38,688 nucleotides of DNA from a virus (Duplodnaviria > Heunggongvirae > Uroviricota > Caudoviricetes). The stretch lies in the IMG/VR virus record IMGVR_UViG_2703718837_000002; one strand, written 5' to 3'. The notes beneath the pieces were generated by a model that saw only the letters and a program-made list of their open reading frames with translations, did not search any database and had not been told where the DNA came from. Position 1 is the stretch's first letter. Every line of letters begins with the position of its first letter. This document shows positions 1 through 38,688 of this stretch, piece after piece. A program made the position numbers and the translations under genes.

Positions 1-107
1 AGCAATAAAGTAAAAGTATCCGGAAAGATAATAATCATGTGTTTTTATTTTTTTAGCTTAATTTGTATTTTTCGGAATTTTATTTATTAATGGGTGTTTT
101 TGGTGCA

Positions 108-132
108 ATAAAAAACCGCTCTGAAGGAGCGG
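108..132 (-). terminator. putative intrinsic terminator read on the minus strand
   Basis: Hairpin CCGCTC-TGAAG-GAGCGG (116-132). An A-run at 110-115 precedes it on the + strand, which is a T-run after it on the minus strand. No minus-strand CDS is adjacent. Confidence 0.4.
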
Positions 133-292
133 TGAAGCGAATAGTCTAAAAATGAGATGCTATATGATTTTTTATCTATGCTACTTGTATCTTTTAGATA
201 ATAAAAGGTTTCTGTTCTTTTTTAAGAGTTTTAATGATTAGAGTGGGGTGGTTGATGTTTCTGTATGCATGAAGGGATAGTGTGTTATGCAT

Positions 293-321
293 AAAAAAAA
301 TCCCGCACTGATTTGGCGGGA
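293..321 (-). terminator. putative intrinsic terminator read on the minus strand
   Basis: Hairpin TCCCGC-N9-GCGGGA (301-321). A8 at 293-300 precedes it on the + strand, which is T8 after it on the minus strand. Confidence 0.45.
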
Positions 322-505
322 GAGCATGTATATAATAGGAGACTTGTACTTACATTATTTTATTAATGATAGAAGAAATATGCTCTGTTGTGAAGTGATA
401 GGGTTTGTTTACAGACTTTTATTCTTTTATTAGATGCCCGCAAGGGAAAATATGAAATTCTGTTCAGGGTATTAAGAGCATGGGAATCAAGGTCGACCGT
501 TTGAG

Positions 506-524
506 AAGTTACTTTGCATACCAT
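506..524 (+). promoter_or_regulatory. Lpa-type late promoter candidate upstream of lydA (LPdar position)
   Basis: AAGTTACTT, then N4, then TACCAT. The same box, spacing and TANNNT pattern is seen at four other sites in this window. It lies about 25 nt upstream of the lydA SD (AGGAGGG). Confidence 0.55.
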
Positions 525-552
525 TACCTCCTGACAACGTAGGAGGGAACTT

Positions 553-882
553 GTGCTTGACACACAGGAATTAGCTCCAGTTGCTATTGCGCTCCTGCTT
601 TCAGTAATTGGTGGGATAGGCACGTTCCTGATGGATGTCCGAGATGGTCGCCAGTCTGGCAATTTGTTGGGATTGGTTACGGAGATCTTTGTTGCAGTGA
701 CAGCTGGCGCGGTGGCGTACCTATTGGGGCAACACGAGGGCTGGGAGTTATCAATTACGTACTTAATGGTAACGATAGCCAGCAATAACGGTCATGAGGT
801 GATTTCAGGGATGAAACGAGTGAATATCGATAGCATTCTGAATGTTCTTACAAGTTTGGTGAAAAAGGGAGGCGGGAAATGA
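553..882 (+). CDS. lydA: LydA-like holin, small membrane protein
   Basis: GTG start 5 nt after AGGAGGG. The 109 aa product has hydrophobic segments. It is the first gene of the darA operon, as in P1. Confidence 0.8.
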   Translation: MLDTQELAPVAIALLLSVIGGIGTFLMDVRDGRQSGNLLGLVTEIFVAVTAGAVAYLLGQHEGWELSITYLMVTIASNNGHEVISGMKRVNIDSILNVLTSLVKKGGGK

Positions 883-1322
883 TTGGCTGGGGTGTATGCG
901 CTCTTGCGTTAGCCTTAGCCGATCGCTATTTGCTAAAACGCAAGGACATCACGCATTTAGAACTTGGTGATGTGGAAATTAAACAGGGCTTCATCCGGGT
1001 GCCGTTCAAATACCGGTCTAAATTCCCGTTTTTGCGCGGCGCAACGGTCAGATATTGGATCCGGGATGTTCAGAAGCCGACGACAGTGATTGAAGGCGAA
1101 CAACGTTGTCTGACGTCGGCTGAACAGGGCGAAAACAGTGAATGGTTGTACATACCCACTGAATATATGGGTAAAGGAGAACGGCTGTGGCATTTCAACG
1201 TCATGGTTACGCATGGTGACTCGTTCATTAACCCGTTGTATCGGATTTTCCCTGTTACTCAGCAAATCCGCAGAAGTTACGTAATAAATCTCGCACAGGA
1301 TGTGTCAGATGACGAAAAATAA
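879..1322 (+). CDS. lydB: LydB-like antiholin or lysis regulator
   Basis: ATGA start-stop overlap with lydA. 147 aa. Assigned by P1 synteny. Confidence 0.75.
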   Translation: MIGWGVCALALALADRYLLKRKDITHLELGDVEIKQGFIRVPFKYRSKFPFLRGATVRYWIRDVQKPTTVIEGEQRCLTSAEQGENSEWLYIPTEYMGKGERLWHFNVMVTHGDSFINPLYRIFPVTQQIRRSYVINLAQDVSDDEK

Positions 1323-1911
1323 GTATGCAACGGTCGATTTTGACCAGGTTAATGAAAAGGGGCTGAAATCCCTTATCGCGGCGATCAATAAAACCGGTGT
1401 TACGGTAATTGAGGTTGACTCCAACAACCGCGCAACAACGAAAGATGGCGTTAAAGTTAAATCCGCAAAGCTGGTTCTTAACGACGGACAAATTCTTGCC
1501 ATACAGGTAAACGATACTGGCGATATATCGTCTGTGAGGCTGAATGGAAAAGCTATTCCTAACGCTCAGTCGCCGGATATCAAGACGCTTGGTACCGTCA
1601 TGGGGCAAGCGGCCCGCAAAAACTCCGCAAAATTCCAGAAATCACTGATCGCCAAAGCGAAGCGTGTTGCCAATCCGGTAGACAAGAAACCGGCAGTAAA
1701 ATCCAACTTTCAGCGCCTGCAAGAAGCAAAACAGCGGAATGCTCAGGTGGTTGCCGCTTATAAGTCCGCGCAGAATTCGGTGTCTTTCAATCAACAGCAG
1801 ATCACAGATTTGCGGGCGAAGTTGGATAAGGAGACGGGCCGACTCAATAACGAAAAGGCACGGAATGGCGAACTCAAACGCCGTCTTAAGCAACTGAAAG
1901 CAGGAAATTAA
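1309..1911 (+). CDS. hdf: Hdf, homolog of a DarA fragment
   Basis: ATG at 1309 has AGGA 8 nt upstream and is preferred over 1300. The product shares the NSAKFQ-containing segment with the downstream DarA. The C-terminus looks like a coiled coil. Confidence 0.7.
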   Translation: MTKNKYATVDFDQVNEKGLKSLIAAINKTGVTVIEVDSNNRATTKDGVKVKSAKLVLNDGQILAIQVNDTGDISSVRLNGKAIPNAQSPDIKTLGTVMGQAARKNSAKFQKSLIAKAKRVANPVDKKPAVKSNFQRLQEAKQRNAQVVAAYKSAQNSVSFNQQQITDLRAKLDKETGRLNNEKARNGELKRRLKQLKAGN

Positions 1912-1912
1912 C

Positions 1913-3832
1913 ATGGAACAGTTCAATATCAATAAAGGGGTGACGATTAAGCCGGGGCTTGACGTGCTTCCCCCGCCGGTGACTGATGATGAATATCGCG
2001 CATTAATGGCTGGTGAGGACCGCTATCTGATGACGGAATCCAACACCCTGGAGGAAATCGAGGCTACGTTCTTCTATGACACGCCGATCCACTGGTGTGC
2101 TACGGATTTACTGGAGGCGATTAGTTCTACTCGTTTGCAGTTACACCGGATCATGCAGGCATTTGTCCGGGCATTGAACCAGAAGCTGAATGGTACCGGA
2201 ATCTCTGCGGGGAGTGATAAAACGGGCGATGTGGCCCAGAGCGGCGCGCGCGCGATCGGCGGCGCTGAAATTGGTCGGGCACGTAACGTTAACGGGCTGC
2301 CGGTCCTGCCAGCCATTATTCCGCTCAGTGATGGTCAGACTATCAGCATTCTGTTTCATAGCCCGACAGCGGAAAACCGGATCACTAATAGCGATACGCT
2401 GGTTGCTTTCCAGTTCTTACTGAATAAAAAAGACGTTACTCACACCGTTGCTCCGATGAGTGGACGTGATATGACGCTGGCGCAGGTCACCATGAAACTT
2501 GCCAACCTTGCAGAGAAAAACTCGGCAAAATTCCAGCGTGCGCAGAAGAAGAAAAAAGCCCTAGTTGATGAAATAACCCAACTACAGGCTGACAGTGACC
2601 AGAAAGAGGATGCCATGAGCGACCTCGCGGATCAGGTGGCAGCGGTAGAAGGCCAGAAGGCAGATCTGGAGCAGAAAATTAACGCGGTTGCTTCGGAAGC
2701 GGATTCTCTTTATCAAGAAAATGAGCGTTTGCAGGCGGAGATTGATCAGCTCAATCGCACTGGTGGGCGCGATACCATTGCTCCAGCGGGGATGACTGGT
2801 GGGCACTCTCGCGCGCTGACGGATCGCCTTGCCAGTATCAAAAATCGTATGCATATGGACGGGGAAACAACGCTCAGTAATGGTGCATCAATGAAGCAAT
2901 TCATTGGGGACGGCGAAGGGTATATCCAGTTAACCGATCCGGATGGCAGCGTGTACATGATCAAGGCTAAATCCATACAGGGTGTGGACATGGCAGATGC
3001 GATCGGCAAGCTGTTTAAAGCCTATAAAGCGGGTAATGTATCGGAATATCTGGTCCTGCCAGAAGAACATAAACCGGAAAACGTCGAACCTGAACCGGCG
3101 GAGGATACCGGTAGCTCTTCGCCTGAACCAGAAGTCTCTGTAGGTGCATATCGATATGCCCTGCAAATGCGTCCGGCGGCCCCTGGCGCGATACCTGAAG
3201 GTAACAAAGCAATTCTGCCGCGCCCTGATGAAGGTGACCCGTATTATGAATATGCACGCTACGGCATTGCTACTTACGATACCCCGCTTTCTGATCAGCA
3301 AATGAGTGAGTACGATCTGAAGTTATTGCCTCGCGAGGATTCTTTCGACTTTCTGGCGAAGACACTTACTAATGGTCCGTTTGGCAAATATGCACAAAAA
3401 GCTCTGGAGCTGGCCACCAGCTCACCAGACGAGTTCCGCGTAATGCTGAAGACTCAGTTTCAAAAAACTTTCCCCAATATTGCGTTTCCGGGTGGCGTTG
3501 GCACCGAGAAAATGGTGCAGAGCATGATCAATGCATTGCAGGCCGAAGTCGGTGAGATTACTCAGCCAGAACCGGCCCCGGCACAGCCTGATGAAACGGT
3601 TAGCGAGGCAGATGCAGAGGCTAATAAAGCCATTGAATATCTCAATAACGTGATGGATATGCAAAGCACTGACATGGCGGAGATCCGTAACGCCCGGGGT
3701 AATGTCCGGGAAGCGATTGCAGCCCTTCAGGCTGCCGGGCGTTTTGAGGAAAACGAAGAGCTGGTTAATGGCGCAGCTCGCCACCTGGCTGATCTGCTGG
3801 TAGCAATCCAGAAAGCGGGGGTAGCGGCATGA
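1913..3832 (+). CDS. darA: DarA, internal head and antirestriction protein precursor
   Basis: 639 aa, matching my recollection of P1 DarA in size and position. It has a central coiled coil and an acidic, Pro-rich linker. Confidence 0.85.
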   Translation: MEQFNINKGVTIKPGLDVLPPPVTDDEYRALMAGEDRYLMTESNTLEEIEATFFYDTPIHWCATDLLEAISSTRLQLHRIMQAFVRALNQKLNGTGISAGSDKTGDVAQSGARAIGGAEIGRARNVNGLPVLPAIIPLSDGQTISILFHSPTAENRITNSDTLVAFQFLLNKKDVTHTVAPMSGRDMTLAQVTMKLANLAEKNSAKFQRAQKKKKALVDEITQLQADSDQKEDAMSDLADQVAAVEGQKADLEQKINAVASEADSLYQENERLQAEIDQLNRTGGRDTIAPAGMTGGHSRALTDRLASIKNRMHMDGETTLSNGASMKQFIGDGEGYIQLTDPDGSVYMIKAKSIQGVDMADAIGKLFKAYKAGNVSEYLVLPEEHKPENVEPEPAEDTGSSSPEPEVSVGAYRYALQMRPAAPGAIPEGNKAILPRPDEGDPYYEYARYGIATYDTPLSDQQMSEYDLKLLPREDSFDFLAKTLTNGPFGKYAQKALELATSSPDEFRVMLKTQFQKTFPNIAFPGGVGTEKMVQSMINALQAEVGEITQPEPAPAQPDETVSEADAEANKAIEYLNNVMDMQSTDMAEIRNARGNVREAIAALQAAGRFEENEELVNGAARHLADLLVAIQKAGVAA

Positions 3833-4194
3833 CACTATCAGCTATTGAGTTAATGGACCTCAGCGATAAGTTGGATGCTCTGATGTCCAAAGCGGCTACC
3901 GCGAGTGGCATGGAGTTGCTGGATATCAGCGATGAAATTGACCAGATCATGCAACAGATGGGGTACGGCGCGTCCGGCGGCAGTAGTGGCGAGGAAAAAC
4001 AACCTTCGGTACATGATGGTGTGCCAAAACTGGTTGCTGATTTCCTAGCTGATAAATTCGTCGATCAGAGCACAGATGCATTTATCGGTACGTTACAGGA
4101 CTTGAGTCAATATGTTGGCACATACATCGACCTGGACCAGGTTAAACAGCACACGGCGGCATGGATAGCCGCCAATATTCAAGAGGCAGCATAA
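3829..4194 (+). CDS. ddrA: DdrA
   Basis: 121 aa, acidic. ATGA overlap with the darA stop. Assigned by P1 synteny. Confidence 0.75.
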   Translation: MTLSAIELMDLSDKLDALMSKAATASGMELLDISDEIDQIMQQMGYGASGGSSGEEKQPSVHDGVPKLVADFLADKFVDQSTDAFIGTLQDLSQYVGTYIDLDQVKQHTAAWIAANIQEAA

Positions 4195-4206
4195 GGCGTA
4201 ACAGGG

Positions 4207-7194
4207 ATGAGCTTAAGCGATCAGGTGGTAATGGCCACCAGCATAGAAACGCTGATCGAGCTGCTAAAAAACCTGCCCGATTTCGGGCGGGTTTCGTATG
4301 TGGTGACAGCGAAGGGTGACGAGGTAAAAACAGCGTTTGATATCGTCGATGCCTCGGCTCTTTTGGTATCCAATACTCTGGACGGGAAAATTAACCCTGA
4401 CTATCCCCAGGAACTTCAGCCGCGCGACCGGACCCGCGCATCCAGCCTTCTTCAGGTTAACCAGATATCCAAGGATTTGCGGCCAGCTCAGCTTACCGAT
4501 TCCGGTTTATCCAGCCATGGCGCGCCGATAATTGGCGAGGACAATGCCGTTGAGTCAGGTAATGGGCGGACCATGGGGATCATTAAAGCCTATCAGGACG
4601 GTAATGCGGATCGGTATCGGGAGTACCTGATTGAACATGCGACCGAATTCGGCATACGGCCTGAAAAGGTTGAATCAATGACGGCTCCGGTACTGGTGCG
4701 CCGCCGGTTAACTAAGGTTGACCGCGTTCAGTTTGCCAAGGACTCAAATATTTCTGATCTTCAGGAAATGGCAGCCAGTGAAAAGGCTTTTGTTGATGCC
4801 GACAGCATAACACCGGCGATGATGGCGTTGTTTAACCCGTCAGAAAGCGGAGATCTGCTTAGCCGCAGTAATGACGCGTTTATTCGCGGATTCATGACGC
4901 AAGTTGGTGCCACACAGGCTGCTGGCCTTGTAACGGAAGATGGGCGACCAACACGGCAACTTGTAGACCGTATACAAAACGCGATCTTTGCCAAGGCATA
5001 TAAGGATGCGCGCCTGGTAAGGATGGTTGCAGAAGAACCTGATCCGGATATGCGTAATGTTCTGACGGCGCTTAATGCGGCGGCCAATGATTTTGTCCAG
5101 ATGCAGGCTTTATCAGGAGAAGCGCACAAGCAGGCTGTGACAACTATCGTTGATGGTATTGAAACAGCGGATAGCCTCGATAAAAAGGCGCTGGCGGCAT
5201 TGAAAGATGCGGTAGACCTGGTAAGGCAATCGAAGGAGTCAGGCCAACATATTACCGATGTTATTGCTCAGGGGGATATGTTCAGCGAAACAGCCCCGGA
5301 AGTGAAAGCTCTCGCGTTGTTCATCGTCGCGAATAACCGTAGCGCGAAGCGTATGGCCACCGCCTTTAAATTGATGGCTCAACGTATCAATGATGAGTTA
5401 CAGCACCAGGGCCAGGCGCTCGGGGATATGTTTGGCGGCGGCGATGTGTCGTTACAGGATATCCTTCGCCAGGTATCTCAGGAACTGGAAAACGAAGGTA
5501 TGCAAGGGATATCTGGCGGTCTTTTCGAGTCAGCTTCCGGCGGTAGTTACAACGGTGTTGCTCCATATACCAGCTTGCTATTACATCGGGCATCCGGCAT
5601 CAAAGACATTATTCATCTGATCAGGCTGCTATCCCGTACAGATCCCCAGGATGAACAGCTTGTTCAAGTGCTTGCGCATTTTGTTCGAATGCCTGTTGCC
5701 GACGTGAAAAAATGGTGCCGATTATTCGGTATCAGCAATTCGTTACTTCGCGGCTTGTTAAATCACGCATCCTCCCTTGGGCGCGATGGCTTTGACGAGA
5801 TAGCGCAGGCTATAAAAAACGGAGATATGCCACCAGCTATTGACTGGTTTTCCATTCGCCCAACCAGGGTGAAAGCATTCCTTAGCGCGGCGCATTCGGC
5901 ATCACCATTGGCAGAAATGGTTCAGAGGTTGTCGCTCATATTCACAGACCATACCGCGTTGGGTGATCTGACTCTGGACGAGATGAAAGAAGCCTCCATT
6001 CAGTGGTCCGATCAACAAAATGAGGTTAACTCTGACTTCTTGCCAGCATTCAGGAAGGCCGTTAGTAAAGCGGATGATGCCCGTGGAATTCTGAAGGCAT
6101 TTAAGGCATTGCAAAGTCGGGTTAATAAACATGTCGGTGATATCGATGGGGTAACGGCGGAAGGCAGGGATATCCTTAAAGAGCACGGCATAACGCCAGA
6201 GTTTATTGATGAGATCAGGACGGATATGCAGCGTGAGGTCGTATCGTCCCTGCAAATTGTAGCCAGAGCGTTGGCGGATGCTAATCCGAAGAGTGCGGCC
6301 ATTGTTAACCGGGTTATTGGTGATATTGAAGCATCGGAGGGCATGGGGGCGCTGAAACTCTTCCTTTCGCGAGCGTTTAATCCTAACGGCAATATTCTCC
6401 CTGGCATTATTGGTGAGGCTAAAAGGTATGTCAGTGAAGAAGAACTTGAGCAGCTTGACCAACTACTTAAGCGATTCTCATATAACCCGCAGACACGCTG
6501 GCAAATGAATCAGCGAAGTATGGGTTCGGTTCACGAGAAAGTGTTATCTGCCATGAACAGTGCGATCGCAAACTCATCCGTATCTGAAGAAAAAGCTCTT
6601 GAGTGGGCCGACTCTTTTATCACGGAAGAAGTGGAAGAAGCCCGCGCTGGACAGAATGGTGGGATAGACCTGCGCAAGGAACTTGCTGATATTTATCGCC
6701 TGACCGGCGGTAAAATTTCGACCTTATCAAAGGTGGTTCACCACCAGGGAAGGGCATATGCAAATCTTAATGGTGTTGTTGCTGTCAATTTGAACGATGA
6801 AAATGCAAGTGCACTGTGGCACGAGCTGGGTCATCATCTTGAGTACAGTAACCCTGGTTTGTTAGAGAAAGCCCGGTCATTCCTGAAGGCCAATGTTGAA
6901 GGGGATAAGCCATCTTTCGTCAATATCGGTGGGCGTGGCAAGCCTGAATGGTGCTTCAGATCTCGATTGAGTAATATTTATATGGCGAAGGTATACCCGC
7001 CAGCCTCAGTAAGTAACACCGGGAAAATTCGGCAGAAATCACCGACTATTTCCAAAACGTCAGCAACGGAAGTATTCTCTATGGCTCTTCAGTTGTATCA
7101 TGACAAAGAGGCCGCTGCCGCATCACTGATGAATGGTGACGGATTGCTGGAACTGTTATTAGGTGTGGCAAAGGAGCTAAATAATGCAGATTAA
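4207..7194 (+). CDS. ddrB: DdrB, large polyvalent virion protein with a ParB-like N-terminal region and an HEXXH metallopeptidase-like motif
   Basis: 995 aa. The N-terminal motifs ELQPRDR, GAPIIG and VESGNGR are typical of ParB/Srx-like domains. HELGH is encoded at 6820-6834. Assigned by P1 synteny. Confidence 0.8.
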   Translation: MSLSDQVVMATSIETLIELLKNLPDFGRVSYVVTAKGDEVKTAFDIVDASALLVSNTLDGKINPDYPQELQPRDRTRASSLLQVNQISKDLRPAQLTDSGLSSHGAPIIGEDNAVESGNGRTMGIIKAYQDGNADRYREYLIEHATEFGIRPEKVESMTAPVLVRRRLTKVDRVQFAKDSNISDLQEMAASEKAFVDADSITPAMMALFNPSESGDLLSRSNDAFIRGFMTQVGATQAAGLVTEDGRPTRQLVDRIQNAIFAKAYKDARLVRMVAEEPDPDMRNVLTALNAAANDFVQMQALSGEAHKQAVTTIVDGIETADSLDKKALAALKDAVDLVRQSKESGQHITDVIAQGDMFSETAPEVKALALFIVANNRSAKRMATAFKLMAQRINDELQHQGQALGDMFGGGDVSLQDILRQVSQELENEGMQGISGGLFESASGGSYNGVAPYTSLLLHRASGIKDIIHLIRLLSRTDPQDEQLVQVLAHFVRMPVADVKKWCRLFGISNSLLRGLLNHASSLGRDGFDEIAQAIKNGDMPPAIDWFSIRPTRVKAFLSAAHSASPLAEMVQRLSLIFTDHTALGDLTLDEMKEASIQWSDQQNEVNSDFLPAFRKAVSKADDARGILKAFKALQSRVNKHVGDIDGVTAEGRDILKEHGITPEFIDEIRTDMQREVVSSLQIVARALADANPKSAAIVNRVIGDIEASEGMGALKLFLSRAFNPNGNILPGIIGEAKRYVSEEELEQLDQLLKRFSYNPQTRWQMNQRSMGSVHEKVLSAMNSAIANSSVSEEKALEWADSFITEEVEEARAGQNGGIDLRKELADIYRLTGGKISTLSKVVHHQGRAYANLNGVVAVNLNDENASALWHELGHHLEYSNPGLLEKARSFLKANVEGDKPSFVNIGGRGKPEWCFRSRLSNIYMAKVYPPASVSNTGKIRQKSPTISKTSATEVFSMALQLYHDKEAAAASLMNGDGLLELLLGVAKELNNAD

Positions 7195-7492
7195 AATCGC
7201 AGCGCCATTAGGTGGAGATGCCATTATCGAATTTGATGATAATGAAGAAGTTTCCGGGCGTTTAAGCATTATCTCCGGTGACATTACCGAGGACATGATC
7301 GCTGAAGCCATAGCTGGGGCAAATCCCAATAGCTATATGGGATTCGTTAACACCCTTGATGCTCCCGCAAGTGATGTTCTCCGAACGCTGCATCTTTACG
7401 CTGGCTGGTTTGTTGATTGGCCAGCAGTAGATGGTGGCGATGAGGACGACGACGATGATTTTGGTGATCATGTAGACCAGATCGTATATTGA
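7184..7492 (+). CDS. iddB: IddB-like acidic protein
   Basis: 102 aa. It overlaps the ddrB end, has a poly-Asp tail, and is the last gene of the operon before the terminator. Confidence 0.65.
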   Translation: MQIKIAAPLGGDAIIEFDDNEEVSGRLSIISGDITEDMIAEAIAGANPNSYMGFVNTLDAPASDVLRTLHLYAGWFVDWPAVDGGDEDDDDDFGDHVDQIVY

Positions 7493-7496
7493 AGAA

Positions 7497-7523
7497 ATCC
7501 CGCCAATCGGCGGGATTTTTTTT
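7497..7523. terminator. bidirectional intrinsic terminator between iddB and orf260
   Basis: Stem ATCCCGCC-AATC-GGCGGGAT followed by T8, with an A-rich tract on the 5' side. It sits between convergent genes. Confidence 0.75.
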
Positions 7524-8304
7524 AATCGCTTTCCACTTCTTCCGTGGTGTTTTCTTGCAGTTCTGTTAATGCAGCACGACATAGGTTCCGGGCATTGGCT
7601 ATAGCCACACTTTTGACTTCATCCGTCATCGTGCAGGTAATGTACTGATCGAGTTCTTCAGCGCGGATGATGCTTTTGCCAATCAGAAACTGTATTTGCC
7701 ATAGCAGATCGGCATCCATAATCAGAATTTCTGCCGGGCCTTCAGGGCCAGCCGGGAAGGAAACATAAGACTGTTTGCCCAGGCCGACAACTCGACAACT
7801 TGCTTCAAGAATTGCGCGCTTGAGGTCTGACTTTATAACGGAAACAGGTTGATTTTCACCAGTGATTACGCCGTTGACATGGAAAGGCATGTAGCTTGAA
7901 ATACGCTCCACTTTCCACACGCCAGCAAGCGATCCTTCATGCAGCACAATGGGGGTAACCGCGAGTTTCATCTCACCATATAACTGCTGGCAGATAGCTG
8001 GATTGCTGAATACATCTAAAGGCTCACATTCAAACAGCGGCGCAATCTGCATGAGGTCCATCATGGTCATCCCTGGGGTACGAGCAGTAATGAATTTGCG
8101 CATACCAGTATCCATTGCGCTCCAGATTGCTACACCATGCTTTTTGCTCACTTCTTCAGTAAAGCCAAGGTGGCACATGATGGTTTTTTCGATAGCCAGA
8201 GCAGAGATAGAAACCTTTTCGCCAGGTACTCCATCATTATTGATGGTCACTTCGACACTCTGGCCATTACGCAGGCGGTATTGAATTGCTTTAGTATTTT
8301 CCAC
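7522..8304 (-). CDS. hypothetical protein (260 aa), last gene of the ssb operon
   Basis: GTG start with GGAG 9 nt upstream, inside the end of the preceding gene. No motif recognised. Acidic C-terminal tail. Confidence 0.7.
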   Translation of the reverse strand: MENTKAIQYRLRNGQSVEVTINNDGVPGEKVSISALAIEKTIMCHLGFTEEVSKKHGVAIWSAMDTGMRKFITARTPGMTMMDLMQIAPLFECEPLDVFSNPAICQQLYGEMKLAVTPIVLHEGSLAGVWKVERISSYMPFHVNGVITGENQPVSVIKSDLKRAILEASCRVVGLGKQSYVSFPAGPEGPAEILIMDADLLWQIQFLIGKSIIRAEELDQYITCTMTDEVKSVAIANARNLCRAALTELQENTTEEVESD

Positions 8305-8310
8305 GTTAAA

Positions 8311-8988
8311 TCACTCCACTACAAACCAGTCACATGCCAGTAAGTCGCCTACAGAAGGAACCCACGGAACAACTACACCTTGTGCATTTTTTAAGGCGAA
8401 ATAAGCACCATACGGAACGAGGTCGCCGGGGAAATATCCCTTAATGGCTTCCATTCGTGCCGGGTACTGTCCTTCAGGAACCAGCCAGCAGAATTGGTTT
8501 TCGCCGTTCCACCCGCGTCGAGCAACTTTCTTGCCATCCTTCAGCCACATCAGCGCGTCAGAAAAGTCGGCTGCTTCAAGGTCGATTTCTTCTTGTAGAG
8601 TAGCGATACCGCCAGCAGAAATAGTTACGTCCCTGGCTGTAATGAATGTCACCCCATTGTGACCTTCAATGCTGAGCGATACCCCATTTTCGAAGAAGTC
8701 GTTAGTCCGACTAAAGCCTTCTTCAAATGTTTTTTCTGGTGAATAGGACAGAGATCCGTCCTCATAAGCGACCAGATATCCGCCAATTTCTGGTCGGTGT
8801 TTTTGCAAAAACATTTTATCAACATGGACTTTTACCCCTTCTGGCTCAACGACTTCGATGTTGCAAAGAAGGACCACATCCATTAGGGCGATAATTTCGA
8901 TATCTTTGATTTTTGAGGCACGAACTGTTTTATGGCTTTTGTATTTTGGAAGTGCCGTCAAAAGCTCTTTCGTTGTCATGTTATTCAT
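8311..8988 (-). CDS. two-domain protein: unknown N-terminal domain plus C-terminal DUF2829 (Tad2-like) domain
   Basis: Strong SD GAGGAAAG. The C-terminal ~85 aa (FSDALMWLKDGKKVARRGWNG ... VPWVPSVGDLLACDWFVVE) match the DUF2829 signature as I know it (AL..LK.GKKV.R.GWNG ... W.PS..DLLA.DW). Confidence 0.75.
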   Translation of the reverse strand: MNNMTTKELLTALPKYKSHKTVRASKIKDIEIIALMDVVLLCNIEVVEPEGVKVHVDKMFLQKHRPEIGGYLVAYEDGSLSYSPEKTFEEGFSRTNDFFENGVSLSIEGHNGVTFITARDVTISAGGIATLQEEIDLEAADFSDALMWLKDGKKVARRGWNGENQFCWLVPEGQYPARMEAIKGYFPGDLVPYGAYFALKNAQGVVVPWVPSVGDLLACDWFVVE

Positions 8989-9002
8989 AGTCTTTCCTCT
9001 GC

Positions 9003-9185
9003 TTAAAACCTGATGTATTGCGCCTTCAGGTGGGTCAGGAATGTTTTCCCACCAGCGAAAGCAATATCTCGGGGTGTTCTATTCGTTAAAAGCGCGTGCC
9101 ATTGCCAACTTTGGCGTTTTTTAGCGAGTTCGTGCTTTTGTTGGCGTCTGGACCACCGCTTTTCTTTCAGTCGTTTTTTACTCAT
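9003..9185 (-). CDS. small basic protein (60 aa), uncertain
   Basis: ATG 5 nt after the ssb stop with no clear SD, so translational coupling is possible. The product is rich in Lys, Arg and Trp. Confidence 0.4.
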   Translation of the reverse strand: MSKKRLKEKRWSRRQQKHELAKKRQSWQWHALLTNRTPRDIAFAGGKTFLTHLKAQYIRF

Positions 9186-9190
9186 AAACT

Positions 9191-9679
9191 CTAAAACGGA
9201 ATATCGTCGTCAAAGTCCATTGGAGGTTCGTTATTGGCGTTGCTCTGAGGTTTGCCGCCACCGCTGTATTGCTGGTGGTTTTGAGGTTGGTTTGATTGCC
9301 CCCAGCCATTTGAGGACTGTGAATCGTCACGGCGAGCGCCGATCATTTGCATGGTGCCGCCCTGGCTGACGATAATTTCCGTCGTGTAACGTTCTACACC
9401 GGCGTCATCTGTCCACTTACGGGTTTTAAGTTTCCCTTCGATGTAGACCTGAGAACCTTTTCGTAAATACTCACTCGCAATTTCAGCAAGTTTTCCGAAC
9501 AAAACGACTTTATGCCATTCTGTTTGCTCTTTCTGTTGGCCCGTTTGCTTGTCGCGCCATGATTCATTCGTTGCGATGCTGAGTCCTCCGACCGCTCCGC
9601 CATTTGGTATATACCTGATCTCCGGGTCTTGCCCCAGGGTACCAATCAGGATGACTTTGTTTACACCGCGTTGTGCCAC
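9191..9679 (-). CDS. ssb: single-stranded DNA-binding protein
   Basis: Canonical SSB sequence: an N-terminal OB fold ([16 protein letters not shown]), a Gly/Gln-rich linker and the C-terminal DFDDDIPF tip. GTG start. Confidence 0.95.
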
Positions 9680-9698
9680 TTATCTTACCTAATAAAAT

Positions 9699-9715
9699 AA
9701 ATTAATTAGAGCAAT
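9699..9715 (-). promoter_or_regulatory. C1 operator upstream of ssb
   Basis: The minus strand reads ATTGCTCTAATTAATTT, 16 of 17 matches to the C1 operator consensus ATTGCTCTAATAAATTT. It lies 20 bp upstream of the ssb start. Confidence 0.75.
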
Positions 9716-9742
9716 AATGTATATCTTTGAAACGTGGCTAAC

Positions 9743-9761
9743 AAGTGATTTGCATTATCCT
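9743..9761 (+). promoter_or_regulatory. Lpa-type late promoter candidate for lyz
   Basis: AAGTGATTT, then N4, then TATCCT, 88 nt upstream of the lyz ATG. Confidence 0.5.
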
Positions 9762-9848
9762 GTGCCTTCTAAAGGGATCGAGTCAGTCGGTATTGGCTGT
9801 GAATGGGTGTTTGTCCTGGAGCGTAAAAAATTCGCTTATGAGGTCTTT

Positions 9849-10406
9849 ATGAAGGGAAAAACAGCCGCAGGAGGCGGTGCAATTTGCGCTATCGCGATGA
9901 TGATTACCATCGTGATGGGTAATGGCAATGTGCGAACCAACCAGGCGGGGCTTGAGCTTATCGGAAACGCTGAAGGTTGCCGACGTGATCCATACAAGTG
10001 CCCGGCGGGTGTATGGACTGACGGGATCGGTAATACACACGGGGTAACGCCGGGTGTGCGAAAAACAGACCAGCAAATCGCCGCTGATTGGGAAAAGAAT
10101 ATCCTGATCGCTGAACGCTGTATTAATCAGCACTTCCGGGGCAAAGACATGCCCGATAATGCCTTCAGTGCAATGACAAGCGCGGCATTCAATATGGGAT
10201 GCAATAGCTTACGGACCTACTACAGCAAAGCGCGAGGCATGCGAGTAGAAACGTCCATCCACAAGTGGGCGCAGAAAGGGGAATGGGTGAATATGTGTAA
10301 CCATCTCCCTGATTTCGTGAACAGTAACGGCGTCCCCCTGCCCGGGTTAAAGATTCGCCGTGAAAAAGAACGCCAGCTTTGCCTGACGGGGCTGATCAAT
10401 GAATAA
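9849..10406 (+). CDS. lyz: Lyz, SAR-type endolysin (T4-lysozyme family)
   Basis: ATG at 9849 with GAGG 5 nt upstream gives 185 aa. It has an N-terminal weakly hydrophobic signal-anchor-release segment (GGGAICAIAMMITIVMG) and the catalytic-region motif E-x8-D/C-x5-T. Confidence 0.9.
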   Translation: MKGKTAAGGGAICAIAMMITIVMGNGNVRTNQAGLELIGNAEGCRRDPYKCPAGVWTDGIGNTHGVTPGVRKTDQQIAADWEKNILIAERCINQHFRGKDMPDNAFSAMTSAAFNMGCNSLRTYYSKARGMRVETSIHKWAQKGEWVNMCNHLPDFVNSNGVPLPGLKIRREKERQLCLTGLINE

Positions 10407-10650
10407 ACTCCGGCAGCTCCGCCGACTTTCGACAATGAAGTTATCGCTGGCGGCGATAGTTTTCGACTCGATTTTCATGGCGGTATATGTGCTCAATGAG
10501 ACGTGGCCACTGGAACCGCTATTGTATGCCGGGCTTCGGCTGTGCCTGACATTTTTGAGCATGGCTGCGAGATTGATGCAACAGAAAGAAACCGCTTCAG
10601 ATTGTCCACGCCGCGCGGTGCGCAAATATATGGCACGCAGGCGAAGATGA
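10399..10650 (+). CDS. small membrane protein downstream of lyz (lydD/lydE position)
   Basis: The start overlaps the lyz stop. 83 aa with two hydrophobic segments and a basic tail. Exact equivalence to P1 lydD or lydE was not verifiable. Confidence 0.55.
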   Translation: MNKLRQLRRLSTMKLSLAAIVFDSIFMAVYVLNETWPLEPLLYAGLRLCLTFLSMAARLMQQKETASDCPRRAVRKYMARRRR

Positions 10651-10660
10651 TTTAACCATT

Positions 10661-10693
10661 ATTGCTCTAATAAATTTGATTTATTAGAGCAAA
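10661..10693. promoter_or_regulatory. paired inverted C1 operators, left end of immI-like module 1
   Basis: A perfect ATTGCTCTAATAAATTT at 10661-10677, plus an inverted copy. Together they form TTGCTCTAATAAAT-TTG-ATTTATTAGAGCAA, 14-bp perfect arms. Confidence 0.85.
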
Positions 10694-10718
10694 TAACCTA
10701 CCATCGAACACGGCTCTA

Positions 10719-10747
10719 TTGATCTCATCGTCGTTCAGGCTTATAGT
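10719..10747 (+). promoter_or_regulatory. sigma70 promoter candidate for the c4-icd-ant transcript (module 1)
   Basis: TTGATC-N17-TATAGT. Both hexamers and the spacing are conserved in module 2. A GATC lies within the -35 element. Confidence 0.55.
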
Positions 10748-10778
10748 TCCACCGTCGTAGCAAATTCTGCGACCAGGT

Positions 10779-10799
10779 TTGACAGCCTGAATACGAATG
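10779..10799 (+). promoter_or_regulatory. upstream c4-complementary site pair a1/b1 (module 1)
   Basis: TTGACAG-N7-ACGAATG. Both heptamers are exact complements of the c4 loop elements at 10904-10923. Confidence 0.55.
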
Positions 10800-10866
10800 C
10801 GGACAACCGCAGATTTCCGATATTGCGGTATTTTTGTGTCCGTAAACCACGTTACGCCCGAATTAT

Positions 10867-10943
10867 GGTGGGGCGTGATGGGGAGGCTTCGGCCTGCTGG
10901 TTTCATTCGTGCCAGTCTGTCAACCCTGTCACGTCCTGCCACC
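10867..10943 (+). ncRNA. c4: c4 antisense RNA, 77 nt (module 1)
   Basis: 77 nt. A closing stem (GGUGG...CCACC and CGUGA/UCACG), an AGGC-UUCG-GCCU hairpin, and a single-stranded CAUUCGU-GCCAGU-CUGUCAA element complementary to the sites flanking it. The size matches the published 77 nt c4 RNA. Confidence 0.8.
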
Positions 10944-10946
10944 TGT

Positions 10947-10985
10947 TTGACAGCGGGTCGCAGGTTGTTAAACCTACGAATGAGG
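10947..10985 (+). promoter_or_regulatory. c4 target a'/b' overlapping the icd ribosome binding site (module 1)
   Basis: TTGACAG-N22-ACGAATGAGG. The b' element abuts and overlaps the SD GAGG, 8 nt before the icd ATG. Confidence 0.65.
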
Positions 10986-10993
10986 CCGTAACT

Positions 10994-11215
10994 ATGGTTA
11001 ATGCCAATCCTTGCGCACGCCCTGAATTTATCTGGCGCTTTTACTCCTGCCAGAAACGTCACTATCACTTCGTAATTGCACCGACAGAAGATGAGGCCCG
11101 CTCTCTGCTTCCTGACGCTCCCTGCATTTTCTCTGCCCGCTTTTCCACTGATTCGCGCAACTCTCTCAGTTACTGGTGCCTCCCTGTTAACGCTTCTGCT
11201 CAGGAGGGACTATGA
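10994..11215 (+). CDS. icd: Icd-like 73-aa protein (module 1)
   Basis: 73 codons, the published size of P1 icd. Its stop overlaps the ant1 start (ATGA). Conserved in all three modules. Confidence 0.8.
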   Translation: MVNANPCARPEFIWRFYSCQKRHYHFVIAPTEDEARSLLPDAPCIFSARFSTDSRNSLSYWCLPVNASAQEGL

Positions 11216-12303
11216 GAACGTCATTAGTCACCCGTGAAGAAATGATTGAGGCAATTGAACAGCACACATCCTGTATCAGTACCAGGGATATACCGGGTGT
11301 TATTGCCAACTACTTCATGATCACCAAACAACTTTACCGGAGAAAGGACAAGAACGCGGTTCACCGCATTCTGTTGTCTGATATCCGCGAATACCTGCTC
11401 GAACAGGGTCGTCTTGATTATGCAACCGTAACCGCCGAAGCACGCAAGGAGGCACACAGGATGAAAGCAACTAATGTTAAATCAGAAAAAATTACCCTGC
11501 CTTCAGTTCAGGAATCCGAGCTGGTGGTTGTTCAGAATCAGTCTGATGAAATTCCCGTTCTGGAATGGCTGGGAGTGCGTGTCGTAACGACCGAAACTCT
11601 TGCTAGAGGGTATGGTACCGATGAAGCCAATATTCGTAAAAATTTGTCTCGCAACTCCGATCGCTTTGAAGAAGGCAAGCATTACTATCTCTTAACCGGT
11701 TCAAAGTTAAAGGAATTTAAAAGGCTAGTGACTATTAGTCACTTGGTTAGCAAATATACAAGTCAGGTAATTCTCTGGACAGAGCGCGGCGCTGCACGCA
11801 TGTCTAAGATCGTGGACACAAATGAAGCATGGGCATTCTTTGAAAAACTGGAAGACAGCTACTTCCGACAAAAAGAACAGCAACCGGTCTCAATTCCCCA
11901 GACGCTTCCAGAAGCTCTGCGCCTGGCTGCCGAGTTGGCAGAACAGAAAATGCAACTGGAACAACAGCTGGTGGCCGCAGCCCCTAAAGTCGATTTTGCC
12001 GACCGGGTATCAGTGGCTAAGGGGATCCTGATTGGAAATTTTGCAAAGGTTGTTGGACTTAAGCAAAACGCGCTGTTTGCCTGGTTACGGGAGAACGGCA
12101 TCCTGATTGCGTCCGGCGGACGTAAAAATGTACCGTTTCAGCAGTACATAAACGCCGGGTATTTCACGGTGAAAGAAGTGGTGCTGGATGATGAAGATGG
12201 CTACCAGATACGGTTGACGCCCCAGCTAACGGGGAAAGGCCAGCAGTGGCTGACGCGTAAACTGCTCGATGCAGGTTTATTAAAGCCTGTAGCGGCTGAG
12301 TGA
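11212..12303 (+). CDS. ant1: antirepressor Ant1 (363 aa), with in-frame Ant2 starting at 11461
   Basis: An ORF6N/KilA-N-like middle region (VRVVTTETLARGYG...RFEEGKHY) and a KilAC/ANT C-terminal domain. An internal ATG at codon 84 is preceded by AAGGAGG and gives 280 aa, consistent with P1 Ant1 (~42 kDa) and Ant2 (~32 kDa). Confidence 0.85.
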   Translation: MRTSLVTREEMIEAIEQHTSCISTRDIPGVIANYFMITKQLYRRKDKNAVHRILLSDIREYLLEQGRLDYATVTAEARKEAHRMKATNVKSEKITLPSVQESELVVVQNQSDEIPVLEWLGVRVVTTETLARGYGTDEANIRKNLSRNSDRFEEGKHYYLLTGSKLKEFKRLVTISHLVSKYTSQVILWTERGAARMSKIVDTNEAWAFFEKLEDSYFRQKEQQPVSIPQTLPEALRLAAELAEQKMQLEQQLVAAAPKVDFADRVSVAKGILIGNFAKVVGLKQNALFAWLRENGILIASGGRKNVPFQQYINAGYFTVKEVVLDDEDGYQIRLTPQLTGKGQQWLTRKLLDAGLLKPVAAE

Positions 12304-12315
12304 TTAAATTAAAAA

Positions 12316-12333
12316 GGCGGCCTTTCGGCCGCC
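12316..12333 (-). terminator. conserved module-end hairpin, minus-strand terminator
   Basis: GGCGGCC-TTTC-GGCCGCC with a T-run on the minus-strand side. An identical hairpin ends module 2. Confidence 0.5.
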
Positions 12334-12347
12334 AGTGATTTCAGATA

Positions 12348-12373
12348 CCCCGGCAGCCGCCGGGGTTATTTTT
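12348..12373 (+). terminator. intrinsic terminator after ant (module 1)
   Basis: CCCCGGC-AGCC-GCCGGGG followed by TTATTTTT. Confidence 0.6.
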
Positions 12374-12378
12374 GGTGG

Positions 12379-15109
<2,731 letters not shown>

Positions 15110-15142
15110 TTAATTAGAATAATTCACATCGTGTTTGAACGG

Positions 15143-15161
15143 AATTTAACACTAGTCACTT
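15143..15161 (-). promoter_or_regulatory. Lpa-type late promoter for prt-pro
   Basis: The minus strand reads AAGTGACTA, then N4, then TAAATT, about 40 nt upstream of the prt start. Confidence 0.6.
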
Positions 15162-15175
15162 GTTAAGGATTACCA

Positions 15176-18100
15176 ATGAACAAGCTATCTATGGGGGTGT
15201 TTCGCTGTTCAAGTGTCAGCGAAATATTGAAATATATTAGGGCAATAACATTTCGCCGAGCGCCGATTAAATACGGCGTGGAAAAGGTGGAAGGCAAAAG
15301 CTATGACCGACTGCGCCGGGAGGCGAATCAGAAGGCGATAGATTTGCTTAATTCGCTGGTGGACGGCGCGACACTGACAGATGAACAGCGCCAGATCCTG
15401 GCTGGGTACACCGGTGAAGGCGGCATTGGCGGGTCCGTCTCCGAATATTACACACCAAAGCCGATCGCTGAAGGTGTCTGGGAGATCATGAAGCTCTACG
15501 GCGCGGACGTAGGTAACACTCTGGAACCATCGGCGGGAACCGGCGTTTTTAATGAGACAAAACCGGTTGGTACGGTGATGACCGCGACTGAGATCAGCAG
15601 TGTTTCCGGTCGTATAAACCAGTTGTTACACCCGGAAGACAGCGTACAGATTTCCCCGTTCGAACAGCTGGCTATAAGCACCCCTAACGATTCATTCGAC
15701 CATGTTGTGGGTAACGTTCCGTTCGGCGGTCGTGATAACACACGCAACATCGATAAGCCTTACGCAGAAGAAACGGACATGGGTTCTTACTTCATGCTCC
15801 GCATGCTGGACAAGATAAAGCCTGGCGGATTCATGTGTGTGATTGTGCCGCCGTCAATTGTTTCAGGTTCAAACATGAAGCGGTTACGCCTGCGCCTATC
15901 CCGTAAAGCTGAATTTCTTGGCGCTCACCGCTTGCCTACCGGTACTTTTGACGCAAACGGGACCAGTACAGTCGTTGATGTGGTGCTGATGCGCAAACAT
16001 CCGGCAGAGATGGCTGAGAAAATCCCCCTGGTGGATGAAAGCACTCTTGAATCGGCAAATGTGCTTTGGCCAACGTTTATTTCTGGCAAGTGGTTTGAAA
16101 AGGACGGCCGCCGGTTTGTTCATGGTACCCAGGAAAAGGGCTTCCAGGGGCGTATTGAGGTTCGTGCCGACGGGCAGATTGATAACCAGGCTCTTAAAGC
16201 GAAGCTGATTCATCGTTTCGAAAGTCGTATCGACTGGTCTTTGCTCGATATGGCTGAACCGTCACCGACCGCAGATGTTGTTGATGAAGGGGAAATGCGC
16301 CTGATTAATGGCGTATGGCAAAAATATGCTGGTGGTCGCTGGATTGAAGCTGATGCTGGTAAGGAGCTTAAGATTGATGCTGCCAGTTATGGCGCGGATA
16401 GCTGGGAGGCTCTTCAGCGTAACCTGACTACAACAGAAGGCCGTCTCGGTATGACATTTACCCAGATGGCAAATGTCCGCGATAAGTACACCACATCAAT
16501 CAGCGACGATATGGTGCAGCTGGTGGACTGGATTAACAGCCAGCCTGAAAAATACCGTGAACGCTTGTATCGCGGGGCGATGATTGGCCGGATGTTAATT
16601 GAATATCAGGATATGAAGGCCGCTGGGCATAGTGCTGAACAAATCGAACAGCAGCGCCTTTCTCTGGTGTCCCGTTTGCAGGCAGAGATTGACCGTTTTG
16701 GTAACCCCGGTCGCGGTCCGATAGCTAAATTATCGGGAAGCGGTGCGCGCGCCTGGTTTGCTTTCCGTGGTGCAATTAAGCTGGATGGCACTATTTCTGA
16801 CGAGCTGACAGGAAAGCTGGTTACGCATGATTCCAGCGCCAGTTATGACTCCACCAGCTATCAGGACACCCTGCGTTATCTCTATAGCGATCTTACCCGC
16901 GATCCAATCCAGCTCGATGATTTCCGCCTTGCGTTTACCGGCGAACTGCCAGCCAGTGATGAAGAGTTGCTTAATTTATTGGCCAGCACCCCTGGTATTG
17001 CGGTTTCACCGTATGGCGGGATTGTTCCGTTCGCCCGCGCCACCAGCGGCGACATTAACGAGATAGTGGCTCCAAAACAGGAATTCCTTGCCACACTCCC
17101 CGACGGTCCAGTAAAGAACAACGTCCTTAATCAGCTGGCAGCGATCGAAGAGAAGCGCATCAAGACGCCAGCAGAGAATATCCGCTTTAAGCTCAATAGC
17201 CGTTGGTTCGACCGCTCCGTCATTCTGGAGTTTTTGCAGGAAAACGGCTATCCGGATCTGCGCTATGTGCAGTCAGTGCAGCTGGAAGGCGACGAAATGG
17301 TTTCTGACACCTATCACGGTGGTGATGGTCTGTTCGTCGGACACCGATACGGTGTCGTCCAGCGCAAGGATAAAGAAACAGGAGAGATCCGCTACGAGTG
17401 GGACCGTAAATCAGGTGAAAACGCGACCGGGTTCCCGGCACAGCTGGAAAAGTATCTCAATGGTGCGCGTATCGGTGGCAAAGATAGCGCGACGGCGAAC
17501 GGCTACCGCGAGCAGATGGCACTGCTTGAGGACCAGTTCAATAAGTGGATCAAGACGCACGATCGCTACGATGAGCTGGTTGCCAAATACAACGATGTGT
17601 TCAATAGCAATATCCCGTATGAACACTCTGGCGATCCGCTTGGGTTGAAGGGATTAAGCGGTAAGCGCCAGCCATTTGATTACCAGAATAGCGAGGTGCG
17701 CCGACTGTCCGAAGATGGGCGCGGCATCCTGGGCTTCGGTACCGGGCTGGGTAAAACCACGACCGCGCTGGCGCTTGAGGCGTTCAACTATGAGAACGGT
17801 CGCTCCACCCGTACTGCTTATGTAGTGCCTAAATCAGTGCTGGAAAACTGGTATTACGAAGCAAAAGAGTTCCTGAGTGAAGAAGCCTTCAGTAACTACT
17901 TGTTCGTTGGACTGGATGTACTAATGGACGGCGATCAGATTCGCCAGGTTCCGGTGCTCGATGAGAACGGTAAACCTGTCCTTGGTGCTGATGGCACTCC
18001 ACTTATGCGCGATGCCCTTAAACTGGCAGATGAAGCCACTATCACGGCGCGTATGAACGCGATCCCGCACTCAAATTACCGTGCAGTCGTGTTTACCAAA

Positions 18101-21100
18101 GAACAATACGCCCGCATTCCGCTACGTGATGACACCGTAGATGAGCATGCACAGGATATGCTTTATGACTTCGTTGCTGCCGGGCGCGTAGCCAGCGCAA
18201 TGGACTCCGACTCCCACCGCAAAGAGGCCGCGCGTCGCCGGGTATTGTCGGAGTATTCAGATACCGGTACCGAAAAAGCAGAGAAGTATCCGTACTTTGA
18301 GGATATGGGCTTCGACAGCGTGATTGCTGACGAAGGCCACAACTACCGCAATAGCTATAAAAATGGTCGCGAAGCGTCACAGCTGGCCTATCTGCCCACC
18401 AGCGCGGTGGCGCAATCGGCGCGAGATATGGCAATCAAAAACGCGTACCTGATGAAAAAGAATGGTGGGCGTGGACCGGTTCTCCTGACTGCAACGCCAG
18501 TCGTTAACACCCCGATCGATGCATACAACATGCTTTCTCATGTTCTGCCGAAGGAATACTGGCAGAAGATGGGGATCTACGGTCCTGATGACTTCGTTAA
18601 ATTCTTCGGCAAGACCAGGCTGGAAACGGTACAGAAAATTAGCGGTGAAGTTGAAGAAAAAATGGCGCTGGTGGGCTTTGAAAACCTTGATGCGCTGCGC
18701 GGTATATTCCATCGCTGGGTAACGCTTAAAACGGCGGAAGACGTTAAGGATACCGTGGAGATCCCGGAGCTGGACGAACACCAGCAGGATGCACCACTTA
18801 CTGAAGAACAACTGGCGGCGTATGAAGAATTGCGTCAGCAGGCGGAAGCGGCGGCCAAAGCCAACAATGGCGTAACGACCTCGGTCAATGAAGACGGCGT
18901 GATTGAGCACGAGAAAGCCCGTCCGATCTTCTCAATAATCAGGGATATGGACCGCGTATGTACTGACATGGACCTGTACTATCGCCGGATCACCTATCGT
19001 TTCCTGCCGGAGTATGCCGATGCGGTGCAGCAGCTGGCGGACAGTTTGCCTAAACAAGCCACCAGCGAAGACGACGACAGTGATGATTCAATCACGCAGC
19101 AATCGCAATACTCCCTGATAGATAAGGGCGAGTTTATTCAGTTGCAGGTTCCGGAAGCGTTCGAGCAGGAAGTGAATAAGCGCCTGGCCAGGTTTGGCAT
19201 TGACGAACAGACCGTAACTCACCCCGTTACGCCCAAATACGCGAAGCTGATTGCCACGCTGAAGGAGTTTTTCCCGGAAGGTAAGCAAATCATCTTCACG
19301 GACGAAAAAACGCAGCACCAGAAGCTCAAGCGCATTATCTGCAATGCTCTTAACCTTGAACCTTCAAAGGTGGGGATCCTGAATGCTCAGACGGTTGCCG
19401 AGGCAGGTAAAACCGGTAAGAAACTGAAAGCGGTTAAACCGCCGAAAGAGTTACCGGATGAACCAACAGATGCACAGATAGCGAAATACAACGAGCAAAT
19501 GGCTCTGTATGACGCCTATATCGCGCAGCAAAATGAAATGTCGTTGGGCGGTCTGGAAAAGATTGCAGCCGACTTCCAGGAGGGCCGGACTCCGATCATC
19601 ATCTGCAACAAAAAGGCAGAGGTGGGTATCAACCTGCATCGAGGAACGACTGACATCCATCATCTGACGTTGCCGTGGACTCCAGCCAGTATCGCACAAC
19701 GTAACGGTCGCGGTGCCCGAGTTGGCTCCAACCGTGCAAGCGTTCGCGTTCACTACTACTGCGGCAAGGGTTCTTTCGATGAATACCGACTGAAGACGCT
19801 GAAGCGTAAAGCAGGCTGGATCTCCGATATCCTCCGTTCAGATAAGTCAGAAATGGAGAACGCCGACGCCAACGATATGATCGAAATGCAGATGTATACC
19901 GCTAAGGATGATGGCGAACGTCTGGCAATGATGCAGGTTCAAATGGATAAGGCGAAAGCCGCGCAACGCGCTCGCCAGAAAGAACAGGCTACTATCGACC
20001 TTCAGAACTACATCAAGGCGCAGCACGCAGCTGGCGAGGATGTGGAGGTACTTACCGCTGAATTAGAGCGAAGCAAAGCGGAACTTGAAAAGACCACCGC
20101 CGACGTCGACAAATTCAAACAAGCAGCAATGGCCAAAGCAGCTGATAACGCAGACTGGAAGGCACGTTGGGGGAGTGTCCATAACGCTGACCGTATGTTG
20201 TTAGCTCGATATCGCGCTTCGTTAAAAAATGCTATTCAACAGAAGGCTAATATCTCTCAAGCCATCTCCCGCTATGAGAAATTATTGAACCGTACCCAGA
20301 AGGCCGCGACGGATATCAAACGCCTGCGCCCGCTGGTGGAGGATGCAATAAATAAAGGCATTCTGGATGTTGATCCTGACCTGGTTAACCATGCGAGTGA
20401 GTTCCTTGTTATCGGCGATCGCTCATGGCGTGTAGGCCAATACTATGATTGTGCCGGTGATATCGTCCGCATTAAGTCTCTGGACTTCGACAGCCAGCGC
20501 GCAGACGTGGAGATCATCTTTACCTTCAAAGGCACAAAATCTGGTAACTGGGATGTGAAGACGCTGGATAAACAGGTGGATGTAACTCCCGATGAAGATG
20601 CTGTTATGCAGAAAATCAGTGGTGGCGTCTCCATCGCCGGGATTAACGACATCATTTCCTGTGACGATTTCTACCGTTTCCAGCAGCGCGGCATGATCAA
20701 AATCACTGACTCGTACGGCGTTCAGACTACAGAGTCAGGCTATAGCATTGATTTTGTTGGTACCTATACGGACCCACTGAAGCATGCGGTTTACCCGGAT
20801 CGCCGTGACGGCGCGCTGAAGTCGTCAATTGCAAAATGGGTGCTTGGTATGATGTCTGAAGGGAATAACCGCCAGGTCCGTTTGGCAGAAGTATTCCTGA
20901 CTGAACTGTTTGGCTCCAATTATGGCGATGTAATCGCGTCATATGGAGATACGCTATCCCCTGAAGCAATTCAGGAGAAAATAGCGGATGCGATCGCCAG
21001 AATGCCGGAGAAAACAAGCCAGGGGGCTACTCGTAACGGGGATTCTGAACTTGAGGTCACCAATGCCATTTTCGGTACCCATGAGTTCCGGGCGTCAGAT

Positions 21101-21943
21101 TATGAGATCACCACAGCACAGTTTGGCACCATTGGCATTTACAGCAATAAAGACGAGATCAAGCAGGCAATGGACGCAGCAAGCGCGCGCATCGCAGCAG
21201 AACGGGAAGCCAATCTGAATCATGCAGTCGCCGCGCTGACTCAATCGTGGGTAACAGCAATCAGGGAGGCCGCCACCACAGGGAAAATCACACCGGCAAT
21301 TGCGGATGTCGTAAACGACGGCTCTAAATTTATGGATGCCTATCAAATGGATGCGGTGCAGTTGCCATCAGCCTATGGCCAACTCAGCTATCGCATGACC
21401 TACAATCTGGTATCAATGTTTTCCGACCTTGCCATCCTTGGGCTGGTGGACCTTAACGAGGTTACGCCGGAATTGCTCAGCATTCGCAATAATCATGTGG
21501 AGATATTGCACAGAATTAACACGGTACTTGCCGGGCGCACCGATGAAGAAAAACAGGCAGACGCTGATCGGATAAACCTGGCCCTAGGCAACATCACGGA
21601 GGAAGAAATTGCCGCCAGAAACGAGAAACAAGAAGAGTTATCATCAATACAGGGTGATGCCACCAGCATAGCTCAGTCTCTTGGTCTGAATTATCGCGTA
21701 TCCACCGCCGACCTGAAGATGATGTACGCACCAAAATTCGCCGCTGGCGAGGTATTTGGGCTTCAGGAGGCGTCCGGCATGAAAGGCATTCTTTTCCGTG
21801 CGAAAGACGCAATCAAGGAAAAATTCGGCGCTCGCTGGCTGCCAGCGAAGGCGAAGAACAGCGATTTCCCAGGCAACTGGTGGATTATCGAGACAAAACA
21901 CAACGTGGCGGACGTTCTGGCCGTCATCCAACAATACGCATAA
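15176..21943 (+). CDS. darB: DarB, antirestriction virion protein (N6-adenine methyltransferase plus SF2 helicase fusion)
   Basis: 2255 aa, the size I recall for P1 DarB. It has an MTase motif (VGNVPFG) and helicase motifs GTGLGKTT, DEGH, LLTATPV and QRNGRGAR. Confidence 0.95.
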   Translation: MNKLSMGVFRCSSVSEILKYIRAITFRRAPIKYGVEKVEGKSYDRLRREANQKAIDLLNSLVDGATLTDEQRQILAGYTGEGGIGGSVSEYYTPKPIAEGVWEIMKLYGADVGNTLEPSAGTGVFNETKPVGTVMTATEISSVSGRINQLLHPEDSVQISPFEQLAISTPNDSFDHVVGNVPFGGRDNTRNIDKPYAEETDMGSYFMLRMLDKIKPGGFMCVIVPPSIVSGSNMKRLRLRLSRKAEFLGAHRLPTGTFDANGTSTVVDVVLMRKHPAEMAEKIPLVDESTLESANVLWPTFISGKWFEKDGRRFVHGTQEKGFQGRIEVRADGQIDNQALKAKLIHRFESRIDWSLLDMAEPSPTADVVDEGEMRLINGVWQKYAGGRWIEADAGKELKIDAASYGADSWEALQRNLTTTEGRLGMTFTQMANVRDKYTTSISDDMVQLVDWINSQPEKYRERLYRGAMIGRMLIEYQDMKAAGHSAEQIEQQRLSLVSRLQAEIDRFGNPGRGPIAKLSGSGARAWFAFRGAIKLDGTISDELTGKLVTHDSSASYDSTSYQDTLRYLYSDLTRDPIQLDDFRLAFTGELPASDEELLNLLASTPGIAVSPYGGIVPFARATSGDINEIVAPKQEFLATLPDGPVKNNVLNQLAAIEEKRIKTPAENIRFKLNSRWFDRSVILEFLQENGYPDLRYVQSVQLEGDEMVSDTYHGGDGLFVGHRYGVVQRKDKETGEIRYEWDRKSGENATGFPAQLEKYLNGARIGGKDSATANGYREQMALLEDQFNKWIKTHDRYDELVAKYNDVFNSNIPYEHSGDPLGLKGLSGKRQPFDYQNSEVRRLSEDGRGILGFGTGLGKTTTALALEAFNYENGRSTRTAYVVPKSVLENWYYEAKEFLSEEAFSNYLFVGLDVLMDGDQIRQVPVLDENGKPVLGADGTPLMRDALKLADEATITARMNAIPHSNYRAVVFTKEQYARIPLRDDTVDEHAQDMLYDFVAAGRVASAMDSDSHRKEAARRRVLSEYSDTGTEKAEKYPYFEDMGFDSVIADEGHNYRNSYKNGREASQLAYLPTSAVAQSARDMAIKNAYLMKKNGGRGPVLLTATPVVNTPIDAYNMLSHVLPKEYWQKMGIYGPDDFVKFFGKTRLETVQKISGEVEEKMALVGFENLDALRGIFHRWVTLKTAEDVKDTVEIPELDEHQQDAPLTEEQLAAYEELRQQAEAAAKANNGVTTSVNEDGVIEHEKARPIFSIIRDMDRVCTDMDLYYRRITYRFLPEYADAVQQLADSLPKQATSEDDDSDDSITQQSQYSLIDKGEFIQLQVPEAFEQEVNKRLARFGIDEQTVTHPVTPKYAKLIATLKEFFPEGKQIIFTDEKTQHQKLKRIICNALNLEPSKVGILNAQTVAEAGKTGKKLKAVKPPKELPDEPTDAQIAKYNEQMALYDAYIAQQNEMSLGGLEKIAADFQEGRTPIIICNKKAEVGINLHRGTTDIHHLTLPWTPASIAQRNGRGARVGSNRASVRVHYYCGKGSFDEYRLKTLKRKAGWISDILRSDKSEMENADANDMIEMQMYTAKDDGERLAMMQVQMDKAKAAQRARQKEQATIDLQNYIKAQHAAGEDVEVLTAELERSKAELEKTTADVDKFKQAAMAKAADNADWKARWGSVHNADRMLLARYRASLKNAIQQKANISQAISRYEKLLNRTQKAATDIKRLRPLVEDAINKGILDVDPDLVNHASEFLVIGDRSWRVGQYYDCAGDIVRIKSLDFDSQRADVEIIFTFKGTKSGNWDVKTLDKQVDVTPDEDAVMQKISGGVSIAGINDIISCDDFYRFQQRGMIKITDSYGVQTTESGYSIDFVGTYTDPLKHAVYPDRRDGALKSSIAKWVLGMMSEGNNRQVRLAEVFLTELFGSNYGDVIASYGDTLSPEAIQEKIADAIARMPEKTSQGATRNGDSELEVTNAIFGTHEFRASDYEITTAQFGTIGIYSNKDEIKQAMDAASARIAAEREANLNHAVAALTQSWVTAIREAATTGKITPAIADVVNDGSKFMDAYQMDAVQLPSAYGQLSYRMTYNLVSMFSDLAILGLVDLNEVTPELLSIRNNHVEILHRINTVLAGRTDEEKQADADRINLALGNITEEEIAARNEKQEELSSIQGDATSIAQSLGLNYRVSTADLKMMYAPKFAAGEVFGLQEASGMKGILFRAKDAIKEKFGARWLPAKAKNSDFPGNWWIIETKHNVADVLAVIQQYA

Positions 21944-21976
21944 CAGGAGCGCCCGGTTCGCCGGGCGTCGCATAAT

Positions 21977-22417
21977 ATGGCCACACTATCTGATACAATA
22001 AAACCGAATAAAACATATCTTGAGGCGGTACTCCGTACAGCGTTGTTAGGAAAGACAGAAGACGAATACGTTGATTTCTTCCTGTCAGGGCTACGCGGGC
22101 GATTACTGAAAAATCCCCGCCTGTACCGCAGCTATGGTCCATACTGGCCGGAAATTAAAAAATTATTACTGGAGCGCGGTTATGGTAATTTCGGTCGTCT
22201 CGTTGACCGTGACGTTCGCAAAATTTATCGTTATGACCGCCCGGCGCTAACACTCATAGCCGCGACGCTCTACAGCCAGGAGCGTTTTGATAATGGTCAG
22301 ATATACTCAGCCTGGCATTTACTGCCAGTGCCTGAAGAAGTTGACGACCAGGACTATGAGTTTGAGTCTTACGATTTGGAAGTTGAAGCCTTGGCACAGG
22401 CTGGAGAGAAAACTTGA
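21977..22417 (+). CDS. ulx: Ulx (upstream of lxc)
   Basis: 146 aa. Located between darB and lxc, as in P1. Confidence 0.7.
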   Translation: MATLSDTIKPNKTYLEAVLRTALLGKTEDEYVDFFLSGLRGRLLKNPRLYRSYGPYWPEIKKLLLERGYGNFGRLVDRDVRKIYRYDRPALTLIAATLYSQERFDNGQIYSAWHLLPVPEEVDDQDYEFESYDLEVEALAQAGEKT

Positions 22418-22662
22418 AAAAGCGATACTACACAGTAAAGCATGGGACGCTACGAGCATTACAAGAGTTTGCTGACAAGCATAACGTTGAGGTGCGCAGG
22501 GAAGGGGGAAGTAAAGCTCTGCGCATGTACCGTCCGGACGGGAAATGGCGTACGGTCGTCGATTTCAAAACTAACAGTGTTCCCCAAGGCGTCCGCGATC
22601 GGGCATTCGAAGAATGGGAGCAGATCATCATAGATAACGCATTGCTCCTTAATGCTGATTAA
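22414..22662 (+). CDS. lxc: Lxc (Bof), C1 corepressor
   Basis: 82 codons with a TTG start after GGAGAG, overlapping the ulx stop. This matches my recollection that bof/lxc is an 82-codon gene starting with TTG. Confidence 0.8.
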   Translation: MKKRYYTVKHGTLRALQEFADKHNVEVRREGGSKALRMYRPDGKWRTVVDFKTNSVPQGVRDRAFEEWEQIIIDNALLLNAD

Positions 22663-22710
22663 TGGTTTTGTTTCCCGGTATCGTATTATACCGGGAAATA
22701 TCTTTTTATA

Positions 22711-23109
22711 TTAACCCGCGGCTGCAATTAGTGCCGACCCAACCGCCAGTGTGGTGACAAGGCCTATAATGACGACTGTAGCTGTTACCCCACCTGCAAC
22801 AGCTGCTCCAGTCTTTGTTTTGGATAACTCTTTCTTTTCTAGAGAAATGATTTCACCCATAGGAATAGACTGGTTGTTAATACCATTGATATATTGTGGG
22901 GTAACGTTCGATACTGTCATTTCACCTTCGCTACCTGATTTTAACTTGTATTTAATTAGGTCACCAGCATATATCGGTGGCTCTGTTAAATAATAGGTAC
23001 TTCTTTCAAGGTTTTTTTGCTTTATGTTAACTCCTTGATAAGACTGACATCCACATAACACAAGTGATAAAATTAGCGTCATCAGTAAATTTCTTTTATT
23101 TTTTATCAT
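22711..23109 (-). CDS. lipoprotein with a C-terminal Gly/Ala-rich hydrophobic segment
   Basis: ATG at 23109 after AAGGAGAAGGAG. The signal peptide carries a lipobox (LVLCGC). The C-terminal segment is TGAAVAGGVTATVVIIGLVTTLAVGSALIAAAG. The gene is AT-rich relative to its flanks. Confidence 0.75.
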   Translation of the reverse strand: MIKNKRNLLMTLILSLVLCGCQSYQGVNIKQKNLERSTYYLTEPPIYAGDLIKYKLKSGSEGEMTVSNVTPQYINGINNQSIPMGEIISLEKKELSKTKTGAAVAGGVTATVVIIGLVTTLAVGSALIAAAG

Positions 23110-23243
23110 TGTCTGCACTCCTTCTCCTTTTCTTTGTATAGCTAAAACAAATCATTTATTCTTGTCAAATAGTTTTTAGTTTGAGAGTGAGGTTTACGTG
23201 ACGATGCTCTAAAAGTTGCAGATAGCGGTAAAGATAATTTTAT

Positions 23244-23885
23244 TTACAATATGTTACCTTTTCCGGTAAGTATACCTTGCGGTACTTTTCTTTCCCCCAT
23301 AAGTTGAGTGGCATGAATGATATTAATAAATGACATTAGTTGTGATGAACTCTGATTCACATTTATCTTTCCAGCCATTGCCCTGATGTAGTCAGCGCTG
23401 GCAACGTTGTTGTATTCCGTTGCGAAGCAGCATAACAACGTCAGAACGTGCTCTGTCGTTATTTCACTCCAGTTGATGTTGAAAAATTCATCGCCTTTTT
23501 TGTCGTGTTCGGAATCGAAGATGCTTTGGTGGAGGATATATTTGCCGGATTCCTTGCGCGGTAACTTTATCGCTTTCTGGCGTTCCAATTCCTTGTAAAT
23601 CTGCATTGCTTCAATCAGTACCGGTCTGCCGTTCATGAAGGGATCACGCAACCTTACACGCTGGCCAACTCGACCGGTAATAAAGCTGTTTTCCTCTTCC
23701 ACCAGCACGATAAAACCCTTTTCCTCTTTTTCTCGCAATTCGCGCAGCAGCTGGAGTTCCATATCGCGGCGGCGCTCAGGGTAGCTGGTCCGCTCAGCCA
23801 TTATCAGCTCATTGTTGATCCATGCAGCAGTCATTGACGCCGGTTTGCCGACGCTCATTGAAACAACGCATATTTTCTTATCCAT
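23244..23885 (-). CDS. hypothetical protein (213 aa), possibly the P1 mat counterpart by position
   Basis: ATG at 23885 with AGGGG 5 nt upstream is preferred over GTG at 23912. A late-promoter box lies upstream. No motif recognised, and identity to Mat could not be verified. Confidence 0.7.
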   Translation of the reverse strand: MDKKICVVSMSVGKPASMTAAWINNELIMAERTSYPERRRDMELQLLRELREKEEKGFIVLVEEENSFITGRVGQRVRLRDPFMNGRPVLIEAMQIYKELERQKAIKLPRKESGKYILHQSIFDSEHDKKGDEFFNINWSEITTEHVLTLLCCFATEYNNVASADYIRAMAGKINVNQSSSQLMSFINIIHATQLMGERKVPQGILTGKGNIL

Positions 23886-24014
23886 AGCGCCCCTACAAAA
23901 AAGAAAAGCCACCAGCGGCGGCTTAGCAAAACAACTGAAGGTAGCGCCCGGTACTCAGACTGTGCCGTCCATGGAATATTTGAAAAGGGATCCATCCGTA
24001 CCGGGCGTGTGATG

Positions 24015-24033
24015 ATTCTGACTCAAGTCACTT
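24015..24033 (-). promoter_or_regulatory. Lpa-type late promoter candidate for orf213
   Basis: The minus strand reads AAGTGACTT, a perfect 9-bp palindrome (extendable to CAAGTGACTTG), then N4, then CAGAAT. Confidence 0.45.
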
Positions 24034-24066
24034 GTCAGTTGTCAATTATTTCAGATTAAAAATAAT

Positions 24067-24083
24067 ATATTTATTAGTGCATA
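24067..24083 (-). promoter_or_regulatory. variant C1 operator-like site
   Basis: The minus strand reads TATGCACTAATAAATAT. It shares ATGCACTAATAAAT with the site at 28477-28493 upstream of c1. Confidence 0.35.
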
Positions 24084-24144
24084 CAATTAAAACAATAAGT
24101 GTGCACATTGCAACCTCGGAGAGGAAACATTCAACCAGATTGTT

Positions 24145-24161
24145 ATTGCTCTAATAAATTT
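24145..24161 (+). promoter_or_regulatory. C1 operator, left end of immI-like module 2
   Basis: A perfect ATTGCTCTAATAAATTT. The inverted partner seen in module 1 is degenerate here (TTATTGAAACAA). Confidence 0.85.
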
Positions 24162-24202
24162 GATTTATTGAAACAAATAAACTACTATTGGACGCCAGAC
24201 TA

Positions 24203-24231
24203 TTGATCTTCCTGTTGTTCAGGCTTATAGT
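24203..24231 (+). promoter_or_regulatory. sigma70 promoter candidate for c4-icd-ant (module 2)
   Basis: TTGATC-N17-TATAGT, with hexamers identical to module 1. Confidence 0.55.
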
Positions 24232-24262
24232 TCCTACGTCATAGCAAATTCTGCGACCGGGT

Positions 24263-24283
24263 TTAGCAGCCTGAATGTACATG
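24263..24283 (+). promoter_or_regulatory. upstream c4-complementary site pair a1/b1 (module 2)
   Basis: TTAGCAG-N7-GTACATG, exact complements of the c4 elements at 24389-24408. Confidence 0.55.
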
Positions 24284-24351
24284 CGGACAACCGCAGATTT
24301 CCGATATTGCGGTATTTTTATGTCCGTAAAACCGCGTTACGCCCGAATTAT

Positions 24352-24428
24352 GGTGGGGCGTGATGGGGAGGCTTCGGCCTGCTGGTTTCATGTACGCCAG
24401 TCTGCTAACCCCGTCACGTCCTGCCACC
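24352..24428 (+). ncRNA. c4: c4 antisense RNA, 77 nt (module 2, different specificity)
   Basis: The same scaffold as module 1. The recognition elements read CAUGUAC and CUGCUAA instead of CAUUCGU and CUGUCAA. Confidence 0.8.
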
Positions 24429-24431
24429 TGT

Positions 24432-24470
24432 TTAGCAGCGGGTAGCAGGTTGTTAAACCTGTACATGAGG
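24432..24470 (+). promoter_or_regulatory. c4 target a'/b' overlapping the icd ribosome binding site (module 2)
   Basis: TTAGCAG-N22-GTACATGAGG, with the SD GAGG 8 nt before the icd ATG. Confidence 0.65.
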
Positions 24471-24478
24471 CCGTAACT

Positions 24479-24700
24479 ATGGTTAATGCCAATCCTTGCG
24501 CACGCCCTGAATTTATCTGGCGCTTCTATTCTTGTCAAAAACGTCACTATCACTTCGTTATCGCACCAACAGAAGATGAGGCACGTTCTCAGCTTCCGGA
24601 TGCTCCCTGCATTTTCTCCGCCCGCTTTTCTACCGATTCGCGCAATTCTCTCAGTTACTGGTGCCTCCCTGTTAACGCTTCGGCTCAGGAGGGGCTATGA
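24479..24700 (+). CDS. icd: Icd-like 73-aa protein (module 2)
   Basis: 73 codons, differing from the module 1 copy at one residue (L/Q). ATGA overlap with ant1. Confidence 0.8.
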   Translation: MVNANPCARPEFIWRFYSCQKRHYHFVIAPTEDEARSQLPDAPCIFSARFSTDSRNSLSYWCLPVNASAQEGL

Positions 24701-25809
24701 GAACGTCATTAGTCACCCGTGAAGAGATGATCGAGGCAATTGAACAGCACACTGCCTGTATCAGTACCAGGGATATACCAGGTGTTATTGCCAACTACTT
24801 CATGATCACCAAACAACTTTACCGGAGAAAGGACAAGAACGCGGTTCACCGCATTCTGCTAACCGATATCCGTGAATACCTGCTCGAACAGGGTCATCTG
24901 AATTATGCAACCGTCGCAGCCGAAGCACGCAAGGAGGCACACAGAATGAAAGCAACTAACGTTAAATCAGAAAAAATTCATGCACCTTCAGTTCAGGAAT
25001 CAGAGCTGGTGGTTGTTCAGAATCAGCCTGATGAAATTCCCGTTCTGGAATGGCAGGGAGTACGTGTCGTGACAACCGAAACTCTTGCTAGAGGGTATGG
25101 GACCGAAACTAATAACATCAAAGTTAACTATACGCGTAATGCTGATCGCTTTGAGGAAGGTAAACATTACTTTCTACTAACTGGTTCAAAATTAAAAGAA
25201 TTGAAGGACAAGGTTACTCAAAGTAACTTAGTCGCACCGCGAGCAAAGCACCTCACTCTCTGGACGGAACGCGGCGCAGCCCGCCACGCTAAAATGATCG
25301 AAACCGATCAGGCATGGGCATTCTTTGAAAAACTGGAAGACAGCTACTTCCGACAAAAAGAACAGCAACCGGTTGCAATCCCCCAGACGCTTCCAGAAGC
25401 CCTGCGCCTGGCTGCCGAACTGGCTGAACAAAAGCAACTTCTGGAACAGAAAGCCCACCAGCTAAATCAGCAGCTGGTGGCCGCAGCCCCCAAAGTCGAT
25501 TTTGCCGACCGGGTATCAGTGGCCAAGGGGATCCTGATTGGGAATTTTGCAAAGGTTGTTGGACTTAAGCAAAACGCGCTGTTTGCCTGGTTACGGGAGA
25601 ACGGCATCCTGATAGCGTCCGGCGGACGTAAAAATGTGCCGTTCCAGCAATACATCAACGCCGGGTATTTTTCTGTGAAAGAAGTGGTGCTGGATGATGA
25701 AGATGGCTATCAGATACGACTGACGCCCCAGTTAACGGGGAAAGGCCAGCAGTGGTTGACGCGTAAACTGCTCGATGCTGGCTTGTTAAAACCGGTGGCG
25801 GCTGAGTGA
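24697..25809 (+). CDS. ant1: antirepressor Ant1 (370 aa), with in-frame Ant2 starting at 24946
   Basis: The same architecture as module 1. The central ~65 aa are divergent, and there is a 7-aa insertion in the coiled-coil linker. Confidence 0.85.
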   Translation: MRTSLVTREEMIEAIEQHTACISTRDIPGVIANYFMITKQLYRRKDKNAVHRILLTDIREYLLEQGHLNYATVAAEARKEAHRMKATNVKSEKIHAPSVQESELVVVQNQPDEIPVLEWQGVRVVTTETLARGYGTETNNIKVNYTRNADRFEEGKHYFLLTGSKLKELKDKVTQSNLVAPRAKHLTLWTERGAARHAKMIETDQAWAFFEKLEDSYFRQKEQQPVAIPQTLPEALRLAAELAEQKQLLEQKAHQLNQQLVAAAPKVDFADRVSVAKGILIGNFAKVVGLKQNALFAWLRENGILIASGGRKNVPFQQYINAGYFSVKEVVLDDEDGYQIRLTPQLTGKGQQWLTRKLLDAGLLKPVAAE

Positions 25810-25817
25810 TTAAAAAA

Positions 25818-25835
25818 GGCGGCCTTTCGGCCGCC
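25818..25835 (-). terminator. conserved module-end hairpin (module 2)
   Basis: GGCGGCC-TTTC-GGCCGCC with T6 on the minus-strand side. Identical to 12316-12333. Confidence 0.5.
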
Positions 25836-25888
25836 AATGATGTCACGGAGTCTGTAATAGCAATGTCTTTGTAGTTGACTAATTATAT

Positions 25889-25905
25889 AAATAAATTATA
25901 GCAAT
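25889..25905 (-). promoter_or_regulatory. degenerate C1 operator with an embedded TATAAT, orphan promoter-operator
   Basis: The minus strand reads ATTGCTATAATTTATTT, 14 of 17 matches. It points toward the 3' end of module 2, where P1 has ref. Confidence 0.35.
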
Positions 25906-26015
25906 TATATGTGGTTTGCTTATCGGGAATCACATTTCCTCACTTCAGTACCTATGTGCTATACTCCTTTTTGATTGATTGATTGGATGCGGAACACAAA
26001 CCCGCTCTTTTGTGC

Positions 26016-26042
26016 AGCCTGGCTCCTTGCCAGGCTTTTTTT
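26016..26042 (+). terminator. intrinsic terminator (+ strand) abutting the cra stop
   Basis: AGCCTGGC-TCCTT-GCCAGGCT followed by T7. Confidence 0.65.
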
Positions 26043-26352
26043 ATTTCATCATGGAAGCTGTTAACGCTTTGGACCTTGCTGAACTGATTGAAAGGACATT
26101 GTTAACCTTACCCAAGAGTTCGCCAAACTCAGACATCACTTTAGCAAAACCACGCCGTGCTTCTTCCTCGGTGGCATTCATCACGAAATGTTCAGCACTA
26201 CGCATACTTTTGACAGGGAACGCAACGGATATTGAGTCAATATCAGGCATTCTATCGCTCAGCTTTACAGTGACAATGACGGCTGGCGACTGAATATTAG
26301 TGCTTACAGACAGCACTACATATTTTACGTCGATGTTGAAATCCTTTCTCAT
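26041..26352 (-). CDS. cra: Cra (cre-associated) protein
   Basis: A 103 aa ORF 51 bp downstream of cre on the same strand, as in P1. Confidence 0.65.
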   Translation of the reverse strand: MRKDFNIDVKYVVLSVSTNIQSPAVIVTVKLSDRMPDIDSISVAFPVKSMRSAEHFVMNATEEEARRGFAKVMSEFGELLGKVNNVLSISSARSKALTASMMK

Positions 26353-26368
26353 ATGTCACCATAAATAT

Positions 26369-26385
26369 CAAATAATTAGAGCAAT
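26369..26385 (-). promoter_or_regulatory. C1 operator-like site between cre and cra
   Basis: The minus strand reads ATTGCTCTAATTATTTG, 14 of 17 matches with a perfect left half. Confidence 0.5.
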
Positions 26386-26402
26386 CATTTGCACGTTAAA
26401 GG

Positions 26403-27434
26403 CTAATCGCCATCTTCCAGCAGGCGCACCATTGCCCCTGTTTCACTATCCAGGTTACGGATATAGTTCATGACAATATTTACGTTGGTCCAGCCACCAG
26501 CTTGCATGATCTCCGGTATTGAAACTCCGGCGCGGGCCATATCTCGCGCGGCTCCGACACGGGCACTGTGTCCAGACCAGGCCAGGTACCTCTGGCCAGA
26601 GTCATCCTTAGCCCCGTAAATCAATCGGTGAATTGCTTCAAAAATCCCTTCCAGGGCGCGAGTTGATAGCTGGCTGGTGGATGATGGCGCGGCAACACCA
26701 TTTTTTCTGACCCGGCAAAACAGGTAGTTATTCGGATCATCAGCTACACCAGAGACAGAAATCCATCGCTCGACCAGTTTAGTTACCCCCAGGCTAAGTG
26801 CCTTCTCTACACCTGCGGTGCTAACCAGCGTTTTCGTTCTGCCAATATGGATTAACATTCTCCCACCGTCAGTACGTGAGATATCTTTAACCCTGATCCT
26901 GGAAATTTCGGCTATACGTAACAGGGTGTTATAAGCAATCCCCAGAAATGCCAGATTACGTATATCCTGGCAGCGATCGCTATTTTCCATGAGTGAACGA
27001 ACCTGGTCGAAATCAGTGCGTTCGAACGCTAGTGCCTGTTTTGCACGTTCACCGGCATCAACGTTTTCTTTTCGGATCCGCCGCATGACCAGTGAAACAG
27101 CATTGCTGTCACTTGGTCGTGGCAGCCCGGACCGACGATGAAGCATGTTTAGCTGGCCCAAATGTTGCTGGATAGTTTTCACAGCCAGACCACGCGCCTG
27201 AAGATATAGAAGGTAATCGCGAACATCTTCAGGTTCTGCGGGAAACCATTTCCGGTTATTCAACTTGCACCATGCCGCCCACGACCGGCAAACGGACAGA
27301 AGCATTTTCCAGGTATGCTCAGAAAACGCCTGGCGATCCCTGAACATGTCCATCAGATTCTTGCGAGCCTCATCACTCGTTGCATCGACCGGTAATGCAG
27401 GCAAATTTTGGTGTACGGTCAGTAAATTGGACAT
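26403..27434 (-). CDS. cre: Cre tyrosine recombinase
   Basis: 343 aa beginning MSNLLTVHQNLPALPVDATSDE and ending RLLEDGD. It differs from the P1 Cre sequence as I recall it at only a few positions. Confidence 0.99.
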   Translation of the reverse strand: MSNLLTVHQNLPALPVDATSDEARKNLMDMFRDRQAFSEHTWKMLLSVCRSWAAWCKLNNRKWFPAEPEDVRDYLLYLQARGLAVKTIQQHLGQLNMLHRRSGLPRPSDSNAVSLVMRRIRKENVDAGERAKQALAFERTDFDQVRSLMENSDRCQDIRNLAFLGIAYNTLLRIAEISRIRVKDISRTDGGRMLIHIGRTKTLVSTAGVEKALSLGVTKLVERWISVSGVADDPNNYLFCRVRKNGVAAPSSTSQLSTRALEGIFEAIHRLIYGAKDDSGQRYLAWSGHSARVGAARDMARAGVSIPEIMQAGGWTNVNIVMNYIRNLDSETGAMVRLLEDGD

Positions 27435-27441
27435 TTAACAC

Positions 27442-27663
27442 TCAGATAATGGTTTTAAGTAAAGTGTACAGGATCGGCTCTGCCTTTACCTGTTTATGGT
27501 TCTCGTCATAGAAACGCCAGCGACCGCGCGTGCGTTCTATTTTCTCTTCACCGCGCGATAATGACAGTTGACAACTATCACGATCAAACCCTTTTGCCCG
27601 CCAGTAACCACGGTTTTTCTCAAGCTCAATATGAGTGGACACTTTAGCAGCTGAATATCCCAT
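27442..27663 (-). CDS. 73-aa ORF immediately upstream of cre
   Basis: Strong SD GAGGTG 5 nt before the ATG. The stop lies 7 nt before the cre ATG. Function unknown. Confidence 0.6.
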   Translation of the reverse strand: MGYSAAKVSTHIELEKNRGYWRAKGFDRDSCQLSLSRGEEKIERTRGRWRFYDENHKQVKAEPILYTLLKTII

Positions 27664-27760
27664 TTTTCACCTCTGATTGATTGGTGGTGCTAAGTGCGCT
27701 ACGCGAAATCTGGAGCACTAACACTGCCAACATTTCGCAGATTTTACGTAGCGCAACCTT

Positions 27761-27780
27761 GATCAAATGATCAAGTGATC
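27761..27780. promoter_or_regulatory. cluster of three GATC (Dam) sites in the cre upstream region
   Basis: GATCAAATGATCAAGTGATC. Dam-sensitive cre promoter activity is described for P1. Confidence 0.5.
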
Positions 27781-27852
27781 ACTATTTGAGCTGATAAGGT
27801 ATTGAACTGTATGGATTTACAGGTAAATTAATTATGTTCAATAACCCTTAAT

Positions 27853-27886
27853 ATAACTTCGTATAATGTATGCTATACGAAGTTAT
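27853..27886 (+). other. loxP: loxP recombination site
   Basis: An exact ATAACTTCGTATA-ATGTATGC-TATACGAAGTTAT, 34 bp. Confidence 0.99.
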
Positions 27887-27929
27887 TAGGTCTGAAGAGG
27901 AGTTTACGTCCAGCTGCGCATAAAAATCA

Positions 27930-27946
27930 AGAATTATTAGAGCAAT
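27930..27946 (-). promoter_or_regulatory. C1 operator (immC cluster)
   Basis: The minus strand reads ATTGCTCTAATAATTCT, 15 of 17 matches. Confidence 0.65.
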
Positions 27947-28012
27947 AAATTTTGAGAGAAAAATCCCACTCCACCAGCCAAAAACTGGATTGTTTTTCAT
28001 AGTTGTTTGACA

Positions 28013-28029
28013 ATTGCTCTAATAAATTA
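28013..28029 (+). promoter_or_regulatory. C1 operator overlapping a promoter reading toward coi and c1
   Basis: ATTGCTCTAATAAATTA, 16 of 17 matches. TTGACA lies immediately upstream (28007-28012) and TATAGT at 28028-28033. Confidence 0.8.
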
Positions 28030-28267
28030 TAGTTTTGCCGCCGTTTCGTAATACGACTTTGGATTCACTATTTAATGTGTCTTCAGCGTTGTAGAGCGGC
28101 TCAGAAGGAAATGAGCAAACAGGGAAACCTTATACAACGGCATTACAGCTATGCATTGCTCATCTTACACACAGCGCAATGTTGTTAGATTACCCCAGCA
28201 TGGATCATGGGTGAAACAGTAGGTCAGAGCTTCAGGCTCTGTGTTGTCAATACAGTGAGGCATAATT

Positions 28268-28477
28268 ATGGCTTTCATTCCACCAACCATCGACGACGTT
28301 AGACATTGCTCTAACGCTTTATCTGTAGACCCCGCCGAAACCGACGCTGCCCGCGCCATTGCTGAACACTACTCAAAGATATCCAATCAGGAGTACCGCA
28401 TCACCCAAGACGACCTGGATGATCTCACTGACACAATCGAATATCTCATGGCCACTAACCAGCCAGACTCACAATAA
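28268..28477 (+). CDS. coi: Coi, C1 inactivator
   Basis: 69 aa, the size of P1 Coi. It lies directly upstream of c1 on the same strand, with GAGG 8 nt before the ATG. Confidence 0.85.
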   Translation: MAFIPPTIDDVRHCSNALSVDPAETDAARAIAEHYSKISNQEYRITQDDLDDLTDTIEYLMATNQPDSQ

Positions 28478-28493
28478 ATGCACTAATAAATCT
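28477..28493 (+). promoter_or_regulatory. variant C1 operator upstream of c1
   Basis: AATGCACTAATAAATCT, 14 of 17 matches. Confidence 0.5.
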
Positions 28494-28523
28494 ATTATTT
28501 TCGTTGGATCCTTCTATAATGGT

Positions 28524-28564
28524 GGCCAACAACTCCCAGTGTAATCCGCTGTGAGTTGTTGGCC
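28524..28564 (+). promoter_or_regulatory. 12-bp perfect stem-loop just upstream of the c1 ribosome binding site
   Basis: GGCCAACAACTC-N17-GAGTTGTTGGCC. No T-run follows. It ends 13 nt before GGAGGAGG. Confidence 0.5.
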
Positions 28565-28587
28565 ATGTCAATTCTGGAGGAGGATCA

Positions 28588-29439
28588 ATGATAAATTATG
28601 TCTACGGCGAACAACTGTACCAGGAGTTCGTCAGCTTCAGGGATCTCTTTCTAAAAAAAGCTGTTGCACGCGCCCAACACGTTGATGCCGCCAGCGACGG
28701 TCGTCCTGTTCGCCCGGTTGTCGTTCTGCCGTTCAAAGAAACGGACAGCATTCAGGCTGAAATTGATAAATGGACTTTAATGGCGCGGGAACTGGAACAG
28801 TACCCAGACCTCAATATCCCAAAGACTATTTTATATCCAGTGCCTAACATCCTTCGCGGTGTGCGTAAGGTTACAACTTATCAGACAGAAGCTGTGAACA
28901 GCGTCAACATGACCGCTGGCCGCATTATTCATCTGATTGATAAGGACATTCGCATCCAGAAAAGCGCGGGGATCAATGAGCACAGTGCGAAATACATAGA
29001 GAACCTGGAAGCAACAAAAGAGCTAATGAAGCAGTACCCGGAGGATGAAAAATTCCGTATGCGTGTACACGGCTTTAGCGAAACAATGCTGCGCGTCCAT
29101 TACATTTCCAGTAGCCCTAACTACAATGATGGTAAATCAGTTAGTTACCATGTGCCGCTGTGTGGTGTGTTTATCTGCGATGAAACTCTCCGTGATGGAA
29201 TCATCATCAACGGTGAATTCGAGAAAGCAAAATTTAGCCTTTATGACTCTATAGAACCGATCATCTGCGACCGCTGGCCGCAGGCAAAAATATATCGCCT
29301 GGCAGATATTGAAAATGTAAAAAAACAAATTGCCATCACTCGCGAAGAGAAAAAGGTCAAATCAGCCGCATCAGTTACGCGCAGCCGTAAAACCAAGAAG
29401 GGGCAGCCAGTAAACGACAACCCCGAAAGCGCGCAATAA
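28588..29439 (+). CDS. c1: C1 repressor of lysis
   Basis: 283 aa, the size of P1 C1. SD GGAGGAGG. Located next to coi and the operator cluster. Confidence 0.97.
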   Translation: MINYVYGEQLYQEFVSFRDLFLKKAVARAQHVDAASDGRPVRPVVVLPFKETDSIQAEIDKWTLMARELEQYPDLNIPKTILYPVPNILRGVRKVTTYQTEAVNSVNMTAGRIIHLIDKDIRIQKSAGINEHSAKYIENLEATKELMKQYPEDEKFRMRVHGFSETMLRVHYISSSPNYNDGKSVSYHVPLCGVFICDETLRDGIIINGEFEKAKFSLYDSIEPIICDRWPQAKIYRLADIENVKKQIAITREEKKVKSAASVTRSRKTKKGQPVNDNPESAQ

Positions 29440-29442
29440 ATT

Positions 29443-29465
29443 ATGCCCGGCATCAACCGGGCATT
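29443..29465. terminator. bidirectional hairpin between convergent c1 and ant (module 3)
   Basis: TGCCCGG-N6-CCGGGCA, T-rich on both sides. It sits 3 nt after the c1 stop and 7 nt after the ant stop. Confidence 0.6.
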
Positions 29466-29471
29466 CTTCCA

Positions 29472-30584
29472 TTATTCAGCCGCCACCGGTTTTAACAAGC
29501 CAGCATCGAGCAGTTTACGCGTCAACCACTGCTGGCCTTTACCCGTTAATTGGGGCGTCAGCCGTATCTGGTAGCCATTTTCATCATCCAGCACCACTTC
29601 TTTCACCGTGAAATACCCCGCGTTGATGTACTGCTGGAACGGCACATTTTTACGTCCACCGGACGCTATCAGGATGCCGTTCTCCCGTAACCAGACAAAC
29701 AGCGCGTTTTGCTTAAGTCCAACAACCTTTGCAAAATTCCCAATCAGGATCCCTTTAGCTACTGATACCCGGTCGGCAAAATCGACTTTAGGAGCGGCGG
29801 CCACCAGCTGCTGATTTAGCTGGTGGGCTTTCTGTTCCAGAAGTTGCTTTTGTTCAGCCAGCTCGGCAGCCAGACGCAGGGCTTCTGGAAGCGTCTGGGG
29901 GATTGCGATCGGTTGCTGTTCTTTTTGTCGGAAGTAGTTGTCTTCCAGTTTTTCAAAGAATGCCCATGCTTCATTTGTGTCCACGATCTTAGACATGCGT
30001 GCAGCGCCGCGCTCTGTCCAGAGTGTAAGGCTTCTGGCGTTCTTACCAACAGAGTAACTTCCGGTTACTCTGTTCTTAAATTCTCTTAATTTTAAACCAG
30101 TTAGAAGAAAGTAATGCTTACCTTCTTCAAAGCGGTCAAGGTTGCGAGACAAATTGTTGCGAATATTGGCTTCATCGACCCCATACCCTCTAGCAAGAGT
30201 TTCGGTTGTCACGACACGTACTCCCTGCCATTCCAGAACGGGAATTTCATCCGGCTGATTCTGAACAACCACCAGCTCTGATTCCTGAACTGAAGGTGCA
30301 TAAATTTTTTCTGATTTAACGTTAGTTGCTTTCATTCTGTGTGCCTCCTTGCGTGCTTCGGCTGCGACGGTTGCGTAATTCAGATGACCCTGTTCGAGCA
30401 GGTATTCACGGATATCGGTTAGCAGAATGCGGTGAACCGCGTGTTTGTCCTTTCTCCGGTAAAGTTGTTTGGTGATCATGAAGTAGTTGGCAATAACGCC
30501 CGGTATATCCTTGGTACTGATACAGGCAGTGTGCTGTTCAATTGCCTCGATCATCTCTTCACGGGTGACTAATGACGTTCTCAT
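29472..30584 (-). CDS. ant1: antirepressor Ant1 (370 aa), with in-frame Ant2 starting at 30335 (module 3)
   Basis: The same architecture as modules 1 and 2. A third variant of the central region. AAGGAGG precedes the internal ATG. Confidence 0.85.
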   Translation of the reverse strand: MRTSLVTREEMIEAIEQHTACISTKDIPGVIANYFMITKQLYRRKDKHAVHRILLTDIREYLLEQGHLNYATVAAEARKEAHRMKATNVKSEKIYAPSVQESELVVVQNQPDEIPVLEWQGVRVVTTETLARGYGVDEANIRNNLSRNLDRFEEGKHYFLLTGLKLREFKNRVTGSYSVGKNARSLTLWTERGAARMSKIVDTNEAWAFFEKLEDNYFRQKEQQPIAIPQTLPEALRLAAELAEQKQLLEQKAHQLNQQLVAAAPKVDFADRVSVAKGILIGNFAKVVGLKQNALFVWLRENGILIASGGRKNVPFQQYINAGYFTVKEVVLDDENGYQIRLTPQLTGKGQQWLTRKLLDAGLLKPVAAE

Positions 30585-30802
30585 AGTCCCTCCTGAGCAG
30601 AAGCGTTAACAGGGAGGCACCAGTAACTGAGAGAGTTGCGCGAATCAGTGGAAAAGCGGGCAGAGAAAATGCAGGGAGCGTCAGGAAGCTGAGAACGGGC
30701 CTCATCTTCTGTCGGTGCAATAACGAAGTGATAGTGACGTTTCTGGCAGGAATAGAAGCGCCAGATGAATTCAGGATGAGTTGGGGTAGGGACAGTAGCC
30801 AT
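30581..30802 (-). CDS. icd: Icd-like 73-aa protein (module 3, variant N-terminus)
   Basis: 73 codons. The first 9 residues differ (MATVPTPTH versus MVNANPCAR) and the rest is essentially identical. ATGA overlap with ant1. Confidence 0.75.
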   Translation of the reverse strand: MATVPTPTHPEFIWRFYSCQKRHYHFVIAPTEDEARSQLPDAPCIFSARFSTDSRNSLSYWCLPVNASAQEGL

Positions 30803-30810
30803 AATGGCAG

Positions 30811-30852
30811 CCTCCTTTGACTAAGTTAAGGAGCTACCGCGTGAGGTCTCAA
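30811..30852 (-). promoter_or_regulatory. target a'/b' overlapping the icd ribosome binding site (module 3)
   Basis: The minus strand reads TTGAGAC-N24-GTCAAAGGAGG. Both elements complement the loop of the RNA at 30860-30938. The SD GGAGG is included. Confidence 0.6.
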
Positions 30853-30859
30853 TCTCAAT

Positions 30860-30938
30860 GGCGGTAGCACTGACTGGGTTGAGACTACCGGCGTCAAAGG
30901 GAACCGGCCTGCCTTTCGGCAGCCCAGCCAGCACTACC
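30860..30938 (-). ncRNA. c4-analogous antisense RNA on an unrelated scaffold (module 3)
   Basis: About 76-79 nt. A 13-bp closing stem (GGUAGUGCUGGCU / AGUCAGUGCUACC, including G-U pairs), a CUGCC-GAAA-GGCAG hairpin, and the single-stranded elements CCCUUUGAC and GUCUCAA. Confidence 0.65.
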
Positions 30939-30985
30939 ATTGATTTCGGAGCTAAACGCTACGTATGGCTGTGCGATGGCATGAC

Positions 30986-31011
30986 ACAAAAAAAAGACGC
31001 TTTCGGCGTCT
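30986..31011 (-). terminator. intrinsic terminator inside the module 3 leader, between the decoy site and the RNA gene
   Basis: The minus strand reads AGACGC-CGAAA-GCGTCT followed by T8. Confidence 0.55.
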
Positions 31012-31017
31012 GTGTCG

Positions 31018-31042
31018 CCTTTGACATTATTCGGGGTCTCAA
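31018..31042 (-). promoter_or_regulatory. upstream complementary site pair a1/b1 (module 3)
   Basis: The minus strand reads TTGAGAC-N10-GTCAAAGG. Confidence 0.5.
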
Positions 31043-31142
31043 TCCCGGCACCCGTTTTAATGAGGTGCCTGATAAGCATAAACCGAAAATGCCTCAAGGC
31101 GCAAGAGGTCAGGTTCAATGTAACATCGGCAGTTAAAAAACA

Positions 31143-31159
31143 CAATTTATTAGAGCAAA
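31143..31159 (-). promoter_or_regulatory. C1 operator, start of module 3, abutting the pacB stop
   Basis: The minus strand reads TTTGCTCTAATAAATTG, 15 of 17 matches. Confidence 0.7.
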
Positions 31160-31162
31160 TAT

Positions 31163-32647
31163 TCATTCATTAAGCCATGCCAGAGCTTCATCAACCTGCG
31201 CTTCGTCTTCGACGCTAAGCACTTCATCCTGGGGAACATAATCCGCCAGCATAGCGAAACAATATGTATCCCAATGGTCTGGTGAGTGCAGGTTGAGTTT
31301 TTTCTTCATATCCTCCTTACTCATCACCTTCCATTGACCTGCGGAGTTAATCCCTACAGGGATTTTCGACGCTTCCTCAATAGTTTCATTACCCTTATCC
31401 AGTCTCATACGACCAGATTTTACGGCCTCTGCGGCTTGAACGTTGGCATAAGCACGTTTATCAAAGTACAGGCTCTTATCTTCACGGCTATGCATCTTTT
31501 TACCCCAGCGTATGCGCTGTACGGTAATACCATAATACTCGTACATCAGATCCGCCGTTGCTTTACCCAGGCCATCGCCGTCTATCGCTATGGTGATATT
31601 TGGGAATCGCTCAGGATTACATTCTGCGAAAATTTTGGCGGCAAGCTGCGTTTCTGTAACGTCTGTGTATTCCAGCATTCGATAGTTGATTACACGGCGT
31701 TTATTTCGCTGGCCGGACACCATCATGATATTGATAACGGACTTATCCCGTCCCGTACCACCAGCAACGTCCACACATGCAAGCCAGCCCCATCCTTTTG
31801 CAATCTTGACTTTCCGCCGCGTTGCACGTTCAACCTCATCACGTCCAAGAAGGAAGCCATCCTGTGATTTAGGGAATAGGCCGCGTACCTTAATCATGTA
31901 CATAGGGTTATCACGCCCGCCGTACTCCGCCAGCTTCATTTTGATAAATGCTGGCGTTACCAACGGTGATTCCTCACTGTTAAGCGTGATCGCCGTATAA
32001 ACGCCATCAGGGTTACCAGGACGCTTGGCCAGTTTATGGTGTGTATCGTAGAAATAGCCGCTTGGGCGTGTAGGCTGTGACAGCAATAAGATGCGGTTAT
32101 CCTGTCCGGTAAGAGCACCGGTGATGATACCGAAAGCTCTATCACTGACACCGGAGGCTTCATCGATAATATACAGAAGATGATCTGCGTGTTCACCGGC
32201 GAGAGCTTCTTCACTTCCCAGACGAAAGCCCTTCGGTACTACAGTCCATACACCTTTACCAGTAACCTCATAGAAAGCGGTTTCTGTCAGAACAAAATAA
32301 TCAGCAAGCCATGGAAAACGGCTGGTGGCAGTAGCCCAGTTTATCTTGATGTACTTGAATATACCGGTCATTACCTGCTGAATTTTGTTCGCAACGATAA
32401 TGGCGCGGGCACCGGGATACATGATTATGAACAACATGATCATGATAGAAGTCATGTCTGATTTCCCGGTACCGTGACCAGACGAAACAGATGTCTTGCT
32501 ACCCTGTTCCTGCACAGACTCAATAATCAGATCCTGCTGCCAGGTAGGTGTTTTGCCGAACAAAACATCAGCGGCCGCAATCCAGTCATAACGATATAGC
32601 GCCACCAGCTCGCGCCAACGTGGGTCCGTTACGCAACTTCTGGCCAT
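31163..32647 (-). CDS. pacB: PacB, terminase large subunit
   Basis: 494 aa with Walker A-like SSGHGTGKS and a terminase-type nuclease C-terminal half. The start overlaps the pacA stop. Confidence 0.9.
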
Positions 32648-33840
32648 TAATCATCATCCCCGTACAGTTTGCGGGTAACTTCTTCGTCTTCCTCCTCGTC
32701 TTCGTCCAGATCCTGTTCAAGCCATGCTTCGTTTGATATGCCTTCCGCATCGACATCACCATAACCACCTGTATCGACGATATCGGCAATTTCTTCTCTA
32801 CGATGCTCAATCCACAATGCGGCATCAGCGCGGCGGCTGGCGGCCCGTTCTCGCGCGATTTTATCCAGATCTTCAAGTGATGGAGCGCCAGATGCTGTTT
32901 GGTTTTCCTCATCATCGGTATTGGTCTTAGGAGCACGCAGATCGGCTTTGATTTGCTCCAGCATCAGGGGCGGCACTTTCCCTCCATGCGCCTCGATGAA
33001 TTCAGCCGCTTCCAGAACTGACCAGTTATTTTCACGCTTTCGTTCGTATGCCAACTTAACAATGCCAGCTTGCCCCATAGATAAAGCGTGCTTTTCCGCC
33101 TCCCGGCTTTCTTTTCGATAGTTATTCCGGATGCTGTAAATGGTGTTGATCAGGCTGCTTATCTGCGCGGAACAGCTGTTTAGCATGCTCGCGATACGGT
33201 ATTCAGGCGGAGTACCTTCATCATCGTCTTTTTTCTGATCGCGCATTTCCTGCACCAGGCGAATACACGTATCCCTGGCGTTCTCCAGCATAAGGAGATG
33301 AGAAAGAGACTTTTCAAGAAGAGTTGTTTCCAGAACATCGGCCCCGGACCGACGCAACATAGCGCGCGCGGCCTTCCGCGCTTCAACGTTATCTATCAGG
33401 TAATCGCCAGCTTCGAATTCAAAGCGTTCACCATCATCATCCAGGGTGTCGCGTTCCAGGCGATCACGTAAGGTCCGGTGGGCGCGGGTGATCACGTCAT
33501 GATCATCAGAACGATCATTTATGCGCTTATTTTGGCGCTTCGCATTCTCGACTGCGGCACTGACAACGGCATTAACTCTCTGTTTTTCCGCTATTTCAGC
33601 CGCAATATGATCACCTGCATGTTGATCATTAGAGTGATCAATGATCATGCTTTTTAGTGGCTTCCTGACTGGCTTATTTGGCTTGCGGCTGTCCGCAGTC
33701 CTGGTGTCTTCTTTGAAGGCACGGAGATAACGACGTGCGGTATTAGGGTTAAGATTAAACTCGGCGGCATACTGTGCGATGGTGTAACCACCATCTCGCG
33801 CCAGGCGAGCAAAATTCTTCTTGTGATCGTCCCAGGTCAC
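32647..33840 (-). CDS. pacA: PacA, terminase small / pac-recognition subunit
   Basis: 397 aa. GTG start after AAGGAAG. N-terminal HTH-like region and acidic C-terminus. The pac site lies inside its 5' part, as in P1. Confidence 0.9.
33489..33647. other. pac: pac packaging site with clustered hexanucleotide repeats
   Basis: Three TGATCA/CGATCA elements at 33489-33517 and four TGATCA at 33608-33647, about 90 bp apart. This matches the described 162-bp P1 pac site with seven Dam-methylatable hexamers. Confidence 0.85.
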
Positions 33841-33876
33841 TTATGCTTCCTTTCGTATAAAACTCTTTTTGACGCG

Positions 33877-33896
33877 AGGGTAACGAAAGTCACATG
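33877..33896 (-). promoter_or_regulatory. Lpa-type late promoter candidate for pacAB
   Basis: The minus strand reads ATGTGACTT, then N4, then TACCCT, about 35 nt upstream of the pacA start. Confidence 0.5.
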
Positions 33897-33926
33897 TCAA
33901 AAGGCCCGGAACGGGCAAGCAATCAA

Positions 33927-34379
33927 TCAGATACGTGCGGATGTGGCATTACCGTAATGACGGTGCTGACGGGCCACCTTATTGAAAAGTTGACGCGCCA
34001 TTACCCAAGGCTGATGCTCCCGGCGTTCCTTTTCGTCCTGCGTCATATAGAGTTCGTTCTGGAGTTTTTCATCAAACCGGCGCGGCGCGCGGCTGCGGCG
34101 AAAGAATTCAGGATTCAGAGAGTGGATCTGAAATCTACGTGGGCGTGTACTGTCATCAATCAAAACAGACGAATACTTAGACACAGCGATAGCCTTTAAG
34201 CGCAGATAAACGTCGCGCTTATCGACATCCAGATGCGGGTATTCCTTTTCAAGGATTGCTGCGAGTTCTTTCGCTGATAGAAGAGACTTAGTGCGGATCA
34301 TGTAATCCGCAATCTCATACGATGTTATTCGTGAGTGATTTATTTCCATGAAGTGGCGTCCCTGCCAGTTAAGTAACAT
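33927..34379 (-). CDS. lpa: Lpa (gp10), late promoter activator
   Basis: 150 aa, directly upstream of pacA and downstream of a C1 operator, as described for P1 gene 10. Confidence 0.8.
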   Translation of the reverse strand: MLLNWQGRHFMEINHSRITSYEIADYMIRTKSLLSAKELAAILEKEYPHLDVDKRDVYLRLKAIAVSKYSSVLIDDSTRPRRFQIHSLNPEFFRRSRAPRRFDEKLQNELYMTQDEKERREHQPWVMARQLFNKVARQHRHYGNATSARI

Positions 34380-34449
34380 CCTGTCACCTACTGATTAGCC
34401 CATGTCAACTAATCAACGTGGAATATAATACCATCGATTAAAGAAATAG

Positions 34450-34466
34450 CAATACATTAGAGCAAT
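34450..34466 (-). promoter_or_regulatory. C1 operator-like site upstream of lpa
   Basis: The minus strand reads ATTGCTCTAATGTATTG, 14 of 17 matches with a perfect left 11 nt. C1 control of lpa is established for P1. Confidence 0.55.
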
Positions 34467-34467
34467 T

Positions 34468-35511
34468 TTATCTAACGCTCGACGAGCGACTTGTGATAGC
34501 GCCGACTCCAAGCGCGTAATCAAAGAACAATCGTTGATGCATCGCCAGCCTACCGTGCGTCTTCTCCCAATTATCGCGGTCACGCTCAATATCACGCTGG
34601 CATGACTGGCACAGAGGAATTGCGTAAATGTCATGCGCGCATAATCGACTATGACGAACGATATAAGGCGTAATGTGAGCGCCAGCTCCCGCAGCTCCAC
34701 ACCCACAGCATGGACGGGAAGCAACAAAGTCCATGTACTCAGGCAATTTTAGCGATTGCAGTTTTGGTATTTTGAAATGCGCCATGCCAGGGTCGGAGTC
34801 AACATCCACAGGGCATACTTTTGCACGCATCGGCGCGGCGCGTTCTTCCATCATCTGAACATATGCTGTAGCGCGATCGTCATACGGGCGAATATCCGCC
34901 TCTTTCAGAGGTCCGCTATCCTGCGTTGCGGCTTTCATCTTATTTATTGATATACGGCAAACTTCTTCCGGCATCAGGTGCATCATGTTGCGCATGAAAG
35001 CCCACCAGCACAGTTCCTGAATACTTAAATCATGGCCATCTGAAAGCCCCATTTCCTGACGGGCGACATCCAGTATCCAGTTAACGCGATTATTATGCAG
35101 CGTTTCTTTCAGCTCATTAAAACCACGCATCCGGTAATGGTTATCGTGATGCCAGCACAACAACACCGCGCTATTGTCTCGTTCAGCGTGGACAATATGG
35201 TTGTCACACCAACTACGATCTGCGGCCTGGCATTGCCCCTCTTTCCTGCGCAACCACGCCACCAGCGAGTCAATTCCACCAATACGGCGAAACAGTTCAT
35301 CGCTGTTAAAAAACGGCTGCAACGCCTCATTTGTTGCCATGGTTTGCTCGGTAACAACGAGGCCGTCTTCCATGTGCTCGATTAACTCACGCGGCACCGG
35401 CTCCATAATAAATTTACGGCCAGCCTCCACCAGCTTTCTGACCTCCTGATCCACTTTGAACGTGGCGAGGCCAAGCTCTTTCTGTACAAAGGGAGTAATT
35501 ACGGCTTTCAC
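34468..35511 (-). CDS. pdcB: PdcB-like protein (347 aa)
   Basis: Located between pdcA and lpa, as in P1. Several Cys/His clusters (CWHHDNH, CCGCG, CQSC). Confidence 0.7.
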
Positions 35512-35538
35512 ATCACACCTTTCATCACTGATTGGGCT

Positions 35539-35718
35539 TTATCTGCTGCCCGGCATTCTCTGTTTAAGCACAACCATTTCCTGACGGCATAACACAGCAA
35601 TAGCGGTCCTGGCACCAATTTGCTTACCAACCAGGTATTGCTTTACCTCGCGGCGACTCACGCCATCAAGAAGCATCTTTAACGCTTCACGGGACAATTT
35701 GTTGTATTTGCGTGCCAT
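35539..35718 (-). CDS. pdcA: PdcA-like small HTH protein
   Basis: ATG at 35718 with GGAG 7 nt upstream, 4 nt after the doc stop. The 59 aa product has an HTH-like segment. Confidence 0.6.
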   Translation of the reverse strand: MARKYNKLSREALKMLLDGVSRREVKQYLVGKQIGARTAIAVLCRQEMVVLKQRMPGSR

Positions 35719-35722
35719 TAAT

Positions 35723-36103
35723 CTACTCCGCAGAACCATACAATCTACGTAACGTGTCGGCGACAGAAGATACAGATATCTCGCCAGTCGCAGCGCCTAC
35801 AGTAAGGTCTGCCAGTTCAGGTGAATCAAATACCTGCACCCCGTTACGGCGTAGAAATAACAGCGCACTGTTTAGCGCGGTACGCTTATTGGCATCATTG
35901 AATATATGCCCTCTCGCTGTAGCCACCAGGTAGGTGGCAGAGACTTCGAAAAGGTCGGTGATCTCTTCGTAGGCAACTCTGGCCTGAACTCTCCCGATAA
36001 TGGCCTCTGCCCTACCCTGATCTGACATTCCCGGCAGGCCGCCGTAGCGGTTTATATTCGCATCATGAAGCGCAATAAGTTCTTCCGGTGATATATGCCT
36101 CAT
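35723..36103 (-). CDS. doc: Doc toxin (Fic-fold kinase)
   Basis: 126 aa beginning [22 protein letters not shown], with the Fic motif region [11 protein letters not shown]. Confidence 0.97.
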
Positions 36104-36324
36104 TATCGGTTAACCAGTTCCTTGTTGGTGGAGTCCAGGGTGTCAAACAGGGATGCAAATTCAGCATCCAGCGCCGCTTTTTTGTAGGCTTCAAAAGTAG
36201 CCTTGCTGACAATTACTGCTGGCTCACGGCCTCTGCGGGTGATTTCAACCTCTTCCCCAGCTTCAACATTGTTGAGCACTTCAGAAAGGTTGCCACGCGC
36301 GGTACGGAAGTTAATGGATTGCAT
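36103..36324 (-). CDS. phd: Phd antitoxin
   Basis: 73 aa beginning [32 protein letters not shown]. The start used is the third codon of the listed ORF. TAATG overlap with doc. Confidence 0.97.
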
Positions 36325-36330
36325 AAACAT

Positions 36331-36356
36331 CTCGTGTACTCGTTATGTGTACACAA
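36331..36356. promoter_or_regulatory. phd-doc operator region with GTGTAC palindromes
   Basis: CTCGTGTACTCG and TGTGTACACA lie adjacent, just upstream of phd. Two palindromic Phd sites are described for P1. Confidence 0.5.
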
Positions 36357-36396
36357 TTATAAACTTCACAGGCATAAAGCACCAGCACTTTGTAGC

Positions 36397-36696
36397 TTAA
36401 ATCACCGGACAATCATCAAATTCCCCACTTCGGGCATCATTGATGACATGAGTGATCACACCCAAAACAGCATTACTACCCGTGTAACCATCGTCATCTA
36501 CTGGTAACGCCTCTTTCTTCCCGGTGCTTAAATCCTCCAGGTGCTGGCGCGGATACTTTCGGTATCTCTTTATGCGATATTCACCCTCCATAGCGCAGAC
36601 AAGCAGCGAACCATCAACCGGAGTAAGCGAGGAATCAACCACCAGCAAAGCACCCTGCAATATTCCCTCACGGTGATGGCTGTCTGCCACCCGCAT
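36397..36696 (-). CDS. humD: HumD (UmuD'-like); the listed ORF is 5'-truncated relative to the homology
   Basis: Contains the Ser (ADSHH) and Lys (RIKRY) positions of the UmuD family. The in-frame upstream sequence to 36792 encodes KRYGFPSPAADYVESRISLDQQLIRHPSATYF but has no start codon. Confidence 0.8.
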   Translation of the reverse strand: MRVADSHHREGILQGALLVVDSSLTPVDGSLLVCAMEGEYRIKRYRKYPRQHLEDLSTGKKEALPVDDDGYTGSNAVLGVITHVINDARSGEFDDCPVI

Positions 36697-36804
36697 GAAG
36701 TAGGTCGCTGATGGATGCCTGATTAGTTGCTGATCAAGAGAAATTCTGCTTTCAACATAATCCGCCGCAGGAGAAGGGAAGCCATAGCGTTTTCACCTCA
36801 ACAA

Positions 36805-36824
36805 TACTGTTCATTTATACAGTA
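36805..36824. promoter_or_regulatory. LexA (SOS) box upstream of humD
   Basis: TACTGTTCATTTATACAGTA, which fits CTGT-N8-ACAG exactly. Confidence 0.85.
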
Positions 36825-36959
36825 TACATTAAAGAGACACCTTTGGTGCAAACGCGTTATGTACATCAACCACCGCAGATGATTTTGTGCGCTTTGCTAC
36901 TATTCATCACCAACGGATCAGCGTAACCTCGTTGCCAATCAGTTAATAAGGAATTAGCT

Positions 36960-37532
36960 ATGCCTAATCGCATTCCTCTCGATCCTGTATTGCCCAAAAA
37001 TTTTGACTGCACTCCTAACGAGAAACGCTCTAAAGCTCAGCTGGACGCCTGGTGGGACCATCCCTATGGGGTTACAGAACATGACGGGAAAATTGTTGTT
37101 TATTGTCTGAATGGTGGCGCGTGGGACCGTCCATCCGTGCTTGGTTTGGCAAATAACTATGATGAAGCCTGTGAACTTGCCGAAAGACAGCAGGCTAGAT
37201 GGGTGAAAACACGTTCTGAACCGACATTCATGTTTTCAAAAGAACCGCCATTTATACTGGCGAGGATGCCGCAGCGACCGGATCATCAACAAGAAATTGT
37301 TGCTGAATTTTCCTCAAGGGATGAGATGAATATCTTCTCATTAAAGCAGGAAGAAAGGGATCGCGTCGAAGTGTCTCCAACTCTCGACCACAACCGGATG
37401 AACCTGGCCCAACTCGCCTGGTACAGCAAAGAATTAGAGATGTCTATTGCCCGGCTTGAGAACGAAAAAGCCGCTATCCAGGCCCAGCATGACGTAGTTC
37501 TGAACCGGATTAGAGAAATGCAAAACCGATAA
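36960..37532 (+). CDS. hypothetical protein (190 aa) with a C-terminal coiled coil
   Basis: AAGGAA 7 nt before the ATG. Divergent from humD. No motif recognised. Confidence 0.7.
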   Translation: MPNRIPLDPVLPKNFDCTPNEKRSKAQLDAWWDHPYGVTEHDGKIVVYCLNGGAWDRPSVLGLANNYDEACELAERQQARWVKTRSEPTFMFSKEPPFILARMPQRPDHQQEIVAEFSSRDEMNIFSLKQEERDRVEVSPTLDHNRMNLAQLAWYSKELEMSIARLENEKAAIQAQHDVVLNRIREMQNR

Positions 37533-37579
37533 TAGGAAATAGGTGATAGGATGTTTTTATAAAAAACTATAAATATAAA

Positions 37580-37611
37580 GTACCTAGTGATCATATAAAA
37601 CCACTAGGTAC
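37580..37611. terminator. stem-loop between convergent genes
   Basis: GTACCTAGTG-N12-CACTAGGTAC, 10-bp perfect arms in an AT-rich context. Confidence 0.5.
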
Positions 37612-37639
37612 AAGTTATTAACAACCAGTATTCAGTACA

Positions 37640-38688
37640 TTATCTCCATGCAGCACAGAATACAGGGAAAAGAAATTGAGCATGAACGGCACTAGTATCA
37701 GTTGATGGTCCCTGATACTTATCTGGTTTCACACTCGTTCCATTAGGCCAATTGAAGTTTCTATATGCCTCTATAGCATAATTGTAGACGATATTTCTGC
37801 CGTTATAAGCTGTCCCAAGCAAACCATCAACTAACTGTCCTCCATATTTACCAGCATTCGTACCCACTCCATGTTTATCCTTTTTACATTGCACCCTTGA
37901 GAGGCCCACTGCAAAATTTGCAGTACCCCCTGTTGTATTATCATCACTATGCCACCAAATATCTGAACAGCCACCTCCTGATGCAGAGTTCCATACTCGA
38001 TTAACAACCCAGTTAGTACTTGAAGTCTTCTCAGTTAACCAGCCAGTTGAATCAATAGAAAAAATACGTCCACTCCCCCCATCATAACGTGATGACGACG
38101 GGTTTGGACCAGCAGAGTCTGCATGCGCATATATCCAACCAGGGCCTACCCAAGCCGCAGATGTGATTGTTGCTGCGTTTGAAGAAAAAGCATTAGCCCA
38201 TACAGCAGTTCCGAGACTTCTCGCATTACCTTTAGTTCCACTTATCAGGACAATTCCTGTTCCGGAAACACTTCCCATATTGTTTCCTGCTGTCAGGATC
38301 CGCGAATTATAAGATGCGGCGGTAACAGGCGACATCAATCCATCTGCAAGATTCGTTAAACTGACGCCTCGTGCCGCAGCCTGCTTCAGCGCAGAGGTTG
38401 CCCACTGAACGTCCTGCATATTGCCAGCATTACAGCTCATTCCGCTAACCATTGGCGCTGTAAACGTTGTCTCTCCTTTGACATTATTGATGCTGTTTTC
38501 CTTAAATGACGTCAAGCCCCGAGGAGTAGTTACGGTCAGCGTTTTTCCTGTGCTCTGGTTGGTGAATGTAAATGTTTTTGGCCACTCTTTATTGATGCGA
38601 GGCGTAGCAGCCCAGGTTGTGGTGGTACTCCATGTTTTTAAATCGCCACTTACACCATTATCCTTATAGTTCGAAATATTAGAATTAT
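37640..38688 (-). CDS. partial CDS (C-terminal part), Gly/Ser/Thr/Asn/Trp-rich beta-type protein, possibly fibre- or adhesin-like
   Basis: The reading frame is open from the window edge (38688) to the stop at 37640. The listed TTG at 38515 is internal. The composition is typical of receptor-binding or fibre domains. Confidence 0.7.
   Translation of the reverse strand, partial: NSNISNYKDNGVSGDLKTWSTTTTWAATPRINKEWPKTFTFTNQSTGKTLTVTTPRGLTSFKENSINNVKGETTFTAPMVSGMSCNAGNMQDVQWATSALKQAAARGVSLTNLADGLMSPVTAASYNSRILTAGNNMGSVSGTGIVLISGTKGNARSLGTAVWANAFSSNAATITSAAWVGPGWIYAHADSAGPNPSSSRYDGGSGRIFSIDSTGWLTEKTSSTNWVVNRVWNSASGGGCSDIWWHSDDNTTGGTANFAVGLSRVQCKKDKHGVGTNAGKYGGQLVDGLLGTAYNGRNIVYNYAIEAYRNFNWPNGTSVKPDKYQGPSTDTSAVHAQFLFPVFCAAWR

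Follow-up and report, generated by a model that had tools for sequence, protein, structure and literature searches.

A third, probably intact c4-icd-ant module between pacB and c1 of a P1-like phage-plasmid

The locus and its features

The window, the whole stretch of 38,688 nucleotides that was analysed (IMG/VR record IMGVR_UViG_2703718837_000002), carries three c4-icd-ant modules. The third lies on the minus strand, flanked by pacB (packaging) and c1 (repressor). It fills the interval between the stop codons of these two genes and exactly replaces the 24-nt spacer of P1. The segments are named as in P1, where a2 and b2 are the mRNA sites near icd and a′ and b′ are the segments within the RNA. 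In the direction of transcription of the module, the features are:

31143-31159, minus strand: C1 repressor operator (TTTGCTCTAATAAATTG), two mismatches to the P1 C1 consensus ATTGCTCTAATAAATTT; counterpart of P1 Op51
31117-31145, minus strand: candidate operator-overlapped promoter, P1 P51a-like (TTGTGT-17 nt-TACATT)
31075-31104, minus strand: candidate constitutive promoter, P1 P51b-like (TTGCGC-18 nt-TATGCT)
30990-31068, minus strand: IsrK-family leader RNA (Rfam isrK RF01394, 59.8 bits; gathering score 50)
31048-31068, minus strand: leader hairpin 1, from the leader fold
31032-31047, minus strand: leader hairpin 2 with a1 in its loop, from the leader fold
31036-31042, minus strand: a1 (TTGAGAC), complement of a′, from the sequence
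31018-31025, minus strand: b1 (GTCAAAGG), complement of b′, from the sequence
30988-31011, minus strand: leader intrinsic terminator (AGACGC-CGAAA-GCGTCT + T8, 6-bp stem), from the terminator scan
30860-30938, minus strand: C4-family antisense RNA (RF01695, 75.4 bits; gathering score 45); the Rfam match spans 30857-30944
30893-30900, minus strand: b′ (CCTTTGAC), in the 12-nt loop of C4 hairpin 2, from Rfam and the fold
30879-30885, minus strand: a′ (GTCTCAA), in the single-stranded junction of C4, from Rfam and the fold
30846-30852, minus strand: a2 target (TTGAGAC) in the icd leader, with a partial repeat TTGAGA ahead, from the sequence
30811-30821, minus strand: b2 target (GTCAAAGG) fused to the icd Shine-Dalgarno (SD) sequence GGAGG; the b2 core (30821-30814) continues into AGG
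30581-30802, minus strand: icd (73 aa; NCBIfam phage_ICD_like, 49.8 bits)
29472-30584, minus strand: ant1 (370 aa; ORF6N and KilAC domains; Pfam ANT 106.7 bits, ORF6N 66.7 bits)
29443-29464, no strand assigned: GC-rich hairpin, candidate bidirectional terminator, from the terminator scan (minus strand)
28588-29439, plus strand: c1 repressor gene (NCBIfam phage_rep_C1 equivalog, 610.9 bits), encoding the operator-binding protein and target of Ant

The element order given in an earlier note on this DNA, namely operator, a1/b1, terminator, RNA, a2/b2 over the icd SD, icd and ant, holds, and nearly all elements lie where it had placed them. As in P1-type immI, a C1 operator stands upstream of the leader, starting 4 nt past the pacB stop codon. 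In the whole window 12 operator-like sites were found, against 0.22 expected. The two candidate promoters match the consensus weakly, at 7 of 12 positions, and were assigned by position only. A strict promoter scanner returned no promoter in the module 3 leader, the P51a-like candidate scoring under its threshold. This candidate is placed relative to the operator as P2c4/P51a is in P1. The P51b-like candidate ends 6 nt ahead of the leader hairpin, and its geometry is also found in phage D6 (TTGCGC-18-TATATT) and in Gifsy-1 of Salmonella (TTGACA-18-TATATT). By the published IsrK numbering, the +1 of Gifsy-1 falls at the corresponding point (PMC4825925).

The leader has the layout of the isrK family (RF01394): two abutting hairpins, a linker bearing b1 and an intrinsic terminator, with a C4-type RNA and an antirepressor gene directly downstream. 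Its fold has an energy of -26.4 kcal/mol (z = -2.8). The intrinsic terminator, predicted earlier to follow a1/b1, was recovered by the terminator scan at 31011-30988 and agrees with the terminator section of the isrK model. The P1-type leader has its own model, c4-a1b1 (RF03163), with a gathering score of 46.7 bits. Modules 1 and 2 exceed this score with 57.1 and 47.5 bits, respectively, and module 3, alike in architecture but diverged in sequence, stays below it (22.5 bits, E = 0.0015). The module 1 leader gives 44 bits on the isrK model, and the Gifsy-1 leader lies above the gathering scores of both families. The module 3 and P1-type leaders are homologous and cross-score on each other's models. 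The tandem of isrK and C4 was found in 6 further loci beyond Gifsy-1. In Rfam, isrK and c4-a1b1 are separate families with no common clan.

The coding part has the P1-type arrangement of icd, an overlapping ant and an internal Ant2 start. The icd stop overlaps the ant start codon (ATGA), and the ant2 start at 30335-30333 is preceded by AAGGAGG, with the M84 start conserved. The Ant protein was matched by Pfam and had no match in NCBIfam; it is 90% identical to Ant of modules 1 and 2 and 60% identical to Ant1 of P1/P7. The protein parts are thus intact, with Icd, the domains of Ant, the Ant2 start and the overlapping ATGA in place, and the operator is present as well.

At its downstream end the module converges with c1 on a single hairpin, as had been claimed. 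The hairpin begins 7 nt past the ant stop (29474-29472), and its other end is 3 nt away from the c1 stop (29439); its energies are -18.0 kcal/mol on the minus strand and -15.2 kcal/mol on the plus strand. It follows from this geometry that putative ant read-through would be antisense to c1. The hairpin is invariant in 5 distinct relatives. Its inheritance from the pacB-c1 spacer of P1 was considered and rejected, as P1 has no such hairpin.

The C4-family RNA

The earlier note had stated that no similarity to modules 1 and 2 is visible between the operator and icd. This was confirmed by blastn at word size 7, in which only 15-17 nt of the operator match upstream of 30775 (icd codon 10). Similarity resumes within icd, again as described, at 89-91% identity to modules 1 and 2 from 30775 to the ant stop. 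Codons 1-9 of icd belong to the regulatory cassette, and those from codon 10 onward are common to the other two modules.

In P1, C4 is a stable RNA of about 77 nt that is processed from a precursor by RNase P and represses icd/ant. The ends of the module 3 RNA (30938/30860) are predictions from an alignment with P1 C4 as annotated; conserved in C4 are AU|GG at the 5′ end and CC at the 3′ end. This segment folds stably at -46.5 kcal/mol (z = -5.4), and none of 200 shuffled sequences was as stable. Its closing stem of 16-17 bp encloses the hairpin with the GAAA loop and a second hairpin of 5 bp (GCCGG/CCGGU, 12-nt loop). An RNA of about 77 nt with a long closing stem had been proposed, and the predicted length of about 79 nt agrees with this. 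The GAAA loop of that proposal also stood, but its single hairpin did not, there being two in the fold. Both complements are unpaired as expected, but they do not share one single-stranded stretch: only a′ lies in the junction, and b′ occupies the loop of hairpin 2, as in P1 C4. The same three-helix minimum-free-energy topology was obtained for all six C4 RNAs compared.

A long closing stem around two hairpins, supported by covariation, is characteristic of RF01695, and covariation is seen here. In a gapless MAFFT alignment of 7 homologs, not fitted to the model structure, 100% of the 189 cells pair and 13 of the 27 pairs are changed on both sides; slid controls reached at most 52%. With 14 homologs, in a model-guided alignment whose fit to the model structure favours pairing, the share of pair cells that do pair is 99.5%, with compensatory changes in 19 of the 27 pairs. 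A MAFFT alignment of all 13 C4 RNAs was not used for pair counts, as it set P1-type and module-3-type sequences one register off, both in hairpin 1 and in the 3′ arm.

On the RF01695 model, module 3 gives the best score in the window, ahead of module 2 (70.8 bits) and module 1 (69.8 bits). Trained on 7 RNAs of the module 3 type alone, a covariance model recovers the C4 RNAs of module 1, module 2, P1 and P7 at 51-55 bits (E ~1e-9). Structure-guided alignment of modules 3 and 1 gives 60% identity (50/84), with stems that differ by compensatory changes and with AUGG, GGG, GC.GGU, CAACCC and CC as invariant blocks. There are also intermediates. The C4 of Gifsy-1 combines a P1-like closing stem with the GAAA loop, and an E. 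albertii allele carries the UUCG loop and a GCUGG hairpin within a frame of module 3 length.

The earlier note had called the RNA part of module 3 an unrelated scaffold, and a rebuilding of the same logic on an RNA of separate evolutionary origin, through convergence or by drawing in a different RNA, would suit the blank in blastn between the operator and icd codon 10, the GAAA tetraloop in place of UUCG and the assignment of the two leaders to Rfam families without a common clan, but this highly improbable origin is refuted by the membership of all three RNAs in Rfam C4, the recovery of P1-type RNAs by a model that contains none of them, the structural identity with its invariant blocks, the compensatory pairs, the bridging intermediates and the cross-scoring of the leaders, that of Gifsy-1 passing both models. 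The three modules constitute one RNA family, which diverges fastest in sequence with its structure kept. Module 3 is a further representative of the known C4 system and not a new RNA class.

In the records of relatives the RNA genes are unannotated, and the C4 region is called a hypothetical protein or an 'ash family protein'. The 39-aa open reading frame over the module 3 C4 had a match in Pfam and none in NCBIfam.

Pairing segments and cassette exchange

The a1/b1 pair has the form TTGAGAC-N10-GTCAAAGG given in the earlier note, with a spacer of exactly 10 nt. The site described there as covering the SD GGAGG is likewise present, although its P1 name is b2 and not b′; it runs into the AGG ahead of the icd start codon at 30802. 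Within the module, the three copies of a and of b are perfectly complementary over exactly 7 and 8 nt. Each of these short sequences or its complement occurs four times in the window, counting both strands, and three of the four lie within the 210-nt leader. The unpaired b′ and a′, complementary to a1/b1 and to a2/b2 with b2 at the SD, follow the pattern of RF01695.

The segments appear to determine specificity. The duplex formed by the b′ loop is computed at -11 to -13 kcal/mol with cognate and -2 to -8 kcal/mol with non-cognate sites. Energies of the a′ duplex discriminate poorly between modules (-7.8 vs -8.8 kcal/mol), so the predicted orthogonality rests mainly on b. By this prediction, module 3 would not cross-react with modules 1 and 2, nor with P1, P7 or D6, and the prophage would therefore make at least three mutually orthogonal C4 RNAs, each guarding a near-identical antirepressor.

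A survey of 69 copies of the module 3 scaffold from IMG/VR found two a alleles and two b alleles, in all four combinations. The sites a1/a′/a2 are concordant in 68 of the 69 copies, the exception having a mismatched a1, and b1/b′/b2 in all 69. As the alleles change while the three sites of each stay concordant, selection on pairing is required. Across 13 systems there are 13 distinct a/b combinations and 11 distinct b′ loops, and in every system there are sites on both sides of the RNA, their distances are conserved, and b2 directly adjoins the SD.

The regulatory segment appears to behave as an exchangeable cassette, as the earlier note had suggested, and comparison with relatives supports this. 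D6 has the same cassette with another upstream region, another promoter and another ant. At the pacB-c1 site of E. albertii plasmids the operator, promoter region, first hairpin, icd and ant are kept, and the stretch from a1 to b2 is a different cassette. The phages RCS47 and JL22 carry the module at the same site with 96-99% identity. A wider search found the leader in phages, plasmids and complete E. coli genomes: 449 plasmids, 309 of them with at least 80% of the leader, and 421 of the 5,426 E. coli genomes (about 8%). P1-like phage-plasmids commonly carry additional c4-icd-ant modules.

These distributions also bear on whether module 3 might be a silent or decaying duplicate, a by-product of hot-spot recombination with no regulatory role. 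It is a third near-identical ant within 38 kb, the Ant proteins look redundant so that some copy could be silent, P1 lacks the module, and its promoter matches are weak. Such a duplicate is nevertheless quite unlikely and was rejected: every element is intact with perfectly complementary a and b copies, the site is shared with RCS47 and JL22 at high identity, the leader is widespread, and alleles at the site change in concert at a1/a′/a2 and b1/b′/b2.

Proposed working and known systems

Module 3 is very probably an intact extra copy of the immI-type c4-icd-ant operon in a P1-like phage-plasmid, with homology to modules 1 and 2 over its whole length (the RNA part included) and a specificity set by a and b. 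Transcription would start at the operator-overlapped promoter and a weak downstream promoter and yield an IsrK-type leader with a1/b1, most transcripts probably ending at the terminator. Read-through transcripts would carry the C4-family RNA, probably excised by RNase P as in P1. Its b′ (hairpin loop) and a′ (junction) would pair with a2/b2 and occlude the icd ribosome binding site (RBS); complementarity and covariation are observed, and repression is the expected outcome. With icd untranslated, the overlapping ant1/ant2 would stay silent. In P1, the coupling of icd and ant acts through Rho-dependent polarity. If C4 control failed, Ant would inactivate the C1 repressor.

An addition to this mechanism is possible, though its probability is put at somewhat below one half. 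The terminated IsrK-like leader may serve as a decoy in trans, which titrates the cognate C4 through a1/b1 and switches icd-ant on. The membership of the module 3 leader in the IsrK family points this way, as does the covariation of a1/b1 with a′/b′ in 68-69 of 69 copies, although a1 and b1 overlap no RBS; one copy does tolerate a mismatched a1. In Gifsy-1, short IsrK in trans raises anrP translation about 140-fold (PMC4825925, Tables 1B and 1F), an effect abolished by the mutants G28A and G31A, whose positions were mapped here to the a1 loop. The Gifsy-1 authors, however, invoke refolding of a long transcript and not titration of a processed RNA, and co-expression of orf45/STnc1160 strengthened IsrK-mediated growth arrest instead of countering it (PMC4825925, Discussion).

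More speculatively, and with the balance tilted against it, each module could be a three-RNA switch in which the leader is a decoy for its own C4 and a/b form a combinatorial address code, giving at least three orthogonal switches per phage-plasmid. If the C1-controlled promoter fired in a burst, C4 would be titrated and icd-ant released. The code for several switches would lie in the two a and two b alleles of this scaffold, in all their four combinations, and in no fewer than 11 b specificities across systems. Such a prophage would have immunity against superinfecting relatives of several immI types simultaneously, and an infecting phage could defeat lysogens that miss any one of its C4 types. 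P1-like phage-plasmids are vehicles of antibiotic-resistance genes, and which relatives can co-exist or displace one another is probably determined by the modules. As a corollary, the Pfam/PGAP 'Ash' proteins at C4 loci would be translations of the C4 gene, the RNA genes there being currently mis-annotated as small proteins.

The closest known arrangement is immI of P1/P7. Its elements all follow one another as in module 3. Both operons have a C1 operator and an RNA of the C4 family whose b′ sits in a hairpin loop and whose a′ lies in the junction; in both, b2 covers the icd SD, icd overlaps ant, and ant has dual Ant1/Ant2 starts. The P1/P7 operon differs in place, lying between sim and kilA-repL, a position module 3 does not occupy. 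Between the operator and icd codon 10 the two show no similarity at BLAST level, and the a/b specificity is different. The C4 hairpin loop is UUCG in P1/P7 and GAAA in module 3, whose closing stem has no bulge. The middle domain of Ant in module 3 is ORF6N, differing from that of P1/P7, with the protein 60% identical to P1 Ant1. By contrast, RCS47, JL22, pTZ20_1P and many P1-like plasmids share the insertion site and gene content at 96-99% identity, JL22 with the b allele GCAAAAGG, unlike module 3. The insertion of ant between pacB and c1 has been described previously (PMC6906374).

Phage D6 and D6-like plasmid prophages are 86-93% identical to module 3 over the leader, C4 and the first ~20 codons of icd, and c4 homologs in D6-like plasmids have already been noted (PMC6799933). 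The scaffold is the same and a is identical (TTGAGAC), but b differs at all three sites, being GCAAAAGG in D6 and GTCAAAGG in module 3. D6 also has another upstream region, without a match to the P1-type operator where it was aligned, and another antirepressor, a protein of 313 aa.

The CI RNA of P4 with seqA/seqC, compared by description, resembles C4 as a processed small RNA with complements upstream and downstream in its own transcript. It acts differently, through premature transcription termination of replication genes and not by occlusion of an antirepressor RBS.

Gifsy-1 is lambdoid and has another repressor. Its IsrK is the only one for which Hfq binding and activation of antirepressor translation in trans are known (PMC4825925). 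Like module 3, Gifsy-1 has an IsrK-family leader (isrK, 34316-34240), a C4-family RNA ~25-50 nt further on (34214-34131), an SD covered by a2/b2 and an antirepressor (ATG at 34076), with the same promoter geometry. In its isrK-STnc1160/orf45-anrP locus the antirepressor follows directly, without icd, and a/b differ from module 3. The published model does not invoke C4 (PMC4825925), and the IsrK authors regard IsrK as a structural homolog of P4 SeqA (PMC4825925, Discussion). No paper equating IsrK with a C4 a1/b1 leader was found in the literature, which was covered incompletely. The published compensatory mutants G28A/C162U and G31A/C159U (PMC4825925, Table 1) map to a1 and a′. IsrK may therefore be reinterpreted, in a form that can be tested, as the a1/b1 leader of a C4 system, and Gifsy-1 IsrK/orf45/STnc1160 would then be such a system. 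The literatures on P1 C4 and on Salmonella IsrK, which have been treated separately, are linked by this analysis.

Module 3 and its insertion site

The window carries darB, prt, pro, cre, c1, pacB and pacA, with 12 C1-operator-like sites where 0.22 are expected, and is part of a P1-like phage-plasmid. Among database records, P1-like plasmids from E. albertii and E. coli come closest (~96% identity across 24 kb). Three c4-icd-ant modules are present, at 10741-12303 (+), 24225-25809 (+) and 29472-31159 (-), and their Ant proteins are 90% identical. Module 3, the last of these, exactly fills the space between the stop codons of pacB and c1, whereas P1 has 24 nt between pacB and c1. This interval of P1 is a known hot spot, and an ant inserted there has already been described (PMC6906374). 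Phages RCS47 and JL22 carry module 3 at the same site with 96-99% identity.

An earlier note had proposed an operator, an a1/b1 pair, a terminator, an RNA, an a2/b2 pair, icd, ant and a shared hairpin, and each was found where it had been placed. Here a1 and b1 are leader sites, a' and b' their complements inside the C4 RNA, and a2 and b2 the mRNA sites near icd.

Elements of module 3
31159-31143 (-): C1 operator
TTGTGT-17-TACATT: candidate promoter over the operator
TTGCGC-18-TATGCT: candidate second promoter, ending 6 nt ahead of the leader
31042-31036 (-): a1, TTGAGAC, followed by a 10-nt spacer and b1
31025-31018 (-): b1, GTCAAAGG
31011-30988 (-): terminator with T8 tail
30938-30860 (-): C4 RNA
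30852-30846 (-): a2
30821-30814 (-): b2, continuing into the icd GGAGG
30802 (-): icd ATG; the icd stop overlaps the ant ATG
29474-29472 (-): ant stop
29464-29443: hairpin, 7 nt from the ant stop, as the note had it, and 3 nt from the c1 stop

The a and b 7- and 8-mers and their complements occur four times each window-wide, three of the four within the module 3 leader. The icd and ant1/ant2 frames are intact. Both promoters are proposed from knowledge of P1 and Gifsy-1, by which the C4 RNA would be processed by RNase P, blocked icd translation would cause polar loss of ant, and Ant would inactivate C1. The a2 region (30840-30856 (-)) is a short tandem repeat, ATTGAGA-TTGAGAC, which lets a' pair in either of two overlapping registers; the repeat is also present in D6. 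The module 1 operator (10661-10693) is a near-palindromic double site, in which a perfect operator overlaps by one base with its inverted copy, the latter bearing three mismatches; in each of modules 2 and 3 only one site is good.

The hairpin between the convergent ant and c1 genes arrived together with module 3. It is invariant in relatives, with energies of -18.0 kcal/mol (minus strand) and -15.2 kcal/mol (plus strand). Read-through from ant into antisense c1 RNA is geometrically possible but opposed by this stable hairpin. Modules 1 and 2 end in a different, common GC-rich hairpin, GGCGGCC-TTTC-GGCCGCC, with an A run before it (12304-12400, 25810-25860), which reads as an opposite-strand terminator in that orientation.

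The C4 RNA of module 3

The absence of visible leader similarity to modules 1 and 2 was confirmed: with blastn at word size 7, only the operator is common upstream of 30775 (icd codon 10). Similarity is regained inside icd, as had also been noted, at 89-91% identity from 30775 to the ant end. The claim of an unrelated RNA scaffold is nevertheless refuted, as the window contains three members of one Rfam family (C4, RF01695) at gathering thresholds.

C4 antisense RNAs in the window
30944-30857 (-): module 3, 75.4 bits, the best of the three
24346-24431 (+): module 2, 70.8 bits
10861-10946 (+): module 1, 69.8 bits

A covariance model trained solely on seven RNAs of the module 3 type (module 3, D6, an E. 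albertii plasmid, phiP27, PhiR12_3, a Stx1a phage and the Salmonella plasmid pLG24p2) recovers the C4 RNAs of modules 1 and 2, P1 and P7 at 51-55 bits (E ~1e-9 to 2e-10). Covariation among homologs, named earlier as a check, was found. In the seven gaplessly aligned RNAs, all 189 of 189 pair cells are standard pairs and 13 of 27 pairs are changed on both sides; slid alignments, used as a control, paired at most 52% of cells. When the set is widened to 14 RNAs, both types included, 99.5% of cells are paired and 19 of 27 pairs are compensatory, in a model-fitted alignment that favours pairing. Structure-guided alignment of the module 3 and module 1 RNAs gives 60% identity (50/84), and the blocks AUGG, GGG, GC.GGU, CAACCC and CC are invariant. 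Intermediates also exist: in the Gifsy-1 C4 the closing stem is P1-like and the loop is GAAA, and in the E. albertii allele a frame of module 3 length contains UUCG and GCUGG.

The RNA has a folding energy of -46.5 kcal/mol (z = -5.4), with two internal hairpins rather than one. Nor do both complements lie in a single-stranded stretch: the second hairpin (GCCGG/CCGGU) holds b' in its 12-nt loop, and only a' is in the junction, likewise in P1 C4.

A 39-codon ORF over C4 (window 30824-30940 (-); L077 28494-28613) starts at the invariant AUGG at the C4 5' end and reads on through the RNA gene. Its Pfam match is Phage_ASH, with 28.3 bits (gathering score 26), and RefSeq labels it 'ash family protein' on hundreds of plasmids. 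The 'orf45' of Gifsy-1 has the same position, and what is called the Ash family here may be the C4 gene in translation. Separately, pLG24p2 has two tandem C4-family RNAs (1744-1831 and 2095-2182) behind one isrK-type leader, and D6 a second, weaker C4-like match (2574-2653, 40 bits) ~470 nt upstream of its main C4.

The leader and IsrK

Two Rfam c4-a1b1 leaders (RF03163) occur in the window, in modules 1 and 2; the module 3 leader matches isrK (RF01394) at 31068-30990 (-) with 59.8 bits. The module 1 leader scores 44.1 bits on the isrK model, the module 3 leader 22.5 bits (E = 0.0015) on c4-a1b1, and the Gifsy-1 leader exceeds both gathering scores (isrK 79.3 bits, c4-a1b1 48.1 bits). The common element consists of hairpin 1, a second hairpin whose loop holds a1, the linker GAAUA, b1 and a terminator. 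The module 3 leader is homologous to P1-type leaders; each of the two Rfam families covers a part of this single element, and the parts overlap. In Rfam, isrK is not placed in the C4 clan.

In Gifsy-1 (34076-34316 (-)), isrK (34316-34240) is immediately followed by a C4-family RNA (34214-34131, 69 bits) and, downstream of it, an a2/b2-covered GGAGG ahead of the antirepressor ATG. By the numbering of the source paper, in which A107 is the first AUG of orf45, IsrK G28 and G31 map to a1, and C159 and C162 to a' of C4. The published compensatory mutants, G28A and G31A with C162U and C159U (PMC4825925), therefore demonstrate a1:a' pairing. It has been reported that short IsrK in trans raises antirepressor translation ~140-fold (PMC4825925, Table 1). 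The Gifsy-1 IsrK data support, only as a hypothesis, that the module 3 leader might act as a decoy. C4 is nowhere mentioned in that study or in the IsrK literature searched, a 2025 review lists IsrK and c4 as separate entries (PMC12197685), and the literature search found no paper linking IsrK to the C4 a1/b1 leader. The equivalence goes beyond the earlier claim and is among the more interesting points.

As an antirepressor operon under C4/IsrK control, module 3 is of the D6 and lambdoid type. A search for its leader found it on 449 plasmids of PLSDB, and 421 of the 5,426 complete E. coli genomes have it (439 of 456 places on plasmids). Related leaders (67-68% identity) occur in many Stx and other lambdoid phages. 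In D6-like plasmids, c4 and icd homologs have been noted, second copies included (PMC6799933).

Pairing specificity and cassette exchange

The hairpin-1/2 junction, searched for in IMG/VR as an exact word, gave 71 loci and 69 usable copies. On this scaffold a has two alleles (TTGAGAC, TTGGAAC) and so has b (GTCAAAGG, GCAAAAGG); all four combinations are seen (24, 19, 18 and 7 copies), that of module 3 being the rarest. The b1, b' and b2 sites are concordant in 69/69 copies and the a sites in 68/69, the lone exception having a mismatched a1.

Thirteen systems were compared: modules 1-3, P1, P7, the JL22 canonical immI, D6, E. albertii, phiP27, PhiR12_3, Stx1a, pLG24p2 and Gifsy-1. No two use the same a/b combination, and 11 distinct b' loops occur; matching sites lie up- and downstream of C4 at conserved distances, with b2 directly next to the Shine-Dalgarno in every case. 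With its cognate target the b' loop has a duplex energy of -11 to -13 kcal/mol, against -2 to -8 with non-cognate ones, so modules 1-3 are predicted to be mutually orthogonal, and orthogonal to P1, P7 and D6 as well; duplex energies of a' discriminate poorly between targets. The window's three b specificities are ACGAATG, GTACATG and GTCAAAGG, none of which equals that of P1 (GTTAGTG) or P7 (GATTGTG). A fourth module is possible, since the canonical immI site next to kilA-repL lies beyond the window; JL22 has both a canonical and a pacB-c1 module. At least three predicted orthogonal modules in one element, with a combinatorial a-by-b code, are of more interest than the original claim.

The suggestion that the regulatory RNA part is an exchangeable cassette is borne out by D6, which shares the cassette without its surroundings, and by E. 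albertii, which swaps it at the same site. D6 has the leader, C4 and first ~20 icd codons in common (window 31112-30654; 86% identity, 90-93% over the core); what lies upstream is different, and the D6 antirepressor is another protein, 313 aa long. At the pacB-c1 site of E. albertii plasmids, the operator, promoter region, hairpin 1, Shine-Dalgarno, icd and ant are shared with module 3, while the stretch from a1 to b2 is another cassette (a TTGGCCT, b GTCTAAGG, UUCG loop). The JL22 canonical immI C4 (43517-43602) joins the a segment of P1 (CTGTCAA) to the b segment of P7 (CACAATC), and thus appears to be a natural recombinant specificity.
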